Sequence record: OK076929.1
Source of the DNA: Escherichia phage vB_EcoM_C2-3
DNA length: 64,000 nt
Reading direction: 5' to 3' (one strand)
The notes beneath the pieces were generated by a model that had not been told where the DNA came from, made no database searches, and was given only the letters and a program-made list of their open reading frames with translations. The translations under genes and the position numbers were made by a program. Shown here piece after piece: positions 1 through 64,000 of this stretch. How positions within the stretch are numbered: the first letter of the stretch is position 1; the number at the start of each line of letters is the position of its first letter.

Positions 1-147
1 GTTAAATTAGTGAAGGAAGAACGTAAATTTAATACAGTAAATTTTGATTTCTTTATTGAAACAGAAAAAGGTCCTCTTGAATATGATATTTTCAAGAATC
101 CTTTGGGTCTTGAATGCATCGTAAATATGTATTATTATAAATGGTAA
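1..147 (+). CDS. hypothetical protein, 3' end (partial, runs off window start)
   Basis: Open frame 1 from window edge to TAA at 145-147; no recognisable motif. Confidence 0.3.
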   Translation, partial: VKLVKEERKFNTVNFDFFIETEKGPLEYDIFKNPLGLECIVNMYYYKW

Positions 148-244
148 ATATGCTTTAAGAATTATTTGTTATTATTAACTCATATCGCACTGATTAATAC
201 CCTCTATCATCAAGGGTTCTTGCTTAAGAGCCTTTGTTAATAAT

Positions 245-317
245 TGGGAATTAGCCAAGTTGGTAAGGCACTGGATTTTGATTCCAGGATGCAAAGGTTC
301 GAGTCCTTTATTCCCAG
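245..317 (+). tRNA. tRNA-Gln (anticodon UUG)
   Basis: Cloverleaf by eye: acceptor tgggaat/attccca, anticodon loop ttTTGat, T-arm ggttcgagtcc. Confidence 0.8.
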
Positions 318-318
318 C

Positions 319-405
319 GCGAGAATGGCCAAATTGGTAAAGGCACAGCACTTAAAATGCTGCGGAATGATTTCCTTGTGGGTTCGAGTCCCACTTCTCG
401 CACCA
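319..405 (+). tRNA. tRNA-Leu (anticodon UAA), type II with long variable arm
   Basis: Acceptor gcgagaa/ttctcgc, anticodon loop ctTAAaa, long variable arm, T-arm ggttcgagtcc, encoded CCA. Confidence 0.8.
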
Positions 406-410
406 AATTT

Positions 411-484
<74 letters not shown>

Positions 485-494
485 ATTTAATTTA

Positions 495-568
495 CTCCGT
501 GTAGCTCAGTTTGGTAGAGCGTCTGCTTTGGGAGCAGAATGTCGTAGGTTCAAATCCTGCCACGGAGA
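495..568 (+). tRNA. tRNA-Pro (anticodon UGG)
   Basis: Acceptor ctccgtg/cacggag, anticodon loop ttTGGga, T-arm ggttcaaatcc. Confidence 0.8.
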
Positions 569-570
569 CT

Positions 571-660
571 GGAGGCGTGGCAGAGTGGTTTAATGCACCG
601 GTCTTGAAAACCGGCAGTCGCTCCGGCGACTCATAGGTTCAAATCCTATCGCCTCCGCCA
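571..660 (+). tRNA. tRNA-Ser (anticodon UGA), type II
   Basis: Acceptor ggaggcg/cgcctcc, anticodon loop ctTGAaa, long variable arm, encoded CCA. Confidence 0.8.
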
Positions 661-665
661 GTTTT

Positions 666-741
666 GCTGATTTAGCTCAGTAGGTAGAGCAACTCACTTG
701 TAATGAGAAGGTCGGCGGTTCGATTCCGTCAATCAGCACCA
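666..741 (+). tRNA. tRNA-Thr (anticodon UGU)
   Basis: Acceptor gctgatt/aatcagc, anticodon loop ctTGTaa, T-arm ggttcgattcc, encoded CCA. Confidence 0.75.
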
Positions 742-742
742 A

Positions 743-817
743 GGCCCTGTAGCTGGAAGGTTCAAGCAAGCGACTCATAATCGCCAGATGGTGGTTCAAT
801 TCCACCCAGGGCCACCA
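743..817 (+). tRNA. tRNA with CAU anticodon (Ile-lysidine type as in T4, or Met)
   Basis: Acceptor ggccctg/cagggcc, anticodon loop ctCATaa, T-arm ggttcaattcc; identity Ile vs Met not decidable by eye. Confidence 0.7.
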
Positions 818-826
818 AATTAATTT

Positions 827-913
827 GGGGAGTTATCCCGTAGAGGTAGCGGTGTGGACTGTAAATTCATTGTCATTGCGACTCGGGTGGTTCGACTCCA
901 CCACTCCCCACCA
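827..913 (+). tRNA. tRNA-Tyr candidate (anticodon GUA), type II
   Basis: Acceptor ggggagt/actcccc, putative anticodon loop ctGTAaa with G-U containing stem, long variable region, T-arm ggttcgactcc. Confidence 0.5.
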
Positions 914-917
914 ATTT

Positions 918-992
918 GGATGTGTAGCTCAATGGCAGAGCGATCGCCTGTTAAGCGATTGGTTATAGGTTCGAATCCTATCACGTCCGCCA
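918..992 (+). tRNA. tRNA-Asn (anticodon GUU)
   Basis: Acceptor ggatgtg/cacgtcc, anticodon stem atcgc/gcgat with loop ctGTTaa, T-arm ggttcgaatcc. Confidence 0.7.
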
Positions 993-1106
993 AATTTGTG
1001 ACAACTGTCACATTAATATCTACTTGACGCGATTATAGGGGTTGAACTGATCACTCTTCTCTTAATTTCGTGTGAAGACATCTTGATTGTTGGAGTAGGT
1101 ATTAAT

Positions 1107-1182
1107 GTGGCCGTAGTTCAGTTGGTAGAACTCGAGATTGTGATTCTCGTAGTCATGGGTTCGACTCCCATCGGTCACCCCA
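1107..1182 (+). tRNA. tRNA-His (anticodon GUG)
   Basis: Acceptor gtggccg/cggtcac, anticodon stem cgaga/tctcg with loop ttGTGat, T-arm ggttcgactcc. Confidence 0.7.
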
Positions 1183-1186
1183 ATTA

Positions 1187-1262
1187 CGGGGCATAGCTCA
1201 GAAGGAAGAGCAAGGACCTTCTAAGTCCTAGGTCGTAGGTTCGATCCCTACTGCCTCGACCA
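1187..1262 (+). tRNA. tRNA-Arg (anticodon UCU)
   Basis: Acceptor cggggca/tgcctcg, anticodon stem aggac/gtcct with loop ctTCTaa, T-arm ggttcgatccc. Confidence 0.75.
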
Positions 1263-1280
1263 ATTATAAGTGAGGAAAAT

Positions 1281-1631
1281 ATGAAAGGTAATGTTTATTT
1301 AGTAGTTCATGATTTAACATTCTATTTTAATCATAATGATACTGTTATTTCTGAACGTGTAATTAATTTGCTTTATCAGCATGCAGATTATGTTTATGTC
1401 GAAAACGAATATGGTCATTGGCAATTTCTCAAAAATCGTTCATTTGGTTTAGATGGTTACGAATATTTTGATCGTAAAGACCTTTTAGATACAATTCCGT
1501 TATCTACACAATATCAAAATCATAAGTCTTTACATAAATGCCGGCTAATTCGAAATGCTGAATCCGCGTATGAAGCAATTGATTTGTGGCGTAAACGCCG
1601 TGAATATATTGATTCTTTAAAAGAATATTAA
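1281..1631 (+). CDS. hypothetical protein (116 aa) immediately downstream of tRNA-Arg
   Basis: ORF track; GAGG Shine-Dalgarno 8 nt upstream of ATG. Confidence 0.55.
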   Translation: MKGNVYLVVHDLTFYFNHNDTVISERVINLLYQHADYVYVENEYGHWQFLKNRSFGLDGYEYFDRKDLLDTIPLSTQYQNHKSLHKCRLIRNAESAYEAIDLWRKRREYIDSLKEY

Positions 1632-1639
1632 GAAACCGG

Positions 1640-1937
1640 GTCGCTACCGGTAAGTCGTCGGACTGATGTTCCCTGGAGTATAGTTTCCTCCCACAGTTTT
1701 ACTGTGTTCTGGCTCTTTACTATCACAGCAGAAACGGCGCACCGAATTATCGATTCGAGGAAATATCTTTGCCGTAAGCCGAGTAGCGTTTTTGACGGAA
1801 CGTTCGGATATGGTCGAGATATGGCCTTTTAAAAATATTGAGTAGCGTCAACTACTTAATAACCGGGTTCGAATCCCGGCGTTTCGTACAAACACTTGCC
1901 TTAGCAGGTGGAACCCCGACAAGGTTGCCGCAAGGCT
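1640..1937 (+). ncRNA. candidate small stable RNA region (tRNA-like T-arm element, no credible ORF)
   Basis: About 300 nt GC-richer segment without ORF, contains ccgggttcgaatcccgg T-arm-like hairpin, ends at intrinsic terminator; T4 encodes small stable RNAs next to its tRNAs. Confidence 0.35.
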
Positions 1938-1966
1938 TAGCCCCGACCGAAAGGTTGGGGCTTTTT
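1938..1966 (+). terminator. intrinsic terminator hairpin (ccccgacc-gaaa-ggttgggg + T-run)
   Basis: 8-bp stem with GNRA loop followed by cttttt. Confidence 0.6.
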
Positions 1967-1968
1967 GG

Positions 1969-1976
1969 TATAAATA
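1969..1976 (+). promoter_or_regulatory. late promoter (TATAAATA)
   Basis: Exact TATAAATA about 40 nt upstream of ATG at 2015. Confidence 0.5.
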
Positions 1977-2014
1977 TTAGTATATTAAATCTACAAATTA
2001 AAACAGGAAATAAG

Positions 2015-2488
2015 ATGAAATCATATACTCAATTTTTAAATGAAGCGGTGTTAAATGAAGCATCTAGCACCGAAATTCAAGCTGTTGCAAAAGCTGCCAT
2101 TGCCGCGGGTAAATATTCCTATAAAGATGCTTCTGATGAATCACGATTCCAGTTTGCACGCGACATGAAAGCGGAAGGATTTACGGGAAATGCAGTTAGT
2201 ATGGCCTGGAAAAGTTTAGTTGCTACTGGCGCTGCTTTTGCAAAGGCTTCGGGTAAACCTGCTCCTAAAGCAGATCCTAAAGCGGCACAAGAAAAAAATA
2301 TCGTTAAAGGAATTATCGCTAAATATGAAGCTATCCTTAAAGAGCTTTTAGTAATCAAAACCGAAGGCCAAAAGTTAGCCCGTGCTTATAGTTTCAAAGA
2401 TAATCCACATGCTCATGACCTAGAGTATGTTGAAGACATCCAAAAAATTATTAAAGACCGCATTTGGTCTGCTAAACAAATCAAATAA
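2015..2488 (+). CDS. internal-protein-like polypeptide with capsid-targeting-sequence-like N-terminus (MKSYTQFLNEA)
   Basis: N-terminus matches T4 internal protein CTS pattern MK-S/T-Y-x-x-F-L/I-x-E; Ala/Lys-rich body; ORF track start 1838 rejected as extension. Confidence 0.55.
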   Translation: MKSYTQFLNEAVLNEASSTEIQAVAKAAIAAGKYSYKDASDESRFQFARDMKAEGFTGNAVSMAWKSLVATGAAFAKASGKPAPKADPKAAQEKNIVKGIIAKYEAILKELLVIKTEGQKLARAYSFKDNPHAHDLEYVEDIQKIIKDRIWSAKQIK

Positions 2489-2495
2489 CATTCTT

Positions 2496-2523
2496 AGCCC
2501 CGACCAAAAGGTTGGGGCTTTTT
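2496..2523 (+). terminator. intrinsic terminator hairpin (second copy of the 1938-1966 hairpin)
   Basis: ccccgacc-aaaa-ggttgggg followed by cttttt; near-identical to 1938-1966. Confidence 0.6.
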
Positions 2524-2656
2524 GGTATCTAGGCCTTTCCGGGCCTCTCTAGGCATCATTTAGTTTCTATCCTTTATAATATATTATCCTATCCTTTGAT
2601 TTCCACTCCCTGCCCTAGAATTCCCCAAAACTTTTTAAAAATTTTTTCACAAAACT

Positions 2657-2690
2657 GTTTACAAGACTGTTCTTCTATGGTACTATACAA
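2657..2690 (+). promoter_or_regulatory. T4-type early promoter (GTTTAC -35, TACTAT -10)
   Basis: gtttacaagactgttcttctatggtactatacaactatc; repeated cassette also at 19201 and 45896. Confidence 0.55.
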
Positions 2691-2717
2691 CTATCAACTA
2701 CTGATATAGAAAACAAC

Positions 2718-2993
2718 TTGGAGAATGAAATGGATAATTACGGTGAACTGTTCAACTTCTTTATGAAATGTGTTTCAGAAGATTTTGGTCGTACGGTGAA
2801 TGATATTAAAGTTATCGGTCCTGACCATCCGATGTTTGAAACTTATGCAGTAATGGGTAATGAAGACGGTCAGTGGTATACTGTAAAGGTTGTGATTAAC
2901 ATGTTCACTGCTGAAGGTTATGTTAAACTGTCTTCTAAAGTTTACTATGATAACGACGAAATCGCAGAAGAATATTTCAATAATATGAAATAA
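2718..2993 (+). CDS. hypothetical protein (91 aa)
   Basis: ORF track; GGAG SD upstream. Confidence 0.55.
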   Translation: MENEMDNYGELFNFFMKCVSEDFGRTVNDIKVIGPDHPMFETYAVMGNEDGQWYTVKVVINMFTAEGYVKLSSKVYYDNDEIAEEYFNNMK

Positions 2994-3023
2994 GTTTACA
3001 CAGGCTCATGATTGAGATATTAT
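2994..3023 (+). promoter_or_regulatory. early promoter (GTTTAC, 18 bp, TATTAT) with -10 inside inverted repeat
   Basis: gtttac 2994-2999, tattat 3018-3023; ggctcat/atgagcc inverted repeat flanks -10. Confidence 0.5.
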
Positions 3024-3049
3024 GAGCCTATAACTTTGAGGAGAACATT

Positions 3050-3382
3050 ATGAAACGTAACTTTAGTAAAGATTTTTGTAATAGAAATTATTATCCTGAA
3101 GAGCTTTTTGAATCTAAGGACTTTAAAGAGTTTAACGAACGTTCTCAAAACATGCCTGTACAATGGGTGTTAGATTATGCCAAACGTATCTTTGAAGGTG
3201 TACGTTGGTTCAGTCCTGATGATGAAGCCCCATATTTTCAAAGGGCATGGTCTATAGTCAATCAAGCTTATATTGATGCTTTAGAAAATATTAATATTAT
3301 GGATGATGATGCTTTGTTAATCATCGATGAGTCTATTAATAATAGTATCGATAAATTTATTGATGAATTGGACGAAGAATAA
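3050..3382 (+). CDS. hypothetical protein (110 aa)
   Basis: ORF track; GAGGAG SD. Confidence 0.55.
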   Translation: MKRNFSKDFCNRNYYPEELFESKDFKEFNERSQNMPVQWVLDYAKRIFEGVRWFSPDDEAPYFQRAWSIVNQAYIDALENINIMDDDALLIIDESINNSIDKFIDELDEE

Positions 3383-3412
3383 GTTTACAAACTCTTGGGA
3401 GTAGAGTATAAT
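3383..3412 (+). promoter_or_regulatory. early promoter (GTTTAC, 18 bp, TATAAT) with inverted repeat around -10
   Basis: gtttac 3383-3388, tataat 3407-3412, gggagta/tactccc repeat. Confidence 0.5.
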
Positions 3413-3456
3413 ACTCCCACGGATTATAAAACCCTTAATTAACTAAAGGAAATGTT

Positions 3457-4050
3457 ATGAACACACTGAAGAAAATTGTTGAGTTTATTCGCACTAAACT
3501 TGGTTCTGCTATGGCTAAAAATCTATCTGTTGAAGAACAGTATACTGCTGCGGCAGCAAAACTACTTGATAAGATTAAAGATCTAAAAACTGCTTCTGTT
3601 AAATCTATTAATGAAGAAAAGCGTATTCGTGAACTTATTGTCGAAAAGAATAAGCAGGCCGAATCAAAAGAGCGTGAAATTCGCAAGCTTCTTTCGGAAG
3701 GTCAAGATGTAACAATGCATGCTAAACTTGGTTTACTATATCGTCGAACAGCTGAGCAGTTGACTACTAAAGCTGATGGTTATGCTGAAATGCGAATTGA
3801 AATCGCCAAGAAAGTAGTTGAGTTAGATGATGCTCGCCAAGAACTTGCAGTTAAATTGGAATATATCCGTGAAACTCGTGCTGCGAATGCCCTTGGAATT
3901 AGTACTGCTGATGATGTAGTTGAAATTGCAGCACTGACTAAAGTTGATATTGAAGATACTCTTGCTCGAGTTGAAACCTTTAATGGCAATATTTCTGGGG
4001 TTGAAACTACCTCTGCTGATGTTCAGGAATACATTAATTCTCTGAAATAA
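3457..4050 (+). CDS. hypothetical coiled-coil protein (197 aa)
   Basis: ORF track; highly charged, heptad-like composition. Confidence 0.55.
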
Positions 4051-4056
4051 TGATAA

Positions 4057-4076
4057 AGGGGCTTCGGCCCCTATTA
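4057..4076 (+). terminator. hairpin (ggggc-ttcg-gcccc), weak T-tract
   Basis: UUCG tetraloop stem directly after stop codon; short U-tract. Confidence 0.4.
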
Positions 4077-4092
4077 CTTGGAGTAAATAGGA

Positions 4093-4701
4093 ATGAAAAT
4101 GCAAAGTGATTTCAATTCAATGTTTGAAGAATTCCAAAGACAAGTTGATGTTCCAGACCAATTATTAAATGCTCTTAAACGTATGGCAGAAGGACGTAAT
4201 TATTATTGGGGTTCTTCATATGAAACTGATGAAAGTCTTTCTGGAAGATTTTCTAGAGGTAAAAAGTCTTTAATACGTCCTGGAATACTTATTAACAGTA
4301 TTGAATCAATTCATTTATTAACATGCGATTTTGATGTTGAATTTACTGATTTTGTTTCTCCTGAATGGACAGTATGTTATTTAAACGACGATTATGATTA
4401 TCTTGGCGTTTATAGTTTAAGTGACGCATGGTTTAAACGTAATTTACAAAAGTCAAATTTATTCTATATTGATACTACGGTAAAATTTCAGGGCAAGAAA
4501 TATTTCTTTACTCTTATAGTTGATTCTGAAACGAAGCATGAAAATAAACGTATTCTTAGTAAAAAGAATATCTTAACTATTGTTGATGATCTTTTTGATA
4601 AATTCGTAGAAAATCCCAATTTTGAAAGCGATTTATTACTAGAAAAATTTGTTAAGGAATGTAGAGAATATGTCAAAACCATCACTATACCTTCCAAGTA
4701 A
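4093..4701 (+). CDS. hypothetical protein (202 aa), first member of tandem family ending in FVKECR motif
   Basis: ORF track; C-terminal KFVKECREY motif shared with next three ORFs. Confidence 0.55.
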   Translation: MKMQSDFNSMFEEFQRQVDVPDQLLNALKRMAEGRNYYWGSSYETDESLSGRFSRGKKSLIRPGILINSIESIHLLTCDFDVEFTDFVSPEWTVCYLNDDYDYLGVYSLSDAWFKRNLQKSNLFYIDTTVKFQGKKYFFTLIVDSETKHENKRILSKKNILTIVDDLFDKFVENPNFESDLLLEKFVKECREYVKTITIPSK

Positions 4702-5062
4702 ACCGTTGAAGTATGAATTAAAGCGCCAGCTAATTCCTACTGATGTATTAGTAGGTCCTGTGACAGCTGTATCATTTATAATCCTAATGATTATTGGAAT
4801 AGTTATAGATGTTACTACTGATATTGAATCAGACGCAGTATTTCTGTTAGTATTAATTCTTCCATTAGTAGTTCCATTTTTATTAGTACCTGTAAATTGG
4901 GTAGGATACTGGTATCAAGGAAGACATTATCGTAAACGCGTACGCGAATGGAAAGCTCAGTGTAAAAAGATTAAAAAGGAACATCAGCTTAAACTTGCTG
5001 CGTATGAATTTAATGAAATTATGAAATTTGTTAAGGAATCACGATGCAAAAGCCAAAACTAA
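4670..5062 (+). CDS. hypothetical membrane protein (about 130 aa), tandem family
   Basis: Start moved to ATG 4670 after AAGGA SD; hydrophobic core; C-terminal FVKESRCK. Confidence 0.5.
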   Translation: MSKPSLYLPSKPLKYELKRQLIPTDVLVGPVTAVSFIILMIIGIVIDVTTDIESDAVFLLVLILPLVVPFLLVPVNWVGYWYQGRHYRKRVREWKAQCKKIKKEHQLKLAAYEFNEIMKFVKESRCKSQN

Positions 5063-5406
5063 ATAAAGTCAAATATTCGTTTCCAGAGGCACTATTAATT
5101 CTTGCCATATCAGCATTTGCAGCTCTTGCAGGTAGTCTTATTGGATTAATGATTGACTGTCTTATTTTAAACATCGACGGCACAGTAAATATAACAGAAG
5201 TTTGGAGTGAGCTTTGTTATACTAAAATTATTTCATTGTTTTCATTCTTTGGTATCATTTTATATTTTCATTATGATAATTTTAAAATAAATTGGCAAAG
5301 AAAAAAGGATTACAAAATACAATTAAAAGAATATAATAACTACATGTCTTATATTGAAAAAGAATCAATGGAAGAGTTTGTGAGTGATTGCAGGAAAATT
5401 AAATGA
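5044..5406 (+). CDS. hypothetical membrane protein (120 aa), tandem family
   Basis: Hydrophobic segments; C-terminal EFVSDCRKIK overlapping next start. Confidence 0.5.
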   Translation: MQKPKLNKVKYSFPEALLILAISAFAALAGSLIGLMIDCLILNIDGTVNITEVWSELCYTKIISLFSFFGIILYFHYDNFKINWQRKKDYKIQLKEYNNYMSYIEKESMEEFVSDCRKIK

Positions 5407-5891
5407 TTTTAAAAACTCGCTGGTATGATTTAGATGATGGAGATGATGGCATTCCAGTTGATAGAGTTGATTGGAATGGCTGTTCCGAAGATATGAAAAA
5501 TTTGTTGATTAGGGAGTTTAGAATGGGATATCAAGCAGTTAAGCCATCTACTGTAACAGACGATAAATTCGTTTGTATTCAAAACGGTCGTGCTAAGTTA
5601 ACGAACGCTGAATGGTTTACGGATAAGAATATGCTTCTGTGGTATATCATTAGTCTTCCTGCGTCATCATTCGTATTTTACTTCTTTGGAAAAAATCCAA
5701 TGGACAGAATAGGAGATTGGGCTCTTTGTACTATATTTGTTAATATTTTTACTGCAGCAATATTATCCGGAATATGGTGTGTGTTCATTGAAATGCCATG
5801 GCGGTTACGCAGACAACAAAAGATTTTTGATGAAAAGAAATATGCTCAAAATTTAAATAACTTTATCACTGAATGCAGGAAATTAAAATGA
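5403..5891 (+). CDS. hypothetical membrane protein (162 aa), tandem family
   Basis: Hydrophobic segments; C-terminal NFITECRKLK; ATGA overlap with upstream stop. Confidence 0.5.
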   Translation: MILKTRWYDLDDGDDGIPVDRVDWNGCSEDMKNLLIREFRMGYQAVKPSTVTDDKFVCIQNGRAKLTNAEWFTDKNMLLWYIISLPASSFVFYFFGKNPMDRIGDWALCTIFVNIFTAAILSGIWCVFIEMPWRLRRQQKIFDEKKYAQNLNNFITECRKLK

Positions 5892-6328
5892 AAACACTAT
5901 CAGCTGGTATTATCTTTATGACAGAAGATAGAGATTTATTTATGGGTCGGGTTACTGGTTCTCGTAAGCCTGGAATGATGGCACATCGCTGGGATATTCC
6001 AAAGGGCCGCGTAGAAAATTCTGATTTAAGCGCACTAGATGCAGCACGAAGAGAATGCTTAGAAGAGACTGGTTTTAGCAATTATAATCCAGACCTTCTA
6101 GAAGACCTAGGTGTATTTAAATATTCTAGTAATAAAGACTTACAGTTATTTTATTATACGATTCCAGTAGAGCATGAGATGTTCAGAAATTGCTATTGTG
6201 AGTCTTATTTTGAAAATAAAGATGGCGTTATGATTCCAGAGATGGATGCTTTTGCTCTTATTCCTCGTACTCAGTGGCAATATGTGATGGGTCCTTCACT
6301 TTACCGAATAATGAACAACCTCTTTTAA
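5888..6328 (+). CDS. nudE: Nudix hydrolase NudE
   Basis: Nudix box RRECLEETG; position immediately upstream of e as in T4; start moved to MKTLSAG. Confidence 0.8.
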   Translation: MKTLSAGIIFMTEDRDLFMGRVTGSRKPGMMAHRWDIPKGRVENSDLSALDAARRECLEETGFSNYNPDLLEDLGVFKYSSNKDLQLFYYTIPVEHEMFRNCYCESYFENKDGVMIPEMDAFALIPRTQWQYVMGPSLYRIMNNLF

Positions 6329-6859
<531 letters not shown>

Positions 6860-6863
6860 AGTT

Positions 6864-6894
6864 GTTTACTTTCTCCTAGAATTGTGATAGTATA
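6864..6894 (+). promoter_or_regulatory. early promoter upstream of denV
   Basis: gtttac 6864-6869, tagtat -10 about 18 bp downstream. Confidence 0.45.
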
Positions 6895-6918
6895 TTCACA
6901 GTTACTTGGAGGGATAAA

Positions 6919-7335
6919 ATGACTCGTATTAATTTGACTTTAGTATCTGAACTTGCTGATCAACATTTAATCGCAGAATACCGTGAATTGCCGCGTGTTT
7001 TTGGTATAGTTCGTAAGCATGTGGCAAACGGTAAGCGCGTTAAAGATTTTAAAATATCTTCTAAATTTATTTTAGGTTCTGGTCATGTTACTTTCTTTTA
7101 CGATAAGTTAGAATTTTTGCGAAAGCGTCAATCGGACATTATAACGGAATGCTTAAAACGCGGGTTCAGTATAAAAGATACTGAAGTTCCTGACATCAGC
7201 GATATTCCAGTAGAATGGAAAAATGATTATAATCCATGCAAATCAGCTATTAAGTTGAGTCAACAACGACTCGATGAAAAAATTTTAATGAAGCCACACT
7301 GGTATAAGTATTACGGCAAAAATATTTACATTTAA
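6919..7335 (+). CDS. denV: endonuclease V (pyrimidine dimer DNA glycosylase)
   Basis: 138 aa, recognised as T4 endo V ([29 protein letters not shown]...). Confidence 0.9.
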
Positions 7336-7481
7336 ATAACATGGGAATAACCTGGACCTCATGATTCTGTGAGGGATTCCCGCCAACCTGTAATAAGGTC
7401 GAGCCCAAGTGCGGTAATGGGTAAATACAGAAATGGACAATTCATGCGCCATGGAATGGCCCAAACCTAGAGAGAACAAAA

Positions 7482-8021
7482 ATGAGAACATTTTTAACTG
7501 GTCCTTATCTATCCCTGATGAATGCTTTTACACACCATTCTGATGCTAGAGTAGAAGAAATTTGTAAAAACGAATATATCCCGCCATTTGAAGACTTACT
7601 TAAACAGTATTGTACACTTCGACTAGATGGTGGGCGTCAATCTGGTAAATCAACTGCAGTAACTAATTTTGCCGCTAATTGGTTGTATGACGGTGGAACA
7701 GTTATTGTTCTTTCTAATACTTCAGCTTACGCTAAAATTTCCGCAGATAATATTAAAAAGGAATTTTCGCGTTATTCTAATGATGATATACGTTTTCGTT
7801 TATTTACTGATTCTGTGCGCAGTTTTATTGGTAATAAAGGAAGCAAGTTCAGAGGTTTATCACTTTCGCGAATTTTGTATATAATTGATGAGCCTGTCAA
7901 ATCTCCTGATATGGATAAGATTTATAGTGTCCATATTGACACTGTACACTGCTGCTGTAATATTAAATGTTGCATTGGTGGTATTACTCGTCCACAGTTT
8001 TTCGTAATCGGAATGCAATGA
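7482..8021 (+). CDS. hypothetical P-loop protein (179 aa)
   Basis: Walker A-like GGRQSGKST; Cys-rich C-terminus. Confidence 0.5.
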   Translation: MRTFLTGPYLSLMNAFTHHSDARVEEICKNEYIPPFEDLLKQYCTLRLDGGRQSGKSTAVTNFAANWLYDGGTVIVLSNTSAYAKISADNIKKEFSRYSNDDIRFRLFTDSVRSFIGNKGSKFRGLSLSRILYIIDEPVKSPDMDKIYSVHIDTVHCCCNIKCCIGGITRPQFFVIGMQ

Positions 8022-8347
8022 TGACAGACACTCAGCTTTTCGAATATCTTTATTTTTCGCCAAAAACTATTAAAAATAAATTGGTGAATCATTTTGAAAT
8101 TTTGGCAAAAAATAACATTTTGAGCGAATTTTATCCCAAGCAATACAAATTACAAAAAGGCGTATTCAAAGGATGCAGAGTTTTGTGCACGGCTCCTAAT
8201 GCACGGCTAATGAATAAAATTCCATATTTTACCATGGAATTTATTGATGGGCCTTTTAAAGGACTAATCACACAGAGTTTAATGGCATATGATTCTGAGC
8301 CATTTTTAATTAAAGAACAATCTTGGATAAATTTATTTTCTAATTGA
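8018..8347 (+). CDS. hypothetical protein (about 109 aa)
   Basis: ORF track frame; start moved to ATGATG overlapping upstream stop. Confidence 0.45.
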   Translation: MMTDTQLFEYLYFSPKTIKNKLVNHFEILAKNNILSEFYPKQYKLQKGVFKGCRVLCTAPNARLMNKIPYFTMEFIDGPFKGLITQSLMAYDSEPFLIKEQSWINLFSN

Positions 8348-8353
8348 GGTTAT

Positions 8354-8716
8354 ATGAAAGCATATCAAATTCTTGAAGGCACACATAAAGGTACTATTTA
8401 TTTTGAAGATGGTATTCAAGCACGAATTATTGTCTCTAAAACCTTTAAAGAGGACTCTTTTGTAGACCCAGAAATTTTCTATGGTTTGCATGCCCGTGAA
8501 ATTGAAATTGAGCAACAGCCTACAGTTAAAATTGAAGGTGGTCAACACCTGAACGTTAACGTTCTGCGTCGTGAAACTCTGGAAGATGCAGTTAAGCATC
8601 CGGAAAAATATCCGCAGCTGACCATCCGTGTATCCGGTTATGCAGTTCGCTTTAACTCTCTGACTCCGGAACAGCAGCGCGACGTTATCGCTCGTACCTT
8701 CACCGAGAGTTTGTAA
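8354..8716 (+). CDS. autonomous glycyl-radical cofactor (GrcA/YfiD-like spare-part protein)
   Basis: C-terminal 60 aa carry glycyl-radical motif [13 protein letters not shown] and match enterobacterial GrcA/PFL C-terminus; 3' half has host-like codon usage. Confidence 0.75.
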
Positions 8717-8937
8717 TGGCAAAGATAATTATTGAAGGTTCTGAAGATGTGCTAAATGCTTTCGCCGAGTGGTTTAGTAATTCAGGCGAACAGCAATTTA
8801 ATGAAGCGTGGAATATGGGTGATATTAGTGGAATTTATCCTATGACAGAAATTTCTGTTCAGGGATATGGCATTCATGAACCTATTCGTTTAGTTGAATA
8901 CGATTTATGTACTGGTGAGGAAGTCAAATATGATTGA
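8716..8937 (+). CDS. hypothetical protein (73 aa)
   Basis: ORF track; ATG overlaps upstream stop. Confidence 0.5.
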   Translation: MAKIIIEGSEDVLNAFAEWFSNSGEQQFNEAWNMGDISGIYPMTEISVQGYGIHEPIRLVEYDLCTGEEVKYD

Positions 8938-9196
8938 AGATATTAAAGGTTATAAGCCACATACCGACGAAAAAATCGGTAAAGTAAATGCTATTAAAGA
9001 CGCTGAAGTTCGTTTAGGACTTATCTTTGATGCTTTATATGATGAATTCTGGGAAGCACTAGATAATTGCGAAGACTTTGAACTCGCGAAGAATTATGCT
9101 GAAAGCCTCGATCAGTTAGCTATTGCTAAAACGAAACTCAAAGAAGCCAGTATGTGGGCTTGTCGTGCTGTGTTCCAACCAGAGGAAAAATACTAA
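8930..9196 (+). CDS. hypothetical protein (about 88 aa)
   Basis: Start moved to ATG after GAGGAAG SD. Confidence 0.5.
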
Positions 9197-9474
9197 TGGC
9201 TCAATTAAGCGCAGGGTTTGGTTATGAGTATTATACTGCCCCTCGTCGTGTGTCTGCTGCTCCTAAGAAAATTCAAAGTCTTGATGACTTCCAGGAAGTA
9301 GTCCGTAACGCTTTCCAGGACTATGCACGGTATCTTAAAGAAGATTCACAGGACTGTCTCGAAGAAGATGAAATTGCTTACTATACGCAGCGTCTTGAAC
9401 AGCTCAAAAATCTACATGAGGTTCGTGCAGAAGTTTCAAAGTCTATGAATAAATTGATTAGATTTAAAGAATAA
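9196..9474 (+). CDS. hypothetical protein (about 92 aa)
   Basis: Start moved to ATG after GAGGAA SD. Confidence 0.5.
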
Positions 9475-9476
9475 CT

Positions 9477-9506
9477 GTTTACTTTTCCTCTTGACTGTGG
9501 TATAAT
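9477..9506 (+). promoter_or_regulatory. early promoter upstream of regB
   Basis: gtttac 9477-9482, 18 bp, tataat 9501-9506. Confidence 0.55.
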
Positions 9507-9533
9507 TTTTCTATCAGTTAAGAGGAGAACAAC

Positions 9534-9995
9534 ATGACTATCAATACAGAAGTTTTTATCCGTCGAAATAAGCTTCGTCGTCATTTTGAGTCGGAGTTTC
9601 GTCAAATTAACAATGAGATTCGTGAGGCATCAAAAGCAGCAGGAGTCTCATCGTTTCATCTAAAATATTCTCAACATCTTCTTGATCGTGCAATTCAACG
9701 GGAGATTGATGAGACATATGTTTTTGAATTATTCCATAAAATAAAAGACCATGTTTTAGAAGTTAATGAATTCCTGAGTATGCCTCCGCGTCCTGACATT
9801 GACGAGGATTTTATTGATGGGGTTGAATATCGTCCTGGACGTTTAGAAATCACAGATGGAAATCTTTGGCTTGGATTTACGGTTTGTAAGCCTAATGAGA
9901 AGTTCAAAAACCCGTCACTTCAATGCAGGATGGCAATTATCAACAGTCGTCGTTTACCAGGAAAGGCTTCTAAAGCAGTAATTAAAACTCAATGA
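9534..9995 (+). CDS. regB: RegB site-specific endoribonuclease
   Basis: 153 aa, recognised as T4 RegB; strong AGGAG SD. Confidence 0.9.
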   Translation: MTINTEVFIRRNKLRRHFESEFRQINNEIREASKAAGVSSFHLKYSQHLLDRAIQREIDETYVFELFHKIKDHVLEVNEFLSMPPRPDIDEDFIDGVEYRPGRLEITDGNLWLGFTVCKPNEKFKNPSLQCRMAIINSRRLPGKASKAVIKTQ

Positions 9996-10002
9996 GGTAA
10001 GC

Positions 10003-10548
10003 ATGAGAAAAGCACTACTCGCTGGTCTATTGGCCATTTCAATGATGGCACATAGCTCCGAGCATACTTTCAGTAATGTCCAACTCGATAACATGCGTTA
10101 CGCGTATCAATTCGGGGAACAATTTTCTAAGGATGGAAAATATAAAACACACAAAAATATCCACAAGAGCGGATTAGGTCATATAATGGCTGCTATTTTA
10201 TGGCAAGAAAGCTCTGGCGGAGTTAATTTAAAATCTAAACCAAAGCATCACGCTTATGGAATGTTCCAAAATTATTTGCCTACTATGCGAGCAAGAGTTA
10301 AGGAACTTGGTTATAATATGACCGATGCTGAAATAAAAAGAATGTTGAATAAACGATCCAATTCAGCTTCCTGGGCGTACATTGAACTTTCTTATTGGTT
10401 AAATATACATAAGGGCGATATAAGAAAAGCAATATCATCTTATAATTCGGGATGGAATGTTAAAGCAGGTTCTAAATATGCTTCTGAAGTCCTAGAAAAG
10501 GCTAATTACCTTAAAAATAATAAACTTTTGGAAATAGTAAATGACTAA
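10003..10548 (+). CDS. periplasmic lytic-transglycosylase-like protein (signal peptide)
   Basis: N-terminal signal peptide; ILWQESSGG ... GMFQ resembles SLT-domain catalytic region. Confidence 0.5.
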   Translation: MRKALLAGLLAISMMAHSSEHTFSNVQLDNMRYAYQFGEQFSKDGKYKTHKNIHKSGLGHIMAAILWQESSGGVNLKSKPKHHAYGMFQNYLPTMRARVKELGYNMTDAEIKRMLNKRSNSASWAYIELSYWLNIHKGDIRKAISSYNSGWNVKAGSKYASEVLEKANYLKNNKLLEIVND

Positions 10549-10888
10549 AATTTTGGTTTTATGTATAGGATTAATTTCATTTTCTGCTTCTGCGTCAGCA
10601 GATACATCATATACTGAAATTAGAGAATATGTAAATCGCACTGCGGCAGATTATTGTGGGAAAAATAAAGCATGCCAAGCTGAATTTGCGCAGAAATTAA
10701 TATATGCATATAAAGACGGAGAAAGAGATAAATCAAGCAGATACAAAAATGATACATTGTTAAAACGATATGCTAAAAAGTGGAATACCTTAGAATGTTC
10801 AGTTGCGGAGGAGAAAGATAAAGCCGCTTGTCATTCAATGGTTGACCGTTTGGTAGATTCTTATAATCGAGGATTGAGTACTAGATGA
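10541..10888 (+). CDS. vs: valyl-tRNA synthetase modifier Vs (secreted, 115 aa)
   Basis: 115 aa with signal peptide, position between regB and tk as in T4. Confidence 0.6.
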   Translation: MTKILVLCIGLISFSASASADTSYTEIREYVNRTAADYCGKNKACQAEFAQKLIYAYKDGERDKSSRYKNDTLLKRYAKKWNTLECSVAEEKDKAACHSMVDRLVDSYNRGLSTR

Positions 10889-11352
10889 TTGTAAAATATA
10901 TCAAGGGCGATATTGTCGCCCTTTTCGCTGAAGGTAAAAATATTGCGCATGGATGCAATTGTTTTCATACTATGGGTTCAGGCGTAGCGGGTCAATTAAC
11001 CAAAGCTTTCCCTAAAATTTTGGAAGCTGATAAATTACAGACTGAATGGGGTGATGTAACTAAACTCGGTTCTTACTCAGTCTATGAAAAATACTTTAGG
11101 ACTCATAAAGCGTATTGCTTCAACCTTTATACTCAATTTCAACCAGGGCCAAATTTTGAGTATTCCGCTTTAATGAATTGTATGTTAGAATTAAATGAGT
11201 TTGGTGAAAATAAACTGATTAAACCTACAATCTATATGCCTAGGATTGGTGCAGGCATAGGTAAAGGGAACTGGGATATTATTGAGGGGATTTTAGATAC
11301 ATATTCCTCTAAATTAGAAATTGTGATTGTTGATTGGGAACCGTTATTATGA
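10885..11352 (+). CDS. macrodomain-like protein (ADP-ribose binding/processing fold)
   Basis: N-terminal GDI...AHGCNCFHTMGSGVAG resembles macrodomain nucleotide-binding motif. Confidence 0.5.
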   Translation: MIVKYIKGDIVALFAEGKNIAHGCNCFHTMGSGVAGQLTKAFPKILEADKLQTEWGDVTKLGSYSVYEKYFRTHKAYCFNLYTQFQPGPNFEYSALMNCMLELNEFGENKLIKPTIYMPRIGAGIGKGNWDIIEGILDTYSSKLEIVIVDWEPLL

Positions 11353-11561
11353 ATATACATTATCCACATCCATATGACCCAAAGAATAAGGCAGTAATTA
11401 TTCGTCAATGGGAACGCATTTGCCGTACTAAATGTCCAATTAATAGTCCGCATGATGTAGATAAAGACTACATTGGAACATTCGTTGAATATACCTTTAT
11501 TGATAAGAAAGGTCGTAAACAGCATGTAGAAGAATACTGCTTAAAGGTTACATGGTTATGA
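11349..11561 (+). CDS. hypothetical protein (about 70 aa)
   Basis: ORF track frame; start moved to MNIHY. Confidence 0.45.
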   Translation: MNIHYPHPYDPKNKAVIIRQWERICRTKCPINSPHDVDKDYIGTFVEYTFIDKKGRKQHVEEYCLKVTWL

Positions 11562-11764
11562 GCCAAACTAGTATTCTTAAAAATGCCCATTGTGAAAAGT
11601 GTAAATGGCCAGTTGTTTTTGCTTTATGCAACGATGAAATGGCTTGTGATTTCGATTATTGGTGCTATTGTTCTAATAAAGGATGCATCAATCATAAAGG
11701 TGAAGGATTTTATTCGGGATTTTATCCTTATCCAGATTTCGTTAAAGAAGGTAAACCGAAATGA
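11552..11764 (+). CDS. hypothetical Cys-rich (zinc-binding?) protein (70 aa)
   Basis: CEKCKWP ... CDFDYWCYCSNKGC cysteine clusters. Confidence 0.5.
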   Translation: MVMSQTSILKNAHCEKCKWPVVFALCNDEMACDFDYWCYCSNKGCINHKGEGFYSGFYPYPDFVKEGKPK

Positions 11765-11934
11765 ATAGTTTTGAGTTACAGTATGAAGTGTTACGTGAGC
11801 TTGATAATTTAATTGAACTCGCTGTCAATAAAGGTTTTGCCATTGGAATCGGTCAAAAAGATACTGGTCATTTAACTATGGAAATATTTAAGCAAAAGCG
11901 AATTATTTTAAAACTCCTGGAAATTAATATATGA
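11761..11934 (+). CDS. hypothetical small protein (57 aa)
   Basis: ATGA-coupled small ORF, below ORF-track size cutoff. Confidence 0.35.
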   Translation: MNSFELQYEVLRELDNLIELAVNKGFAIGIGQKDTGHLTMEIFKQKRIILKLLEINI

Positions 11935-12116
11935 GTCTGAGTAAAGAACAAAAAGATAAATTGTTTGAGCTTATCCATGAACTTCTAGATGAGCATACAG
12001 AAGCAAACACCTTTTATGATGAATACGGCCCGCTATCTCCCGAACAGCAAGAAGAATTTGCTGATCGGTTTGATAAGAAAGAAAACGAATTAATAGCTTA
12101 TGTGAATATGCTTTAA
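11931..12116 (+). CDS. hypothetical protein (61 aa)
   Basis: ORF track; acidic small protein. Confidence 0.45.
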   Translation: MSLSKEQKDKLFELIHELLDEHTEANTFYDEYGPLSPEQQEEFADRFDKKENELIAYVNML

Positions 12117-12125
12117 GAAGGTGAT

Positions 12126-12707
12126 ATGGCGAGTTTAATTTTTACTTACGCAGCAATGAATGCTGGAAAATCTGCTTCTCTTTTGACTGCTGCACATAAT
12201 TATAAAGAACGCGGAATGGGTGTATTAGTTCTTAAGCCTGCTATTGATACTCGCGATTCTGTCTGTGAAGTCGTTTCTCGCATTGGAATTAAGCAGGAAG
12301 CGAATATTATTACGGATGATATGGATATTTTTGAGTTCTATAAATGGGCTGAAGCACAAAAAGATATTCATTGTGTATTTGTAGATGAAGCTCAGTTTTT
12401 AAAAACTGAACAGGTGCATCAATTAAGTCGAATTGTTGATACATATAATGTTCCTGTTATGGCTTATGGGCTAAGGACTGATTTCGCTGGAAAATTATTT
12501 GAAGGTTCTAAAGAACTTTTGGCGATTGCAGATAAACTTATTGAACTAAAGGCAGTTTGTCATTGTGGTAAAAAAGCTATTATGACAGCTCGATTAATGG
12601 AAGATGGAACACCAGTTAAAGAAGGTAATCAAATCTGTATTGGTGATGAAATTTATGTTTCTTTGTGTAGAAAACATTGGAATGAATTAACTAAAAAGCT
12701 CGGTTAG
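12126..12707 (+). CDS. tk: thymidine kinase
   Basis: 193 aa, P-loop MNAGKSAS, recognised as T4 Tk. Confidence 0.9.
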   Translation: MASLIFTYAAMNAGKSASLLTAAHNYKERGMGVLVLKPAIDTRDSVCEVVSRIGIKQEANIITDDMDIFEFYKWAEAQKDIHCVFVDEAQFLKTEQVHQLSRIVDTYNVPVMAYGLRTDFAGKLFEGSKELLAIADKLIELKAVCHCGKKAIMTARLMEDGTPVKEGNQICIGDEIYVSLCRKHWNELTKKLG

Positions 12708-12716
12708 TGCAAAAGT

Positions 12717-12724
12717 TATAAATA
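12717..12724 (+). promoter_or_regulatory. late promoter (TATAAATA)
   Basis: Exact TATAAATA upstream of 12750 ORF and rI. Confidence 0.45.
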
Positions 12725-12749
12725 GGTTTATCTAACTAAAGGGGTATAT

Positions 12750-12962
12750 ATGCTACAATTAACTGAAAAGCAACTTCGCAATCTTACTGTGCTTCAATTA
12801 GATGAAATTCGTAGGGAAGTTGGAAATATCATTTCAGCTTTGCGTCGAGAAGTATCACTCAACCAATCTCCGGCAGACTATACTAGATTGCGAAATTTTG
12901 AAAAATACCTTGATAAAGTTAAGGCCGTGCATCGGCATAAAGTAAATACAGGACAAAAATGA
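12750..12962 (+). CDS. hypothetical protein (70 aa)
   Basis: ORF track; GGGG SD. Confidence 0.5.
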
Positions 12963-12974
12963 TAGGAGGCCTTT

Positions 12975-13268
12975 ATGGCCTTAAAAGCAACGGCACTATT
13001 TGCCATGCTAGGATTAGCGTTTGCTTTATCTCCACCAATTGAAGCGAATGTCGATCCTCATTTTGATAAATTTATGGAATCTGGTATTAGACACGTTTAT
13101 ATGCTTTTTGAAAATAAAAGCGTAGAATCATCTGAACAGTTCTATAGTTTTATGCGAACGACTTATAAAAATGACCCGTGCTCTTCCGATTTTGAATGTA
13201 TAGAGCGAGGCGCGGAGATGGCACAATCATACGCTAGAATTATGAACATTAAATTGGAGACTGAATGA
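12975..13268 (+). CDS. rI: lysis inhibition regulator RI (antiholin)
   Basis: 97 aa with N-terminal signal-anchor, recognised as T4 RI. Confidence 0.85.
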   Translation: MALKATALFAMLGLAFALSPPIEANVDPHFDKFMESGIRHVYMLFENKSVESSEQFYSFMRTTYKNDPCSSDFECIERGAEMAQSYARIMNIKLETE

Positions 13269-13651
13269 AATTCAGCGACTTTTCACAAAGTGGAAAACCT
13301 TCAAAGGCAGATGAATACTTAGGTTTATTAATGGCTGCACAAGCTTATTTTCATTCTGCACATTTTGAAACTAAAAGTTATGCTAGACACAAAGCATACG
13401 ATTTTATTTTCTCCGAGTTGCCAGATTTGATTGATAAATTTGGTGAGCAATATTTGGGGTATTCTGGTAGAAAATACACGCCTTCAATTCCAGATGCCAG
13501 TAAACTTCCTACCGACACAATTAAAATGATTGATCGCATACTAGATCAATCTAACAGCATTTATAAAGAAATGCCTCCAGCCATTCAAAGCACGATAGAT
13601 GATATTACTGGAATGTTTTACCAGAGTAAGTATCTTCTTTCCCTCGAATAA
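13265..13651 (+). CDS. hypothetical protein (128 aa)
   Basis: ORF track; ATGA overlap with rI stop. Confidence 0.55.
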
Positions 13652-13654
13652 CAT

Positions 13655-13679
13655 TAGTCTCCTTCGGGAGACTTTTTTC
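13655..13679 (+). terminator. intrinsic terminator (agtctcc-ttcg-ggagact + TTTTTT)
   Basis: 7-bp stem, UUCG loop, T6 run. Confidence 0.65.
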
Positions 13680-13688
13680 ATTTTACCG

Positions 13689-13718
13689 GTTTACTTTCCG
13701 TTTGAGCTGTGGTACTAT
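13689..13718 (+). promoter_or_regulatory. early promoter
   Basis: gtttac 13689-13694, tggtactatacaactatc cassette. Confidence 0.5.
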
Positions 13719-13746
13719 ACAACTATCGGATAAAGAGGAGAACATC

Positions 13747-13935
13747 ATGAAAATTGAAGCACTTAATCAAGAAGGAAATATCTACGTCATCATTAATGGT
13801 GATTTTTTCGTCGACATGGATGAAGTTACTAGTGAAGAACTTGTAGAACTTCTTAAGAAACGTTATGATATGTGTGATGAAGCTGCAACTCATATGGCGT
13901 GTGCAATATTCTCTCTTTCATATGTGGTGGAATAA
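13747..13935 (+). CDS. hypothetical protein (about 63 aa)
   Basis: Start moved to ATG after AGAGGAG SD. Confidence 0.5.
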
Positions 13936-14138
13936 TGACTAGAATTGAACAAGCAGATAAAATTAAAGAATTGGTAGCTTTAATTCGCAAAGCAGATGAG
14001 GAACTTAGTGACTTTGCTTGGTTTTCGGCAGGCATTGCAAATAAAGGTATTGAAAAATTTGAAGCTAAAGTTGATAATGCTGTAGAAGCTTTAGATATGT
14101 TTCTTGATGAAATTATCGATCATAATACGAGAGTTTAA
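13935..14138 (+). CDS. hypothetical protein (about 67 aa)
   Basis: Start moved to ATG overlapping upstream stop. Confidence 0.45.
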   Translation: MTRIEQADKIKELVALIRKADEELSDFAWFSAGIANKGIEKFEAKVDNAVEALDMFLDEIIDHNTRV

Positions 14139-14140
14139 TT

Positions 14141-14335
14141 ATGCTAACACGTGAACAGTTTGAAAAAATCATTAAATTAGCACGTGATATTGAAATAGAT
14201 TCATACCAATTAGCAGTTGAGCATTGTGAAGGATATTCATACGACGGTATAGAAGCAGCTAAAAAGGATTTGGATAAATCCAAAGCTAAGTTAGTTCAAT
14301 ATCTTGAAATGATTAGGTGGAATAATGAAAACTGA
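14141..14335 (+). CDS. hypothetical protein (64 aa)
   Basis: ORF track. Confidence 0.45.
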   Translation: MLTREQFEKIIKLARDIEIDSYQLAVEHCEGYSYDGIEAAKKDLDKSKAKLVQYLEMIRWNNEN

Positions 14336-14498
14336 AAAGCAGATGTTTTTAATGAAACTAATTGAAGAATATGCTAATGCAGTTTCTGACTATGAGTATT
14401 CTGCTCGGGAAAGAGGTACAGCTTTCGCAAAGGAAGAAATGAAAATCATGGTTGATGCTCACACAAAGCTTCAGAATTTTATTGAAAACGCCATTTAA
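14325..14498 (+). CDS. hypothetical small protein (57 aa)
   Basis: Overlap-coupled small ORF below size cutoff. Confidence 0.35.
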   Translation: MKTEKQMFLMKLIEEYANAVSDYEYSARERGTAFAKEEMKIMVDAHTKLQNFIENAI

Positions 14499-14500
14499 TG

Positions 14501-14537
14501 GTTTACAAGTTGGCAAGATTATGATATAGTAATCTTG
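14501..14537 (+). promoter_or_regulatory. early promoter with -10 inside perfect 8-bp inverted repeat
   Basis: gtttac 14501-14506; caagatta (14514-14521) / taatcttg (14530-14537) flank tgatatag. Confidence 0.5.
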
Positions 14538-14665
14538 TCAACTGCCAAGGAGAAGAGAATGAAAGTTTTGTTTGTTGTGTATGTGATGATTCAATATAAT
14601 TATCCAATGTTTACTTATAATCTGGTGAACAACATTATTGATATTATTCAAAGGAGTATGTAATT

Positions 14666-15223
14666 GTGGGTGAGTCGAAGAGAATCAATATGAAACGATT
14701 AGTATTAGAAGTTAGTCCGCTTTTTGGTGAATTAGCTATAGAAAAAGTAAATAATATGTATCGTTTGACACAAGAAGACGATATGCTATATTTTACGCCT
14801 AGTGAAATCATTCATTTAACCCAAATTGAATATCCTTATACTGATAAAATAGTAAGCATCAATGATGAGCACAAAATTCATTTTTATTCTTCATGCCCAG
14901 GATTTAATATTAAAAGTGAGTCAATGTGTTTATCAGTTATCCATTGGGATAGTTTTATAGATAAGATTAAATATTTTTATTATTCTAATGAAAGAAAACA
15001 TAGTTTAAAATGGCTCAAAAATTGCAATGCTATTATTACTAACGCTTGCAATCAGAATGATGAAACTGTTTTAAACGTATCAAAATGCTATGAAGATGGT
15101 GATGTCTTAACTATTCGTCAAATTGATGATTTTCGATCGTATATTGTCACATTTACCAAAGACGAAGCTATTGCGCTAAAGACTTATCTCGATTCTGTCA
15201 TTCCAACTATGATTTCAAAGTGA
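14666..15223 (+). CDS. hypothetical protein (185 aa), paralog of next ORF
   Basis: GTG 14666 after AAGGAG, or ATG 14690; C-terminal DEAIALKTYLDSVIPTM shared with 15230 ORF. Confidence 0.5.
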   Translation: MGESKRINMKRLVLEVSPLFGELAIEKVNNMYRLTQEDDMLYFTPSEIIHLTQIEYPYTDKIVSINDEHKIHFYSSCPGFNIKSESMCLSVIHWDSFIDKIKYFYYSNERKHSLKWLKNCNAIITNACNQNDETVLNVSKCYEDGDVLTIRQIDDFRSYIVTFTKDEAIALKTYLDSVIPTMISK

Positions 15224-15229
15224 GGAAAT

Positions 15230-15751
15230 ATGTTTATTTCAAGTGGAAGTGGTTTAATTCGTGTTGAATTTAAAAATGACATCTTTCTTATTCAAGGAGA
15301 TGATATTATTAAAATGAGTTATGACGAAATCAAGAAAATTTGTCATGCTCTTGAAAGTCATGGAAAAGTGAACGCTGTTATTGATATTGGCGATTTATGG
15401 GTGACACTTTATGAAGTATCCGAAGGATTTAACATTGAAGATGAAAATAACATTTTAGCTATTGATAAAAGAAGTGATTTGTTTGATGTATTAAAAGTTT
15501 ATGAACAGTCAAATGGCGGAAGAAAAGCTGTATTGATTTATCAAAAACCGCATTCATGTGGAACTGCTTCAATCATTTCAAATATTGAAGATGAAACTGA
15601 TACTTATATGTGTGTTTTAAAAGCCGGTGGTGACCGTCATCCGGATTTTATTTCTATTCGTCAAAACAATGAAGAAATTTCATTATCAAAATCAGAAGCT
15701 GAAGCTATGATTAAGTATTTAACAACTGTTACACCTTCAATGAAAGGATAA
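15230..15751 (+). CDS. hypothetical protein (173 aa), paralog of previous ORF
   Basis: C-terminal SEAEAMIKYLTTVTPSM matches upstream ORF motif. Confidence 0.5.
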   Translation: MFISSGSGLIRVEFKNDIFLIQGDDIIKMSYDEIKKICHALESHGKVNAVIDIGDLWVTLYEVSEGFNIEDENNILAIDKRSDLFDVLKVYEQSNGGRKAVLIYQKPHSCGTASIISNIEDETDTYMCVLKAGGDRHPDFISIRQNNEEISLSKSEAEAMIKYLTTVTPSMKG

Positions 15752-15753
15752 TT

Positions 15754-16215
15754 ATGATTATTAATGAAAACTCTTGGCACTATAAATTATTCAAACTGTT
15801 TAACGACGAATGGAAACGACCTAAGACACTGTGTGCATACTTTTGGTCTATTGTTATCCCTACATTTTTCGTTTCTTTTTTCGGATGTACTATACTCGCA
15901 GGTCTAACTATTATCTGTGCAGAAATCATACAGAAATGGCTTATTTTTGGTAGTTTATGGACTCTTATTCCATCAGCATTTATACTTGCCATTTTGCTTA
16001 TTTTACTTATTATTGGTTCATTTGTTATTCCTGCACAACTGCATGAAAAATATAAAGATTATAAATGGAAAAAGGATTATGCTTTACATGTAGAAAATAT
16101 TGATAGGGCGTATAAAGGTTTACCTCCTATTCAACCCAAGAAATCTATTATCGTCGAATTTTTAAAAGCGCGTAAAGCTAAAGTATGTCCTGTTATTGAA
16201 TATAAGGCTGAATGA
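15754..16215 (+). CDS. hypothetical membrane protein (153 aa)
   Basis: Two long hydrophobic segments; ATGA overlap with downstream gene. Confidence 0.5.
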   Translation: MIINENSWHYKLFKLFNDEWKRPKTLCAYFWSIVIPTFFVSFFGCTILAGLTIICAEIIQKWLIFGSLWTLIPSAFILAILLILLIIGSFVIPAQLHEKYKDYKWKKDYALHVENIDRAYKGLPPIQPKKSIIVEFLKARKAKVCPVIEYKAE

Positions 16216-17225
16216 TGAAAACAGTAATGAAAAGCTATTTTGGTAGTCATCTTTATGGAACTTCTACCCCAGAATCTGATGTAGATTTTAAAGAAATCTT
16301 TGTTCCTCCTGCTCGTGATATTCTTATTGGAAATGTTAAAGAGCACATGAGTAAAAACACTAACAACACATCATCTAAAAACACTAAAGATGATATTGAC
16401 CATGAACTATACAGTCTTAAATATTTCTTTAAATTAGCAGCAGATGGTGAAACTGTAGCGTTAGATATGCTTCACACTCCACCTGAACTAGTGGTTAAAT
16501 CTGATTTGCCTGATGTGTGGAAGTTTATTCAAGACAACCGTTCTCGTTTTTATACGACTAACATGAAATCATATTTAGGATATGTCCGCAAGCAAGCTTC
16601 TAAATACGGCGTCAAGGGTTCTCGTTTGGCTGCATTACGTGATGTATTGAAAGTAGTTAATCAAATCCCTGAGCAATGGGTTGATTACCAAGAAGACGGT
16701 TCCATTAAGCAGCGTCGTACTAAAGTTGAAGATATTAAGCATCGTCTTCCAGAAAACGAATTCTGTGAATGGGTGTTCCATAATCATGAGAAAACAGGCC
16801 CACAAACGTTCTACACTGTGTTGGGTCGTAAATATCAGACAACGCTTTCTCTTATTGAGCTTAAGCAGTCACTGAACAAATTAGATGCTGAATACGGTGA
16901 ACGTGCTCGTAAGGCCGAAGCCAATGAAGGTATTGACTGGAAAGCTCTGAGTCATGCTTGCCGTGGTGGACTCCAACTATTGGAAATTTACAAAACTGGT
17001 GACTTAGTCTATCCACTCAAAGATGCTCCATTTATTCTCGACGTGAAGTTGGGTAAGCATCCATTTAAAACAGTTCAAGAGTTTTTGGAAGATGTGGTCG
17101 ATCAAGTAGAAGCAGCATCTACTGAAGCTTCTAAGAACGGTATGCAGCAAAAAGTGGACATGGGTTTTTGGGATGACTTCCTTGAGAAGGTCTATCTTGA
17201 AAACCACCGAAGTTATTATAAATGA
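16212..17225 (+). CDS. nucleotidyltransferase-fold protein (Pol-beta-like NTase motif)
   Basis: hG[GS]x(9-13)DhD pattern: FGSHLYGTSTPESDVDF near N-terminus; 337 aa. Confidence 0.5.
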   Translation: MMKTVMKSYFGSHLYGTSTPESDVDFKEIFVPPARDILIGNVKEHMSKNTNNTSSKNTKDDIDHELYSLKYFFKLAADGETVALDMLHTPPELVVKSDLPDVWKFIQDNRSRFYTTNMKSYLGYVRKQASKYGVKGSRLAALRDVLKVVNQIPEQWVDYQEDGSIKQRRTKVEDIKHRLPENEFCEWVFHNHEKTGPQTFYTVLGRKYQTTLSLIELKQSLNKLDAEYGERARKAEANEGIDWKALSHACRGGLQLLEIYKTGDLVYPLKDAPFILDVKLGKHPFKTVQEFLEDVVDQVEAASTEASKNGMQQKVDMGFWDDFLEKVYLENHRSYYK

Positions 17226-17226
17226 T

Positions 17227-17257
17227 AGGGAGCCTTCGGGCTCCATTTTTTTTTTTA
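17227..17257 (+). terminator. intrinsic terminator (gggagcc-ttcg-ggctcc + T10)
   Basis: UUCG-loop hairpin followed by ten T. Confidence 0.7.
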
Positions 17258-17280
17258 TTTCAAAAATTTTTCACAAAACT

Positions 17281-17310
17281 GTTTACAAACATAAAGCTTT
17301 ATGGTACTAT
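17281..17310 (+). promoter_or_regulatory. early promoter
   Basis: gtttac 17281-17286, tggtactatacaactatc cassette. Confidence 0.5.
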
Positions 17311-17346
17311 ACAACTATCAAAACAAACACTTAAACGGAAAACAAA

Positions 17347-17496
17347 ATGAAAATTACACCAATTGAAGTAAAAAAGTTGATTGATACAGAAGAAATTTCA
17401 GAGTGTTTTGAAAGTTTCTTAGAAGACGCAACTGAAGATAACGCGGTTTATCTCGCCCAGAAAATTATCGAAACTTATTTGGAGAAGAATCAATGA
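17347..17496 (+). CDS. hypothetical small acidic protein (49 aa)
   Basis: Small ORF, ATGA-coupled to downstream ORF. Confidence 0.35.
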   Translation: MKITPIEVKKLIDTEEISECFESFLEDATEDNAVYLAQKIIETYLEKNQ

Positions 17497-17756
17497 CAGT
17501 TTACGTAGATGTTTTAATGAATCATGGATGGAAACTTCGCGGTCATCCAACTAAAAATTGTCATATGTTCACTGATGGAGATATTGAAGAGCTTCACGAA
17601 ATGGCAGAAGCAATAGGAATGAAACGTTCTTGGTTTCAAGATAAACGCATTAAACATTATGACTTACACGCTCGGCGACGCCAAAAAGCTGTAGAACTTG
17701 GAGCTGTAGAAGTATCTCGTCGCGAAGCAGTAAAAATTTGGCAAACATTAAAATAA
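17493..17756 (+). CDS. hypothetical protein (87 aa)
   Basis: ORF track. Confidence 0.5.
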   Translation: MTVYVDVLMNHGWKLRGHPTKNCHMFTDGDIEELHEMAEAIGMKRSWFQDKRIKHYDLHARRRQKAVELGAVEVSRREAVKIWQTLK

Positions 17757-17759
17757 ATT

Positions 17760-17789
17760 GTTTACAGAAGGGTAGTAGTGTGATACTAT
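17760..17789 (+). promoter_or_regulatory. early promoter
   Basis: gtttac 17760-17765, tactat -10. Confidence 0.45.
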
Positions 17790-17825
17790 TACCCTATCAA
17801 AACAAATGTGAAATTGGAGAATAAA

Positions 17826-18794
17826 ATGAAAACTGTAACTATCAATAAGGGTATCTACTTCGGTAAAGAAATCTCTGGAACTTTTGAGCTCTTAGGCGAA
17901 TGGTTCCCAGATAATGCTCCGGTAGATGCACAAGGAGATGGTAAAGTTTTTGTTGAAATTGACGGTAAACGTCGCGGTGTTTGGGTTTACAAATCAGACA
18001 TTTCATATGATGGTGTAAAAGTTGAAGAAGTTAAAGAATCATATGAAGATATGAAAACCCGCATTAATAAAAGATTTAATGTTATGGGAATGATGACGAA
18101 TGGTATTATTAACGGAAACATTCGTTCATTAATTATCTCGGGAGCAGCAGGTATTGGTAAAACGTATTCTTTAGATAAAGCTTTAAATAAAGCAAATGAT
18201 ATTGGATACATTGAATATAAAAGCATTAACGGTAAAATCTCTGGTATCGGTCTTTATGAACAGCTCTGGAATAATCGTGAAGAGAATTCTGTCCTTTTGA
18301 TTGATGATGTGGATGTTTTCTCTGATATGGACATTCTTAATCTTCTGAAAGCTGCTCTGGACACTGGAGAGACCCGTAAAGTCTGCTGGAGCACTGCATC
18401 TTCTTACTTAGAAGAAAAAGGCATTGAGCGTGAGTTTGAATTTAAAGGAACGATTGTTTTTATCACAAACGTTGACATTGACCGCGAATTAGACCGTGGT
18501 ACTAAACTTGCTCCACATTTACAAGCATTAGTGTCCCGCTCGGTTTATTTGGATTTGGGTGTTCACACTAATGAAGAAATTATGGTCAGGGTTGAAGATG
18601 TTATTCTTTCAACTGACATGATGCAAAAGCGCGGTCTTTCTGATGAAGAAACTTATAAAGCATTATCATGGATGAAAGTCAATGTTAACCGTTTACGCAA
18701 TGTTTCACTGCGTACTGCACTTTATCTTGCTGACTTTATTATGACCGACAAAAACGGTTGGCAAGAAATCGCTGAGGTTACTCTTCTGAAATAA
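17826..18794 (+). CDS. P-loop ATPase (Walker A SGAAGIGKT, Walker B LLIDDVD)
   Basis: Start moved to ATG 17826 after GGAG; Walker A and B motifs in central domain. Confidence 0.55.
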   Translation: MKTVTINKGIYFGKEISGTFELLGEWFPDNAPVDAQGDGKVFVEIDGKRRGVWVYKSDISYDGVKVEEVKESYEDMKTRINKRFNVMGMMTNGIINGNIRSLIISGAAGIGKTYSLDKALNKANDIGYIEYKSINGKISGIGLYEQLWNNREENSVLLIDDVDVFSDMDILNLLKAALDTGETRKVCWSTASSYLEEKGIEREFEFKGTIVFITNVDIDRELDRGTKLAPHLQALVSRSVYLDLGVHTNEEIMVRVEDVILSTDMMQKRGLSDEETYKALSWMKVNVNRLRNVSLRTALYLADFIMTDKNGWQEIAEVTLLK

Positions 18795-18892
18795 TTCATA
18801 AGAGGACTTCTATGACAAAAAGGCAGTTCAGAAATAGATTATATGGACTGCCATTAAAAAGATGACTAGAATTAAACTGGTAAATGGAGGTA

Positions 18893-19198
18893 ATGATGTT
18901 ATACTCAAAGGCTCGTGAAATTTACGAAACTAAGATTAAAGAAGCTGTACTTCAATTCGCAACAACGATGCGATGGACAAATGATTGGGAGTATTCAAAA
19001 AATCATAAGAAGCCCATGGTGACAAGAAAGGCTCATATGTTAGTGTTAATAGACCGTGAGCAGATTAAAGCCCGAGAAGCCCTCCAGAATCATAAAAAGG
19101 CTGCCTTTGAATGGTTTATGGATAACACTGCTCCTGAAACTAAGAAAGCAGTGAGCGCATGGTTCAGTGGAAAAAATTGTGAAAGAAGTTTCTTTTAG
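18893..19198 (+). CDS. hypothetical protein (about 101 aa)
   Basis: Start moved to ATG after GGAGG SD. Confidence 0.5.
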   Translation: MMLYSKAREIYETKIKEAVLQFATTMRWTNDWEYSKNHKKPMVTRKAHMLVLIDREQIKAREALQNHKKAAFEWFMDNTAPETKKAVSAWFSGKNCERSFF

Positions 19199-19200
19199 TG

Positions 19201-19230
19201 GTTTACAAGACTGTTCCTCTGTGGTACTAT
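19201..19230 (+). promoter_or_regulatory. early promoter (repeat cassette)
   Basis: gtttacaagactgttcctctgtggtactatacaactatcaact identical to the 45896 copy. Confidence 0.55.
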
Positions 19231-19258
19231 ACAACTATCAACTACGGAGGAACACAAA

Positions 19259-19786
19259 ATGAACGCTAAAGATATTTTCAACCTGGTAAATTACAACGAT
19301 GGTAAATTTAAATCTGAAGCACAAAGCAAGTTCTTTAATGACATCTCAATCGGAGGTGAAATCACGGTTGATGGAGGACAAATTTACAAATCCCGTTGGA
19401 ATTGGATTGTTATTATCGATGAGATTGGTATTGTAGAAATTTACAAGAATACGAATAAAAATCGTACATTACACTGGTCTCGTGATACTAACGAACAGTA
19501 CAAAAAGGATAAAGCATCTAAGTTATCTCGTGTAACTCAAGAAGATATTGAGTTCATCAAGAAAGATATTTTGATGTATGATAACTTAATTGCTGAAGAG
19601 CAAGCTGTTATTGATAAATTTGATGAGATTAAAGCTTCTCGTGAAATTCCTGATTTTATGAAAGAATCAGTAAATGAACGATACTCTCTCATTTCAGAGC
19701 GTATTGAAACTTACAAAAAGCAAAGAGCTGAACGCCAGAATACTCTTCGGAAGTTTGAAGAACGGTTAAAGACGGTACTCGCATAA
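19259..19786 (+). CDS. hypothetical protein (175 aa)
   Basis: ORF track; GGAGG SD. Confidence 0.55.
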   Translation: MNAKDIFNLVNYNDGKFKSEAQSKFFNDISIGGEITVDGGQIYKSRWNWIVIIDEIGIVEIYKNTNKNRTLHWSRDTNEQYKKDKASKLSRVTQEDIEFIKKDILMYDNLIAEEQAVIDKFDEIKASREIPDFMKESVNERYSLISERIETYKKQRAERQNTLRKFEERLKTVLA

Positions 19787-19841
19787 CCGCTTTATACCAA
19801 GGATGGTATAATGGTTCTAAGCCCTTTTAATTGAGATTATT

Positions 19842-20249
19842 ATGAAACAGTTGATAATTAAAAGATTGAATTTATTGATATGTTGTTTATGTATAGCAAT
19901 TGCATATGGTTATTACGCAATTAATGATTATATGCATTATAAAGATTATGATGTTACTGTAGTTAATACCCTTACAGGAACTCAAGGAAAGGGGTCTAGT
20001 TTATCGTTTATTGCCGTATATGAACTCAAAGACGGTTATAGATTTAGTGAATATATTTCACCAGAGATGTATTCATCAATAGAAAAAGGCGATAATATTA
20101 CTGTAAGTTTACGTCCTTTCGACGTAAAACAGACATTGTTTGATAATATTGTTTGGTTCTTTGGAATGGTATTAGTTCAATCTGTGTGTGGTGCTTATAT
20201 AGTCTGTTCCATCTTATTCTGTATATTTAGTAAAATTGAAATTGAGTGA
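19842..20249 (+). CDS. hypothetical membrane protein (135 aa)
   Basis: N- and C-terminal hydrophobic helices. Confidence 0.5.
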   Translation: MKQLIIKRLNLLICCLCIAIAYGYYAINDYMHYKDYDVTVVNTLTGTQGKGSSLSFIAVYELKDGYRFSEYISPEMYSSIEKGDNITVSLRPFDVKQTLFDNIVWFFGMVLVQSVCGAYIVCSILFCIFSKIEIE

Positions 20250-20256
20250 GGAAAAT

Positions 20257-21144
20257 ATGTCAGTAGTAATTAATAATGTCAATGCAGTAATTAAATCTTT
20301 AGTTAATAAAAAATTAAATGAATGGACTGTACTTCGTCGTGGAGAGCCAGATAAATTTTTTCATAGATTTAACCCAACTTTGGATTTGAATGTTATTGAC
20401 AGAGATGTTCATGCTGAAATTTTAGATAAATTTAAAGTTGATATTGGGTTTGGGTTAGATAAACATTTGCAACGAACAAACGGATCTGGAATGGGTTTAT
20501 CTAATCGCATCATGAAAGCCCTTAATAAAATTGGAGCGTTGTCTCGTATTAATGCGAGTGAAATCCTTCGCAATTATAATAAAGGATATGACCTTTATGG
20601 TCGACTAATGCCGAAATTATCATTTGACCAAATGATTGCGGATTTGTGGGAAAATCAACGACGATTATTAGCATTAGGCGCTCGATTAGCTAAAGGTCTA
20701 GATAAACAAATGATTTTTAAGACCAATAATACAGAAGACCTTAAATGCTTTAAATTTAGTACTCGTGGAGATGATTATTACATCAGAGCTCGCTCTACAG
20801 ATTATGTTAATATGGGGCATCATCTCTGTTTAGCTTTTGAAGTTTTAAAAGAAGCCGGAACATTAGAATATGTGTCTGGTGCTAAATGTCCGATTGGTTC
20901 AAATTGCATTTTAATTTATCGCCCAGATGAATCCAGTTCAACTAAATTACCTACAAAACCTGTACCAGTTCGCAGTAATGAAAAACATTCTGAACAAATT
21001 GCTTATTTTAATAAGCAGATTGAAGAGCTAAATATTTCTATTCAGCAATATGATGATGAAATTTTCAGACTATCTGGATTGAGTAGTAAAGCTAAATCTG
21101 AGCGTGAAAAATTAATTAAAATTGTCGATTTACTTAAATCTTAA
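20257..21144 (+). CDS. hypothetical protein with C-terminal coiled coil (about 295 aa)
   Basis: Start moved to ATG after GAGGAAAA; first of four consecutive coiled-coil-tailed ORFs. Confidence 0.5.
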   Translation: MSVVINNVNAVIKSLVNKKLNEWTVLRRGEPDKFFHRFNPTLDLNVIDRDVHAEILDKFKVDIGFGLDKHLQRTNGSGMGLSNRIMKALNKIGALSRINASEILRNYNKGYDLYGRLMPKLSFDQMIADLWENQRRLLALGARLAKGLDKQMIFKTNNTEDLKCFKFSTRGDDYYIRARSTDYVNMGHHLCLAFEVLKEAGTLEYVSGAKCPIGSNCILIYRPDESSSTKLPTKPVPVRSNEKHSEQIAYFNKQIEELNISIQQYDDEIFRLSGLSSKAKSEREKLIKIVDLLKS

Positions 21145-21152
21145 GGAACACC

Positions 21153-22175
21153 ATGAAAACTCGTTCTCAAATTGAAGATATGGTTCGTAATGCCAGCTAT
21201 ACTCGTGATGTTATGACATTTTTGTGTGAAAATAATTTAGACCCTGATAAAGTTAATCGTGTTATTCATCACTTTAAGTATACGAATAGCAGCGAATGGG
21301 TGCGTAATTTTAGTAAAGCAGGGTATATTACACAAATGACTGCTCGTGAACAGCTCACCGATTTCTGTAAAACTATTGATTATAAAAATCCTTTGATTGT
21401 TCAAGGCGTTGGTCAAAGTAAGGTTGATTTATCATCTGGATTTTTCAATCCAAATCATTATCGTATTGAATGGAGATTTATTGCTCTGTTCCGTAGACAA
21501 TTAAAGCAAATTTTGTCTACTGCTAGTCGATTAAAAGGCTCTGATATTAACTTAAAGAATCTGAAATTTGATGGTTATACTCTTCAGATGGAAGTAAGAC
21601 CGTTAAAAGAAAATAATAGAACTGCACGAATTAGCTTTAAGCCTAATACTAAAAATTCTCTTTCAATTTGTGAATGTCTTAAATCACAGCTGACAGAAGC
21701 ATTTAAGTATATGGATGTTGTTGCTGCTGTTCAATCTAAGATTTTACCTCGTTTTGAGCGAAATTGGGAACATACAACAACATATGAACTTGATATGATC
21801 GTTTCATTTAAATACGATTTTTTGAGAAAGGACGAAGTCCCGCAAGAGAAAAAGCAGGAAGTGCAAGATATCTTAAATTTATCCAATTACTCATCAAACG
21901 ATCCTAAATTTTGGATGTATAGCTCAAGCAATATAGATGCATGTAAACTTAATAAAGTGAGTTTTCTTCCTACTGAAAATTCAAATTTTAAACCTGTAGA
22001 AAAATGGCACGCTGACGCGATTGAGAAGTCTCTTAAGGCAGTAGATGATGAACTCGTTAAAGCGACCAATGAAGTGCTAGAAGCTGAAAAGGCGTTAGAA
22101 CAAGCTCAGTCAAGGGTTCAAAATCTGACAAAGCAACGTTCTAAACTGAACAATGCACTAAATGCACTGAACTAG
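21153..22175 (+). CDS. hypothetical protein with C-terminal coiled coil (340 aa)
   Basis: ORF track; C-terminal heptad-rich tail. Confidence 0.55.
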   Translation: MKTRSQIEDMVRNASYTRDVMTFLCENNLDPDKVNRVIHHFKYTNSSEWVRNFSKAGYITQMTAREQLTDFCKTIDYKNPLIVQGVGQSKVDLSSGFFNPNHYRIEWRFIALFRRQLKQILSTASRLKGSDINLKNLKFDGYTLQMEVRPLKENNRTARISFKPNTKNSLSICECLKSQLTEAFKYMDVVAAVQSKILPRFERNWEHTTTYELDMIVSFKYDFLRKDEVPQEKKQEVQDILNLSNYSSNDPKFWMYSSSNIDACKLNKVSFLPTENSNFKPVEKWHADAIEKSLKAVDDELVKATNEVLEAEKALEQAQSRVQNLTKQRSKLNNALNALN

Positions 22176-22204
22176 TTTACTTTGCCACAAGGATGTGGTA
22201 TAAT
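22175..22204 (+). promoter_or_regulatory. early promoter
   Basis: gtttac 22175-22180, 18 bp, tataat 22199-22204. Confidence 0.5.
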
Positions 22205-22232
22205 GTTTTTACTTTCTACTGAGGAGATTATT

Positions 22233-23234
22233 ATGACTCGTAACGAATATATCAAATCATTCAATAGCGTTATTGATGATAAAGCTATACCGATGTTTGG
22301 CCAAAATAGCGTTCTTTCTATTATCAATCAATGGCTCAATAGTGTTGATGCAAGTATTGTTTCTTCTACTAAATTTATTCATGAAATTCGTAAAATTTCT
22401 AGCCGTGTAGATAAAGATGTTATCAAGAAAACCTTTAAAGAGTCTCGTCTTCTTTCATATTTGGTTAATCGGGATATTCTTGGTAATTTTGGGAAAGAAA
22501 TTAAACGAACCAAAGATGTAGTAGGATATAATTGGTTCGGTGATGTTAATTCTTATCATCTTAATAATAAAGAAGACCCTGAGAATATTTTTACTCGTCG
22601 TTGGATTAGTAATTTTAGACTTTTCAAAGGACAGATTCTAAAATCAGCTTCTAAATTATGTTATGGCGATTATCGTCAAATTCATCCTTTGGCTTCTGAT
22701 ATGATTATCATAAAAGAATATGAACTTGATAAAAATAAAGTATCTATTTTTGTGAATTATGGATTTTTTACACCAGAAACTAACCAAAAGAATATTAATA
22801 AATTTTTCTCAATTGCTAGCACTATAACTCGTCAATTAGAGACCGCATTACTTTGTATGGAAACAGTAGAAAATATTCATACATATCCTTTTAAGAATAT
22901 ATGCGGTTGGGAAGGATATAAACTCGTAATTAGCCTTCGTGAAGTGAAATGTGCTTATTCACCTACTGATAAAGAAATTTACCAACAAAAATGTGATGAA
23001 ATTGTGAATACTCCTAAAGAAGAAACTACCCTTGAGGAACTAATGGAATGTCTTGATGATTCACCTGAACCGATAGAAATTCGTCCAGAAGTTATTGCAC
23101 TAGAAAAAGCTTATAAAGAAGTTCTAGAAATTTCTAATAAAGCGCAGAAAGAATATGAGCAGGCTAAAAGGATTTGGGAAGAATCTGTTAATCGTCTTGA
23201 TCGTCTGGAACAAGCTTTACAGTTAATTAAGTAA
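22233..23234 (+). CDS. hypothetical protein with C-terminal coiled coil (about 333 aa)
   Basis: Start moved to ATG 22233 after GAGGAG and downstream of promoter. Confidence 0.5.
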   Translation: MTRNEYIKSFNSVIDDKAIPMFGQNSVLSIINQWLNSVDASIVSSTKFIHEIRKISSRVDKDVIKKTFKESRLLSYLVNRDILGNFGKEIKRTKDVVGYNWFGDVNSYHLNNKEDPENIFTRRWISNFRLFKGQILKSASKLCYGDYRQIHPLASDMIIIKEYELDKNKVSIFVNYGFFTPETNQKNINKFFSIASTITRQLETALLCMETVENIHTYPFKNICGWEGYKLVISLREVKCAYSPTDKEIYQQKCDEIVNTPKEETTLEELMECLDDSPEPIEIRPEVIALEKAYKEVLEISNKAQKEYEQAKRIWEESVNRLDRLEQALQLIK

Positions 23235-23286
23235 TTTAAAGCCAAGGATGGCTCGGAGTATAAATCATTAACCAAGTGAGAAGAAC

Positions 23287-24213
23287 ATGAAAACTCGTAA
23301 ACATTATATTGATTATTTTGACAGTCTTATTACTAAACATCGTAATTATCAAATCGGACACAGAGCAGTAATCAATAATATTCTTCGTGATTTTTTAGAC
23401 TATATTGGATGGGAAAACCATATTTGTAAAGATACACAAAATGCGTATTCACATTCTCTTGGTTCTTTGCTCGAGTGGTTCAAACGTTCCCGATTACTAT
23501 CTTCTGTGATAGCTGTTAATAATGTTAAAAAATTTATGTATCCAAGCTACATTAAGACTAATGTATCAAATGCTAGTGTTGTTACATTTAATATTATTAA
23601 CGACGTGAAAAGAACTTATTTAGAAGAATGGTTTTCTAAAGATAGTAAAGAAAAATTTGCTAGTGAATTTTCACACGAATTCAATAATAACGTGAATATG
23701 CTTTTTAAGCATTCTCGTAGACTGTTTTGTCATGGTGATAACCGTACTATTAATGTGAATGTAAAAGACTGGGTTACGGCTAAATTCACTCCATCGTCCC
23801 AGAATGGACAATTTGAATTGTCAATTATCGTTTGCGCTCCGCATGAGATATATAAAAATCTTCCGTATATGAAACCACGCGAAGCTAATAAACACAATGA
23901 AACTATTAGTTCTTTGGCTTATAATTTGCGCGTGTTATTATCTGATATGGATGTAGTCAAATCCTTTGATGATAATACGAATTATGGTCTTTCACTGTTT
24001 GAAACTAAATTTGTTATTAAATTAAAGGACCCTAGTGAATTTAAACCTACACCAAAATCCAATCATGGAAATGATACTATGAAAGAAGAACGCGAATATC
24101 TCAGTGCCCGTTTGATTGAAGTTGAAAAACAGATTGAAGAGCATACTAAAGTTCTTAAGGCTTTAACCGCCAAAGCAAATGGTTTACGTAATGCTATTGA
24201 GGTATTGAAATGA
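23287..24213 (+). CDS. hypothetical protein with C-terminal coiled coil (308 aa)
   Basis: ORF track; N-terminus MKTR as in 21153 ORF. Confidence 0.55.
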   Translation: MKTRKHYIDYFDSLITKHRNYQIGHRAVINNILRDFLDYIGWENHICKDTQNAYSHSLGSLLEWFKRSRLLSSVIAVNNVKKFMYPSYIKTNVSNASVVTFNIINDVKRTYLEEWFSKDSKEKFASEFSHEFNNNVNMLFKHSRRLFCHGDNRTINVNVKDWVTAKFTPSSQNGQFELSIIVCAPHEIYKNLPYMKPREANKHNETISSLAYNLRVLLSDMDVVKSFDDNTNYGLSLFETKFVIKLKDPSEFKPTPKSNHGNDTMKEEREYLSARLIEVEKQIEEHTKVLKALTAKANGLRNAIEVLK

Positions 24214-24599
24214 AAAAGCGTTTATTAGAAGACATTGCAGCTTCAAGTAATTCCAGTTTAATTAAAATTATTATGGCTGGTGAGGAAGATGATATGGAAA
24301 TGCGTGGAAAGATTCACGGCTGCGACGATTTAGATTTTAAACCTCCAGCATGGGATGCTATTATGGCTATGGTTGAACGACGTGAAAGAGCTTCTAAAAA
24401 CGTTCCTAATTGCCCTGAATGCGGTACTGAACAAGTTCAATTGATTAACTGGCGTAAACCAGAGCTTGAATATAAATGCCGTCAATGTAAACATAAATTC
24501 AGTAAGCATGCTCCGGAAATGGTTAAATTGCCTGACTCTACTGAGTTCTTTAAAGAACTTGTGAGTGTTCAACCAATGCCTAATAATATTTTGGATTAA
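24210..24599 (+). CDS. hypothetical zinc-ribbon protein (129 aa)
   Basis: CPECG ... CRQCKHKF four-cysteine motif. Confidence 0.5.
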
Positions 24600-24601
24600 A
24601 A

Positions 24602-24844
24602 ATGACCAAGCGTAAAGAATATATGGAGGCTGCTGAAAAGGCAGTCCGTGAATTAGCAATAGCTTATTATAATGAACACGGTAAATTTCCTGATAGATAC
24701 AGCGTGCTTAAATCTGCTTTAACTCGTTCATATAAAAATATGCTATCAGAAGTAAGTGATATTATATACAAACATAAAGAACAAACGGGCCAAAGTCTTG
24801 ATTACGACGAGACTTTTAAACAAGTACTAGGAATTAAGGAATAA
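24602..24844 (+). CDS. hypothetical protein (80 aa)
   Basis: ORF track. Confidence 0.5.
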
Positions 24845-24845
24845 T

Positions 24846-25109
24846 ATGTTTAAAGTATATGGTTATGATAGCAACATCCACAAATGCGTGTATTGCGATA
24901 ATGCAAAACGTCTTTTGACCGTGAAGAAACAGCCGTTTGAATTTATCAACATTATGCCGGAAAAAGGTGTTTTTGATGATGAGAAAATCGCTGAGCTTCT
25001 GACTAAACTAGGTCGTGATACTCAAATCGGCTTAACAATGCCTCAGGTATTTGCTCCTGATGGAAGTCATATTGGTGGATTTGACCAACTGCGAGAATAT
25101 TTTAAATGA
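24846..25109 (+). CDS. nrdC: thioredoxin/glutaredoxin NrdC
   Basis: 87 aa, CVYC redox motif, recognised as T4 NrdC. Confidence 0.85.
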   Translation: MFKVYGYDSNIHKCVYCDNAKRLLTVKKQPFEFINIMPEKGVFDDEKIAELLTKLGRDTQIGLTMPQVFAPDGSHIGGFDQLREYFK

Positions 25110-25321
25110 TGCTCGAAGGAACTGACTATATTCATGATTACCGCGGAAGCGCGGTATATGTAGGTGATGAAGTTGCAGTTTATTATGGGTATGGAACTTT
25201 GATGACAGCCAAGGTTATTCAAATTAAAAATAATCGTGCTAAACTCGAAGTTTATTATTCTAATGGTGAAAAGTCTATTTCTAAGTGGAAATACGGCGAT
25301 TGCATGGTCAAACTGGGGTAA
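25106..25321 (+). CDS. hypothetical protein (71 aa)
   Basis: ORF track; ATGA overlap. Confidence 0.5.
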   Translation: MMLEGTDYIHDYRGSAVYVGDEVAVYYGYGTLMTAKVIQIKNNRAKLEVYYSNGEKSISKWKYGDCMVKLG

Positions 25322-25323
25322 AT

Positions 25324-25494
25324 ATGATATACGATATTAGTGCAGCAAGAGCTCCATCAATGGTTACTATTCCTGTTGAAGAATTAGATCGTCTTCATAA
25401 AATTGAAGAACTTCTTTGGGAAATTGAATGTGACCTGCCATCAGGATTAGAATCCTGGATTGATTATGAAGAACTTAATAAGCTTCGGGGTTAA
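25324..25494 (+). CDS. hypothetical protein (about 56 aa)
   Basis: Start moved to ATG 25324. Confidence 0.4.
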   Translation: MIYDISAARAPSMVTIPVEELDRLHKIEELLWEIECDLPSGLESWIDYEELNKLRG

Positions 25495-25546
25495 ACCTTG
25501 GTGGGCGGCTAGATGGGAAACTGTAGAGCCAGAGCCGGAAGAACCG

Positions 25547-25576
25547 GTTTACACTGATGAAGAAACAGTATATAAT
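25547..25576 (+). promoter_or_regulatory. early promoter
   Basis: gtttac 25547-25552, 18 bp, tataat 25571-25576. Confidence 0.5.
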
Positions 25577-25616
25577 GAACCTACAATAAATGACTTAATT
25601 GATATGGAGATGGGAC

Positions 25617-26102
25617 ATGATTACAGTAGATAAGTGGTTTAGAATTAATCGTGTTGATACAGGGCTATGTAATTACTGGCCGGAACTTAGTGCAGGTACT
25701 GTCTTTAAAGTTCGTGAACTTGCAAAAGAATGCGAAGATGATATAGAACCTGATACTGGAATTATTGAAATTGAACTTTCCGACGGAAAGATTATTAACA
25801 TCTATGATAAGCCAATTACATACTGGTGTTTGTGGAATACTGAATCCGTTGAAAATGGCGAAATTGAAGAAGTTGTAGAGCGAACTAATCAAGTTGTTCA
25901 GAAGCCTAAAGCCGATTTTCAAGGTGAACGTATTTCATACGCATTAGCTAAATTAGCTGCACAAGAAAATAACGATGGCTATGAAGGTAACCTGATGCAA
26001 GCTGCCGCAGAGTACATTGAATGGCTTGAAACTCAAATTTCTTTTTCTGACCAAAAGATTCGGCAATATAAGCGATTGCATCAAATGTTTTATAATACTT
26101 GA
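25617..26102 (+). CDS. pin: protease inhibitor Pin-like protein (161 aa)
   Basis: 161 aa and position between nrdC and gene 49 match T4 pin; assignment by position and length only. Confidence 0.45.
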   Translation: MITVDKWFRINRVDTGLCNYWPELSAGTVFKVRELAKECEDDIEPDTGIIEIELSDGKIINIYDKPITYWCLWNTESVENGEIEEVVERTNQVVQKPKADFQGERISYALAKLAAQENNDGYEGNLMQAAAEYIEWLETQISFSDQKIRQYKRLHQMFYNT

Positions 26103-26138
26103 AAAAACTCAAAATTCTTTTTCTGACAGGACATTTTA

Positions 26139-26315
26139 ATGAAAACCGAATTGGTTTATACTGAAAAGTTAAATGGCGGTAAGGTTTGGAAACTTTTTAT
26201 TAAAGGACATTCTACGGACCCTCATATGACCACTTGCGTAGGAACCTATTCTCGTCCTACTAAAAAGATGATTCGACAGTATAAACGATTGCATCGAATG
26301 TTTTACAATACTTAA
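26139..26315 (+). CDS. hypothetical small protein (58 aa) sharing C-terminal 14 aa with upstream ORF
   Basis: C-terminus IRQYKRLHRMFYNT duplicates IRQYKRLHQMFYNT of 25617 ORF; about 44-bp direct repeat. Confidence 0.4.
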   Translation: MKTELVYTEKLNGGKVWKLFIKGHSTDPHMTTCVGTYSRPTKKMIRQYKRLHRMFYNT

Positions 26316-26326
26316 AAATAATAAAT

Positions 26327-26351
26327 ACCCTTATCTATTTAAGGTAAGGGT
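26327..26351 (+). promoter_or_regulatory. RBS-sequestering hairpin upstream of gene 49
   Basis: accctta / taagggt inverted repeat with AAGG SD in loop/arm, 7 nt before ATG 26358. Confidence 0.4.
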
Positions 26352-26357
26352 TTTATT

Positions 26358-26831
26358 ATGTTATTGACTGGCAAATTATACAAAGAAGAAAAACAAAAAT
26401 TTTATAATGCACAAAACGGTAAATGCTTAATTTGCCAACGAGAACTAAATCCTGATGTTCAAGCTAATCACCTCGACCATGACCATGAATTAAATGGACC
26501 AAAAGCAGGAAAGGTACGTGGATTGCTTTGTAATCTATGCAATGCCGCAGAAGGTCAAATGAAGCATAAATTTAATCGTTCTGGCTTAAAGGGACAAGGT
26601 GTTGATTATCTTGAATGGTTAGAAAATTTACTTACTTATTTAAAATCCGATTACACCCAAAATAATATTCACCCTAACTTTGTTGGAGATAAATCAAAGG
26701 AATTTTCTCGTTTAGGAAAAGAGGAAATGATGGCCGAGATGCTTCAAAGAGGATTTGAATATAATGAATCTGACACTAAAACACAATTAATAGCTTCATT
26801 TAAGAAGCAGCTTAGAAAGAGTTTAAAATGA
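26358..26831 (+). CDS. 49: endonuclease VII (Holliday junction resolvase)
   Basis: 157 aa, recognised as T4 gp49; Cys-rich zinc site CLICQ ... HDHE. Confidence 0.9.
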   Translation: MLLTGKLYKEEKQKFYNAQNGKCLICQRELNPDVQANHLDHDHELNGPKAGKVRGLLCNLCNAAEGQMKHKFNRSGLKGQGVDYLEWLENLLTYLKSDYTQNNIHPNFVGDKSKEFSRLGKEEMMAEMLQRGFEYNESDTKTQLIASFKKQLRKSLK

Positions 26832-28645
26832 CAATTGAAAAAGAAATTGAAGGATTGATTCATAAAACTAATAAAGACCTTTTAAACGAGAATGCTAATA
26901 AAGATTCTCGTGTTTTTCCAACTCAACGGGACCTTATGGCTGGTATTGTGTCTAAACACATTGCCAAAAATATGGTCCCGTCTTTTATTATGAAAGCGCA
27001 TGAAAGCGGAATTATTCATTTCCATGATATTGATTATTCCCCTGCTCTTCCATTTACTAATTGTTGTTTAGTAGATTTAAAAGGAATGCTTGAAAACGGA
27101 TTTAAGCTTGGTAATGCGCAGATTGAAACTCCTAAATCAATTGGCGTTGCTACTGCAATTATGGCACAAATTACTGCACAGGTTGCTTCTCACCAATACG
27201 GCGGAACGACTTTTGCTAATGTAGATAAAGTACTTTCTCCTTATGTTAAACGCACCTATGCAAAACATATTGAGGATGCAGAAAAATGGCAAATCGCCGA
27301 TGCACTGAATTATGCCCAATCTAAAACAGAAAAAGACGTATACGATGCATTCCAAGCTTATGAATATGAAGTAAATACTCTCTTTAGTTCAAACGGACAG
27401 ACTCCTTTTGTAACAATTACATTTGGTACAGGAACTGACTGGACTGAACGAATGATTCAGAAAGCAATTTTGAAAAATCGTATTAAAGGTCTTGGTCGTG
27501 ATGGGATAACTCCTATTTTCCCTAAACTTGTTATGTTCGTTGAAGAAGGTGTTAACCTTTATAAAGACGACCCGAACTATGATATTAAGCAGCTTGCTCT
27601 AGAGTGTGCAAGCAAAAGGATGTATCCTGATATTATTTCAGTTAAGAACAATAAAGCTATCACCGGTTCATCTATTCCTGTTTCTCCAATGGGTTGTCGT
27701 AGTTTCTTGAGTGTATGGAAAGATTCGACTGGTAATGAAATTCTTGATGGACGTAATAATCTTGGTGTTGTAACACTGAATCTTCCTCGTATTGCGTTGG
27801 ATTCTTATATTGGAACACAGTTCAATGAACAGAAATTTACTGAATTGTTCAATGAGCGAATGGATTTATGTTTTGAAGCTTTGATGTGTAGAATTAGTTC
27901 CTTAAAAGGAGTTAAAGCGACTGTTGCTCCTATTCTTTACCAAGAAGGTGCATTCGGGGTTCGTCTTAAACCTGATGACGATATAATTGAGTTATTTAAA
28001 AATGGTAGAAGTTCAGTGTCTTTAGGATACATTGGTATTCACGAATTGAATATTCTTGTCGGTCGTGATATTGGACGAGAAATTTTAACTAAAATGAATG
28101 CTCATCTTAAACAGTGGACTGAAAGAACTGGATTTGCTTTTAGTTTATATTCGACTCCTGCTGAAAACCTTTGTTATCGCTTCTGTAAACTTGATACAGA
28201 AAAATATGGAAGTGTAAAGGATGTTACTGATAAAGGCTGGTACACTAATAGTTTCCATGTTTCAGTAGAAGAAAATATTACTCCGTTTGAAAAGATTTCT
28301 CGTGAAGCCCCATATCATTTCATTGCGACAGGTGGTCACATTTCTTATGTTGAACTTCCTGATATGAAAAATAACCTAAAAGGTCTTGAGGCTGTCTGGG
28401 ATTATGCTGCACAACATTTAGATTATTTTGGTGTTAACATGCCAGTAGATAAATGTTTTACGTGTGGAAGTACCCATGAAATGACTCCTACTGAAAACGG
28501 ATTTGTTTGTTCTATTTGTGGAGAAACTGACCCTAAAAAGATGAACACAATAAGAAGAACATGCGGATATCTTGGAACTCCTAGCGCTGTCCCATGGAAT
28601 TTAGGTAAAATGAAAGAAATGGTAAAACGAGTAAAACATGCATAG
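26828..28645 (+). CDS. nrdD: anaerobic ribonucleoside-triphosphate reductase NrdD (uninterrupted)
   Basis: 605 aa continuous ORF; C-terminal zinc ribbon CFTCG...CSICG and glycyl radical motif RTCGYLG. Confidence 0.95.
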   Translation: MTIEKEIEGLIHKTNKDLLNENANKDSRVFPTQRDLMAGIVSKHIAKNMVPSFIMKAHESGIIHFHDIDYSPALPFTNCCLVDLKGMLENGFKLGNAQIETPKSIGVATAIMAQITAQVASHQYGGTTFANVDKVLSPYVKRTYAKHIEDAEKWQIADALNYAQSKTEKDVYDAFQAYEYEVNTLFSSNGQTPFVTITFGTGTDWTERMIQKAILKNRIKGLGRDGITPIFPKLVMFVEEGVNLYKDDPNYDIKQLALECASKRMYPDIISVKNNKAITGSSIPVSPMGCRSFLSVWKDSTGNEILDGRNNLGVVTLNLPRIALDSYIGTQFNEQKFTELFNERMDLCFEALMCRISSLKGVKATVAPILYQEGAFGVRLKPDDDIIELFKNGRSSVSLGYIGIHELNILVGRDIGREILTKMNAHLKQWTERTGFAFSLYSTPAENLCYRFCKLDTEKYGSVKDVTDKGWYTNSFHVSVEENITPFEKISREAPYHFIATGGHISYVELPDMKNNLKGLEAVWDYAAQHLDYFGVNMPVDKCFTCGSTHEMTPTENGFVCSICGETDPKKMNTIRRTCGYLGTPSAVPWNLGKMKEMVKRVKHA

Positions 28646-29468
28646 GTATTATATAATTTATAAAATAACAAATATAATTAATTCAAAGGAATATATCGGT
28701 GCGCATAGCACCGATAACATAAATGACGGTTATATGGGGTCAGGAACATTGATTCGTGCCGCTTTATTAAAATATGGTAGAAAAAATTTTAATAAAGAAA
28801 TTTTACATGTTTTTGATAATGAAAAACAAATGTATGATAAAGAAGCTGAACTCGTAACCGAAGAGTATTGTCTAAAAGAAAATACATATAATATTAAACC
28901 TGGTGGAAAAGGTGGAACTGCCTATGAACAGACACTTGAACATCGCCGCAAAAATAGTTTAGCAAATAAAGGTAAAAAGAGAACAGAAGAAACTAAAATA
29001 GCTATTTCACGTGCTTTAAAGAAATATAAACGTACGCCAGAGCATCAAGCAAATTTAAATAAAGCCGTAAGCATAGCTATGAAGCGAAAAGATGTTAGAA
29101 GTAAATTAGCTGGAGAGCGGTCTGAGAAAGATAAATTATCTATATCAAACGGTGTTAAAAAATATTACAATTCTTTGAGTGAAGAAGAACGCGAACTTCA
29201 TCGCAAGCGAATTATTGAAGGTAAAAAGAATTCTCCCATGTCATTGGAATCTAGACAAAAGCTTTCAAAAGCTTTAAAAGGACTTCAAGTTGGTTCAAAA
29301 AATCCAATGTATGGAAAAATTTCTCCAACTAGCAAAACCGTTTCAGTTGACGGTATTAAATATGATTCAATTAAAAAGTGCTCAAATGCCATAAAAGTTT
29401 CTAGACATCTTATACTAAAACGCTGTAATTCTACTGATGAAGCTTGGAAAAATTGGATATTATTATGA
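28638..29468 (+). CDS. free-standing GIY-YIG homing endonuclease (Seg-like)
   Basis: N-terminal YYIIYKITN...KEYIGAHS GIY-YIG motif, Lys/Arg-rich DNA-binding tail; overlaps nrdD stop and nrdG start. Confidence 0.7.
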   Translation: MHRYYIIYKITNIINSKEYIGAHSTDNINDGYMGSGTLIRAALLKYGRKNFNKEILHVFDNEKQMYDKEAELVTEEYCLKENTYNIKPGGKGGTAYEQTLEHRRKNSLANKGKKRTEETKIAISRALKKYKRTPEHQANLNKAVSIAMKRKDVRSKLAGERSEKDKLSISNGVKKYYNSLSEEERELHRKRIIEGKKNSPMSLESRQKLSKALKGLQVGSKNPMYGKISPTSKTVSVDGIKYDSIKKCSNAIKVSRHLILKRCNSTDEAWKNWILL

Positions 29469-29935
29469 ATTATGATAGATTTTATCCTTGCGATTTTGTG
29501 AATGGCCCTGGTTGCAGGGTCGTTCTTTTCGTTACAGGTTGTTTGCATAAATGTGAAGGGTGTTATAATAAATCAACATGGAATGCTAGAAATGGTATTC
29601 CATTCACTGGTGAAACACTAGAACAATTAATTGAATGTTTGAATAATGATTATATAGAAGGATTAACTATAACTGGAGGAGACCCTCTCTATCCTGATAA
29701 TCGAGATGTTATTCATTGCATTGTTCAAACAGTAAAAAATCTTTATCCAAATAAAAGCATTTGGTTGTGGACAGGATATAAGTTTGAAGATATTAAACAA
29801 CTAGAAATGCTTAAATATGTTGATGTTATTATTGATGGGAAGTATGAGAAAAATCTTCCGACCAAAAAGCTGTGGAGAGGATCAGATAATCAGCGGCTTT
29901 GGTCAAATACCGATGGGGTGTGGAAACATGATTAA
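29465..29935 (+). CDS. nrdG: anaerobic RNR activating enzyme NrdG (radical SAM)
   Basis: 156 aa from MNYDRFYP; CxxxCxxC radical SAM motif CLHKCEGC. Confidence 0.9.
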   Translation: MNYDRFYPCDFVNGPGCRVVLFVTGCLHKCEGCYNKSTWNARNGIPFTGETLEQLIECLNNDYIEGLTITGGDPLYPDNRDVIHCIVQTVKNLYPNKSIWLWTGYKFEDIKQLEMLKYVDVIIDGKYEKNLPTKKLWRGSDNQRLWSNTDGVWKHD

Positions 29936-30050
29936 ATTGAATTACATTATGGATACTATAAATGATATGATTTTTCATTTTGGTCCAGAATTTTATTCGC
30001 AGTATAGTTTAGTGCTTATCAATGCTTGGTTAATCAATTAAGGGTAAAAT

Positions 30051-30266
30051 ATGTATAAATTTCGTAAAGGTTTAGCTGATTTTCTTACAACTGTAACATT
30101 CTTTCTGTTTATGGCAGTTGGAGCTATTTTCCTTATTCCTTTTATTGCTATATTTTTCGTGATTAGTTTGATTTCTCCAGAAAAGGGTTTATCTTCTAGC
30201 GAGTTCAATGAGCGTCTGGATAAAATTACTAACAAGCTGAATTCTGTTCTTGATAAAAAGGCTTAA
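30051..30266 (+). CDS. hypothetical membrane protein (71 aa)
   Basis: Long hydrophobic helix. Confidence 0.5.
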   Translation: MYKFRKGLADFLTTVTFFLFMAVGAIFLIPFIAIFFVISLISPEKGLSSSEFNERLDKITNKLNSVLDKKA

Positions 30267-30268
30267 TT

Positions 30269-30580
30269 ATGATTAGTTTTGAGCGGTACGTGGTAGAGAG
30301 TTGGAAGGGTTTTGATATGTTCGGTAATGACTATTATTTTTACGAATGTAATCTAAATCCTAGTTTTTGGGCTGGACGTGAACGAGATCTCGAAGAAATT
30401 AATGCTCGTGCCGAATTGTTAGGTGAATTGCCTACGGTTTATTTTACCTTTGATGCGTCTGGATTTGTTATCCAGGTTTATTTTCCTGAAGAAAACTCTG
30501 GTGAGGATTCTGTTAATCCTCCTTATTGGGCTTACCAAGGAATTATTTCTCGTGGAACAAAACTCGAACTTAAAGAATAA
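30269..30580 (+). CDS. hypothetical protein (103 aa)
   Basis: ORF track. Confidence 0.5.
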   Translation: MISFERYVVESWKGFDMFGNDYYFYECNLNPSFWAGRERDLEEINARAELLGELPTVYFTFDASGFVIQVYFPEENSGEDSVNPPYWAYQGIISRGTKLELKE

Positions 30581-30581
30581 G

Positions 30582-30875
30582 ATTGAAGTCTATGGAATTC
30601 CAGATGAAGTAGGTCGTTGTCCTGGATGTCAATCAGTTACAAAACTTCTAAAGGAGCTCAATGCTCCTTTTACTTTCTATAAAGTTCTTACAAATAACGG
30701 TAAGATTGAGTATGATCGTCCTCTGATTGTATCTCTTGCTAAACGCGCTGGATTCACATCTCTTAACATTCGTTATCCAGTCATTTTCATTAATGATTCT
30801 AGACAAAAGAACATTAAACACTTCAAAGAAACTCTCATTTCACTTGGATATGATAGAGATATCATAGAAGATTAA
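30582..30875 (+). CDS. nrdH: glutaredoxin-like NrdH (start codon uncertain, no in-frame ATG)
   Basis: CPGC redox motif and thioredoxin-fold-like sequence; frame opens with ATT after upstream TAA; ORF-track extension 30423 rejected. Confidence 0.5.
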   Translation: MEVYGIPDEVGRCPGCQSVTKLLKELNAPFTFYKVLTNNGKIEYDRPLIVSLAKRAGFTSLNIRYPVIFINDSRQKNIKHFKETLISLGYDRDIIED

Positions 30876-30878
30876 GAC

Positions 30879-30899
30879 GGGCCCTCTGGGCCTTTCTTT
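30879..30899 (+). terminator. intrinsic terminator hairpin (gggcc-ctctg-ggcct + T-rich)
   Basis: GC stem followed by tttctttct. Confidence 0.5.
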
Positions 30900-30973
30900 C
30901 TCACATTCTGTATATTACCATTCTAAGCTATCGTTCCTTTCTTATCATTCCCTAAAATATTTTTCACAAAGTT

Positions 30974-31003
30974 GTTTACAACAAGTTCAAACCGTGGTAT
31001 TAT
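30974..31003 (+). promoter_or_regulatory. early promoter
   Basis: gtttac 30974-30979, 18 bp, tattat 30998-31003. Confidence 0.5.
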
Positions 31004-31033
31004 TAACATATGAATTACCTTTGAGGAATTGAT

Positions 31034-31216
31034 ATGGTTGTGGTTGATAAAGAAATTAAAAAGGGACAATATTATTTTATTAATGGTAATATTGTTCGTG
31101 TTACTTATGTAAACGGTTTTGAAGTTTATTATCTTATACTCAAGTTACATAAACAGATGATTTGTGACCGCGCTGTATTTAGTTCAGTTGCTAAGGAAAT
31201 TAAACTCCATGGGTAA
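31034..31216 (+). CDS. hypothetical protein (60 aa)
   Basis: ORF track. Confidence 0.45.
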   Translation: MVVVDKEIKKGQYYFINGNIVRVTYVNGFEVYYLILKLHKQMICDRAVFSSVAKEIKLHG

Positions 31217-31502
31217 AACGTATCGTCGTAAAGACTTGAAAGTTCGTGATTATGACTATTTTGGAAAGCGTAAAGCTCCAGACGGTGTAAGTCATAAAGA
31301 TATGGTTGAAAACATTTTTCGCTCAGATAAATGGCGTAGAATGAAAGGCATTGATTCAGAAGTTAAAGATGAGTTAAATCGTCAATTACGCGGTGAAGTA
31401 AGAAAGTTGAAAAAATCAGTTTACATTGACGATGATTTTGATTATAATACTTCTCAACGAGTTGCTAAACGTAAATCAAACGAGTGTTATCGTTACAGCT
31501 GA
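31209..31502 (+). CDS. hypothetical basic protein (about 97 aa)
   Basis: Start moved to ATG 31209; Lys/Arg-rich. Confidence 0.45.
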   Translation: MGKTYRRKDLKVRDYDYFGKRKAPDGVSHKDMVENIFRSDKWRRMKGIDSEVKDELNRQLRGEVRKLKKSVYIDDDFDYNTSQRVAKRKSNECYRYS

Positions 31503-31509
31503 GGAAATT

Positions 31510-31641
31510 ATGAATATCAAACGAATGCTTTTTAAGCAGGGGTTATACACTTTAAATGTTACTCCAAAAGGTGATACAACTAAGTGGTCAGTAAATGACT
31601 GGATTAAATTTATTGATGAAAATGGTAACTGGAAAATTTAA
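31510..31641 (+). CDS. hypothetical small protein (43 aa)
   Basis: ATG after GAGGAAA SD. Confidence 0.35.
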   Translation: MNIKRMLFKQGLYTLNVTPKGDTTKWSVNDWIKFIDENGNWKI

Positions 31642-31842
31642 ATGAATCCTGAATCTAAATTATCGCAGCGAATTGCCGAAGCTCGTCGTCAGTTCTTTGA
31701 AAATATGATAGCCCAAGGTATTGATGATGAAGTTTTTCTAAACTGGTTTTGGAATCACAAATATTCAAGTTGCTCAGGAGCAATATTAATATCAGCCGCA
31801 ATGATGTATGAAGGCTGGAAGGGTGCCAAAAAGTTTAGCTAA
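31642..31842 (+). CDS. hypothetical protein (66 aa)
   Basis: ORF track; ATGA overlap. Confidence 0.5.
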   Translation: MNPESKLSQRIAEARRQFFENMIAQGIDDEVFLNWFWNHKYSSCSGAILISAAMMYEGWKGAKKFS

Positions 31843-31860
31843 GGGCTTCGGCCCTTTTTG
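31842..31860 (+). terminator. intrinsic terminator (agggc-ttcg-gccct + TTTTT)
   Basis: UUCG-loop hairpin with T-run. Confidence 0.6.
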
Positions 31861-31894
31861 GATAATAAAATTTTAACGTAATTGAGGATAATGT

Positions 31895-32221
31895 ATGACT
31901 ATTCAAATTAAAAACGTCATTAATTCTTACGCATATGATAAAGTAGTTTCTTTGCTAGAAAAAGGCGATATTGTAACTCCTCAAATTTTGGATAAATGGG
32001 AAAAAGAGCTTCATCAGACGATGAAACAGAATGATCAGAAGATTGGACGCAATACTGTCCGTGAATTGTTGGTTCAATATATCTTGTCAGAATTTGATGT
32101 TAAAGCTTTTGGTGTAGAATCTAAAGCTTATCAAAAGCATGAAATTTCCGATAAAACTATTCGTCGCATGAAAAATCAACGCAAGAAAAAATTTGCAGAC
32201 CTGAAAATTACTAAGGTATAA
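31895..32221 (+). CDS. hypothetical protein (108 aa)
   Basis: ORF track; GAGG SD. Confidence 0.55.
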   Translation: MTIQIKNVINSYAYDKVVSLLEKGDIVTPQILDKWEKELHQTMKQNDQKIGRNTVRELLVQYILSEFDVKAFGVESKAYQKHEISDKTIRRMKNQRKKKFADLKITKV

Positions 32222-32223
32222 TT

Positions 32224-32439
32224 ATGAACGAAGCTCTTATTAACGATTTACGTCTTGCTGGGTATGAAGTAAATACAAATGGCATTGGTTTAACTCAAAT
32301 TGAAGGAAACGGATTCATCCTTGAGTATGAATTTAGCCAATGGTGGTTATATGCCAATTACGGCGAATTGATTGAATATGTTGATCAATTTGATTCACTA
32401 GATGCAGCTCTTGAAGCGGCTAAGTTGATGAATGTATGA
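32224..32439 (+). CDS. hypothetical protein (71 aa)
   Basis: ORF track. Confidence 0.5.
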   Translation: MNEALINDLRLAGYEVNTNGIGLTQIEGNGFILEYEFSQWWLYANYGELIEYVDQFDSLDAALEAAKLMNV

Positions 32440-32705
32440 AATTTATTAATATTTCTATTACTATTGAAAATTATGGCATTTTCTATGTTGACCAATACAT
32501 GAAAATTTCATTTTTCCCAAATAAGACTGGTGTTGGATATTGGGAAAGCCATGTTTCTGAATTAAATGAAAGTGAATATGTTAGTACACATGAAAAGTTT
32601 TTAGACTTTTTATATCATGCTGATCTAACTAGTCATTATATAGATATTCATGAATTTAAAAAGATGATGGAGAAAGTATTCCAAGCATACTGTTTACTTA
32701 GATAA
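32436..32705 (+). CDS. hypothetical protein (89 aa)
   Basis: ORF track. Confidence 0.5.
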   Translation: MKFINISITIENYGIFYVDQYMKISFFPNKTGVGYWESHVSELNESEYVSTHEKFLDFLYHADLTSHYIDIHEFKKMMEKVFQAYCLLR

Positions 32706-32716
32706 CTGATATCCTC

Positions 32717-32755
32717 TATGCTTTAAGATAGATCTTCAAATATTATGATATAATA
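32717..32755 (+). promoter_or_regulatory. candidate MotA-dependent middle promoter upstream of gene 55
   Basis: MotA-box-like taTGCTTTA at 32717-32725; downstream TATTAT/TATAAT; spacing not canonical. Confidence 0.3.
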
Positions 32756-32783
32756 GATCTATGAATTGAGCTAAGAGGTGAAA

Positions 32784-33341
32784 ATGTCAGAAACTAAGCC
32801 TAAATATAATTACGTAAACAATAAAGAGCTTTTACAAGCTATTATTGATTGGAAAACAGAATTAGCAAATAATAAAGACCCAAATAAAGTAGTTCGTCAG
32901 AATGATACTATCGGATTAGCCATTATGCTTATTGCAGAAGGCTTATCTAAACGTTTCAACTTTTCAGGATACACCCAGTCTTGGAAACAAGAAATGATTG
33001 CAGATGGTATAGAAGCTTCTATTAAGGGGCTTCATAATTTTGATGAAACGAAATATAAAAACCCACATGCATATATAACTCAAGCTTGTTTTAATGCATT
33101 CGTCCAGCGTATTAAAAAAGAACGTAAGGAAGTTGCAAAGAAATATAGTTACTTCGTTCACAATGTCTATGACAGTCGTGACGACGATATGGTTGCGTTA
33201 GTAGATGAAACTTTTATTCAAGACATCTACGATAAAATGACGCATTACGAAGAATCAACCTATAGAACACCGGGGGCTGAAAAGAAAAGTGTTGTAGACG
33301 ATTCTCCTAGTTTGGATTTTTTATATGAGGCTAACGATTAA
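32784..33341 (+). CDS. 55: late-transcription sigma factor gp55
   Basis: 185 aa from [10 protein letters not shown], recognised as T4 gp55. Confidence 0.9.
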
Positions 33342-33543
33342 CCTCTCCGGATTCTTGGAAGAAATACCTGAAGTTGAAGCTATTCCCTATTTACTTAAAA
33401 TGTATCTCAGGGAAGTTTTAGCTCTTGACATTGATATTGATCCAGAAAATCCGTATGATACCGCTTTTAAATCTAATGGTGTAGAATTAAATTACAGGTA
33501 TCATTTAACAGATGATGATTTTTATTTTATATTAGAGAAATAA
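33325..33543 (+). CDS. hypothetical protein (72 aa)
   Basis: ORF track. Confidence 0.45.
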
Positions 33544-33544
33544 T

Positions 33545-33862
33545 ATGACTGATAAACCCGAAATTAATGATGAAGTGGAAAAGCTTATTTCTTCTATTGA
33601 AGAAAAGAACCGTCTTGAAGCAGAAAGAAAAGCAAATAAGTTATTGTCTAAAAACAAACGCGAACTGAATCGTCTTTATAAGCACGCTCAGATTGCAGCT
33701 GAAAACAATAATTTTGCTCAATACGAATATGCTATCAAGAAAAGTCGGGATATTCTAAAACAGCCATATAACGATGAACTCATCAGTATTCTTTGGAAGA
33801 CTACTAGATCGCAAATTGAGGATATGATTGATGCTTACACACGTAAAATTCAAGCGTCTTAA
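33545..33862 (+). CDS. hypothetical protein (105 aa)
   Basis: ORF track. Confidence 0.5.
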   Translation: MTDKPEINDEVEKLISSIEEKNRLEAERKANKLLSKNKRELNRLYKHAQIAAENNNFAQYEYAIKKSRDILKQPYNDELISILWKTTRSQIEDMIDAYTRKIQAS

Positions 33863-34034
33863 AATTAATGCAGGATTTACTGAATCTTTGAATGGTCATC
33901 TTTGTGTGAAAATTTCTGAAAAAGAATACCATGATAGTTCAATTAAAGAAGTTAATCCTCCTATTGTAAGAGCAGACCCTAATATGAAAGTGTGGGTTGA
34001 TTCTTATCAAGTCAAAAAATGGTGGCAGTTATGA
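33828..34034 (+). CDS. hypothetical protein (68 aa)
   Basis: ORF track. Confidence 0.45.
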   Translation: MMLTHVKFKRLKINAGFTESLNGHLCVKISEKEYHDSSIKEVNPPIVRADPNMKVWVDSYQVKKWWQL

Positions 34035-34037
34035 AAG

Positions 34038-34211
34038 ATGAACATCCAGACTTCTGAAATAGATTATAATAAAATTCGTTCCTCTAAAGTAGAAATGATG
34101 AGACGCTTTAAAGAGTCTCATGATAAAGCTAAAGCAGAAGGAACTATAAAATATAAGCGCATAAAATTTAAAAGTTCTAACGAGCCTCTGTATGGCGTAT
34201 TATGTGGATAG
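34038..34211 (+). CDS. hypothetical small protein (57 aa)
   Basis: Small ORF below size cutoff ending at hairpin. Confidence 0.35.
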   Translation: MNIQTSEIDYNKIRSSKVEMMRRFKESHDKAKAEGTIKYKRIKFKSSNEPLYGVLCG

Positions 34212-34225
34212 GAGCTTCGGCTCCT
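34211..34225 (+). terminator. hairpin (ggagc-ttcg-gctcc), weak terminator
   Basis: UUCG-loop stem; poor T-run. Confidence 0.35.
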
Positions 34226-34277
34226 ATATTGCTTTATAAATTTTTGGTAAAATAAACCAAAACAAAGAGGATATTAA

Positions 34278-35480
34278 ATGAAAGTATGTATTTTTATGGC
34301 TCGAGGTCTTGAAGGTTGCGGTGTAACTAAATTTTCTCTTGAGCAGCGTGATTGGTTTATTAAAAATGGTCATGAAGTAACTTTGGTTTATGCTAAAGAT
34401 AAATCATTTACTCGTAATTGTGCGCATGATTATAAATCATTTTCAATTCCGGTTTTATTGGCAAAAGAATACGATAAAACACTTAAGCTGGTAAATGATT
34501 GTGATATTCTAATTATCAATTCAGTTCCTGCTACTTCAGTTGAAGAAGACACTATTAATAACTATAAAAAAATTATTGATAACATTAAACCTTCGGTTCG
34601 TGTTGTAGTTTATCAACATGACCATTCTTCTCTTTCTTTGCGCCGAAATTTGGGATTAGAAGAAACTGTTCGTCGAGCTGATGTTATTTTTAGTCATTCT
34701 GATAATGGCGATTTTAATAAAGTTCTGATGAAAGAATGGTATCCTGAAACAGTTTCTCTGTTTGATGATATTGAAGAAGCACCGACAGTATATAACTTTC
34801 AGCCTCCTATGGATATTGCGAAGGTTCGGTCAACCTACTGGAAAGATGTTTCTGAAATTAACATGAATATCAACCGTTGGATTGGTCGTACGACTACATG
34901 GAAAGGTTTTTATCAGATGTTTGATTTTCATGAAAAACATCTTAAACCTGCAGGACTAAGTACTATTATGGAAGGTCTGGAACGTTCTCCAGCGTTCATT
35001 CCTATTAAAGAAAAAGGAATTCCATACGAGTATTATCGTCTTCATCAAGTAGACCAAATTAAAATTGCTCCTAATTTGCCAACGCAAATTCTTGACCGTT
35101 ATGTAAATAGCGAAATGCTTGAACGCATGAGTAAATCCGGATTTGGTTATCAGCTGAGTAAGTTGGACAAAAAATATCTACAACGTTCTTTAGAATATAC
35201 TCATCTCGAGCTTGGTGCATGTGGAACAATTCCGGTATTTTGGAAATCTACTGGCGAAAATTTAAAATTCCGTGTTGATAATACTCCTTTGACCTCGCAT
35301 GATAGCGGTATCATTTGGTTTGATGAAAATGACATGGAATCAACATTTGAACGTATTAAAGAACTGTCATCTGACCGAACTCTTTATGACCGTGAACGCG
35401 AAAAAGCTTATGAATTTTTGTATCAGCATCAAGATTCAAGCTTCTGCTTTAAAGAACAGTTTGACATTATTACAAAATAA
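34278..35480 (+). CDS. a-gt: DNA alpha-glucosyltransferase
   Basis: 400 aa, recognised as T4 alpha-gt. Confidence 0.9.
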   Translation: MKVCIFMARGLEGCGVTKFSLEQRDWFIKNGHEVTLVYAKDKSFTRNCAHDYKSFSIPVLLAKEYDKTLKLVNDCDILIINSVPATSVEEDTINNYKKIIDNIKPSVRVVVYQHDHSSLSLRRNLGLEETVRRADVIFSHSDNGDFNKVLMKEWYPETVSLFDDIEEAPTVYNFQPPMDIAKVRSTYWKDVSEINMNINRWIGRTTTWKGFYQMFDFHEKHLKPAGLSTIMEGLERSPAFIPIKEKGIPYEYYRLHQVDQIKIAPNLPTQILDRYVNSEMLERMSKSGFGYQLSKLDKKYLQRSLEYTHLELGACGTIPVFWKSTGENLKFRVDNTPLTSHDSGIIWFDENDMESTFERIKELSSDRTLYDREREKAYEFLYQHQDSSFCFKEQFDIITK

Positions 35481-35497
35481 AGGGCTTCGGCCCTTTA
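35481..35497 (+). terminator. hairpin (agggc-ttcg-gccct)
   Basis: UUCG-loop stem directly after a-gt stop. Confidence 0.5.
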
Positions 35498-35519
35498 GCT
35501 TTATACGGAGTTTGATATA

Positions 35520-35660
35520 ATGATATTTCTTGGATATGTGATACTTTTTCTTGCATTTTATCTATTCACTAGAGCATGTTGGATTGGGTTCTTTAGCACA
35601 CCAGATGGGTTTATTTCAATAATTTTATTTTGCATTTCAATGACGGTTCTTGATATATGA
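35520..35660 (+). CDS. hypothetical small membrane peptide (46 aa)
   Basis: Hydrophobic small ORF, ATGA-coupled to gene 47. Confidence 0.35.
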   Translation: MIFLGYVILFLAFYLFTRACWIGFFSTPDGFISIILFCISMTVLDI

Positions 35661-36676
35661 AAATTTTAAATTTAGGTGATTGGCATTTAGGCGTTAAAGC
35701 CGATGATGAGTGGGTTCAATCCATTCAGTTGGATGGAATTAAACAAGCAATAGAATATTCTAAGAAAAATGGAATTACTACATGGATTCAATACGGCGAT
35801 ATTTTTGATGTGCGAAAAGCAATCACGCATAAAACTATGGAGTTCGCTCGTGAAATAGTTCAAATGCTTGATGATGCTGGTATTACCCTACATACTGTTG
35901 TAGGAAACCATGATATGCACTTTAAAAATACTTTAACTCCAAATGCCTCTACTGAGCTTTTGGCTAAATATCCTAATGTTAAAGTGTATGATAAGCCTAC
36001 TACAGTAGATTTTGACGGATGTTTAATTGATTTAATTCCTTGGATGTGTGAAGAAAATACTGGTGAAATTCTTGAGCACATCAAAACTTCATCTGCTTCT
36101 TTTTGCGTCGGTCACTGGGAACTGAATGGATTTTATTTTTATAAAGGAATGAAATCTCACGGTCTTGAACCTGATTTCCTTAAGACTTATAAAGAGGTGT
36201 GGTCTGGTCACTTCCATACTATCTCTGAGGCTGCTAACGTCAGATATATTGGGACACCATGGACACTAACTGCAGGTGACGAGAATGACCCTCGTGGGTT
36301 CTGGATGTTTGATACAGAAACAGAACGAATGGAATTTATTCCAAACAACACTACCTGGCATCGTAGAATTCATTATCCATTTAAAGGAAAAATTGACTAT
36401 AAAGATTTTACAAATCTATCAGTACGTGTTATAGTAACTGAAGTAGACAAAAATCTAACGAAGTTCGAATCTGAACTAGAAAAAGTTGTGCATTCATTAC
36501 GAGTTGTGTCAAAGATTGATAACTCTGTCGAGTCAGATGACAGTGAAGAAGTTGAAGTTCAATCTCTTCAGACGTTGATGGAAGAATACATTAATGCAAT
36601 TCCAGACATCACTGATTCTGACCGTGAAGCACTTATTCAATATGCAAACCAGCTATATGTAGAGGCAACACAATGA
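35657..36676 (+). CDS. 47: recombination nuclease subunit gp47 (Mre11-like)
   Basis: 339 aa; phosphoesterase motifs LGDWHLG, GNHD. Confidence 0.9.
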   Translation: MKILNLGDWHLGVKADDEWVQSIQLDGIKQAIEYSKKNGITTWIQYGDIFDVRKAITHKTMEFAREIVQMLDDAGITLHTVVGNHDMHFKNTLTPNASTELLAKYPNVKVYDKPTTVDFDGCLIDLIPWMCEENTGEILEHIKTSSASFCVGHWELNGFYFYKGMKSHGLEPDFLKTYKEVWSGHFHTISEAANVRYIGTPWTLTAGDENDPRGFWMFDTETERMEFIPNNTTWHRRIHYPFKGKIDYKDFTNLSVRVIVTEVDKNLTKFESELEKVVHSLRVVSKIDNSVESDDSEEVEVQSLQTLMEEYINAIPDITDSDREALIQYANQLYVEATQ

Positions 36677-36936
36677 CTTTTGATGAATTTAAAAATGTTA
36701 TGATGAGTCAGCATTTTGAATGCGAAGTAAAAGATGATATTGGGCATAAAGAAATTATTGAATATTGGTTTGAACCGTTAGAGGTTGAAGATAATTGTAT
36801 TAAAAAGGTTACAGTCTGCACTGACTGGGCTGTATCTTTTAACTTCAACATTTTAGATAATGACACACCTAAATCATTACAAGATATGGCTGTATCTTGT
36901 ATTAAGGATGCATACTGTGAAGTTTTCGACATTTGA
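36673..36936 (+). CDS. hypothetical protein (87 aa)
   Basis: ORF track; ATGA overlap with gene 47. Confidence 0.5.
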   Translation: MTFDEFKNVMMSQHFECEVKDDIGHKEIIEYWFEPLEVEDNCIKKVTVCTDWAVSFNFNILDNDTPKSLQDMAVSCIKDAYCEVFDI

Positions 36937-37123
36937 CATTAATGATGAATTCATAGCAAATATTGATTATACCGAAGAAGATTCTAGATATGTTGGAATA
37001 ATTTATATCACATCAAAAGCAGCACAAGGTGTTGTTTGCATGGCTGAATTTGATGAATACTTTTTAGATTATGATGATATGATAGAATGGTCTAAAAGAT
37101 ACATTAAAAGGAATCTTTTGTGA
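36908..37123 (+). CDS. hypothetical protein (about 71 aa) whose N-terminus is duplicated in downstream HNH gene
   Basis: N-terminus FSTFDINDEFI; 19-bp ttgacattaatgatgaatt repeated at 36933 and 37136. Confidence 0.4.
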   Translation: MHTVKFSTFDINDEFIANIDYTEEDSRYVGIIYITSKAAQGVVCMAEFDEYFLDYDDMIEWSKRYIKRNLL

Positions 37124-37974
37124 AGAATTTTAAACTTGACATTAATGATGAATTTTTAATAAAGGAATTAGTTGAAAAATTAGCGTTGAGTGAAGAAGAC
37201 GCCAAGTCTTACATTAATTTTATTTCTATGAATTCAACTGTTAAAACTCCAGGTAAAACGGAAGCACATCACGTGCTTCCTAAATCAATATTTCCTGAAT
37301 ATTTAAAATCTACATGGAATTTAGTTAATTTAAGTCATTTTAATCATTTTAAAGCACATTTCTTATTAGCAAAAGGTAAAAATGGAAAAATGCTAAATGC
37401 TTTAAATAGAATGATGTCAGGAAAAACATATAAAAATTTATCTTTAGCCGAAGTTGATTTAATAGCTGCTGAATATAGTTTTATAAAACAAGATGTAAGT
37501 GACACAATATCAAAAAGGCTTCAACAATATTATTCAAATCCGCAAAATAGAAATGCTGCTAGAGAAAGGGCATTAAAATATTTTTCAGTAGCAAAAAATA
37601 GGAAAGATAACAAAGAAAGATTAAATAGTTTTAAAACAAAACAAAAAATTTCAATGGCTTCAAGGGAATGGTTTAATAACGAAGAAAATAAAATTAAACA
37701 CCAAAAGGCTGTTCGTGCTGCTTTATCAAAACCTGAATATAAAATAGCTATATCAAATTCAGTAGCTGCTAGTTGGAAAAATCCGGAGATTAGAAAAGCT
37801 CATATAGCATCTCGACGAAAAGGCTATCATTGGGATAATAAAGATAAATTGTATGAATTGTGGATATCATATAATCGTCCTAAACATGTGATGTTTAGGA
37901 AAATGTTAGTTAAGAACGGATATCCAATAGAGGCTTCATTACAGGCTTTAGTTAAAGAATTTTCTTCATTGTGA
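37120..37974 (+). CDS. free-standing HNH homing endonuclease
   Basis: HNH-like motif HHVLPKS...NLVNLSHFNHFKAH; GTG start overlapping upstream stop; between 47 and 46. Confidence 0.65.
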   Translation: MKNFKLDINDEFLIKELVEKLALSEEDAKSYINFISMNSTVKTPGKTEAHHVLPKSIFPEYLKSTWNLVNLSHFNHFKAHFLLAKGKNGKMLNALNRMMSGKTYKNLSLAEVDLIAAEYSFIKQDVSDTISKRLQQYYSNPQNRNAARERALKYFSVAKNRKDNKERLNSFKTKQKISMASREWFNNEENKIKHQKAVRAALSKPEYKIAISNSVAASWKNPEIRKAHIASRRKGYHWDNKDKLYELWISYNRPKHVMFRKMLVKNGYPIEASLQALVKEFSSL

Positions 37975-37989
37975 ACAATTGGATACAAA

Positions 37990-39672
37990 ATGAAATCATT
38001 TAAACTTAATAGAGTAAAATATAAAAATATAATGTCAGTTGGTCAAAATGGAGTTGACATTCAATTAGATAAGGTTCAAAAAACTCTTATTACTGGCCGA
38101 AATGGCGGTGGTAAGTCTACTATGTTAGAAGCCATCACATTTGGGCTTTTTGGCAAACCATTTCGTGATGTAAAGAAAGGTCAATTAATAAACAGCACAA
38201 ATAAGAAAGAACTTTTAGTTGAACTGTGGATGGAATATGATGAGAAAAAGTACTATATCAAAAGAGGACAAAAACCAAACGTTTTCGAAATCACCGTTAA
38301 CGGTACACGTCTTAATGAATCTGCCAGCAGTAAAGATTTCCAAGCAGAATTTGAACAGCTTATCGGAATGTCATATGCCAGTTTCAAGCAGATTGTTGTC
38401 CTTGGTACAGCAGGGTATACCCCTTTCATGGGTTTGTCGACCCCTGCGCGAAGAAAGCTTGTGGAAGACCTGCTTGAGGTAGGAACATTAGCTGAAATGG
38501 ATAAGCTTAATAAAGCACTAATACGTGAATTAAATTCACAAAACCAAGTGCTTGATGTTAAAAAAGATAGTATTATCCAACAAATTAAAATATATAATGA
38601 TAACGTTGAACGCCAGAAAAAATTAACGGGTGACAACCTTACTCGTCTACAAAATATGTATGATGATTTGGCAAAAGAAGCTAGAACGCTAAAATCGGAA
38701 ATAGAAGAAGCTAATGAAAGATTAGTTAATATTGTTTTAGATGAAGACCCGACTGATGCATTTAATAAAATCGGTCAAGAAGCAGTTTTAATTAAATCAA
38801 AAATTGACTCGTATAATAAAGTCATTAATATGTATCACGAAGGTGGATTATGTCCAACCTGCTTGTCACAATTAAGTTCCGGTGATAAAGTTGTTTCTAA
38901 AATTAAAGATAAAGTTTCTGAATGTACACATTCGTTTGAACAGCTTTCAACACACCGTGATAATTTAAAAGTTCTTGTTGATGAATACCGAGATAATATT
39001 AAAACCCAACAGTCGTTGGCAAATGATATTCGCAATAAAAAGCAATCTCTAATCACGACGGTAGATAAAGCTAAAAAAGTTAAAGCGGCTATAGAAAAAG
39101 CATCTTCTGAGTTTATTGACCATGCTGATGAAATAGCACTGCTTCAAGAAGAACTTGATAAAATTGTTAAGACAAAAACTAATTTAGTAATGGAAAAATA
39201 CCACCGAGGAATTTTGACTGATATGCTCAAAGATTCTGGTATTAAAGGTGCTATTATTAAAAAGTACATTCCATTATTTAATAAGCAGATTAACCATTAT
39301 CTTAAAATAATGGAAGCGGATTATGTGTTTACATTAGATGAAGAATTTAATGAGACAATTAAATCCCGTGGTCGTGAAGATTTTAGTTATGCTTCATTTA
39401 GTGAAGGTGAAAAGGCACGAATTGATATTGCTCTTTTATTTACTTGGCGTGATATTGCTTCTATCGTATCTGGTGTTAGTATTAGTACATTAATTCTTGA
39501 TGAAGTGTTTGATGGGTCATTTGATGCCGAAGGTATTAAAGGTGTAGCTAATATTATAAATTCAATGAAAAACACTAATGTTTTTATAATTTCGCATAAA
39601 GACCATGACCCGCAAGAATATGGTCAGCATCTTCAAATGAAGAAAGTTGGTCGATTTACTGTAATGGTTTAA
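37990..39672 (+). CDS. 46: recombination ATPase gp46 (Rad50-like)
   Basis: 560 aa; Walker A GRNGGGKST, coiled-coil middle, zinc hook CPTC. Confidence 0.9.
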   Translation: MKSFKLNRVKYKNIMSVGQNGVDIQLDKVQKTLITGRNGGGKSTMLEAITFGLFGKPFRDVKKGQLINSTNKKELLVELWMEYDEKKYYIKRGQKPNVFEITVNGTRLNESASSKDFQAEFEQLIGMSYASFKQIVVLGTAGYTPFMGLSTPARRKLVEDLLEVGTLAEMDKLNKALIRELNSQNQVLDVKKDSIIQQIKIYNDNVERQKKLTGDNLTRLQNMYDDLAKEARTLKSEIEEANERLVNIVLDEDPTDAFNKIGQEAVLIKSKIDSYNKVINMYHEGGLCPTCLSQLSSGDKVVSKIKDKVSECTHSFEQLSTHRDNLKVLVDEYRDNIKTQQSLANDIRNKKQSLITTVDKAKKVKAAIEKASSEFIDHADEIALLQEELDKIVKTKTNLVMEKYHRGILTDMLKDSGIKGAIIKKYIPLFNKQINHYLKIMEADYVFTLDEEFNETIKSRGREDFSYASFSEGEKARIDIALLFTWRDIASIVSGVSISTLILDEVFDGSFDAEGIKGVANIINSMKNTNVFIISHKDHDPQEYGQHLQMKKVGRFTVMV

Positions 39673-39684
39673 TTTATAAGAGAT

Positions 39685-39710
39685 TATGCTTTAATTTATT
39701 AGAGTATAAT
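39685..39710 (+). promoter_or_regulatory. MotA-dependent middle promoter candidate
   Basis: MotA box TGCTTTA at 39687-39693, 11 bp, TATAAT at 39705-39710. Confidence 0.5.
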
Positions 39711-39727
39711 CTCTATGGAGGAAAAAC

Positions 39728-39916
39728 ATGGAATATTCAACTGGACAGCATTTATTAACTTTTCCTGAAATAAAACGATATATTCTGAGAAATAATTTTT
39801 CTAATGAAGAGCATATAGTTACTGAATCTATGCTTAGGAATGCATTTAAAGCAGAATATACAAAAATAATGTCCAATAGAAATGAAGCTTGGACTGTTAC
39901 TGATTATTATGACTAA
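39728..39916 (+). CDS. hypothetical protein (62 aa; T4 45.2 position)
   Basis: ORF track; GGAGG SD. Confidence 0.55.
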   Translation: MEYSTGQHLLTFPEIKRYILRNNFSNEEHIVTESMLRNAFKAEYTKIMSNRNEAWTVTDYYD

Positions 39917-39925
39917 AGGTGTATT

Positions 39926-40315
39926 ATGACTAAAATTACTGTGAATTATACTGTTGATGTAAAAGATATTCAGCCAAAACACGTGCGTTCTGAATCAAAT
40001 CCACAAAACCAAAATAAAATTCGTCGAGCATGGGTTTTGTCTCTTTCTGATAACGCAATGGAAGTTATTCAGAGCAAAATTAAATCTGCACCTGCTCGCC
40101 ATGCGTATTATGAAGCCATCGATCGTGAAGTAAGTAATAAATGGATTGAACTAATGCGCAAACATACTACAGAATCTCTAAACGCCGGTGCTAAATTTAT
40201 TATGACTTCATGTGGTGAACGCCTTGAAGATGAATATTGTGGCAATGCAGATGAACGTCTGATTGTTGCCGCTCAAATTGTTGCGGAAACAATTGCGGCT
40301 GATTTTAATCGTTAA
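39926..40315 (+). CDS. rpbA: RNA polymerase binding protein RpbA
   Basis: 129 aa immediately upstream of gene 45 as in T4. Confidence 0.7.
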
Positions 40316-40370
40316 TTGCTTTATTAAATTAGTTATAAAATTAAATCTCATTTGAATTGAAGGAAATTAT

Positions 40371-41057
40371 ATGAAACTGTCTAAAGATACTACTGCTCTG
40401 CTTAAAAATTTCGCTACTATTAACTCTGGCATTATGCTTAAATCCGGTCAATTTATTATGACTCGCGCAGTTAATGGTACAACTTACGCGGAAGCAAATA
40501 TTTCTGACGTTATTGATTTTGATGTAGCAATTTACGATTTGAACGGTTTTCTCGGTATTCTGTCGCTAGTTAATGATGATGCAGAAATTTCCCAGTCAGA
40601 AGATGGAAATATTAAAATTGCTGATGCTCGTTCAACAATTTTTTGGCCAGCAGCCGATCCGAGTACAGTAGTTGCTCCTAATAAACCAATTCCATTTCCG
40701 GTAGCATCTGTTGTTACTGAAATTAAAGCTGAAGACCTTCAACAACTGTTGCGTGTATCTCGTGGTCTGCAAATTGATACAATTGCTATCACGGTAAAAG
40801 AAGGTAAAATCGTAATTAACGGTTTTAATAAAGTAGAAGATTCTGCTTTGACACGTGTTAAATATTCTTTGACTCTTGGTGATTATGATGGTGAAAATAC
40901 ATTTAATTTCATTATAAATATGGCAAATATGAAAATGCAACCAGGAAATTATAAACTTCTGCTCTGGGCAAAAGGTAAACAAGGCGCTGCTAAATTTGAA
41001 GGTGAACACGCGAATTATGTAGTAGCTCTTGAAGCTGATTCTACCCACGATTTTTAA
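40371..41057 (+). CDS. 45: sliding clamp gp45
   Basis: 228 aa, recognised as T4 gp45. Confidence 0.95.
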   Translation: MKLSKDTTALLKNFATINSGIMLKSGQFIMTRAVNGTTYAEANISDVIDFDVAIYDLNGFLGILSLVNDDAEISQSEDGNIKIADARSTIFWPAADPSTVVAPNKPIPFPVASVVTEIKAEDLQQLLRVSRGLQIDTIAITVKEGKIVINGFNKVEDSALTRVKYSLTLGDYDGENTFNFIINMANMKMQPGNYKLLLWAKGKQGAAKFEGEHANYVVALEADSTHDF

Positions 41058-41060
41058 TAG

Positions 41061-41077
41061 AGGGCTTCGGCCCTTTA
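41061..41077 (+). terminator. hairpin (agggc-ttcg-gccct)
   Basis: UUCG-loop stem after gene 45 stop; modest T-run. Confidence 0.45.
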
Positions 41078-41108
41078 TAATTTACACTAAAACTTGAATG
41101 AGGAAATT

Positions 41109-42068
41109 ATGATTACTGTAAATGAAAAAGAACACATTCTTGAACAGAAATATCGTCCATCTACTATCGATGAATGTATTCTTCCCGCCTTTGATAAAGA
41201 AACCTTTAAATCTATTACAAGTAAAGGTAAGATTCCACATATTATTCTTCATTCTCCTTCTCCGGGAACAGGTAAAACAACCGTAGCAAAAGCATTGTGC
41301 CATGATGTAAATGCTGATATGATGTTTGTGAATGGATCAGATTGTAAAATTGATTTCGTTCGCGGTCCTTTGACTAATTTTGCCAGCGCCGCTTCATTTG
41401 ATGGTCGTCAAAAAGTAATCGTTATTGATGAATTTGACCGCTCAGGATTAGCAGAGTCTCAGCGACATCTTCGTTCCTTTATGGAAGCTTATAGTTCAAA
41501 CTGTAGTATTATTATTACTGCTAATAATATTGATGGTATTATTAAACCACTTCAGTCACGCTGCCGAGTTATTACGTTCGGTCAACCGACCGATGAAGAT
41601 AAAATTGAAATGATGAAGCAGATGATTCGTCGATTGACTGAAATCTGCAAGCATGAAGGAATTGCTATAGCTGATATGAAAGTTGTAGCAGCTTTGGTTA
41701 AAAAGAATTTTCCTGATTTTCGTAAAACTATTGGTGAGCTCGATAGTTATTCATCTAAAGGTGTTTTGGATGCTGGTATTTTATCACTGGTTACTAACGA
41801 TCGTGGTGCTATTGATGATGTTCTTGAGTCTCTCAAAAATAAAGATGTTAAACAGCTCAGAGCTTTAGCACCAAAATATGCAGCTGATTATTCGTGGTTC
41901 GTAGGTAAACTTGCTGAAGAAATCTATACACGCGTAACTCCGCAAAGTATTATTCGTATGTATGAAATTGTTGGTGAAAATAACCAGTATCATGGAATTG
42001 CGGCTAATACTGAATTACATTTAGCATATCTTTTCATTCAATTGGCATGCGAAATGCAGTGGAAGTGA
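41109..42068 (+). CDS. 44: clamp loader large subunit gp44
   Basis: 319 aa from MITVNEKEH; Walker [10 protein letters not shown]; ORF-track start 41094 trimmed. Confidence 0.95.
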
Positions 42069-42069
42069 T

Positions 42070-42633
42070 ATGAGCTTATTTGAAGATGATATTCAATTAA
42101 ACGAGCATCAAGTTGCTTGGTATTCAAAAGATTGGACAGCTGTCCAATCTGCTGCTGATTCTTTCAAGGAAAAAGCTGAAAATGAATTTTTTGAAATAAT
42201 TGGAGCTATTAATAATAAAACTAAATGCTCTATTGCTCAAAAAGATTATTCAAAATACATGGTTGAGAACGCATTATCACAATTTCCTGAATGCATGCCA
42301 GCTGTATATGCTATGAATTTAATTGGATCAGGTTTAAGCGATGAAGCCCATTTTAATTATCTAATGGCTGCTGTTCCTCGGGGTAAAAGATATGGTAAAT
42401 GGGCAAAACTGGTCGAAGATTCTACTGAAGTATTGATTATTAAGTTACTTGCTAAGCGGTATCAAGTTAATACAAATGATGCAATTAACTATAAATCAAT
42501 TCTTACTAAAAACGGAAAACTACCTTTAGTATTAAAAGAACTAAAAGGTTTAGTCACGGATGATTTTTTGAAAGAAGTGACTAAGAACGTAAAAGAACAG
42601 AAACAACTCAAAAAACTAGCATTGGAATGGTAA
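42070..42633 (+). CDS. 62: clamp loader small subunit gp62
   Basis: 187 aa, position and sequence as T4 gp62. Confidence 0.9.
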
Positions 42634-42634
42634 A

Positions 42635-43003
42635 ATGATTGAAATTACTCTTAAAAAACCTGAAGATTTTCTGAAAGTAAAAGAAACTTTGACTCGTATG
42701 GGAATTGCTAATAATAAAGATAAAGTTCTGTATCAGTCCTGTCATATTCTTCAGAAAAAAGGACTATACTATATCGTTCATTTTAAAGAAATGCTTCGTA
42801 TGGATGGTCGCCAAGTTGAAATGACAGAAGAAGATGAAGTTCGTCGTGATTCGATTGCATGGCTGTTAGAAGATTGGGGACTGATTGAAATCGTTCCTGG
42901 TCAAAGAACTTTTATGAAAGATTTAACTAATAACTTCCGAGTTATTTCTTTTAAACAAAAACATGAATGGAAACTCGTTCCTAAATATACGATTGGTAAT
43001 TAA
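42635..43003 (+). CDS. regA: translational repressor RegA
   Basis: 122 aa, recognised as T4 RegA. Confidence 0.95.
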   Translation: MIEITLKKPEDFLKVKETLTRMGIANNKDKVLYQSCHILQKKGLYYIVHFKEMLRMDGRQVEMTEEDEVRRDSIAWLLEDWGLIEIVPGQRTFMKDLTNNFRVISFKQKHEWKLVPKYTIGN

Positions 43004-43005
43004 GC

Positions 43006-43023
43006 AAGGGGCTTCGGCCCCTT
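43006..43023 (+). terminator. hairpin (aagggg-cttcg-gcccctt)
   Basis: UUCG-loop stem after regA. Confidence 0.45.
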
Positions 43024-43081
43024 AATTGGAGTATAATATATCAAGAGCCTAATAACTCGGGCTATAAACTAAGGAATATCT

Positions 43082-45778
43082 ATGAAAGAATTTTATATCT
43101 CTATCGAAACAGTCGGAAATAACATTGTTGAACGTTATATTGATGAAAATGGAAAGGAACGTACTCGCGAAGTAGAATATCTTCCGACTATGTTTAGGCA
43201 TTGTAAGGAAGAGTCAAAGTACAAAGACATCTATGGTAAAAATTGCGCTCCTCAAAAATTTCCATCAATGAAAGATGCTCGAGATTGGATGAAGCGAATG
43301 GAAGACATCGGTCTCGAAGCTCTTGGTATGAACGATTTTAAACTCGCTTATATCAGTGATACGTATGGTTCAGAAATTGTTTATGACCGAAAATTTGTTC
43401 GTGTAGCTAACTGTGACATTGAGGTTACTGGTGATAAATTTCCTGATCCAATGAAAGCTGAATATGAAATTGATGCTATCACTCATTATGATTCAATTGA
43501 TGATCGTTTTTATGTTTTCGACCTTTTGAATTCAATGTACGGTTCAGTATCAAAATGGGATGCAAAGTTAGCTGCTAAGCTTGACTGTGAAGGTGGTGAT
43601 GAAGTTCCTCAAGAAATTCTTGACCGAGTAATTTATATGCCATTTGATAATGAGCGTGATATGCTCATGGAATATATTAATCTCTGGGAACAGAAACGAC
43701 CTGCTATTTTTACCGGTTGGAATATTGAGGGATTTGACGTTCCGTATATCATGAATCGTGTTAAAATGGTTCTCGGTGAACGTAGTATGAAACGCTTCTC
43801 TCCAATCGGTCGAGTAAAATCTAAACTAATTCAAAATGTGTACGGTAGCAAAGAAATTTATTCTATTGATGGCGTATCTATTCTTGATTATTTAGATTTG
43901 TATAAGAAATTCGCATTTACTAATTTGCCGTCATTCTCTTTGGAATCAGTTGCTCAGCATGAAACCAAAAAAGGTAAATTACCGTACGATGGTCCTATTA
44001 ATAAACTTCGTGAGACTAATCATCAGCGATACATTAGTTATAACATCATTGACGTAGAATCAGTTCAAGCAATTGATAAAATTCGCGGGTTTATCGATCT
44101 AGTTTTAAGTATGTCTTATTACGCTAAAATGCCTTTTTCTGGTGTAATGAGTCCTATTAAAACTTGGGATGCTATTATTTTTAACTCATTGAAAGGTGAA
44201 CATAAGGTTATTCCTCAACAAGGTTCGCATGTTAAACAGAGTTTTCCGGGTGCATTTGTGTTTGAACCTAAACCAATTGCTCGTCGATATATTATGAGTT
44301 TTGACTTGACGTCTCTGTATCCGAGCATTATTCGTCAGGTTAACATTAGTCCTGAGACTATTCGTGGACAATTTAAAGTTCATCCAATTCATGAATATAT
44401 CGCAGGAACAGCTCCTAAGCCAAGTGAAGAATATTCTTGTTCTCCGAATGGATGGATGTATGATAAGCATCAAGAAGGTATCATTCCAAAGGAAATCGCT
44501 AAAGTATTTTTCCAGCGTAAAGACTGGAAAAAGAAAATGTTCGCTGAAGAAATGAATGCCGAAGCTATTAAAAAGATTATTATGAAAGGCGCAGGGTCTT
44601 GTTCAACTAAACCTGAAGTTGAACGATATGTTAAGTTCAGTGATGATTTCTTAAATGAACTATCGAATTATACTGAATCTGTTCTCAATAGTCTGATTGA
44701 AGAATGTGAAAAAGCTGCTACACTTGCTAATACAAATCAGCTGAACCGTAAAATTCTCATTAACAGTCTTTATGGCGCTCTTGGTAATATTCATTTCCGT
44801 TACTATGATTTGCGAAATGCTACTGCTATCACAATTTTCGGCCAAGTTGGTATTCAGTGGATTGCTCGTAAAATTAATGAATATCTGAATAAAGTATGCG
44901 GAACTAATGGTGAAGATTTCATCGCAGCAGGTGATACTGATTCGGTATATGTTTGTGTAGATAAAGTTATTGAAAAAGTTGGTCTTGACCGATTCAAAGA
45001 GCAGAACGATTTAGTTGAATTCATGAATCAGTTCGGTAAGAAAAAGATGGAACCTATGATTGATGTTGCATATCGTGAGTTATGTGATTATATGAATAAC
45101 CGCGAGCATCTGATGCATATGGACCGTGAAGCTATTTCTTGCCCTCCACTTGGTTCAAAGGGTGTTGGTGGATTTTGGAAAGCGAAAAAGCGTTATGCTC
45201 TGAACGTTTATGATATGGAAGATAAACGATTTGCTGAACCGCATCTAAAAATCATGGGTATGGAAACTCAGCAGAGTTCAACACCAAAAGCAGTGCAAGA
45301 AGCTCTCGAAGAAAGTATTCGTCGTATTCTTCAAGAAGGTGAAGAGTCTGTCCAAGAATACTACAAGAACTTCGAGAAAGAATATCGTCAACTTGACTAT
45401 AAAGTTATTGCTGAAGTAAAAACCGCGAACGATATAGCGAAATATGATGATAAAGGTTGGCCAGGGTTTAAATGCCCGTTCCATATTCGCGGTGTGCTAA
45501 CTTATCGTCGAGCTGTTAGTGGTCTGGGTGTAGCTCCAATTTTGGATGGAAATAAGGTAATGGTTCTTCCATTACGTGAAGGAAATCCATTTGGTGACAA
45601 GTGTATTGCTTGGCCGTCGGGCACAGAACTTCCAAAAGAAATTCGTTCTGACGTACTGTCTTGGATTGACTACTCAACTTTGTTCCAAAAATCGTTTGTT
45701 AAACCGCTTGCGGGTATGTGTGAATCGGCTGGTATGGACTATGAAGAAAAAGCTTCGTTAGACTTCCTGTTTGGCTGA
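43082..45778 (+). CDS. 43: DNA polymerase gp43 (family B)
   Basis: 898 aa; exonuclease and polymerase motifs (DTDS), recognised as T4 gp43. Confidence 0.97.
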   Translation: MKEFYISIETVGNNIVERYIDENGKERTREVEYLPTMFRHCKEESKYKDIYGKNCAPQKFPSMKDARDWMKRMEDIGLEALGMNDFKLAYISDTYGSEIVYDRKFVRVANCDIEVTGDKFPDPMKAEYEIDAITHYDSIDDRFYVFDLLNSMYGSVSKWDAKLAAKLDCEGGDEVPQEILDRVIYMPFDNERDMLMEYINLWEQKRPAIFTGWNIEGFDVPYIMNRVKMVLGERSMKRFSPIGRVKSKLIQNVYGSKEIYSIDGVSILDYLDLYKKFAFTNLPSFSLESVAQHETKKGKLPYDGPINKLRETNHQRYISYNIIDVESVQAIDKIRGFIDLVLSMSYYAKMPFSGVMSPIKTWDAIIFNSLKGEHKVIPQQGSHVKQSFPGAFVFEPKPIARRYIMSFDLTSLYPSIIRQVNISPETIRGQFKVHPIHEYIAGTAPKPSEEYSCSPNGWMYDKHQEGIIPKEIAKVFFQRKDWKKKMFAEEMNAEAIKKIIMKGAGSCSTKPEVERYVKFSDDFLNELSNYTESVLNSLIEECEKAATLANTNQLNRKILINSLYGALGNIHFRYYDLRNATAITIFGQVGIQWIARKINEYLNKVCGTNGEDFIAAGDTDSVYVCVDKVIEKVGLDRFKEQNDLVEFMNQFGKKKMEPMIDVAYRELCDYMNNREHLMHMDREAISCPPLGSKGVGGFWKAKKRYALNVYDMEDKRFAEPHLKIMGMETQQSSTPKAVQEALEESIRRILQEGEESVQEYYKNFEKEYRQLDYKVIAEVKTANDIAKYDDKGWPGFKCPFHIRGVLTYRRAVSGLGVAPILDGNKVMVLPLREGNPFGDKCIAWPSGTELPKEIRSDVLSWIDYSTLFQKSFVKPLAGMCESAGMDYEEKASLDFLFG

Positions 45779-45790
45779 TAGAATAAATCT

Positions 45791-45812
45791 AGGGACCTCC
45801 GGGTCCCTTTTT
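45791..45812 (+). terminator. intrinsic terminator (agggacc-tccg-ggtccct + TTTTT)
   Basis: 7-bp stem, T-run. Confidence 0.65.
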
Positions 45813-45895
45813 CATACAAGTAATATAAATCTATACTTATGAAAAACAGATGATTCTGGACCTTTAGAATTCCCTAAAAAATTTTTCACAAAACT

Positions 45896-45925
45896 GTTTA
45901 CAAGACTGTTCCTCTGTGGTACTAT
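45896..45925 (+). promoter_or_regulatory. early promoter (repeat cassette)
   Basis: ttttcacaaaactgtttacaagactgttcctctgtggtactatacaactatcaacta; near-identical to 2644-2700 and 19201-19245. Confidence 0.55.
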
Positions 45926-45959
45926 ACAACTATCAACTAATACGGATTTGGAGAATAAA

Positions 45960-46196
45960 ATGAAAATTGTTATGGGATGCTTAGCAGTTTGTTTAGTTGC
46001 ATTAGTAGCAGTTCCATTTGTTAGTGTTGAAAATGATACTCAACCTGTGATTAAATCTAGCACCGTTATTCACACTAATGGTAAAATATCAGTTAAAATT
46101 GATGATAATCTTCATGTGAATACAAATGGATCTTTAGGTGTGCAAATGGGTAATACCTGCATAAGCACTACTGGAGTAATTACTACTTGCATTTGA
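45960..46196 (+). CDS. hypothetical secreted/membrane protein (about 78 aa)
   Basis: Start moved to MKIVMG after GGAG; N-terminal hydrophobic signal-like segment. Confidence 0.5.
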   Translation: MKIVMGCLAVCLVALVAVPFVSVENDTQPVIKSSTVIHTNGKISVKIDDNLHVNTNGSLGVQMGNTCISTTGVITTCI

Positions 46197-46206
46197 GGAA
46201 ATTATT

Positions 46207-46587
46207 ATGAAAATCGCTATTTTGGTTATTGCATTAGGTCTTACTGGTTGTGTAGCTCAAGGACCGGTAGTAAATCAGTCTGATGTAGGAAAAATTGTAA
46301 ACTGTTCAAGCAAGTTTTATAATCCTAATGTCAAGTGTTATAAAGAAGCTCCAAAACAGACAGTAGAACAAATGCAGGCGAATTTTGACGAGGCTATTCG
46401 TCCAGATGAATCTGCTCAAGCATATCGTAATTCTGATGTAATTACACGCGAAGAAAAAATTGAAAACTACTGCGCCGAGCTTTGGGCAAATTGGGCTAAT
46501 AATTACCAATGGCGTACCGGTAAAAATGCTCCGATGGAGTATGTAGTGAATTCTTATAATTCATGTGTAAAAAATTTGACTAAGTGA
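46207..46587 (+). CDS. putative lipoprotein (126 aa)
   Basis: Signal peptide with lipobox LTGC; several Cys in mature part. Confidence 0.55.
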   Translation: MKIAILVIALGLTGCVAQGPVVNQSDVGKIVNCSSKFYNPNVKCYKEAPKQTVEQMQANFDEAIRPDESAQAYRNSDVITREEKIENYCAELWANWANNYQWRTGKNAPMEYVVNSYNSCVKNLTK

Positions 46588-46594
46588 GGAAAAC

Positions 46595-46846
46595 ATGGAA
46601 ACTTTAGTAGCAGGTTCAATTTTTATGGTTTTAGTTTCAGGTGTGTTGGCTATTATTATATACATGCTTCCATGGTTTATCGCCTTGATGCGTGGGTCAA
46701 AATCGACAGTAGGAATCTTTTTCACATCTTTACTGTTTAACTGGTCAATTATTGGTTGGTTTATTACATTTATTTGGTCAATTGCGGGTGAAACTAAAAA
46801 GTCTGCACAACCAAACCAGGTAATTATCATCAGAGAGAAGGAATGA
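46595..46846 (+). CDS. imm: superinfection immunity protein Imm
   Basis: 83 aa two-helix membrane protein, recognised as T4 Imm. Confidence 0.85.
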   Translation: METLVAGSIFMVLVSGVLAIIIYMLPWFIALMRGSKSTVGIFFTSLLFNWSIIGWFITFIWSIAGETKKSAQPNQVIIIREKE

Positions 46847-46992
46847 AAAGCAAAATTATAACAGTGTTGCTTTTAATCTTGATGATTATAATAAGTATAT
46901 ACTATAGTGTAACGGTTCCTCTTATGATTCCAACTATTATTTTAGGTTGGGGTTTATTACTGTTACAAGTTAAATATGAATGTATCAATTGA
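46843..46992 (+). CDS. hypothetical small membrane protein (49 aa)
   Basis: Hydrophobic small ORF, ATGA-coupled to imm. Confidence 0.35.
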   Translation: MKSKIITVLLLILMIIISIYYSVTVPLMIPTIILGWGLLLLQVKYECIN

Positions 46993-46999
46993 GGTTTAA

Positions 47000-47740
47000 A
47001 TGATTAGTGACTCTATGACAGTTGAAGAAATCCGTCTTCATTTGGGGCTTGCATTAAAAGAAAAAGATTTCGTAGTTGATAAAACTGGTGTTAAAACTAT
47101 TGAAATTATTGGCGCATCATTTGTAGCAGATGAACCGTTTATTTTTGGCGCTCTTAATGATGAATACATTCAGCGTGAACTTGAATGGTATAAATCTAAG
47201 AGCTTGTTTGTTAAAGATATTCCAGGTGAAACACCAAAGATTTGGCAGCAGGTAGCATCTTCTAAAGGCGAAATTAACTCGAATTATGGTTGGGCTATTT
47301 GGTCAGAAGATAACTATGCCCAGTATGATATGTGTTTAGCTGAACTTAGTCAAAATCCTGATTCTCGACGTGGTATCATGATTTATACTCGTCCATCCAT
47401 GCAATTTGACTACAATAAAGATGGTATGTCAGATTTCATGTGTACTAATACAGTACAGTACCTGATTCGTGATAAGAAAGTCAATGCGGTTGTTAGCATG
47501 AGAAGCAATGATTGCTGGGCAGGCTATCGTAATGATTATGCTTGGCAAAAATACGTACTAGATAAATTAGTATCTGATTTGAATGCAGGCGACCCATCGC
47601 GGCAATATAAAGCAGGTTCTATTATATGGAACGTTGGAAGTCTTCATGTGTACGAAAATCAGTTTTATTTAGTTGACCATTGGTGGAACACCGGTGAGAC
47701 TCATATTGCTAAAAAGGATTATACTGGAAAATGGAAGTAA
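47000..47740 (+). CDS. 42: dCMP hydroxymethylase gp42
   Basis: 246 aa, recognised as T4 gp42. Confidence 0.95.
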   Translation: MISDSMTVEEIRLHLGLALKEKDFVVDKTGVKTIEIIGASFVADEPFIFGALNDEYIQRELEWYKSKSLFVKDIPGETPKIWQQVASSKGEINSNYGWAIWSEDNYAQYDMCLAELSQNPDSRRGIMIYTRPSMQFDYNKDGMSDFMCTNTVQYLIRDKKVNAVVSMRSNDCWAGYRNDYAWQKYVLDKLVSDLNAGDPSRQYKAGSIIWNVGSLHVYENQFYLVDHWWNTGETHIAKKDYTGKWK

Positions 47741-48372
47741 ATGTGCCACATGTTTATAAGTATAAACATCCTAAAACTAAAAAGTGGTATATAGGAAGTC
47801 ATGATGGTCACAACCCGAATTATGATGGTTCGGGTGTAGTTTGGCAACATGCTAAAAAGAAATATGGAATAAAATCCTTTAATAAAGAAATATTATATGA
47901 AGGACCAATGTTTAGACAGGTTGAAGAAATTATTTTAACTTGTTTAGATGCTGCTAATTGTCCGGATTCATATAATTTAAAGAATGAAGCATGGGGAGGA
48001 AGTTTTCCAGGCAAATTAAATGGAATGTACGGTAAAAAACTATCTCCAGAAGAAAGATATAAGTGCGGAAATGCCTTTCGTGGAATCAAGCGTCCTGATC
48101 ATTCTAAAAGAATGAAAGGCGAAGGTAATCCAATGTATGGTAAAAATGAGCAGGCATATGGAATTATAAATCGAGCCAAGGAAAATTCTGGTAAAACTTA
48201 TGAAGAAATTTTTGGCGTAGAAAAAGCTAAAATAATTAAAGAAACGATGTCTAAAAATCGTAAAGGAAAACCTCATAATTTGATAGAAAAAATATGTCCG
48301 CATTGCGGACTAAAAGGACGTGGGCCAAATATGACAAGATACCATTTTGACAAATGTAAGGCACTTAAATGA
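47731..48372 (+). CDS. free-standing GIY-YIG homing endonuclease (Seg-like)
   Basis: HVYKYKH...KKWYIGSHDG GIY-YIG-like motif, Lys-rich tail, C-terminal CPHCG zinc motif; overlaps gene 42 stop. Confidence 0.6.
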   Translation: MEVNVPHVYKYKHPKTKKWYIGSHDGHNPNYDGSGVVWQHAKKKYGIKSFNKEILYEGPMFRQVEEIILTCLDAANCPDSYNLKNEAWGGSFPGKLNGMYGKKLSPEERYKCGNAFRGIKRPDHSKRMKGEGNPMYGKNEQAYGIINRAKENSGKTYEEIFGVEKAKIIKETMSKNRKGKPHNLIEKICPHCGLKGRGPNMTRYHFDKCKALK

Positions 48373-49211
48373 TTCAATTCGTAATTCCAAGTTATCAGCG
48401 TGTAGGGGCAGTTTCTGCCCTTAATATGTTTCCGACTGATTATGAACCCCATATTGTAGTGCGTGAACACGAAGAAAAAGCTTATTATGATGCTTATGGG
48501 TCTAGAGCTAAAATTGTAACTATTCCTGATGATGTTAATGGAATTGCCGGTACTCGTAAAGCAATTACTGATATGTATGCAGGTCAACGAATCTGGATGA
48601 TTGATGATGATACTACTATTCGTATGAGTTCAATACGAAAGAGAGACGATAAACGGCGTGTAGATAAAATTAATCAATTAACTCGTGAACAGTTCTATGA
48701 ATTGATTCAATATGTTGAAGATGCCATGGATTGCGGGTATTATCACGGTCATGCTCGTCTACCAATTTTTAAAATTACTTCATCTTGGGGTAATTATCGT
48801 GAAAATTCATATGGATTCACGAATACATGGTATGACCTCGGAAAACTTACGACAGAACAAATTGGGTATGGAAAAATTGATTTATGCGAAGATATGTATG
48901 CATTTCTCAATTTAATTAATCAAGGTTATCCGCATTTGGCCTTGTTCAAATATCTAGTTGTATCTGGAAAATCACACGCTCCCGGTGGGTGTAGTTCAAT
49001 TCGTAGTAATTCTAAACATAATAGAGCGCTTGAGCAAATCAATAGAGAGTTTCCAGAGCAAGCTCGTTGGAAAACATCGAATATTGAAAAACGAAAATCG
49101 TTGGGTGAAGAAGACGAGCCATTAAAGGTTCTTCGCATGTGTGTTTCGCGTAAAGAAAAATCAGAAGCATTTCATAAGTTTAATGCTATTCATCCAATAG
49201 CAGTTGATTAA
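48369..49211 (+). CDS. glycosyltransferase, GT-A-like, at the locus occupied by beta-gt in T4
   Basis: VIPSYQR and DDD (DxD-like) motifs suggest GT-A fold; not recognisable as T4 beta-gt. Confidence 0.5.
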   Translation: MIQFVIPSYQRVGAVSALNMFPTDYEPHIVVREHEEKAYYDAYGSRAKIVTIPDDVNGIAGTRKAITDMYAGQRIWMIDDDTTIRMSSIRKRDDKRRVDKINQLTREQFYELIQYVEDAMDCGYYHGHARLPIFKITSSWGNYRENSYGFTNTWYDLGKLTTEQIGYGKIDLCEDMYAFLNLINQGYPHLALFKYLVVSGKSHAPGGCSSIRSNSKHNRALEQINREFPEQARWKTSNIEKRKSLGEEDEPLKVLRMCVSRKEKSEAFHKFNAIHPIAVD

Positions 49212-49288
49212 TGCCTAAATTTATTGTGTTATAATTACTCTATCTTTAACCAGTGAGGAAAATATAATGATGCCTATGGAAAAAATGA

Positions 49289-50470
49289 ATGTCTATTGCA
49301 GATTTAAAATCCCGTTTGATTAAAGCTTCCACTTCTAAAATGACTGCTGAACTGACTACATCTAAATTCTTTAATGAAAAGGATGTAATCCGTACAAAAA
49401 TTCCAATGCTGAATATTGCTATTTCTGGTGCGATTGATGGCGGTATGCAGTCTGGTTTAACTATTTTCGCAGGGCCTTCTAAACACTTTAAATCAAATAT
49501 GTCTTTGACTATGGTTGCGGCATATTTGAACAAATATCCTGACGCGGTTTGTCTATTCTATGATAGCGAATTTGGTATTACTCCAGCTTATTTGCGATCC
49601 ATGGGAGTTGACCCGGAACGTGTAATTCATACGCCAATTCAATCAGTTGAACAGCTGAAAATTGATATGGTGAATCAGCTTGAAGCTATTGAGCGTGGTG
49701 AAAAGGTTATTGTATTCATCGACTCAATCGGTAATATGGCTTCTAAGAAAGAAACGGAAGATGCCTTGAATGAAAAATCTGTGGCAGATATGACTCGTGC
49801 TAAATCACTGAAGTCATTATTCCGTATTGTTACTCCTTACTTTAGCATTAAAAATATTCCGTGTGTTGCGGTTAACCATACAATTGAAACAATTGAAATG
49901 TTTAGTAAAACCGTGATGACAGGTGGTACAGGCGTAATGTATTCGGCTGATACCGTATTCATTATCGGTAAGCGTCAGATTAAAGATGGTTCTGATCTTC
50001 AGGGGTATCAATTTGTTCTAAATGTAGAAAAATCTCGTACCGTTAAAGAAAAAAGTAAATTCTTTATTGATGTTAAATTTGACGGTGGTATCGATCCTTA
50101 TTCTGGATTGTTAGATATGGCTCTAGAATTAGGATTTGTAGTAAAACCTAAGAATGGTTGGTATGCTCGTGAATTTCTTGACGAAGAAACCGGCGAGATG
50201 ATTCGCGAAGAAAAATCTTGGCGTGCAAAAGATACTAACTGCACTACATTCTGGGGTCCTTTATTTAAGCATCAACCATTCCGAGATGCTATTAAACGTG
50301 CTTATCAGTTAGGTGCTATTGATAGTAATGAAATTGTTGAAGCTGAAGTTGATGAATTGATTAACTCAAAGGTTGAAAAATTTAAATCTCCAGAAAGTAA
50401 AAGTAAATCAGCTGCTGATTTAGAAACTGACCTCGAACAGTTAAGTGATATGGAAGAATTTAATGAATAA
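49289..50470 (+). CDS. uvsX: recombinase UvsX (RecA-like)
   Basis: 393 aa, recognised as T4 UvsX. Confidence 0.95.
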   Translation: MSIADLKSRLIKASTSKMTAELTTSKFFNEKDVIRTKIPMLNIAISGAIDGGMQSGLTIFAGPSKHFKSNMSLTMVAAYLNKYPDAVCLFYDSEFGITPAYLRSMGVDPERVIHTPIQSVEQLKIDMVNQLEAIERGEKVIVFIDSIGNMASKKETEDALNEKSVADMTRAKSLKSLFRIVTPYFSIKNIPCVAVNHTIETIEMFSKTVMTGGTGVMYSADTVFIIGKRQIKDGSDLQGYQFVLNVEKSRTVKEKSKFFIDVKFDGGIDPYSGLLDMALELGFVVKPKNGWYAREFLDEETGEMIREEKSWRAKDTNCTTFWGPLFKHQPFRDAIKRAYQLGAIDSNEIVEAEVDELINSKVEKFKSPESKSKSAADLETDLEQLSDMEEFNE

Positions 50471-50807
50471 AGATGATTTAGATTTAGATCTAGAAATTAT
50501 CGATGAATCCCCCTCTTCGGAGGGGGAAGAAGAAAGAAAAGAACGTCTTTTTAACGAGTCTCTTAAGATAATTAAATCTGCCATGGAAAATGTTATCCAG
50601 GAGATTGTCATTAAACTAGAAGATGGTTCTACACACATTGTGTATGTGACAAAATTAGATTGGGTTGATGGAAAGGTTGTAATGGACTTTGCTGTTCTTG
50701 ACCAAGAAAGAAAAGCTGAGTTAGCTCCTCATGTAGAAAAATGTATTACAATGCAACTGCAAGATGCATTTAATAAAAGGTCAAAGAAAAAATTTAAATT
50801 CTTTTAA
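50463..50807 (+). CDS. 40: head vertex assembly chaperone gp40
   Basis: Position between uvsX and 41; start moved to ATG 50463. Confidence 0.7.
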   Translation: MNKDDLDLDLEIIDESPSSEGEEERKERLFNESLKIIKSAMENVIQEIVIKLEDGSTHIVYVTKLDWVDGKVVMDFAVLDQERKAELAPHVEKCITMQLQDAFNKRSKKKFKFF

Positions 50808-50816
50808 GGAGTAAGT

Positions 50817-52244
50817 GTGGTAGAAATTATTCTTTCTCATCTCATATTTGATCAAGCTTATTTTTCAAAAGTTTGGCCATATATGGATTCAGAATATTTT
50901 GAAAGTGGTCCAGCTAAAAATACATTCAAATTAATTAAATCCCATGTTAATGAGTATCATAGCGTTCCATCTATTAATGCGTTAAATGTTGCATTAGAAA
51001 ATAGTTCATTTACTGAAACAGAATATTCTGGTGTAAAAACACTTATTTCAAAACTGGCTGATTCTCCAGAAGACCACAGCTGGTTAGTAAAAGAAACAGA
51101 AAAATATGTTCAGCAAAGGGCGATGTTTAATGCTACGTCTAAAATAATCGAAATTCAAACTAATGCTGAGCTTCCTCCGGAAAAACGAAATAAGAAAATG
51201 CCAGATGTAGGTGCTATTCCTGACATCATGCGCCAAGCATTATCAATTTCATTTGATAGCTACGTTGGTCATGATTGGATGGATGACTATGAAGCGCGTT
51301 GGCTATCTTATATGAATAAAGCTCGTAAGGTTCCATTTAAACTCAGAATTCTAAACAAAATTACTAAAGGCGGAGCTGAGACTGGAACACTGAACGTTTT
51401 AATGGCTGGCGTTAACGTTGGTAAATCATTAGGATTGTGTTCATTAGCGGCAGATTATTTACAGCTCGGACATAATGTTCTTTACATTTCCATGGAAATG
51501 GCAGAAGAAGTCTGTGCTAAACGTATTGACGCTAATATGCTTGATGTTTCTCTTGATGACATTGATGATGGGCATATTTCTTACGCTGAATATAAAGGAA
51601 AAATGGAAAAATGGCGTGAGAAATCTACCCTTGGTCGTTTAATCGTTAAACAGTATCCTACTGGTGGAGCAGACGCTAACACATTCAGGTCTCTCTTGAA
51701 TGAATTGAAGCTCAAGAAGAATTTTGTTCCAACAATCATTATTGTCGACTATCTAGGTATTTGTAAATCTTGCCGCATTAGAGTTTATTCAGAAAATAGT
51801 TACACAACTGTTAAAGCTATCGCAGAGGAATTGCGTGCTCTGGCTGTTGAAACCGAAACTGTTCTTTGGACTGCAGCTCAGGTTGGTAAACAGGCTTGGG
51901 ATTCTTCCGATGTTAACATGAGCGATATTGCAGAATCTGCTGGTCTTCCAGCAACAGCTGATTTTATGCTTGCGGTCATTGAAACCGAGGAGCTAGCAGC
52001 TGCTGAACAACAACTTATTAAGCAAATCAAATCACGATATGGTGATAAGAATAAGTGGAATAAGTTTTTGATGGGTGTTCAAAAAGGAAATCAAAAATGG
52101 GTAGAAATTGAACAAGATTCTACTCCAACTGAAGTGAGTGAAGTAGCAGGTTCACAACAGATTCAGGCTGAGCAGAATCGCTATCAAAGAAATGAATCCA
52201 CTCGAGCTCAGTTAGATGCTTTGGCAAATGAATTAAAATTTTAG
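50817..52244 (+). CDS. 41: replicative DNA helicase gp41
   Basis: 475 aa, Walker A GVNVGKS, recognised as T4 gp41; GTG start. Confidence 0.95.
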   Translation: MVEIILSHLIFDQAYFSKVWPYMDSEYFESGPAKNTFKLIKSHVNEYHSVPSINALNVALENSSFTETEYSGVKTLISKLADSPEDHSWLVKETEKYVQQRAMFNATSKIIEIQTNAELPPEKRNKKMPDVGAIPDIMRQALSISFDSYVGHDWMDDYEARWLSYMNKARKVPFKLRILNKITKGGAETGTLNVLMAGVNVGKSLGLCSLAADYLQLGHNVLYISMEMAEEVCAKRIDANMLDVSLDDIDDGHISYAEYKGKMEKWREKSTLGRLIVKQYPTGGADANTFRSLLNELKLKKNFVPTIIIVDYLGICKSCRIRVYSENSYTTVKAIAEELRALAVETETVLWTAAQVGKQAWDSSDVNMSDIAESAGLPATADFMLAVIETEELAAAEQQLIKQIKSRYGDKNKWNKFLMGVQKGNQKWVEIEQDSTPTEVSEVAGSQQIQAEQNRYQRNESTRAQLDALANELKF

Positions 52245-52280
52245 TTTACAAGCTGACAAGACTATGGTATAGTAGTCTTG
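52244..52280 (+). promoter_or_regulatory. early promoter with -10 inside perfect 8-bp inverted repeat
   Basis: gtttac 52244-52249; caagacta (52257-52264) / tagtcttg (52273-52280) flank tggtatag. Confidence 0.5.
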
Positions 52281-52302
52281 TTGGTTAAATGAGGAGATTG
52301 TT

Positions 52303-52485
52303 ATGGAATTAGTAAAGGTAGTTTTTATGGGGTGGTTTAAGAATGAAAGCATGTTTACTAAAGAAACCACAATGATGAAAGATGACGTTCAATGGGCTAC
52401 TACTCAATATGCTGAAGTTAATAAAGCATTAGTTAAAGCTTTCATTGATGACAAGAAAGTATGTGAAGTAGATTGCCGAGGATAA
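52303..52485 (+). CDS. dmd: Dmd (discriminator of mRNA degradation; antitoxin against RnlA/LsoA)
   Basis: 60 aa, recognised as T4 Dmd. Confidence 0.85.
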   Translation: MELVKVVFMGWFKNESMFTKETTMMKDDVQWATTQYAEVNKALVKAFIDDKKVCEVDCRG

Positions 52486-52486
52486 T

Positions 52487-52744
52487 ATGCATATTGTTTT
52501 ATTTAAACCTACTCCGTATAACGTCAGGAAAAATACTCAATTCAAAGCACTTATTGCCGATACGTGGGAATTGGTGCTAGATATTCCAGCAGAAGAAAGT
52601 CCTCCATTTGGTCGAGTGGAATTTATTAAGTTTGCTGTGCGCCCTACTAAGCGACAGATTCGTCAATGTAAAAGATACTTTCGTAAAATCGTCAAGCTAG
52701 AGAAACAGTTTGTAACATGTGATTACGCAGAAGTTTTAAAATAA
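52487..52744 (+). CDS. hypothetical protein (85 aa; T4 61.4 position)
   Basis: ORF track. Confidence 0.55.
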   Translation: MHIVLFKPTPYNVRKNTQFKALIADTWELVLDIPAEESPPFGRVEFIKFAVRPTKRQIRQCKRYFRKIVKLEKQFVTCDYAEVLK

Positions 52745-52746
52745 CT

Positions 52747-52776
52747 GTTTACTTTTGTTGAAAATTGAGATACTAT
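52747..52776 (+). promoter_or_regulatory. early promoter
   Basis: gtttac 52747-52752, 18 bp, tactat. Confidence 0.45.
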
Positions 52777-52804
52777 ATAAACATAAACTACTGAGGAGAT
52801 TATC

Positions 52805-53098
52805 ATGAAAAAATTTATCTTTGCTACAATTTTTGCTTTAGCTTCTTGTGCTGCTCAGCCTGCTATGGCAGGTTATGATAAAGATTTGTGTGAATGGTCT
52901 ATGACTGCGGATCAGACTGAAGTTGAAACTCAAATTGAAGCAGATATTATGAATATCGTTGAGCGCGATCGTCCTGAAATGAAAGCTGAAGTGCAAAAAC
53001 AGCTTAAGTCTGGTGGTGTAATGCAGTATAATTATGTTCTGTATTGCGATAAAAACTTTAATAACAAAAATATCATCGCTGAAGTGGTAGGTGAGTAA
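52805..53098 (+). CDS. sp: Spackle periplasmic protein Sp
   Basis: 97 aa with signal peptide, recognised as T4 Sp. Confidence 0.8.
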   Translation: MKKFIFATIFALASCAAQPAMAGYDKDLCEWSMTADQTEVETQIEADIMNIVERDRPEMKAEVQKQLKSGGVMQYNYVLYCDKNFNNKNIIAEVVGE

Positions 53099-53110
53099 TT
53101 AGAGGTTAGT

Positions 53111-53467
53111 ATGCATAGTTCTGAATTTTCATATTTAAAAATGGAAAAAATTTCATACGATTTTATAGATGAAAAGGTTTATTACAGTTTCCATGAACCA
53201 CGTTTTAATAGTGAGGTTGGGTTTATTGTAGTAAAAGACAATTTCATTTTAAAGATATATTCGGCATTAAAGGATTTTCACTACGAAAATATTAACCTAA
53301 AATTTGATAAAGAAAACGTTCGTAATTGTGCAGTAACAATTACAGGAAATAAAGGCACATGTGTTATGCTATCTGATGAAATTAATGATTTGCTAAATGA
53401 TGCCGAAAAGGTTGCTATTCCATCTATTGATGACCAAATTTTTAATGCTTTTATGAATAGAGGTTAA
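53111..53467 (+). CDS. hypothetical protein (118 aa; T4 61.2 position)
   Basis: ORF track. Confidence 0.55.
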   Translation: MHSSEFSYLKMEKISYDFIDEKVYYSFHEPRFNSEVGFIVVKDNFILKIYSALKDFHYENINLKFDKENVRNCAVTITGNKGTCVMLSDEINDLLNDAEKVAIPSIDDQIFNAFMNRG

Positions 53468-53468
53468 T

Positions 53469-53633
53469 ATGAAAACATATAAAGAATTTATCAAAGAAGA
53501 TATGGTTGCTGGAGATTCAGGTGGTAATCCTGAAAATATCTCTACTGGAACAACATCAGGTGCTGTAGTAAATAAAGGTCCTGAACAGATTCCTAAAAAG
53601 AAAAAAGAGGAATCTAAAGAAAAAGAAGAGTAA
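53469..53633 (+). CDS. hypothetical small protein (54 aa) with CTS-like N-terminus MKTYKEFIKE
   Basis: Below ORF-track cutoff; N-terminus matches internal-protein capsid targeting pattern. Confidence 0.4.
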   Translation: MKTYKEFIKEDMVAGDSGGNPENISTGTTSGAVVNKGPEQIPKKKKEESKEKEE

Positions 53634-53636
53634 AGA

Positions 53637-54665
53637 ATGTCATCAATACCTTGGATTGATAATGAGTTTGCATATCGTGCATTAGCTCATTTACCTAAAT
53701 TCACACAAGTAAATAATAGTTCAACTTTTAAATTACGGTTTAGATGCCCAGTTTGTGGAGATTCAAAAACCGACCAAAATAAAGCCCGTGGATGGTATTA
53801 TGGTGATAATAATGAAGGAAATATTCATTGTTATAACTGTAACTATCATGCGCCAATCGGAATATATTTAAAGGAGTTTGAACCTGATTTATATCGTGAG
53901 TATATCTTTGAAATAAGAAAAGAAAAAGGTAAAAGTCGTCCAGTAGAAAAACCTAAAGAACTTCCTAAACATCCTGAGAAGAAAATAATTAAATCTCTTC
54001 CGTCATGTGTTAGATTAGATAAACTGACGGAAGACCATCCAATTATAAAATATGTAAAAGCTCGTTGTATTCCAAAGGATAAATGGAAATATCTTTGGTT
54101 TACAACCGAATGGCCTAAATTGGTTAATAGCATAGCACCGGGAACATATAAAAAGGAAATACCTGAGCCTCGTCTTGTTATTCCAATTTATAATGCTAAT
54201 GGAAAAGCTGAGTCTTTTCAAGGACGTGCATTAAAGAAAGATGCTCCTCAAAAATATATCACCATCAAAGCTTATCCTGAGGCAACAAAAATATATGGAG
54301 TCGAACGAGTTAAAGATGGTGATGTATATGTTCTAGAAGGACCTATAGATTCACTTTTTATTGAAAATGGTATAGCTATTACGGGTGGTCAATTAGACCT
54401 AGAAGTTGTTCCATTTAAAGATAGACGTGTGTGGGTTTTAGATAATGAACCTCGTCATCCTGACACTATTAAGCGAATGACTAAATTAGTTGATGCAGGA
54501 GAAAGGGTTATGTTTTGGGATAAATCTCCCTGGAAATCAAAAGATGTTAATGATATGATTAGAAAGGAAGGTGCAACCACTGAACAAATTATGGAATATA
54601 TGAAAAATAATATTGCCCAGGGGTTGATGGCTAAAATGCGGCTATCTAAATATGCTAAGATTTAA
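53637..54665 (+). CDS. 61: DNA primase gp61
   Basis: 342 aa; zinc finger CPVCGDSK...CYNC; recognised as T4 gp61. Confidence 0.95.
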   Translation: MSSIPWIDNEFAYRALAHLPKFTQVNNSSTFKLRFRCPVCGDSKTDQNKARGWYYGDNNEGNIHCYNCNYHAPIGIYLKEFEPDLYREYIFEIRKEKGKSRPVEKPKELPKHPEKKIIKSLPSCVRLDKLTEDHPIIKYVKARCIPKDKWKYLWFTTEWPKLVNSIAPGTYKKEIPEPRLVIPIYNANGKAESFQGRALKKDAPQKYITIKAYPEATKIYGVERVKDGDVYVLEGPIDSLFIENGIAITGGQLDLEVVPFKDRRVWVLDNEPRHPDTIKRMTKLVDAGERVMFWDKSPWKSKDVNDMIRKEGATTEQIMEYMKNNIAQGLMAKMRLSKYAKI

Positions 54666-54862
54666 ATTAACCCAACTAAAGCAAATGCTAAATCTACGAA
54701 TGTATCAAGAGTAATTACTGGAATATTAACACCATGAGCAATAGCAATTGGTGATAAAACAAAATTCCAGAGTAAAATTCCTACCGTAGCAGAAATAGTA
54801 AAAGCTATACGTTTTTTATTACCTTTTATGGCATTAACAAGTGCCATTAATTTTTGTACCAT
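54662..54862 (-). CDS. hypothetical small membrane protein (66 aa), antisense to the early-gene cluster
   Basis: Only credible minus-strand ORF outside + genes; fills 61-56 gap; GGAGGA SD 4 nt before ATG; two hydrophobic segments. Confidence 0.45.
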   Translation of the reverse strand: MVQKLMALVNAIKGNKKRIAFTISATVGILLWNFVLSPIAIAHGVNIPVITLDTFVDLAFALVGLI

Positions 54863-54933
54863 ATGTCCTCCTTATTGCTTTATATATTTATTGTATAATT
54901 AATCTACTAACCCATGAATTGAAAGGAAAAATA

Positions 54934-55452
54934 ATGGCATACTTTAATGAATGTTCACAACTGATTGAAGGCGCTGATAAAGCTCAAAATGAATACTGGG
55001 ATATTCTCGGTGATGAAAAAGACCCGCTGCAAGTTATGCTTGATATGCAGAAATCTCTTCAGGTTCGTTTAGCTAAAGATAAACCTGAATATAACCGTCA
55101 TCCTGATGATTTGGCTACCGCAGGCGAAGTTGTTGATTGGTTGCGTAATCAGAAAGATTATATTGATGATGAATTCCGCGAACTATTGACTTCTCTTGGT
55201 GGTATGAGCAATGGTGAAAAAGATGCATCTGCTGTATGGAAGCCTTGGAAAGCTCAACATGGTGAACGACGTGAAACTCTGATTACTGATTTGTCTCCAC
55301 AAGACCAGTTGGAAATTAAATTCGAAATGATTGATATTCTTCATTTCGTTCTGAACATGTTCCAAGGTCTCGGTCTTACGGCTGAAGAAATCTTTAAACT
55401 TTATTATTTGAAAAATGCTGAAAACTTCGCTCGTCAAGACCGAGGTTATTAA
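54934..55452 (+). CDS. 56: dCTPase/dUTPase gp56
   Basis: Start moved to MAYFNE; recognised as T4 gp56. Confidence 0.9.
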   Translation: MAYFNECSQLIEGADKAQNEYWDILGDEKDPLQVMLDMQKSLQVRLAKDKPEYNRHPDDLATAGEVVDWLRNQKDYIDDEFRELLTSLGGMSNGEKDASAVWKPWKAQHGERRETLITDLSPQDQLEIKFEMIDILHFVLNMFQGLGLTAEEIFKLYYLKNAENFARQDRGY

Positions 55453-55676
55453 TGGCTCGTTTAAATAAACGCCAGCTTAAGAAAGCCCGCAAGAAACGTA
55501 TTGACCAGCTATTTAAAAATTATGACAAAGAGCTCACATACGAGCTCTTATCTAATCAGCTTCGTGCAGTTGATTGGGGTTTAGAAGAAGGTCTTGATGA
55601 AATTTTTGTCAGTAAAGAAGCCTTAAAATTAATTATAGAGCATTCAAATGAAAATATCCAAAGAAGAATTTATTAG
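55452..55676 (+). CDS. hypothetical protein (74 aa)
   Basis: ORF track; ATGA-type overlap with gene 56 stop. Confidence 0.5.
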   Translation: MARLNKRQLKKARKKRIDQLFKNYDKELTYELLSNQLRAVDWGLEEGLDEIFVSKEALKLIIEHSNENIQRRIY

Positions 55677-55821
55677 ACGACAAAAAGCTTTAATTAATTT
55701 ACACGAGTGGTATGCCTATCAACTTAAAGTAGATAGCTCTAATATAAATGCTGTAATGGCTTTATATAAACAAATTCAAGATGAACACGAATTCCTGGCA
55801 CAAGTTTTCATTGAAGACTGA
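55648..55821 (+). CDS. hypothetical small protein (57 aa)
   Basis: Small ORF overlapping upstream gene in another frame. Confidence 0.3.
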   Translation: MKISKEEFIRRQKALINLHEWYAYQLKVDSSNINAVMALYKQIQDEHEFLAQVFIED

Positions 55822-55829
55822 TATAAATA
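55822..55829 (+). promoter_or_regulatory. late promoter (TATAAATA) upstream of soc
   Basis: Exact TATAAATA about 30 nt before soc ATG. Confidence 0.55.
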
Positions 55830-55860
55830 CACCTGTAATTAAACAATAAAGGAGTTTATT

Positions 55861-56097
55861 ATGGGTGGTTTCGTTAACATCAAGACCTTTACTCATCCAG
55901 CAGGTGAAGGCAAAGAAGTTAAAGGTATGGAAGTTTCTGTAGCATTTGATGTATATTCAAATGAACACCGTATTGCAGATTCTCATTATCAAATCTTTCC
56001 GTCAGAAAAAGCAGCTTATTCTGATGTAGTTTCCGATGCAGCAACTTGGAAAACTAAGAATGCTGCAATGTTTACACCTACAGAAATAGGTGGTTAA
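55861..56097 (+). CDS. soc: small outer capsid protein Soc
   Basis: 78 aa, clear similarity to T4 Soc (GYVNIKTF...SVAF...HYQ.FPSEKAAYS). Confidence 0.85.
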   Translation: MGGFVNIKTFTHPAGEGKEVKGMEVSVAFDVYSNEHRIADSHYQIFPSEKAAYSDVVSDAATWKTKNAAMFTPTEIGG

Positions 56098-56105
56098 TAA
56101 TTCAA

Positions 56106-56129
56106 GGACTCCTTCGGGAGTCCTTTTTT
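56106..56129 (+). terminator. intrinsic terminator (ggactcc-ttcg-ggagtcc + TTTTTT)
   Basis: 7-bp stem, UUCG loop, T6. Confidence 0.7.
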
Positions 56130-56138
56130 CATTTTACC

Positions 56139-56169
56139 GGTTTACTTTCCAAAATGAGTATGGTATAAT
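56139..56169 (+). promoter_or_regulatory. early promoter
   Basis: gtttac 56139-56144, tataat 56164-56169. Confidence 0.5.
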
Positions 56170-56195
56170 AAAATTATCTTATAGAGGAGAGCACT

Positions 56196-56402
56196 ATGTT
56201 AAATCGTTGGATTAAACCAAATGAAGATTTAGATATTATCATTTCACGGCATGTAATGAAGAAATATGAATTGCAACCATGGTCTACAGAAGTTGTTGTG
56301 CATTCATTTATGATGTACGCAGATGGTTCTGTTGAATTTAACGCAGAGATTCGATATGATTATGGCGATAAGCAAGTCGAATTCAAAAGAGGCTTTTTGT
56401 AA
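56196..56402 (+). CDS. hypothetical protein (68 aa)
   Basis: ORF track; GAGGAG SD. Confidence 0.5.
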   Translation: MLNRWIKPNEDLDIIISRHVMKKYELQPWSTEVVVHSFMMYADGSVEFNAEIRYDYGDKQVEFKRGFL

Positions 56403-56743
56403 TGTTTATCTTTAATTGGTTTAAAAGTTTCTTTAAAGATTTTTTCTCTACGACTCCTGGAGAAGGTGTAGTTCCTATTTCAAATGACTATCTTCCTTTA
56501 ACTGTAGTTGAATATGTTTATATGGGAGATGGAACAGTAGAAGCAGTTACTATGACTTATGAAGAAGCCCAAGAATATTATAAAAATCCTTGGCGCTGGT
56601 CAACACCTACTACATCATCTAATACGCAGAATACACAGTCTAGTTCTGATTCATATGACACTAATGTTCCTGTTCATGTATGGACGGGCGATTCATGTGG
56701 AAATTCTTGTGATTCTAGTTGTTCATCTACATCTTGTGATTGA
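56402..56743 (+). CDS. hypothetical protein (113 aa), Ser/Cys-rich C-terminus
   Basis: ORF track. Confidence 0.5.
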
Positions 56744-56751
56744 GGAAAATT

Positions 56752-57237
56752 ATGGAAGCGATTTTGTTTGAAATGTATATTAGCAGTAATAGTATGTCGT
56801 TTGCTAAAGACGTTCCAATTACCGTAGCAGTAATGATTGATAAGGGTTATTGTGACCCAATGTATCTCGTAGAAAATTTTGTTTCAATGCCAGTTCCAGA
56901 AGATGCTGAAATAAAACTTAAAAAGATCGGAATTATTGAAACTGTACCAAATATTCCGTTTAGAGCAATTGAAGCATTTACTAAATCCGAATACATCAAT
57001 GTTAGCGCAGAACAATATAATGATAAACCTTTATCTTTCTATTCGTATGATTCAGTATATAGCTGGAAAATAGATAAAGGAAATAAATTTATAATTGTGA
57101 GTGAAGATGCTTTATCATACTTTATTTCTTCTGTATGGAATAGTTTACATCCAAATTTGCTAAAAATTCATGAATTTGATGATGCTCCTACTGTTGTTTT
57201 AGGTAAAACAAATGAAAGTTCTGAAAAAAATGCTTGA
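56752..57237 (+). CDS. mrh: hypothetical protein (161 aa; Mrh-like by position and length)
   Basis: Start moved to MEAILF after GAGG; 161 aa equals T4 Mrh length; positional assignment only. Confidence 0.35.
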
Positions 57238-57415
57238 ATGGTTCAGTAGACCAAACTCAATGTACATTGATGATGGTTGGGTTGAACAAGCAAATAAAGA
57301 AATGCAGAACGAATCAGAAGAATGGATGAAATCAATGATTAGTGCTGAGAAAGAAAAGAAATTAGAACGCTCAGCGCTTAAATTGATGAGAGACATCTAT
57401 GGGGATAAATCGTGA
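57212..57415 (+). CDS. hypothetical protein (67 aa)
   Basis: ORF track. Confidence 0.45.
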
Positions 57416-57568
57416 ACAGAGATATGACGCTAGAAGAGGCCAAGGCTAAAGCAAATGAAGCATTGGATTTGCTTCTTAAAATTGGCAGTAAAATGATGGA
57501 AGAAAATGAGAAATATATCCAGGAAAACAAAATTCCTGACGGCCCATTAGTAGGCAAGAGGAAATCAC

Positions 57569-58039
57569 ATGATTGAAGTAGCAAAACATTATTCAATAGA
57601 ATTTATGTCTAAAGAAGGTAAATCAGTAAATACACTTGACAAAAAGTGCTCATTAATTATTCCTTTAGCAGAAAATCCGGATATTTTAATTAAAGATATA
57701 AAAGAAAGAAAATACCCAGAAAATGTTATTCTAATTATAAAGCATACTGAAGATATTTTGCAGAATACTGATTCACCGTTTTCTTCTTCTGAAGCTTTAA
57801 CTATTAAAGGCTATAAAAGAGCTCATGAATATGGTCTTTTTGACCTGTTTGAAGACGATAAAGTTAAATTAGCGAGTCAACCTTCTAAAAGTAAAACATT
57901 CATTATTGAAGATATTAAAGATATAAATGCATTCGTTAAGATGGTCTGGGCTCATTTTGATGTTGGACTACGCTGGAGAATGTCCGAAGAAGAAAGAAAG
58001 ATTATTGAAGCTAATCGTCAATTTGGTTTTTATCGCTAG
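57569..58039 (+). CDS. hypothetical protein (156 aa)
   Basis: ORF track. Confidence 0.5.
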
Positions 58040-58047
58040 GAATTAAT

Positions 58048-58230
58048 ATGGATTTATTTGAGATGTTAGAAGATAATCATTCTACGAATATCCAGAATGA
58101 TTCTAGTGATTATAAGAAAGAGTACCGTATAGTATTACAGAATTATGGAATTGAAGCCCCAGATGCTCTTCTAGAAGAACTAGCTTCATACCATCTTGAC
58201 CCTCCGCCCTGGGCTCCCTGGGCAAAATAA
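58048..58230 (+). CDS. hypothetical protein (60 aa)
   Basis: ORF track. Confidence 0.45.
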   Translation: MDLFEMLEDNHSTNIQNDSSDYKKEYRIVLQNYGIEAPDALLEELASYHLDPPPWAPWAK

Positions 58231-58241
58231 TTCAAAAAGTT

Positions 58242-58271
58242 GTTTACTTTCCTTTCTAACGATGATATGAT
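58242..58271 (+). promoter_or_regulatory. early promoter
   Basis: gtttac 58242-58247, tatgat -10. Confidence 0.45.
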
Positions 58272-58297
58272 AGCTTCTGAAGTATACGGAGGCTATC

Positions 58298-58921
58298 ATG
58301 ATTATTAATCTTGCAGATGTTGAACAGTTATCTATAAAAGCTGAAAGCGTCGATTTTCAATATGATATGTATAAAAAGGTCTGTGAAAAATTTACTGACT
58401 TTGAGCAGTCTGTTCTTTGGCAATGTATGGAAGCTAAAAAGAATGAAGAGCTTCATCGGCAATTGAATAAAATCATTAAAAAGCATTTAACTAAATCACC
58501 TTATCAATTATATCGTGGTATATCAAAATCGACAAAAGAACTCATTAAAGATTTACAAGTTGGAGAAGTGTTTTCAACGAACAGGGTAGATTCATTTACT
58601 ACTAGTTTGCACACAGCATGTGGGTTTTCTTATGTTGAGTATTTCACTGAAATAATATTTCGCTTAAAAACTGATAAAGCTTTTAATTATTCTGACCATA
58701 TCAGCGATATTATACTTTCTTCTCCTAATACTGAATTTAAGTATACATATGAAGATACTGATGGATTAGATTCAGAGCGTACTGATAACTTAATGATGAT
58801 TGTGCGTGAACAAGAATGGATGATTCCAATTGGAAAGTATAGAATAACTTCTATTTCAAAAGAAAAATTACACGATTCATTTGGAACATTTAAAGTTTAT
58901 GATATTGAGGTAGTTGAATGA
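58298..58921 (+). CDS. modB: ADP-ribosyltransferase ModB
   Basis: 207 aa; R-S-E ADP-ribosyltransferase signature (YRG, STxS region, EQEWMIP). Confidence 0.75.
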   Translation: MIINLADVEQLSIKAESVDFQYDMYKKVCEKFTDFEQSVLWQCMEAKKNEELHRQLNKIIKKHLTKSPYQLYRGISKSTKELIKDLQVGEVFSTNRVDSFTTSLHTACGFSYVEYFTEIIFRLKTDKAFNYSDHISDIILSSPNTEFKYTYEDTDGLDSERTDNLMMIVREQEWMIPIGKYRITSISKEKLHDSFGTFKVYDIEVVE

Positions 58922-59520
58922 AATACTCAGTAATGCAACTAAAAGATTTTAAAATAAAATCAATGGATGCATCGGTGCGTGCTTCTATTCGTGAAGAATT
59001 ACTTTCTGAAGGATTTAATTTATCTGAAATTGAACTTTTAATTCATTGTATTACTAATAAACCAGACGATCATTCTTGGTTAAATGAAATAGTCAAATCT
59101 CGTTTGGTTCCAAACGATAAACCTCTTTGGAGAGGTGTTCCAGTTGAGACTAAACAGATGTTAAATCAAGGAATTGATATTATTACATTTGATAAAGTAG
59201 TATCAGCTTCATGTGATAAAAATATAGCTCTACATTTTGCTTCTGGATTAGAATACAACACACAAGTTATTTTTGAATTCAAAGCTCCTATGGTGTTTAA
59301 TTTCCAGGAGTATGCTATAAAAGCTTTACGTTGTAAAGAATATAGTCCGAGTTTTAAGTTTCCGGATAGCCATCGCTATCGTAATATGGAATTAGTTTCA
59401 GATGAACAAGAAGTAATGATACCAGCTGGAAGTGTATTTAGAATTGCAGATAGATATGAGTACAAAAAGTATTCAACATATACTATCTATACTCTTGATT
59501 TTGAAGGATTTAATCTATAA
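58918..59520 (+). CDS. modA: ADP-ribosyltransferase ModA
   Basis: 200 aa paralog of ModB (WRG, SAS, EQEVMIP). Confidence 0.75.
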   Translation: MKYSVMQLKDFKIKSMDASVRASIREELLSEGFNLSEIELLIHCITNKPDDHSWLNEIVKSRLVPNDKPLWRGVPVETKQMLNQGIDIITFDKVVSASCDKNIALHFASGLEYNTQVIFEFKAPMVFNFQEYAIKALRCKEYSPSFKFPDSHRYRNMELVSDEQEVMIPAGSVFRIADRYEYKKYSTYTIYTLDFEGFNL

Positions 59521-59576
59521 TGGAAGGACTTAGATTCATTATACCATGAAAGTTTTAAAGCATTTTTCATAAAGTT

Positions 59577-59606
59577 GTTTACAAGCTGAAGTAAAAATGT
59601 TATAGT
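59577..59606 (+). promoter_or_regulatory. early promoter
   Basis: gtttac 59577-59582, 18 bp, tatagt. Confidence 0.45.
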
Positions 59607-59636
59607 ATAAGTAGTTAACCCGTCCGTGAGAAAAAT

Positions 59637-60383
59637 ATGAAACTGTCTAAAAATCAAATTCGTAAAATTACACGTCGTCTAGAGCATACCCAGGCATCTG
59701 CTAAAAGACGTTCTAAAGATTTTAACTTAGACTTCAATTACATTAAGAACATTTTAGATCAGAAAGTTTGCGCTTACTCAGGAGAACCTTTTGATAATCG
59801 TATTGAAGGAGAGAAATTATCATTAGAACGTTTTGATAATAACGTTGGATACATTAAAGGGAATGTTATTGCAGTAAAGAAAAAGTACAATACATTTCGT
59901 TCTGATTATACTTTAGAAGAGCTGATTGAAAAGCGTGATTTATTTGCTTTGCGAATTGGTCGTTCATCTGCGAAAAAAGTTCATAAACTAAATTTAGATG
60001 AAAAGAAATGGGCTAAAATCAAAAAGACTTATAATCAAATTAAAGCTATACAGAAAAAACGCGAAAACCGAATTGAACACATTTCTCGGCTTTCTAAATC
60101 AAAACAAACCTCTGACGTTAAGCTAACGATTGTAGCACTCAAAGCTCGTATTGATGGTTCTCGTATAGCAGAAGGCGCTGAAGCTGTTAAATTGAACGTT
60201 CTTCTTAAAGGCTCGGATTGGAAAATTGTGAAAAAGCTGTCAGAAGCAGAAATGCAATATGATATGTGTGATAAAATTATTCAAGGTGTAGAGCGGTATC
60301 AAAATTTGTCTTTTATTGATAAACTTAAACTGAAAAGAGGATACCCGCTAAATTGTTCAATTTTTAAACTTATCCGAGGATAA
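59637..60383 (+). CDS. hypothetical basic protein (248 aa; occupies T4 srd position)
   Basis: ORF track; between modA and dda; identity not verifiable by eye. Confidence 0.5.
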   Translation: MKLSKNQIRKITRRLEHTQASAKRRSKDFNLDFNYIKNILDQKVCAYSGEPFDNRIEGEKLSLERFDNNVGYIKGNVIAVKKKYNTFRSDYTLEELIEKRDLFALRIGRSSAKKVHKLNLDEKKWAKIKKTYNQIKAIQKKRENRIEHISRLSKSKQTSDVKLTIVALKARIDGSRIAEGAEAVKLNVLLKGSDWKIVKKLSEAEMQYDMCDKIIQGVERYQNLSFIDKLKLKRGYPLNCSIFKLIRG

Positions 60384-60384
60384 T

Positions 60385-60696
60385 ATGGTTTATGTATATG
60401 CGATAGTTTACCGAGACAAAGACGGATTTACGGCGCCAGTTCCACTTGATGAACATCGTCCTGCTGTATTTTTTGAAAGGGAGATTGCTGATAAAGTATT
60501 TACTACTCTTAAAGAGCAGTATCGACTAGCTTTAGGTAAAGGAATTCCAAGATTAGTTGAGACTCCACGTAAATTTTGGTTTAATAAAATAGAAGTTAAA
60601 CATGTTAAGCCTGATGTAGATACACAAAGATTATATCAACGAATTCTAGATACTGGGCGTATTGTTAGTATTCCAATTGCAGGGACTTTCCGATGA
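60385..60696 (+). CDS. hypothetical protein (103 aa)
   Basis: ORF track. Confidence 0.5.
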   Translation: MVYVYAIVYRDKDGFTAPVPLDEHRPAVFFEREIADKVFTTLKEQYRLALGKGIPRLVETPRKFWFNKIEVKHVKPDVDTQRLYQRILDTGRIVSIPIAGTFR

Positions 60697-62012
60697 CATT
60701 TGATGATTTGACAGAAGGCCAGAAAAATGCCTTTAACATCGTTATGAGGGCTATTAAAGAAAAGAAACATCATGTAACTATTAATGGACCTGCTGGTACC
60801 GGTAAGACTACTCTTACTAAGTTCATCATTGAAGCTTTAATATCTACGGGTGAAACTGGTATTATTTTAGCAGCTCCTACTCATGCAGCTAAAAAGATTC
60901 TTTCAAAACTATCAGGGAAAGAAGCAAGTACTATTCATAGCATTCTTAAAATTAACCCAGTAACATATGAAGAAAACGTTCTTTTTGAACAAAAAGAAGT
61001 ACCGGATTTAGCTAAATGCAGAGTATTAATCTGCGACGAAGTGTCAATGTATGATAGAAAGCTATTTAAAATTCTGCTTTCAACTATCCCGCCGTGGTGT
61101 ACTATAATTGGAATAGGTGATAATAAGCAGATTAGACCTGTTGACCCAGGAGAAAACACTGCTTATATCAGTCCATTCTTTACACACAAAGATTTTTATC
61201 AGTGTGAACTCACTGAAGTTAAACGCAGTAATGCTCCTATTATTGATGTAGCTACTGACGTTCGTAACGGTAAGTGGATTTATGATAAAATTGTTGACGG
61301 GCATGGAGTACGTGGATTTACAGGTGATACCGCTTTACGCGATTTTATGGTAAATTATTTTTCAATCGTCAAATCTTTAGATGATTTGTTTGAAAATCGC
61401 GTAATGGCATTTACGAATAAATCTGTTGACAAGTTAAATAGCATTATTCGTAAAAAGATTTTTGAAACTGATAAAGATTTTATTGTCGGTGAAATTATTG
61501 TAATGCAGGAACCATTAATTAAAACATATAAAATTGATGGAAAGCCTGTGTCAGAAATTATTTTTAATAACGGACAATTAGTTCGTATTATAGAAGCAGA
61601 GTATACATCGACGTTTGTTAAAGCTCGTGGTGTTCCTGGAGAATACTTAATTCGTCATTGGGATTTAACAGTAGAAACTTACGGCGATGATGAATATTAT
61701 CGTGAAAAGATTAAAATAATTTCATCTGATGAAGAGTTATATAAGTTTAACCTATTTTTAGGTAAAACGGCAGAAACTTATAAAAATTGGAACAAAGGCG
61801 GAAAAGCTCCATGGAGTGATTTTTGGGATGCTAAATCACAGTTTAGTAAAGTGAAAGCACTTCCTGCATCAACATTCCATAAAGCTCAGGGTATGTCTGT
61901 AGACCGTGCTTTCATTTATACGCCTTGTATTCATTATGCAGATGCTGAATTGGCCCAACAACTTCTTTATGTTGGTGTTACCCGTGGTCGTTATGATGTG
62001 TTTTATGTGTGA
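60693..62012 (+). CDS. dda: DNA helicase Dda (SF1)
   Basis: 439 aa; Walker A GPAGTGKT; recognised as T4 Dda. Confidence 0.95.
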   Translation: MTFDDLTEGQKNAFNIVMRAIKEKKHHVTINGPAGTGKTTLTKFIIEALISTGETGIILAAPTHAAKKILSKLSGKEASTIHSILKINPVTYEENVLFEQKEVPDLAKCRVLICDEVSMYDRKLFKILLSTIPPWCTIIGIGDNKQIRPVDPGENTAYISPFFTHKDFYQCELTEVKRSNAPIIDVATDVRNGKWIYDKIVDGHGVRGFTGDTALRDFMVNYFSIVKSLDDLFENRVMAFTNKSVDKLNSIIRKKIFETDKDFIVGEIIVMQEPLIKTYKIDGKPVSEIIFNNGQLVRIIEAEYTSTFVKARGVPGEYLIRHWDLTVETYGDDEYYREKIKIISSDEELYKFNLFLGKTAETYKNWNKGGKAPWSDFWDAKSQFSKVKALPASTFHKAQGMSVDRAFIYTPCIHYADAELAQQLLYVGVTRGRYDVFYV

Positions 62013-62018
62013 GGCTAT

Positions 62019-62279
62019 ATGATTAACATCAATTCAAAATATTTAAATCGTCTAATAGATGGTATAAGGAAGCATACTAATAAGCAAGATAATCTTAATG
62101 TTATGGTAACAGGAGCTGAGCTCCTTCATAAGCTTTATCTTATAAGTGATACTATATTAGCAATTAAACGAATTGAAAAACAATCATATCACAGTAATAC
62201 AGATACGGTAATTACACTAGATGAAAGTGTCTGTAAATTACTAATTAAATTTGAGGAAGCTATTCGTGGAAATAACTAA
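62019..62279 (+). CDS. hypothetical protein (86 aa)
   Basis: ORF track. Confidence 0.5.
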   Translation: MININSKYLNRLIDGIRKHTNKQDNLNVMVTGAELLHKLYLISDTILAIKRIEKQSYHSNTDTVITLDESVCKLLIKFEEAIRGNN

Positions 62280-62511
62280 AGATCAGTTTTATCTTCTTCA
62301 GGATAAAGTTAGCGAAATTTATGAAATAGCTTATAGTAAAAATCGCAAAAACGTGAAAATTGAATCAGGCAAGTTAATGCTTCAATTGGAAGAAATTGAA
62401 CGAGATTTGATTGCGTTAGAATTCTTTTGTGGTGAAGTAAAAACTGTTACAATCAGTGATTACATTTTAGGTGAAATTAGCCATCTTTATAAGGCGGTTA
62501 TTAATGATTGA
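62266..62511 (+). CDS. hypothetical protein (about 81 aa; GTG start)
   Basis: Frame of ORF 62251; GTG 62266 after GAGGA. Confidence 0.4.
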   Translation: MEITKDQFYLLQDKVSEIYEIAYSKNRKNVKIESGKLMLQLEEIERDLIALEFFCGEVKTVTISDYILGEISHLYKAVIND

Positions 62512-62746
62512 ATTAAGTTGGTGTCAGTTTAAATCTCTTATGACAAATGTTAAAGCTGTCATTGAGAAAAATTCTGGTCCTGAAAATATTACTATTCGCG
62601 AAAAAGCTTTAAAGATAATATACAGTCTTGAAGAGATGCAAAAAGATATTGAATCTATGGCAAAATTTATTGATGAACCTATTAATAAAGTTTATATTCA
62701 AGATTATACTGTAGGTCAAATTCGCGATTTAGCAAGGAAAATTTAA
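62504..62746 (+). CDS. hypothetical protein (about 80 aa)
   Basis: Frame of ORF 62471; ATG 62504. Confidence 0.45.
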   Translation: MIELSWCQFKSLMTNVKAVIEKNSGPENITIREKALKIIYSLEEMQKDIESMAKFIDEPINKVYIQDYTVGQIRDLARKI

Positions 62747-63429
62747 TGTTTGATTTTATTATAGATTTTGAAACAATGGGAAGTGGTGAAAAAGCAGCTG
62801 TTATTGATTTAGCTGTAATTGCTTTTGACCCTAACCCAGAAGTAGTTGAAACATTTGATGAATTAGTTTCACGCGGCATTAAAATCAAATTTGATTTAAA
62901 AAGCCAAAAAGGACATCGTCTTTTTACTAAAAGCACTATCGAATGGTGGAAAAATCAGTCTCCTGAAGCTCGAAAAAATATTGCACCATCAGATGAAGAT
63001 GTAAGCACCATCGATGGTATTGCAAAATTTAATGATTACATCAATGCACATAATATCGATCCTTGGAAATCTCAAGGCTGGTGCCGTGGAATGTCGTTTG
63101 ATTTTCCAATTTTAGTCGATCTCATTCGTGATATTCAACGTCTTAATGGTGTTTCTGAGAATGAGCTTGACACATTTAAGTTAGAACCATGTAAATTCTG
63201 GAATCAGCGTGATATTCGTACCAGAATTGAAGCACTTCTGCTTGTTCGTGATATGACCACGTGTCCTCTTCCAAAAGGAACTTTAGATGGATTCGTTGCG
63301 CATGATTCTATTCATGACTGTGCGAAAGATATTCTGATGATGAAGTATGCTTTGCGATATGCTATGGGTCTTGAAGATGCTCCGTCAGAGGAAGATTGCG
63401 ATCCTCTATCTCTTCCAACAAAACGATAA
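62746..63429 (+). CDS. dexA: exonuclease A DexA
   Basis: 227 aa, DEDD-type exonuclease motif FDFETMG, recognised as T4 DexA. Confidence 0.9.
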   Translation: MFDFIIDFETMGSGEKAAVIDLAVIAFDPNPEVVETFDELVSRGIKIKFDLKSQKGHRLFTKSTIEWWKNQSPEARKNIAPSDEDVSTIDGIAKFNDYINAHNIDPWKSQGWCRGMSFDFPILVDLIRDIQRLNGVSENELDTFKLEPCKFWNQRDIRTRIEALLLVRDMTTCPLPKGTLDGFVAHDSIHDCAKDILMMKYALRYAMGLEDAPSEEDCDPLSLPTKR

Positions 63430-63434
63430 AAAGT

Positions 63435-63465
63435 TGTTTACTTCCTCGGTTAGTTGTGGTATTAT
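63435..63465 (+). promoter_or_regulatory. early promoter
   Basis: gtttac 63435-63440, tattat 63460-63465. Confidence 0.45.
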
Positions 63466-63492
63466 AACACCATAGCTACTGAGGATAATAAA

Positions 63493-63993
63493 ATGAAAAT
63501 TTATCGTGTTGAATCATCGTTTAGTATTCTTGATTATGAAGATGCTATAACAATACGTCGAAATCTTTGTGTTCAAATAACGCCGTACAGGAGTATAATA
63601 GATTCATGGAGCGAAGAGTGGCTATTACACGTAGGTTATGACAGACCTAATTTTATGCATCATAGCGATAATAATAAAAGAATTCCTTTACCACACGAAG
63701 ATAAACTATTAGTTAAAAACGCTAATATAGTAATTAATACTAAGTTCAAGAAAGATTATGTTGGAGTAGAATATCATATTCCAGGATGGTTTATAGGTCT
63801 TTATCATTTTGCTTTCGCTAGTGAATATGATATGATGAGATGGTTCACACGAGAAGAGCGGGAAGAATTATCTTCTAAAGGATTTTATCTCGCTGTATAC
63901 GAAGTTCCTGAAGATGAAGTTATCATTGGTGGGCACCAAGTAATGTTCCGCAAATCGCATGCTGAACTCGTAGATTTTATTGAAATGAGATAA
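63493..63993 (+). CDS. hypothetical protein (about 166 aa)
   Basis: Start moved to ATG after GAGGA downstream of promoter. Confidence 0.5.
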   Translation: MKIYRVESSFSILDYEDAITIRRNLCVQITPYRSIIDSWSEEWLLHVGYDRPNFMHHSDNNKRIPLPHEDKLLVKNANIVINTKFKKDYVGVEYHIPGWFIGLYHFAFASEYDMMRWFTREEREELSSKGFYLAVYEVPEDEVIIGGHQVMFRKSHAELVDFIEMR

Positions 63994-64000
63994 TTATGAA

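Follow-up and report, generated by a model that had tools for sequence, protein, structure and literature searches.

The window analysed here is a 64-kb stretch (64,000 nt) of Escherichia phage vB_EcoM_C2-3 (OK076929.1), which was assigned to Tequatrovirus. Four consecutive ORFs in it correspond to T4 e.5, e.4, e.3, and e.2; the features from e.6 to nudE described below are on the plus strand. The gene order is tRNA cluster (245–1262), then, further downstream, e.6, e.5, e.4, e.3, e.2, nudE, and e (6365–6859), which places the four ORFs, as the initial annotation had it, in the variable region between the tRNAs and e. In T4, this segment is a textbook case of a 'hyperplastic' region, made up of rapidly evolving genes without known function. 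The ORFs are orthologs of T4 e.2–e.5, with ~77–96% identity to the T4-type copies and the same order between e.6 and nudE. The genes e.2, e.3, e.4, and e.5 appear as msp7–msp4 in GenBank L13089, and PHROGs 2203, 2330, 2604, and 2607 hold e.2–e.5 as four separate families labelled as having unknown function.

The conserved coiled-coil gene e.6 (3457..4050) lies directly upstream of e.5 and has a G+C-rich hairpin (4057..4072, AGGGGCTTCGGCCCCT) at its 3' side. This hairpin is annotated as a putative stem-loop/terminator in the T4 record L13089 and in phage ASO78A. The first of the four ORFs, e.5 (4093..4701), encodes a soluble protein of 202 aa (PHROG 2607, precomputed Pfam PF26876) with no hydrophobic segments of ~19 residues; e.4, e.3, and e.2 have two each, in agreement with the earlier remark that three members have long hydrophobic segments. 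The e.4 product (4670..5062, 130 aa) is a two-TM hairpin (TM ~aa 28–46 and 57–75) with a basic cytoplasmic C-terminal tail, and it starts at the ATG used in T4 rather than at the TTG at position 4649. The e.3 product (5044..5406, 120 aa) is likewise a two-TM hairpin (TM ~aa 17–35 and 57–75). The e.2 product (5403..5891, 162 aa) combines an N-terminal soluble part of ~75 aa with a two-TM hairpin (~aa 77–95 and 103–121) and a short basic tail; e.2 is full length in this window, and the T4 reference copy is interrupted. The topology of the TM hairpins is N-in/C-in, with basic termini and acidic loops. The downstream gene nudE (5888..6328) encodes a Nudix hydrolase (Pfam NUDIX, E 1.8e-13) and is outside the set of proteins considered below.

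Scanned against Pfam and NCBIfam, the four proteins gave nothing above threshold (the Pfam copy scanned did not contain PF26876), nor did 22 diverse TM relatives against Pfam, and no solved structure matched the single sequences of e.5 or e.6. The label 'sulfurtransferase' on some e.3/e.4 homologs is a source name only, with no rhodanese/sulfurtransferase match in Pfam or NCBIfam, and there is no support for the 'DNA primase' and 'host specificity protein' labels that these genes have been given. A limited literature search found no relevant paper on e.2–e.6, nudE, PF26876, or PspA in T4-like phages, and no mention of a shared C-terminal motif of e.2–e.5 in database records or papers.

Such a motif, Φ-E-x-F-[IV]-x-x-C-R-[KR], lies near the C-terminus of all four proteins, with Ser for Cys in e.4. 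Its codons were located at 4648..4665 in e.5 (F-V-K-E-C-R, ttt gtt aag gaa tgt aga), 5027..5044 in e.4 (F-V-K-E-S-R), 5377..5394 in e.3 (F-V-S-D-C-R), and 5862..5879 in e.2 (F-I-T-E-C-R). The peptides KFVKECREY, KFVKESRCK, EFVSDCRKIK, and NFITECRKLK, with which the four ORFs had been said to end, were all confirmed in e.5, e.4, e.3, and e.2, respectively. The last two do end their proteins; e.5 and e.4 continue for 11 and five residues beyond the motif. The motif scans covered the 64-kb window and 5-kb flanks. Six-frame translation of the window gave 230 ORFs of 40 aa or longer, and the strict form F[IVL]..C[RK] occurred in only three of them (e.5, e.3, and e.2), which stand next to one another together with e.4, the Ser variant. 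Three of the 121 plus-strand ORFs of at least 60 aa had the motif in their last 20 residues, compared with a mean of 0.04 and a maximum of two in 2000 shuffles.

The genes overlap at every junction from e.5 to nudE. The overlap is 32 nt for e.5/e.4 and 19 nt for e.4/e.3, with base 5044, the last of the e.4 motif codons, serving as the A of the e.3 ATG; e.3/e.2 (5403–5406) and e.2/nudE (5888–5891) have ATGA stop/start overlaps. The string gaatgcaggaaa(a)ttaaaATGA with its ATGA overlap, initially described for the junctions in general, is thus present at the latter two and absent from the other two. The junction DNA does supply Shine–Dalgarno (SD) sequences, as had been proposed, inside or beside the motif codons for e.3 (AAGGAA, 5033–5038, in the K-E codons of e.4), e.2 (AGGAAA, 5392–5397, in the R-K codons of e.3), and nudE (AGGAAA, 5877–5882, in the R-K codons of e.2). 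The distance from motif to downstream ATG is 22, 17, 26, and 26 nt for e.5, e.4, e.3, and e.2. Junctions J1 and J2 have 16 identical nt in common, and J3 and J4 have TGCAGGAAA in common.

The four proteins had been described as one tandem family, but among them only e.4 and e.3 are probable paralogs. Both are N-in/C-in two-TM hairpins of 120–130 aa with the N-terminus M-x-K-P-x-L, and their comparison gave a Smith–Waterman z of 5.4, a PHROG cross-hit with E 0.0019, and a hhalign probability of 78–85% over 53–58 columns, which fell below 30% after motif trimming. The soluble e.5 belongs to a separate family: its Smith–Waterman z was 0.1–0.75 against e.4, e.3, or e.2, and its orthologs are homologous over 150–180 columns even without the motif and adjoin e.6 in every genus sampled. 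For e2 against e3 and against the Dhakavirus e.5 (e5_Dhaka), hhalign aligned only the 12–13 motif columns, and e.2 is tied to the others mainly via the motif. Once the motif had been cut off, every cross-family pair of e.5, e.4, e.3, and e.2 stayed below 30%; statistically supported similarity outside the motif, as expected of a single paralogous family, was not found for the four. Most pairs thus have only ~10 residues in common. This likeness is at the protein level, however, and is not confined to the nucleotides that form ribosome-binding sites, as the codon usage described below demonstrates.

The motif is widespread at the equivalent position in related phages. In 58 related loci, at least 20 protein clusters that are distinct by BLAST and lie downstream of e.6 have it in all their members, and ~100 other clusters have it in none. 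The motif-bearing clusters span at least 11 genera of Straboviridae: Tequatro-, Mosig-, Dhaka-, Gapriver-, Kanagawa-, Marfa-, Moon-, Ishiguro-, Biquarta-, and Pseudotevenvirus are represented, as are loci L042–L045, which resemble Enterobacter phage PG7 and whose genus assignment is tentative. A broader form, Φ-E-x-F-[I/V/L]-x-x-C-[R/K]-[K/R], covers the families, with Cys replaced by S, I, V, or M in the e.4 lineage. In the family-weighted logo, Φ is at −3 and E at −2, and the adjacent positions of Cys and Arg/Lys are occupied by these residues in 82% and 100% of families, respectively; because the instances were gathered by regular expression, the four positions that define the motif are circular in this logo, although the clusters were defined independently by BLAST. 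A motif-bearing e.5-like gene lies directly 3' of e.6 in 55 of the 58 loci; in the remaining three, the ORF is broken. The pairing of e.6 with an e.5-like gene is thus kept in all loci examined, and it persists in different surroundings, for example beside nrdD in Aeromonas and RB43-type phages. The number of motif proteins per locus ranges from one to five, and Biquartaviruses and RB43-like phages have a single one within the 5 kb scanned.

The motif is also the most conserved part of the proteins that carry it. In an alignment of the e.5 family (13–21% identity), the only invariant residues are M1, N98, F186, C190, and R191, the last three of which belong to the motif. Searching 1.84 billion proteins exhaustively with an e.5 profile (HMMER) yielded 18 representatives. 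Apart from a repetitive false positive (P0074), they came from T4-like phages, with no bacterial relatives among them; all genuine e.5 representatives retain the motif. Among 22 diverse TM proteins, only Met1 and the motif Phe are invariant, and the Arg is nearly so. One peptide being the most conserved feature of at least 20 families in at least 11 genera offers an experimental handle on their function.

Codon usage within the motif decided between selection on the peptide and selection on the underlying DNA. In 101 unique instances, Phe was encoded by TTT (70) or TTC (31), Cys by TGT (43) or TGC (42), and Arg/Lys by AGA (33), CGT (25), AGG (16), CGC (8), CGA (5), CGG (5), or, for Lys, AAA (9). 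The distance from motif to stop varies from zero to 25 residues across families, and in some of these (s109, Biq263, K159) the next ORF is 30–80 nt away without overlap. Neither nucleotide conservation nor a fixed distance to the downstream start, the marks of a nucleotide element, was found. Since synonymous codons vary freely, the distance to the stop varies, and the downstream overlap is sometimes absent, the motif is held by selection on the amino-acid sequence and not on an SD or RNA. The proposal that the motif is built into the gene junction fails for the same reasons: Arg is encoded by both AGR and CGN, and in other phages the motif can lack an overlapping start or lie as many as 25 codons ahead of the stop. 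The variable stop/start distance and synonymous drift likewise led us to reject RegA or another RNA operator and nascent-peptide stalling at termination.

We favour, with modest confidence, the reading that e.5, e.4, e.3, and e.2 encode accessory, largely unrelated proteins with a common docking or assembly helix under protein-level selection. They are early accessory proteins of T4-type phages. The conserved positions −3, 0, +1, +4, and +5 have a helical periodicity that would bring them together on the same side of an alpha-helix. Such a helix would be amphipathic; it would end the basic cytoplasmic tail behind the N-in/C-in hairpin of the membrane proteins, and the soluble domain of e.5; a low-confidence AF2 model of e.5 (pLDDT 58) predicts a helix at residues 180–196. 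Docking or assembly is the most likely role for such a helix. The always-present e.5 and the variable membrane-hairpin and small soluble proteins may bind the same partner or each other, presumably at the cytoplasmic face of the inner membrane, with the adjacent e.6, the motif proteins themselves, or a host protein as candidate partners. Mutual assembly among motif proteins cannot be a universal role, given the single motif protein of Biquartaviruses and RB43-like phages within the 5 kb scanned. Two further points weigh against docking: the e.4 lineage lacks the Cys, and one conserved Cys could instead signify chemistry (metal, redox, modification).

Short C-terminal peptides on otherwise unrelated proteins of one phage have a precedent in the tails of T4 gp43, gp33, and gp55 that bind the gp45 sliding clamp. 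These tails, like bacterial clamp-binding and SSB-tail motifs, resemble the motif in being more strongly conserved than the rest of the protein, but their sequences are unrelated to it. The carriers also differ: replication and transcription factors in the case of the clamp, accessory membrane and soluble proteins here, for which docking is proposed. Mimicry of FtsZ tails or ClpX tags, which the motif resembles but with another spacing, was considered and rejected.

Pure common descent, including e.5, would make the motif the slowest-evolving remnant of an intramolecularly packed fold element, with no common partner. Weak profile chains link some of the TM families (e2–tm112 94%, e3–tmKana 87%, e4–e3 78–85%, tm112–Ktm124 79%), several TM proteins have a juxtamembrane P-[AW]-R-[LIV]-R in common, and the T4-, Dhaka-, Kanagawa-/Marfa-, and Moon-type e.5-like families align with one another along most of the protein; the Biquarta family is linked more weakly, and for the RB43-type family the probability did not exceed 34%. 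We nevertheless regard this explanation as unlikely. Nearly all cross-family signals were gone after motif trimming, and no similarity outside the motif was detectable between e.5-type proteins (~150–300 aa, mixed alpha/beta in the model), soluble proteins of 80–110 aa, and two-TM hairpins. With architectures this different, one would not expect a fold remnant to stand out as the single most conserved element.

A more specific version of docking involves e.6, which is probably a PspA/IM30/Vipp1-like (ESCRT-III superfamily) protein. One of nine e.6 orthologs matched PF04012 (E 5.3e-4), and an e.6 profile aligned colinearly, if weakly, with Vipp1 chains (1–144 to 1–146, E 0.18–0.85); hhalign against E. 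coli PspA, represented by an approximate sequence, found nothing. PspA-family proteins are paired with small membrane partners in other systems, PspB/PspC with PspA in enterobacteria and LiaI with LiaH in Bacillus, and the succession of a probable PspA/Vipp1-like e.6 and small membrane proteins with cytoplasmic tails is similar. The TM proteins themselves could not be identified as PspC- or LiaI-LiaF-like, as e.4, e.3, e.2, and 19 other diverse TM members gave no match to the corresponding Pfam models at E ≤ 1. Tentatively, and with a low probability in our estimate, the motif may couple e.6 to interchangeable adaptors, namely soluble e.5 plus between one and four further proteins that form membrane hairpins or are small (e.4, e.3, e.2, or the equivalents in other phages). 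The resulting phage module would remodel or protect membranes, and recombination at the repeats that encode the motif would add and remove its adaptor cassettes. The constant pairing with e.6, a probable PspA/Vipp1-like protein, points to a possible membrane-directed module that has escaped notice in one of the most thoroughly studied phages.

The motif might instead act as a tag in chemistry or regulation, for example as a Cys-dependent site of metal binding, redox reactions, or modification, as a degron recognised by a host protease, or as a site of processing. The frequency and adjacency of Cys and Arg/Lys would suit such a tag, as would the position near the C-terminus, where many degrons lie, and [IV]-x-E in the Tequatro-, Mosig-, and Dhakavirus copies resembles the consensus of the T4 prohead protease gp21, L/I-x-E. 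We find this explanation decidedly unlikely. The e.4 lineage swaps the Cys and keeps the rest, a lone Cys cannot bind metal by itself, and the 'sulfurtransferase' name is, as noted, without domain support. Cleavage by gp21 was rejected since Glu is not conserved: only 39% of families have it at +3, and the others have Y, L, M, N, or S there.

Gene losses at the junctions were precise. The gene e.2 is precisely absent in T2 and L015, leaving a hybrid e.3 tail (..CRKLK), and in T2 the join lies inside the repeated TGCAGGAAA. In Dhakaviruses L023, L025, and PSD2002, e.4 is missing; the sequences on either side of it are joined within the repeated GAGGTTC..AATG, and the junction is a hybrid. These joins indicate that repeated junction DNA mediates precise gene loss, which offers a way to drop tightly overlapped genes with the operon intact. 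Of the repeated duplication of a coupled cassette that had been suggested, the losses at junction repeats agree with the cassette-like behaviour, but the four genes are not tandem duplicates of one family. Because intergenic space is lacking in T4 operons, the SD and start of a downstream gene fall in the final codons of the upstream one, which is why these signals coincide with motif codons in the window. Under the docking-helix reading, this overlap creates short direct repeats at successive gene ends, at which recombination would delete, and possibly duplicate, whole genes in frame; copy-number differences between phages would result from it.

Shuffling mediated by PeSL is on record in T4-type phages (PMC2839356; PMC4122927), where, as here, short repeats flank accessory genes in the hyperplastic region and recombination between them removes whole genes. 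A PeSL is an intergenic promoter-plus-terminator unit, however, while the repeats here are coding (motif, SD, and start) and conserved by amino acid rather than by nucleotide. PeSL identity was rejected, as there is no intergenic DNA from e.5 through nudE and the only hairpin is the one after e.6; promoter-like matches were not above shuffle expectation (18 versus 15.5). By analogy with PeSL cassettes or lambdoid 'linker' sequences, the gene ends might still be kept as homology patches for modular exchange, deletion, and duplication in this region. The documented PeSL shuffling, the precise absences of e.2 and of e.4 with their hybrid junctions, and the variable copy number are in line with this idea, which we consider very unlikely all the same. 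Junction identity is short (9–16 nt) and is not kept between genera, and the motif DNA of RB69 e.5 and e.4 differs at many positions. The amino acids are kept while the nucleotides drift, contrary to the prediction for a DNA homology patch, and we take recombination at the repeats to follow from the conservation rather than to be the reason for it.

The chance is slimmest that the four genes are tandem duplicates of one coupled cassette whose C-terminus is the footprint of SD and overlapping stop/start signals: the SDs of e.3, e.2, and nudE in motif or adjacent codons, the two ATGA junctions, the sequences common to J1/J2 and to J3/J4, and the probable e.4/e.3 paralogy speak for it, but the codon data largely refute it, since all four defining residues vary synonymously (Arg by AGR and CGN, with many instances lacking an SD-like purine run), the SD sits at different places in the motif (K-E versus R-K codons), the conserved F and [IV] codons (TTY, ATH/GTN) play no part in it, the motif occurs without an overlapping gene and far from the stop, and e.5 has no homology to the others beyond ~13 columns. 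Ordinary ATGA translational coupling in phage operons resembles the e.3/e.2 and e.2/nudE junctions, with their AGGAAA SD 5 nt upstream, but not e.5/e.4 and e.4/e.3, whose longer overlaps are not termination-reinitiation junctions, and such coupling does not explain the conserved peptide. The overlap of the motif with the ribosome-binding site of the next gene is a side effect of tight gene packing. At the last junction, where the initiation region of nudE lies within the e.2 motif, ATG 5888 is a more plausible start than ATG 5873 of the T4 annotation, because the latter is inside the motif codons and is without an SD.

The window phage is a Tequatrovirus. Its segment 3400-6900 matched Shigella phage Sf21 at 97.5% identity, and 495 phage records covered at least 80% of this segment. 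The annotated T4 record served to assign the genes on the plus strand: e.6 (3457-4050), with a hairpin directly after it (4057-4072), e.5 (4093-4701), e.4 (4670-5062), e.3 (5044-5406), e.2 (5403-5891), nudE (5888-6328), e (6365-6859) and, downstream of e, denV. These genes were named msp3-msp8 in the old T4 GenBank entry. As placed by the initial annotation, e.5 to e.2 (4093-5891) lie between the 11 tRNA genes (245-1262) and e. None of the four proteins had a model in Pfam-A or NCBIfam, and in PHROGs they fall into four separate families, all of unknown function; a precomputed Pfam accession, PF26876, is attached to e.5 homologs. The names "sulfurtransferase", "DNA primase" and "host specificity protein" on source records of e.3, e.4 and e.6 homologs were unsupported by any Pfam or NCBIfam model.

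All four proteins contain a similar segment: KFVKECREY (e.5), KFVKESRCK (e.4), EFVSDCRKIK (e.3) and NFITECRKLK (e.2). It had been described as the very C-terminus, which holds for e.3 and e.2; e.5 and e.4 extend 11 and five residues beyond it, respectively. Of 230 six-frame ORFs in the 64-kb window, only e.5, e.3 and e.2 matched the strict pattern F[IVL]xxC[RK]. The pattern fell within the last 20 residues of three of the 121 plus-strand ORFs (≥60 aa) versus 0.04 expected, with a maximum of two in 2000 shuffles. The reported gaatgcaggaaa..ATGA string with overlapping stop and start was present at the e.3/e.2 and e.2/nudE junctions but not at the other two, where the genes overlap by 32 nt (e.5/e.4) and 19 nt (e.4/e.3). 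The motif lay 22, 17, 26 and 26 nt from the next ATG in e.5, e.4, e.3 and e.2, respectively.

For wider comparison, 10 GenBank and 47 IMG/VR loci around e.6 orthologs were sampled, all their ORFs were clustered by BLAST, and cluster profiles were compared with hhalign. The motif scan covered the 64-kb window and the 5-kb flanks of e.6 in other phages. All members of at least 20 BLAST-distinct clusters carried the motif, which was absent from ~100 others from the same loci. It occurred in Tequatro-, Mosig-, Dhaka-, Gapriver-, Kanagawa-, Marfa-, Moon-, Ishiguro-, Biquarta- and Pseudotevenvirus, and in loci L042-L045, which resemble Enterobacter phage PG7. The family-weighted consensus was Φ(-3)-E(-2)-x-F-[I 63%, V 22%, L 15%]-x-x-C(82%)-R(90%)/K-[K/R], with Phe as position 0. 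The sampled sequences demonstrate purifying selection on this peptide at the protein level, in what profile comparison indicates are mostly non-homologous proteins. The genes themselves date back to the T4 sequence; a limited literature search found no published description of the shared motif, its genus spread or its link to e.6.

The initial annotation had treated the four genes as a single tandem family, which did not hold for the whole set. In the four-protein alignment it proposed, Met1 and the Phe and Arg of the motif were the only invariant residues. In Smith-Waterman comparisons against shuffles, e.4-e.3 was significant (z 5.4), e.3-e.2 was marginal (z 3.2), and e.5 had no significant match to the other three. 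With hhalign, the e.3-e.2 and e.5-e.2 alignments were confined to 12-13 motif columns. By these comparisons, e.5 is unrelated to e.4, e.3 and e.2 outside the motif. Weaker signals linked the membrane proteins: e.2 with tm112 (94%) and e.3 with tmKana (87%), both TM-protein families, and e.4 with e.3 (78-85% over ~50 columns). After motif trimming, every comparison with e.4, e.3 or e.2 fell below 45%, and e.4-e.3 below 30%. Since e.4 and e.3 also share their architecture and begin alike with M-x-K-P-x-L, they are probably paralogs. A juxtamembrane P-[AW]-R-[LIV]-R is common to e.2 and TM proteins of other genera.

The soluble proteins 3' of e.6 in several genera were homologous over 140-180 columns, with 97% for T4-type versus Kanagawa-type and 96% for Kanagawa versus Moon (94% and 93% with the motif removed). 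Because this homology persists without the motif, e.5 is, on profile evidence, an old orthologous family of its own. Across that family (13-21% identity), only M1, N98, F186, C190 and R191 were invariant. The e.5 profile, run exhaustively with HMMER against 1.84 billion representatives, recovered only 18 relatives, and all genuine full-length relatives examined carried the motif at the end. P0074 (927 aa, highly repetitive, 12 short stretches matching the profile) was rejected as an apparent low-complexity false positive. A motif that is purely a remnant of common descent, compatible with the e.4/e.3 kinship, is less likely across a set whose e.3-e.2 and e.5-e.2 matches are motif-only.

The proposed cassette duplication had a real core in whole-gene loss at repeats, but we do not read this as the cause of motif conservation. 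T2 (L061, 1600-1720) lacks e.2, and its e.3 ends in EFVSDCRKLK, the e.3 motif joined to an e.2-type tail within the repeated TGCAGGAAA; e.3 runs in register into the nudE start, whose ATGA is kept. Locus L015, with no e.2 ORF listed, has the same CRKLK tail of e.3 at the protein level. By approximate tblastn counts, ~50 phage records have e.3 (≥60% identity) without e.2. Dhakaviruses L023, L025 and PSD2002 lack e.4. Comparison of phage dhaeg (L004, 2900-3460) with L023, L025 and L005 placed the join of this deletion (or insertion) within a 13-nt repeat, GAGGTTC(AA/GT)AATG, which in dhaeg the tail of e.5 shares with the motif/start region of e.4 and which includes the next gene's Shine-Dalgarno (SD) and start. 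Copy number across relatives, a suggested comparison, ranged from one motif gene within 5 kb of e.6 (Biquarta-, RB43-like) to five (Moonvirus, PG7-like L042-L045). The motif could thus be taken for a recombination linker, which we consider less likely: because successive gene ends carry the same peptide, SD and start, we read recombination at these repeats as a consequence of that repetition and not as what keeps the motif conserved.

The motif had also been viewed as built into the junction, its DNA supplying the next SD. Such an RBS footprint would suit the window, where motif and SD coincide because there is no intergenic DNA. Among 101 unique motif instances, however, codons were mixed for Phe (TTT 70, TTC 31), Cys (TGT 43, TGC 42) and Arg (AGA 33, CGT 25, AGG 16, CGC 8, CGA 5, CGG 5), with Lys AAA in nine; nucleotides drift under fixed amino acids, even between AGR and CGN codons for arginine. 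An SD-like sequence is missing from many instances, and in several families the motif lies 5-25 codons before the stop or the next ORF lies 30-80 nt downstream. Because of this drift, the missing SDs and the variable distances, the constraint as read from these genes is on the peptide, and a footprint is less likely.

As initially noted, three members are hydrophobic: e.4, e.3 and e.2 have two hydrophobic segments each. Given the basic termini and acidic loops of these proteins, the positive-inside rule suggests an N-in/C-in hairpin with the motif on the cytoplasmic side. The conserved positions (-3, 0, +1, +4, +5) would line up along a single helix face, and the e.5 model, at low confidence, is helical in this stretch; for these reasons, the most economical reading is that the motif may be a common docking or assembly helix. 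Its candidate partner would be e.6, the motif proteins themselves or a host protein. We prefer the docking or assembly helix to all three alternatives considered so far, and also to a Cys-based chemical tag or degron, which is less likely for a motif in which e.4 has Ser in place of Cys.

Of 58 loci, 55 had a motif-bearing e.5-like gene as the first gene after e.6; in the other three, the ORF was frameshifted or truncated. The pairing is kept in differing neighborhoods, e.g., beside nrdD in Aeromonas and RB43-type phages. Structure prediction points to e.6 as a probable PspA/IM30/Vipp1 protein: its AF2 model is a long helical hairpin (pLDDT ~90), and all top ten Foldseek hits were Vipp1. Profile matches to Vipp1 chains were colinear but weak, and Pfam PspA_IM30 matched one of nine e.6 orthologs (E 5e-4). 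The TM motif proteins did not match PspC or LiaI models.

Another tandem family, of three to six consecutive soluble proteins (65-100 aa) ending in W-[VF]-S-S-S-x-x-C or WxPSSC at the stop, was seen in Mosig-, Dhaka-, Gapriver-, Kanagawa-, Marfa- and Moonvirus and had no member in the 64-kb window. This family lies at 3231-4026 in RB69 (L003), at 3691-4701 in dhaeg (L004), and downstream of an e.3-like gene in L007-L009 and L011.

The T4 reference e.2 (L001/NC_000866, 67475-67960) is interrupted relative to window 5403-5891. A 1-nt deletion and a 1-nt insertion ~80 nt apart lead to a stop (annotated 102 aa), and the original frame is restored in the motif-coding 3' part; e.2 is intact (162 aa) in most relatives, including the window. 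In the T2 record, nudE is given as a single 972-nt CDS extending through e, apparently an annotation error. The nudE start annotated in T4 (MQEIKMKT.., ATG 5873) arises from the E-C codons within the e.2 motif and lacks an SD, whereas at ATG 5888, used in other annotations, AGGAAA lies 5 nt upstream and the ATGA overlap is present.

Follow-up and report, generated by a model that had tools for sequence, protein, structure and literature searches.

The denV-vs.8 spacer

Does the short, GC-rich gap between denV and vs.8 in T4-like phages encode anything, and if so, what? To address this question, we analyzed a 64,000-nt stretch of Escherichia phage vB_EcoM_C2-3 (OK076929.1), referred to here as the window, which comes from a T4-like phage (Tequatrovirus) and carries a tRNA cluster at 245-1262, lysozyme gene e at 6365-6859, denV at 6919-7335, and a vs.8 homologue at 7482-8021. 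The initial annotation had described positions 7340-7481 as a GC-rich, hairpin-dense, ORF-free element without a promoter or terminator signature and had proposed that it could be a small RNA, a processing site (possibly for RegB), or a remnant of a mobile element. Re-examination of the sequence bore out this description in all but one minor respect. The spacer between the denV stop (7335) and the vs.8 ATG (7482) is 146 nt long. Its G+C content is 47.2% for 7340-7481 and 50% for 7343-7462, compared with a window mean of 34.4% (standard deviation, 4.8%), which places the element at the 98.7th percentile of same-size windows. The other equally GC-rich islands in the window include the tRNA cluster (251-1292) and the RNA D/RNA C region (about 1632-1860), which are known stable RNAs; a published RNA C probe matches 1750-1807 exactly.

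The nested inverted repeat is exact, with GGGAAU (7343-7348) pairing with AUUCCC (7376-7381) and CCUCAU (7357-7362) pairing with GUGAGG (7369-7374), while the second hairpin consists of GCC (7448-7450) and GGC (7458-7460) around AUGGAAU. No sigma-70-like promoter or intrinsic terminator was detected inside the spacer. The description "ORF-free" is only nearly true, since mechanical ORFs of 33, 36, 52, and 68 amino acids overlap the spacer and T4 RefSeq extends vs.8 across it, although none of these frames is conserved. Although an unusual folding energy had been put forward beforehand as a test of the element, its minimum free energy was not lower than that of dinucleotide-shuffled sequences on either strand (z = +0.54 and +0.08). 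The evidence that the element is more than chance is comparative rather than thermodynamic.

A conserved core recurs in unrelated groups of phages

We next assessed whether the element recurs in other genomes. A blastn search of the 146-nt spacer against 50,697 phage records identified 1118 records. Outside Tequatrovirus, only the middle of the query is kept, namely, positions 48-127 in other T4-like genera and positions 44-88 in phages of about 138 kb (Vequintavirus) and in a 44.9-kb coliphage. Record look-ups placed the match in unannotated intergenic DNA, on the gene strand, in T4, pangalan (Vequintavirus), the 45-kb coliphage Ivi, and Klebsiella phage KPV15. Pattern scans of IMG/VR and of metagenomes added about 60 loci (individual loci are given L numbers below), including the N4-like Klebsiella phage Pylas (Schitoviridae), Pseudomonas syringae phage KIL1 (Flaumdravirus), and several unclassified environmental contigs; one further pattern, GAGCCNAAGNGCGGTAA, returned mostly chance matches. 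Together with Mosigvirus- and Jiaodavirus-type phages and Karamvirus, the core is therefore found in at least five unrelated groups of virulent phages. The shared sequence is ACCUGURNNAAGGUCGAGCC-N5-GCGGUAA-N-G, which lies within 7382-7422 of the window.

A covariance model of the element scored this site at 72.7 bits (E = 8e-21), whereas the next best site in the window scored 11.4 bits. A single copy was likewise found per genome elsewhere, on the same strand as the neighboring genes, except for a degenerate tandem second copy in some Karamvirus genomes. In contrast, no match was detected by blastn in 5,426 Escherichia coli genomes (E up to 1), and the strict pattern had no hit in 185,579 bacterial and archaeal genomes. 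A relaxed pattern gave 23 hits in these genomes, but we estimated that about 17 would arise by chance, and the hits scored only 12 to 23 bits with the covariance model, relative to 35 to 74 bits for real members.

These observations bear on two of the proposed origins. The spacer (7336-7481) contains no GGAG, the RegB cleavage motif, which is usually found in a Shine-Dalgarno region, and the same core occurs in Vequintavirus, Schitoviridae, Flaumdravirus, and phage Ivi, outside the T4-like group to which T4's regB belongs, although those genomes could carry RegB homologues of their own. A RegB processing site is therefore not supported. A remnant of a mobile element, or a dispersed repeat such as the promoter-stem-loop cassettes of T4-type phages or MITE-like elements, is also not supported, since the element has one copy per locus apart from the Karamvirus duplication, no terminal repeats, and no internal promoter. 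It is also more conserved than its flanking genes, as vs.8 proteins are only 37 to 64% identical between T4-like genera, while 18 of the 31 core columns are invariant in all 46 distinct sequences aligned.

We also considered whether the element lacks a function of its own and is either a chance cluster of GC-rich hairpins or a decaying fragment of a mobile element or tRNA gene. Its ordinary folding energy, the duplication and decay seen in Karamvirus, and its position in a plastic region of T4-like genomes would be consistent with this view. However, this reading is contradicted by the near invariance of the core across unrelated phage families and by the compensatory helix changes described below. 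The single copy per genome, the absence of the core from the bacterial genomes searched, and the lack of any match with tRNA and tmRNA detectors or Rfam also speak against it, and we consider it very unlikely.

Covariation supports a three-way junction

Since the core is conserved across such divergent phages, we wondered whether it adopts a common fold. We anchored 57 distinct sequences on the core and scored every upstream and downstream offset for pairing. One register stood out, in which the base two positions 5' of CCUG pairs with the base just after GGUAA, the next G is skipped, and three more pairs follow. In a gap-free alignment of 46 distinct sequences, the three inner pairs of this helix (P1) were paired in 46, 46, and 45 sequences. 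Alignment columns 11-44 were AU in 27 sequences, UA in 8, UG in 6, CG in 4, and GC in 1; columns 10-46 were CG in 32, UA in 7, GC in 5, AU in 1, and GU in 1; and columns 9-47 were CG in 36, GC in 8, and AU in 1, with 1 sequence unpaired. None of 500 shuffles reached the observed covariation, and sliding the 3' strand by 1 to 3 columns reduced pairing from 87% to 24-48%. At least eight different P1 sequences occur, namely, CCA/UGG, CCCU/AGGG, CUGG/CCAG, CGCG/CGCG, ACUA/UAGU, CACUA/UAGUG, GCA/UGC, and GACA/UGUU.

In the window, P1 is formed by G7382, C7383, C7384, and A7385 pairing with U7422, G7421, G7420, and U7418, respectively, with a bulged and nearly invariant G at 7419. P2 pairs 7386-7389 (A7386-U7389) with 7396-7399 (A7396-U7399) around a GURNNA hexaloop (7390-7395) and is followed by a CGA joiner (7400-7402). 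P3 is a minimal helix in which G7403 and C7404 pair with G7411 and C7412, and a GGUAA joiner (7413-7417) leads back to P1. P2 (ACCU/AGGU), P3 (GC/GC), and the joiners were largely fixed by our search patterns, so their invariance is partly by construction, and independent support comes only from the blastn hits, KIL1, and three degenerate second copies. Where P2 and P3 do vary, they compensate: P2 reads CCA...UGG in KIL1 and has a G...C outer pair in the second copy of L031, while P3 changes from GCC/GGC to GUC/GAC between the second copies in L019 and L031. No covariation between loops L2 and L3, and no pairing of L3 with the 3' flank, was seen by eye in the sequences inspected, and an alternative CUAACC/GGUUAG pairing in Pylas-type RNAs was not supported by compensation, whereas P1 was.

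Directly upstream of P1 lies a 5' hairpin, P0 (7343-7381), which corresponds to the nested repeat and contains an 8-nt 5' internal loop, AACCUGGA (7349-7356). Its helices appear in the minimum-free-energy fold, and compensatory changes occur within Tequatrovirus, where L091 has CCUUAU/AUAAGG and L021 has GGGAG/CUCCC. The same plan of outer helix, internal loop, and inner hairpin is kept with unrelated sequence in Vequintavirus (GGGG[CAGCCAG]CACAU..AUGUG-A-CCCC) and in the L014 group (GGAAC[GUGAGGG]CUACG..CGUAG-G-GUUCC), and by eye a hairpin lies just upstream of P1 in the lineages inspected.

The region downstream of the core (7423-7462) is conserved only in T4-like phages, across Tequatrovirus, Mosigvirus- and Jiaodavirus-type, and Karamvirus-type sequences, and other phage families have unrelated sequence here. 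It contains AAAUGGAC (7435-7442) and the second hairpin (7448-7460) followed by CC. Since the stem of this hairpin never varies, its pairing rests on sequence alone, and no consensus fold for this 3' domain could be settled on. The remaining 7463-7481 segment is a variable linker containing the ribosome-binding region of vs.8, in which close relatives differ by substitutions and by 1- to 2-nt indels, for example, GAGAACAAAAAUG in the window relative to GAGAAGAAAUG in T4; this segment is probably the 3' limit of the RNA element.

The phylogenetic model (-18 to -21 kcal/mol) is far from the minimum-free-energy structure (-31.3 kcal/mol), which pairs the P1/P3 region differently, so the junction would probably need tertiary contacts or a partner.

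The element is not a conserved coding sequence

T4 RefSeq (NC_000866) starts vs.8 at an ATG inside P0, which makes most of the element the beginning of a 219-amino-acid protein. Two frames are open across the 55-nt core in most sequences, and several variable positions fall on third-codon positions of one frame, raising the possibility that the element encodes either this N-terminal extension or a small peptide such as the 33-amino-acid GTG ORF at 7369-7470. However, across the 46 sequences every frame on both strands had stops in 9 to 46 of them. In the window, the T4 ATG is a GTG and the frame ends at a TAG; in the window and in the other Tequatrovirus sequences, this frame stops 81 nt after the core start (51 nt in L021), its start codon is GTG, TTG, or missing in several of them, and a 2-nt indel before the real ATG breaks the fusion, which exists only in T4 itself. 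Vequintavirus, Karamvirus, KIL1, L036, L045, and L105 have no start codon in that frame, the other frame lacks a start in most lineages, and L043 has an in-frame TAG. The vs.8 ORF starting at ATG 7482 encodes a 179-amino-acid protein of unknown function with a P-loop NTPase-like motif and a weak AAA_14 match, and the 177-position PHROG 1488 profile aligns to residues 3-179 of this form (E = 1e-79). Since coding would also not explain the paired compensatory changes in P1, we consider a protein-coding role highly unlikely. The start of vs.8 in T4 RefSeq is thus misannotated.

The element matches no described RNA family

To determine whether the element belongs to a described family, we searched the 4227 covariance models of Rfam 15. 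Nothing in the window reached gathering scores except 10 tRNAs. With the threshold relaxed to an E value of 10, the 7250-7560 region gave only a chance SL1 match on the other strand and outside the core, and no match overlapped the element in 10 other diverse loci. ARAGORN detected 11 tRNAs at 245-1262 but no tRNA or tmRNA at 7336-7481 or at the element in the other loci examined. The stretch GGUCGAGCC resembles a shortened T arm only by eye, and its GG is paired within P2.

We also examined possible mimicry of host RNAs. Local alignments to E. coli 16S and 23S rRNA reached noise level only (at most 12 to 14 nt), and the covariance model found nothing in the rrnH operon. Apparent resemblances to the rRNA L1 stalk (AAUACCACCC, in the Vequintavirus 3' domain only), the GTPase center, the 23S helix 44 loop (GUAAUA, which varies at three of its six positions in the family), RNase P RNA (GUGCGGUAA), the SRP Alu domain (CCUGUAAU...AGGCCGAG), and the twister loop were discarded because they fall on variable or lineage-specific positions or contradict the supported pairings.

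Literature searches on T4 noncoding RNAs, phage structured RNAs, antidefense RNAs, put RNA, T4 transcriptomics, and the sequence itself found no description of the element. A survey of IMG/VR that searched phage intergenic regions for covarying motifs (Fremin et al. 2023, PMC10690425) does not discuss T4-like phages or this motif in its text, although its catalogue could contain the motif as an unnamed entry, since about 40 IMG/VR contigs carry it.

Among described phage RNAs, T4 RNA C and RNA D (species 1 and 2) are also small, noncoding, GC-rich islands in an AT-rich genome, linked to tRNA genes and without a known function (PMC9697503). The RNA C homologue lies at about 1750-1832 of the window, but its sequence is unrelated, and the covariance model gave nothing there. 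The element lies 6 kb from the tRNA cluster in T4-like phages, and, unlike the element, RNA C and RNA D are not known to be shared with Vequintavirus, N4-like, and Pseudomonas phages. ROOL and GOLLD are likewise orphan structured RNAs of phages and prophages that often lie near tRNA genes. These large ornate RNAs, which include the subject of a cryo-EM paper (PMC12286853), are 500 to 800 nt long, occur mostly in Firmicutes and related hosts, and are in Rfam, whereas the element described here is about 100 to 170 nt long, is found in phages of gammaproteobacteria, and is unrelated in sequence.

The anatomy of the core, with a closing helix, two hairpins, invariant joiner nucleotides, and variable peripheral helices, resembles that of the purine riboswitch and the hammerhead, twister, and twister-sister ribozymes and is typical of ligand-binding or catalytic RNAs, although it has no joiner between P1 and P2. 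This resemblance raised the possibility that the element is a self-cleaving ribozyme or another RNA-processing signal that would separate transcript segments or release neighboring tRNAs and small RNAs. A small junction with about 15 invariant unpaired nucleotides is the usual look of a catalytic core, small ribozymes are common in phage DNA, the element sits between genes and between tRNAs, and in Pylas-type phages it is enclosed by long conserved stems that look like excision signals. However, no Rfam ribozyme family matched in the 11 diverse members searched, and no conserved candidate cleavage dinucleotide could be identified. The T4 stretch CCCAAGCGCGGUAAUGGG resembles part of twister, but the positions concerned (CCCAAGC) are the freely varying N5 of the family. 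A ribozyme or processing signal is therefore an unlikely explanation.

Genomic context differs between T4-like and other phages

Since a shared neighborhood might point to a function, we compared the genes around the element. In the T4-like loci examined, a vs.8 homologue follows the element, usually directly, although another ORF intervenes in KPV15; no vs.8 homologue was found nearby in the other loci. A probable T4-type early promoter lies upstream of denV (GTTTAC at 6864-6869, an 18-nt spacer, and then TG-A-TAGTAT at 6885-6893), as inferred from its similarity to the T4 early-promoter consensus, although a sigma-70 scan did not list it. This promoter would transcribe denV, the element, and vs.8 together.

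This arrangement fits a cis role in T4-like phages, in which the folded RNA, perhaps with a bound protein or small ligand, would control translation or stability of the vs.8 message as a riboswitch-like or protein-operator element. The element ends about 20 nt before the vs.8 ribosome-binding site, and the compact junction with invariant unpaired bases resembles an aptamer. In addition, the T4-like 3' domain carries two A-N-GGA motifs about 19 nt apart just upstream of the ribosome-binding site, an arrangement that resembles CsrA sites, although two or three GGA triplets in 125 nt is about what chance gives. However, the core occurs without a vs.8 homologue in Vequintavirus, Pylas, KIL1, Ivi, and environmental contigs, where it is followed by a promoter or by tRNA genes. 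In Ivi and pangalan, a strong sigma-70 promoter follows the element directly, so there it is not the leader of the next gene. No terminator or anti-Shine-Dalgarno alternative structure is evident, and no conserved downstream gene points to a riboswitch. A cis-acting leader of vs.8 thus appears unlikely, albeit less so than the other alternatives considered.

In seven non-T4 lineages, the element sits in or beside a tRNA cluster, with tRNA genes on the same strand within about 0.03 to 0.9 kb in pangalan, L014, Pylas-type contigs, L036, L086, L105, and KIL1. In L086, L105, and KIL1, it lies between two tRNA or tRNA-like genes, so tRNA processing would release it as a small RNA. In Ivi, by contrast, it sits between a terminator-like hairpin and a promoter.

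Placement at the head of or inside long untranslated tRNA clusters, which are natural Rho targets, also raised the possibility of a processive antitermination RNA, which would bind the transcribing host RNA polymerase and carry it through terminators or Rho sites in these regions and in long early operons. At least some of these virulent phages, such as T4, use host polymerase early, and extreme conservation would be expected for a ligand of a conserved host enzyme. HK022 putRNA shows that an RNA alone can act in this way (PMC9378689). Both are phage RNAs of about 70 to 120 nt that would act through their fold on a conserved host machine without a phage protein. However, putRNA consists of two long stem-loops of about 70 nt, in a V shape with a triplex, placed just downstream of early promoters (PMC9378689), whereas the element is a three-way junction plus a 5' hairpin without sequence similarity to it. 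In pangalan and Ivi, the element lies upstream of the nearest strong promoter, and in Pylas and L105 the tRNAs are partly upstream of it. We therefore regard this explanation as improbable.

A candidate family of phage-restricted structured RNAs

Taken together, these results favor, with moderate confidence, the interpretation that the spacer encodes on the plus strand a structured noncoding RNA of about 120 nt (roughly 7343-7462) that belongs to a previously undescribed family restricted to phages. The interpretation in the initial annotation was thus partly supported: its small-RNA proposal agrees with our data, while its RegB and mobile-element proposals do not. What the comparative analysis establishes is the structure and its selection, that is, the 41-nt three-way junction at 7382-7422 with its short closing helix, bulged G, GURNNA-capped P2, minimal P3, conserved (U)CGA and GGUAA joiners, and upstream P0 hairpin. 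That this structure is under selection is very likely. The remaining features are inferred, including expression, ends, and stability, as would be any binding, cleavage, or antitermination activity. In this view, the RNA would be made early as part of the denV-vs.8 transcript, or as part of tRNA-cluster transcripts in other phages, and would be cut out or accumulate as a stable RNA. It would work through its shape rather than by antisense pairing, with the invariant single-stranded junction bases forming a binding surface for something common to enterobacterial and Pseudomonas hosts. This view fits best the combination of nearly invariant unpaired junction bases, freely varying loops and peripheral helices, and the lack of a conserved protein neighbor. 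We favor a free-standing, trans-acting binder or decoy as its mode of action, although the odds of this are only about even. Our best guess for its partner, a protein of tRNA or translation metabolism or a tRNA/RNA-directed defense nuclease that the RNA would titrate as a decoy, is doubtful, as it rests on genomic neighborhood alone.

It remains possible, albeit tentative, that the element is the founding member of a new class of phage-encoded functional RNA, spread by horizontal transfer among unrelated virulent phages of gammaproteobacteria, T4 included. Such an RNA would act without any phage protein, either as a decoy or inhibitor of a host tRNA/RNA-directed defense or translation factor or as a new ribozyme or aptamer. 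If it is a ribozyme or aptamer, it would be a new class in a genetically tractable system.

T4 is the most thoroughly studied phage, yet this element is either unannotated or misannotated as coding sequence in T4 RefSeq; our results correct the vs.8 gene model and remove a probably spurious ORF in phage KIL1. An RNA core kept almost base for base in T4-like, rV5-like, N4-like, and Pseudomonas phages points to a common, conserved host target. Since phage tRNA clusters are now understood as counterdefense loci, a protein-free RNA that travels with them could be an RNA-only counterdefense or host takeover device.

Gene models and noncoding RNAs in T4-like phages

The T4 RefSeq record annotates vs.8 as a 219-aa protein (NC_000866.4 64253-64912, corresponding to positions 1754-2413 of our T4 locus, L106) that starts at an ATG inside the RNA element. 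Since this frame is closed in the window (7369-7481) and in other Tequatrovirus genomes, whereas the vs.8 PHROG profile fits the 179-aa form, the long gene model is probably wrong. Just upstream of the vs.8 ribosome-binding site (window 7435-7457 and the equivalent positions in other T4-like phages), two A-N-GGA motifs about 19 nt apart, the second of which lies in a hairpin loop, were kept in all T4-like versions. Although this arrangement resembles that of CsrA-type binding sites, it is within chance expectation. Further downstream, at 8354-8716, a 120-aa protein was found to carry a C-terminal glycyl-radical domain (Pfam Gly_radical, E = 2.5e-18); this is the already known phage GrcA-like spare part that is annotated as vs.6 in T4.

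A GC-rich noncoding stretch after the tRNA cluster (window 1632-1860) holds the homologue of T4 RNA C; a published probe matches 1750-1807 exactly, and RNA D probably lies just upstream (about 1632-1720). A mechanical 42-aa ORF at 1704-1832 overlaps this stretch, and Rfam has no family for either RNA.

Variation around the element in other phages

In Pseudomonas phage KIL1 (KU130126.1; locus L109), the annotated hypothetical protein vB_PsyM_KIL1_0040 (1239-1481, minus strand) lies antisense across the element, inside a tRNA cluster, and is probably a spurious ORF call. The Vequintavirus form of the element was also matched, at 94% identity, by about 18 phage records of around 140 kb that are named "Campylobacter phage" (e.g., MG065674.1), although these records look like rV5-like coliphages labelled with another host. 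In Vequintavirus-like phages, an 18-nt motif, TAGAGGGCTTGAWAGTGC (2437-2454 in locus L002, 105-122 and 228-245 in L083, and 4621-4638 and 4745-4762 in L089), preceded by a short CCC...GGG hairpin, was observed just upstream of the element, and in one subgroup it brackets the element on both sides. This motif could be a processing or transcription signal.

Some Karamvirus-type genomes carry a second, degenerate copy of the element about 110 nt downstream of the first (L019 9131-9183, L102 473-525, L031 5089-5141 [minus strand]). The first copy lacks the usual 3' domain, whereas the second looks like the Mosigvirus type with a shortened joiner. These observations show that the element has undergone tandem duplication and decay.

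In Klebsiella phage Pylas (MH899585.1; locus L075), the element lies within a 1-kb ORF-free region after the tRNA cluster (3372-4389), where it forms part of an array of modules. The modules are bracketed by two alternating conserved inverted repeats, GUUGUGRYG...CACAAC and AAGAGCAUUG...CAGUGCUCUU, the second of which resembles boxA. The region also contains an uncalled tRNA-like sequence (about 3668-3745) and a weak match to a permuted tmRNA at 4016-4103, albeit one that scored below threshold (33.7 bits). This region of Pylas may encode several unknown RNAs.

Follow-up and report, generated by a model that had tools for sequence, protein, structure and literature searches.

A predicted glutamine-type active site in the anti-DarT macrodomain Tk.4 (AdfM) of T4-like phages

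The described proteins closest to Tk.4 of phage T4 belong to the TARG1/ALC1-like clade of macrodomains, taken here to comprise TARG1, DarG, SCO6735/BT1257 and Poa1p. The catalytic residues of DarG from T. aquaticus (structures 5M31/5M3E; M. tuberculosis DarG, 5M3I) are N22 and K80, and those of AdfM (gp104) from the chimallivirus PhiKZ are N23 and K78 (PMC13309987). PhiKZ AdfM removes ADP-ribose from DarT2-modified DNA in vitro (Cell Rep 2026, PMC13309987). SCO6735 from Streptomyces coelicolor (PDB 5E3B; Gln85/Ala130) and BT1257 from Bacteroides thetaiotaomicron (PDB 2FG1/2AFC; Gln82/Ala128) form a subgroup without the catalytic pair of TARG1 (PMC5087735). SCO6735 strips thymidine-linked ADP-ribose off DarT-modified DNA faster than DarG or TARG1 and shields Streptomyces against DarT; activity is abolished in its Q85A mutant, almost lost in N27S and reduced in G128E (PMC9411070). 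Hydrolysis of T-ADPr or U-ADPr is a property of TARG1-like macrodomains only (PMC13036486).

T4 deleted for both adfA and adfN stays resistant to DarTG2 (PMC11825919), from which a further factor was predicted; the finding made with tk.4 fits. In a HIDEN-SEQ preprint of November 2025, a T4 transposon library was passed through an E. coli host producing DarTG2, and tk.4 was the sole significant gene; a clean knockout of this gene made T4 sensitive to DarTG2, and tk.4 received the new name adfM, for anti-DarT factor Macrodomain (bioRxiv 10.1101/2025.11.20.689424). The phenotype was obtained with darTG2 carried on a plasmid, at 30 C and in minimal medium, and tk.4 was dispensable on plain K-12 (bioRxiv 10.1101/2025.11.20.689424). 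Removal of ADP-ribose from DNA "seems likely" according to the same preprint, which cites structural similarity to M. tuberculosis DarG (bioRxiv 10.1101/2025.11.20.689424). The T4 gene and its anti-defence role are therefore already known, and the present finding is not a new discovery of either. What is compared here is the active site of Tk.4 with those of the proteins above.

The tk.4 locus and its neighbors

The window analysed was a 64,000-nucleotide stretch from Escherichia phage vB_EcoM_C2-3 (GenBank accession number OK076929.1). The original prediction had placed a 155-aa ORF in the tk-vs interval, and this ORF was recovered at 10885..11352 on the + strand, running from ATG to TGA and encoding one macrodomain and no further domain. 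Its product shared 100% identity with T4 ORF 60.5 (Tk.4) over 155 aa, and its position between vs and tk.3 matched the gene order around T4 tk.4. BLASTN analyses identified 98.6% identity to T4 across window positions 9000-11562 and 94.9% across 12126-15000, and no match in reference T4 for 11563-12125. Given the identity of its flanks, the 11563-12125 segment was read as a swapped cassette. By nucleotide comparison, the window represents a close relative of T4 that is distinct from the reference genome. Three small ORFs were found between tk.3 and tk, where T4 has tk.2 and tk.1; they lie at 11552-11764 (70 aa; Pfam Phage_zn_bind), 11761-11934 (57 aa) and 11931-12116 (61 aa; DUF7438).

The genes around tk.4 are, in order, regB (9534..9995), vs.1 (10003..10548; 181 aa with an SLT domain), vs (10541..10888) directly upstream, tk.3 (11349..11561; 70 aa, DUF7202) directly downstream and, after the three small ORFs, tk (12126..12707). 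The stop codon of vs overlaps the start codon of tk.4 in an ATGA at 10885..10888 (+), which suggests translational coupling of the two genes, and a second ATGA at 11349..11352 (+) joins the stop of tk.4 to the start of tk.3. A putative Shine-Dalgarno sequence, GAGGA, was read at 10869..10873 (+), within the end of vs and 11 nt 5′ of the tk.4 ATG; a ribosome_binding_site is listed under the matching region in GenBank X04567. The overlaps at both ends, together with GAGGA, place tk.4 in a densely packed run of genes on the same strand. The nearest strong coding-strand match to a σ70 consensus lies upstream of regB at 9478..9506 (+; TTTACT-17-TATAAT, with TG) and is a weak candidate for an early promoter of the regB-vs.1-vs-tk.4 run, given that a promoter scan of the tk.4 region returned as many promoter-like sites as expected by chance; for the same reason a dedicated tk.4 promoter is not claimed.

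Several further features of this region were recorded. Codons 7-13 of tk.4 (K-G-D-I-V-A-L) contain, at 10903-10923, an inverted repeat with perfect 8-bp arms (AAGGGCGA-tattg-TCGCCCTT). On the minus strand, a T-run comes after the repeat, which was flagged there as resembling a terminator; it may have arisen by chance from conserved GD-motif codons or may form an RNA or DNA hairpin. The vs.1 product, a hypothetical protein in RefSeq T4, carries a lytic transglycosylase domain of the SLT type (Pfam E value, 1.4e-5) and an N terminus that resembles a signal peptide. At about 8933-9196, an 88-aa protein occupies the position of T4 vs.4; we take it to be the anti-CBASS cyclic-nucleotide sponge of the Acb2 type. 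On that reading, the regB-tk region would hold two anti-defence genes less than 2 kb apart. Of all T4 genes, vs, which is joined to tk.4 by ATGA, was reported to show the strongest depletion in minimal medium (bioRxiv 10.1101/2025.11.20.689424), the medium also used for the DarTG2 assays; polarity or coupling between the two genes is conceivable.

Fold and active site of Tk.4

The original prediction had called the protein macrodomain-like from its N terminus, and this call was upheld by several searches. Pfam Macro (PF01661) matched Tk.4 with 27.7 bits against a cut-off of 22 (E value, 2.9e-6; profile positions 2-113 of 118). A single-sequence search of solved macrodomains returned BT1257 first (1.3e-9), then Poa1p, SCO6735, DarG and TARG1, and a Tk.4 profile built from 85 homologues matched BT1257 (5e-19), TARG1 (7e-16), SCO6735 (5e-15), M. 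tuberculosis DarG (5e-14) and T. aquaticus DarG (3e-12). AlphaFold2, run on the alignment of the 85 homologues, likewise backed a macrodomain with a model of pLDDT 95.4 and pTM 0.91, in which a mixed β-sheet lies within a three-layer α/β/α fold. The predicted ADP-ribose-binding loops were both present, loop 1 as N-x(5)-G-x-G and loop 2 as P-x-I/L-G-x-G, and the corresponding residues N25...G31-S-G33 and P119-R-I-G122-A-G124 varied little or not at all across 165 homologues. In structure and sequence, Tk.4 was nearer to the TARG1/ALC1-like clade than to MacroD, PARG, macroH2A or the viral X-domain. Together, the Pfam, structure-database, profile and AlphaFold2 results identify Tk.4 as a single-domain TARG1/ALC1-like macrodomain.

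The presence of a macrodomain in tk.4 has been recognised for years, as RefSeq T4 labels the gene "phosphatase; contains A1pp phosphatase motif". PHROG also uses the name 'phosphatase' for Tk.4-type proteins, and several newer T4-like records use "macro domain protein". The 'phosphatase' label was judged to be an untested name transfer from the A1pp domain.

The N-terminal signature quoted in the original prediction was present as G8-D9-I10 and A21-HGCNCFHTMGSGVAG-36. G8-D9-I10 (10906..10914, +) forms the 'GD' motif and aligns with 'KGDLF' of TARG1; G8 was found in 79/80 and D9 in 78/80 bacterial homologues. The Asp of the macrodomain GD motif contacts adenine. Loop 1, assigned from alignments and homologue invariance, spans H22-G23-C24-N25-C26-F-H-T-M30-G31-S32-G33-V-A35 (10948..10989, +), and loop 2, predicted to bind the diphosphate, spans P119-R-I121-G122-A-G124-I-G126-K-G128-N-W130 (11239..11274, +). 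Between the two loops lies Q84 (codon CAA; 11134..11136, +), which takes the place of the catalytic Lys and was invariant in 85/85 phage or metagenome homologues and 80/80 bacterial homologues. H22, N25, D49, N80, Y82, G122, G124 and W130 were invariant or nearly so in both sets.

Q84 aligns with the catalytic lysines TARG1 K84, DarG K80 and PhiKZ AdfM K78, the surrounding motif being NLYTQ in Tk.4 compared with LITK and FPTK, and N25 aligns with DarG N22 and SCO6735 N27. Relative to DarG, Gln84 stands where the catalytic Lys80 would be (T83-Q84 in place of a T-K motif), the C-terminal DarT-binding domain is missing, and the operon holds no DarT partner, the phage neighbors being vs and tk.3. 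Relative to human TARG1/OARD1 (PDB 4J5R), the catalytic pair K84/D125 is replaced by Q84/G126. The NCBIfam DarG model (NF048014) scored 30.3 bits with Tk.4, against a cut-off of 250, over model positions 2-146 of 338, and the PADLOC DarG model scored 36 bits (E value, 1.3e-9). PhiKZ gp104, in contrast, is DarG-like, with an E value of 9e-25 to M. tuberculosis DarG, a PADLOC DarG score of 133 bits, and FPTK containing K78. PhiKZ gp104 and Tk.4 share the name AdfM, a proposed anti-DarTG2 role and a broad clade; however, gp104 falls in the Lys-type, DarG-like subfamily and Tk.4 in a Gln-type one. A BLASTP comparison of the two gave only a 23-residue match (E value, 0.005), and on this ground their placement in one family was rejected.

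The same glutamine aligns with SCO6735 Q85 and BT1257 Q82. HMMER alignments were used for these two proteins, as a six-sequence MAFFT alignment misplaced BT1257 near the Gln motif. Reading from SCO6735 to Tk.4, H24 (H22), N27 (N25), Q85 (Q84) and G128 (G124) are kept, A130 corresponds to another small residue (G126), and V25, which acts through its backbone, corresponds to G23 by backbone only. Tk.4 Q84/G126 thus fits the Gln plus Ala/Gly pattern of the SCO6735/BT1257 subclass, and H22, N25 and G124 are equivalent to residues whose mutation in SCO6735 abolishes or strongly reduces activity. The two DNA-binding lysines that SCO6735 has together with an extended mobile loop are not kept, K34 being replaced by S32 and K89 having no counterpart (in the alignment with SCO6735, FQPGPN follows Q84 and positions 85-90 hold no Lys). 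The absence of these lysines leaves membership in the strict subclass uncertain, and Tk.4 was filed as a related Gln-type family. Identity to BT1257 is only 27-29% and the profile score for BT1257 (71.8 bits) stands modestly above that for TARG1 (61.6 bits), so the shared Gln could be convergent. The settings also differ, in that Tk.4 is a phage counter-defence gene and SCO6735 a DNA-damage-inducible cellular gene.

Residues that are invariant or nearly so as a property of the Tk.4 family itself were C24, C26, D49, Y82 and T83, with C24 and C26 being invariant or nearly so depending on the sample (85 phage or metagenome sequences versus 80 bacterial). D49 and Y82 could point to a different or wider substrate range. 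On the alignments overall, the Tk.4 active site reads as Gln-type and lysine-independent, and not as DarG-like.

Distribution and bacterial relatives

The T4-type macrodomain was found in 2,750 of 50,697 phage records and the DarG-like macrodomain in 276, making the T4 type approximately 10 times commoner. Carriers had Straboviridae-sized genomes or were myoviruses of ∼85 to 160 kb, with hosts including Escherichia, Salmonella, Pseudomonas, Vibrio, Acinetobacter and Bacillus. Bacterial relatives of Tk.4 were identified at 526 loci or more (one genome per species). The best 80 of these were mostly stand-alone ORFs of ∼150 aa, from Rhodobacteraceae, Desulfobacterales, Verrucomicrobia, cyanobacteria, Bacteroidota and other groups.

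From the 80 loci, 147 immediately flanking ORFs were extracted, and 137, belonging to 79 homologues, were scanned with Pfam and PADLOC. The 137 ORFs matched 128 different Pfam families, and no recurrent partner gene was found among them. DarT was not among the 25 commonest Pfam/PADLOC families of these ORFs, a tally in which a single DarT could be hidden. An origin of the T4 type as an orphan antitoxin from a DarTG operon was rejected, as no DarT neighbor appeared among the matches listed. Capture from a DarTG2 operon is thus an unlikely origin for the T4 type, in contrast with the DarG-like PhiKZ type. NADAR-domain proteins (3/137) and AbiLi-like AAA_21 ATPases (5/137) were also recorded among the flanking ORFs. 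A macrodomain beside a NADAR protein would pair erasers of thymine- and guanine-linked ADP-ribose; T4 has the same pairing in AdfM and AdfN, which are encoded at separate loci.

Proposed activity of Tk.4 and its alternatives

The reading preferred here, to which we assign a probability of about 75%, is that Tk.4 is a Gln-type ADP-ribosyl glycohydrolase that removes the ADP-ribose added to thymidines by DarT2 and so cancels DarTG2. Under this proposal, tk.4 would be made from the regB-vs-tk transcription unit as a stand-alone 155-aa macrodomain. The host toxin DarT2 places ADP-ribose on thymidines of single-stranded phage DNA, and Tk.4 would take it off, which would restore phage replication and cancel the defence. 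In the predicted active site, Asn25 is proposed to hold Gln84, which in turn would position the distal ribose, with the chemistry left to a backbone-positioned water, as for the SCO6735/BT1257 type. Since a Gln-type site has been proven on thymidine-ADP-ribose in SCO6735, such activity is chemically plausible for Tk.4 in the absence of the DarG lysine. The in vitro data belong to PhiKZ gp104, whereas for T4 AdfM we infer catalysis of thymidine-ADP-ribose removal by the Gln-type mechanism. An eraser that acts on an ADP-ribose-based defence had been suggested in the original prediction, and this suggestion agrees with the published phenotype of T4 Tk.4 against DarTG2 (bioRxiv 10.1101/2025.11.20.689424).

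A wider proposal, advanced tentatively and considered rather unlikely, is that T4-type AdfM represents, in phages, a large Gln-type family separate from DarG whose cellular members stand alone, that this family works independently of lysine, and that, in the manner of SCO6735, it may act on ADP-ribose attached to uracil in RNA or to acidic residues of proteins besides that on thymine in DNA.

Neutralisation of DarTG2 mainly without catalysis, whether as an inhibitor bound to DarT2 or through masking of its DNA substrate, is unlikely in our estimation. The catalytically dead forms SCO6735 Q85A, DarG K80A and TARG1 K84A do inhibit DarT in vitro, SCO6735 most strongly (PMC9411070), and AdfA and AdfB have been described as direct DarT inhibitors (PMC13309987). 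However, DarG binds its toxin through a separate C-terminal domain and Tk.4 consists of the macrodomain alone, and DarT is absent beside the bacterial relatives among the matches listed. In addition, the H, N, Q and G residues of SCO6735 hydrolysis are invariant in the 165 homologues, which come from unrelated phages and bacteria; this fits a conserved enzyme rather than a binder of one fast-evolving toxin.

Tk.4 could instead remove base-linked ADP-ribose more broadly, from uracil in RNA and/or from Glu/Asp-linked marks on proteins in addition to thymine in DNA, so that DarT2 would be one among several host ADP-ribosyltransferases opposed by it. SCO6735, TARG1 and DarG hydrolyse U-ADPr RNA besides T-ADPr DNA (PMC13036486), and SCO6735 also removes Glu-linked ADP-ribose from protein (PMC5087735). 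The 2,750 phage records of the T4 type, compared with 276 for the DarG-like type, across many host genera, and the varied, non-DarT contexts of the cellular homologues point the same way. Against this breadth, the T4 screen found tk.4 for DarTG2 only among the systems tested (bioRxiv 10.1101/2025.11.20.689424), and we regard the broader activity as improbable.

The original prediction had also linked the protein to ModA and ModB, which were located in the same window as tk.4 at 58918..59520 and 58298..58921, respectively. The gene sets of T4 containing ModA/ModB and tk.4 are both expressed early. A role for Tk.4 in reversing the ADP-ribosylation or RNAylation marks left by the phage's own Alt, ModA and ModB nevertheless appears very unlikely, and the link was rejected on phage distribution and linkage specificity. 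Alt, ModA and ModB modify arginine (PMC8120803); the activities reported for the TARG1 clade are on Glu/Asp esters, thymine and uracil, with none on arginine in those reports (PMC5087735, PMC9411070, PMC13036486), and SCO6735 failed to reverse modification by the Streptomyces ART SCO5461 (PMC5087735). Phage records with the Tk.4-type macrodomain exceed those with ModA/B homologues by at least 1,740, and the macrodomain has 184 records in Pseudomonas and 129 in Vibrio, neither of which is one of the ten ModB genera among the matches listed. The dispensability of tk.4 on plain K-12 likewise speaks against such a role (bioRxiv 10.1101/2025.11.20.689424).

Action on small ADP-ribose derivatives, as an ADP-ribose-1′′-phosphate phosphatase, an O-acetyl-ADP-ribose deacetylase or a Thoeris-like sink (the "signal sink" of the original prediction, for which no support was found), can be set aside as extremely improbable, as it derives from names carried over from the generic A1pp domain, the sole known tk.4 phenotype is against DarTG2, a DNA-modifying system without a small-molecule signal, no link of tk.4 to Thoeris or another signalling system was found in the literature examined, and Poa1p carries Ser where Tk.4 has Gln84.

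With Tk.4 read as a Gln-type glycohydrolase acting on the thymidine modification of DarT2, a catalytically dead variant would be Q84A or N25A, because the protein has no catalytic lysine to mutate. The comparison also affects annotation, namely the 'phosphatase' name given to Tk.4 by PHROG and RefSeq. Its main addition is that the two proteins named AdfM, T4 Tk.4 and PhiKZ gp104, belong to different macrodomain subfamilies, Gln and Lys, respectively, and membership of a Gln-type family bears on whether the Tk.4 family has wider substrates. In tk.4, a model phage is seen to overcome a toxin-antitoxin defence based on DNA ADP-ribosylation, with T4 now having three layered anti-DarT factors in AdfA, AdfN and AdfM. 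If the Gln type were a broad eraser, the commonest phage macrodomain would offer general protection from a number of host ADP-ribosyltransferases and would not be specific to DarT2.
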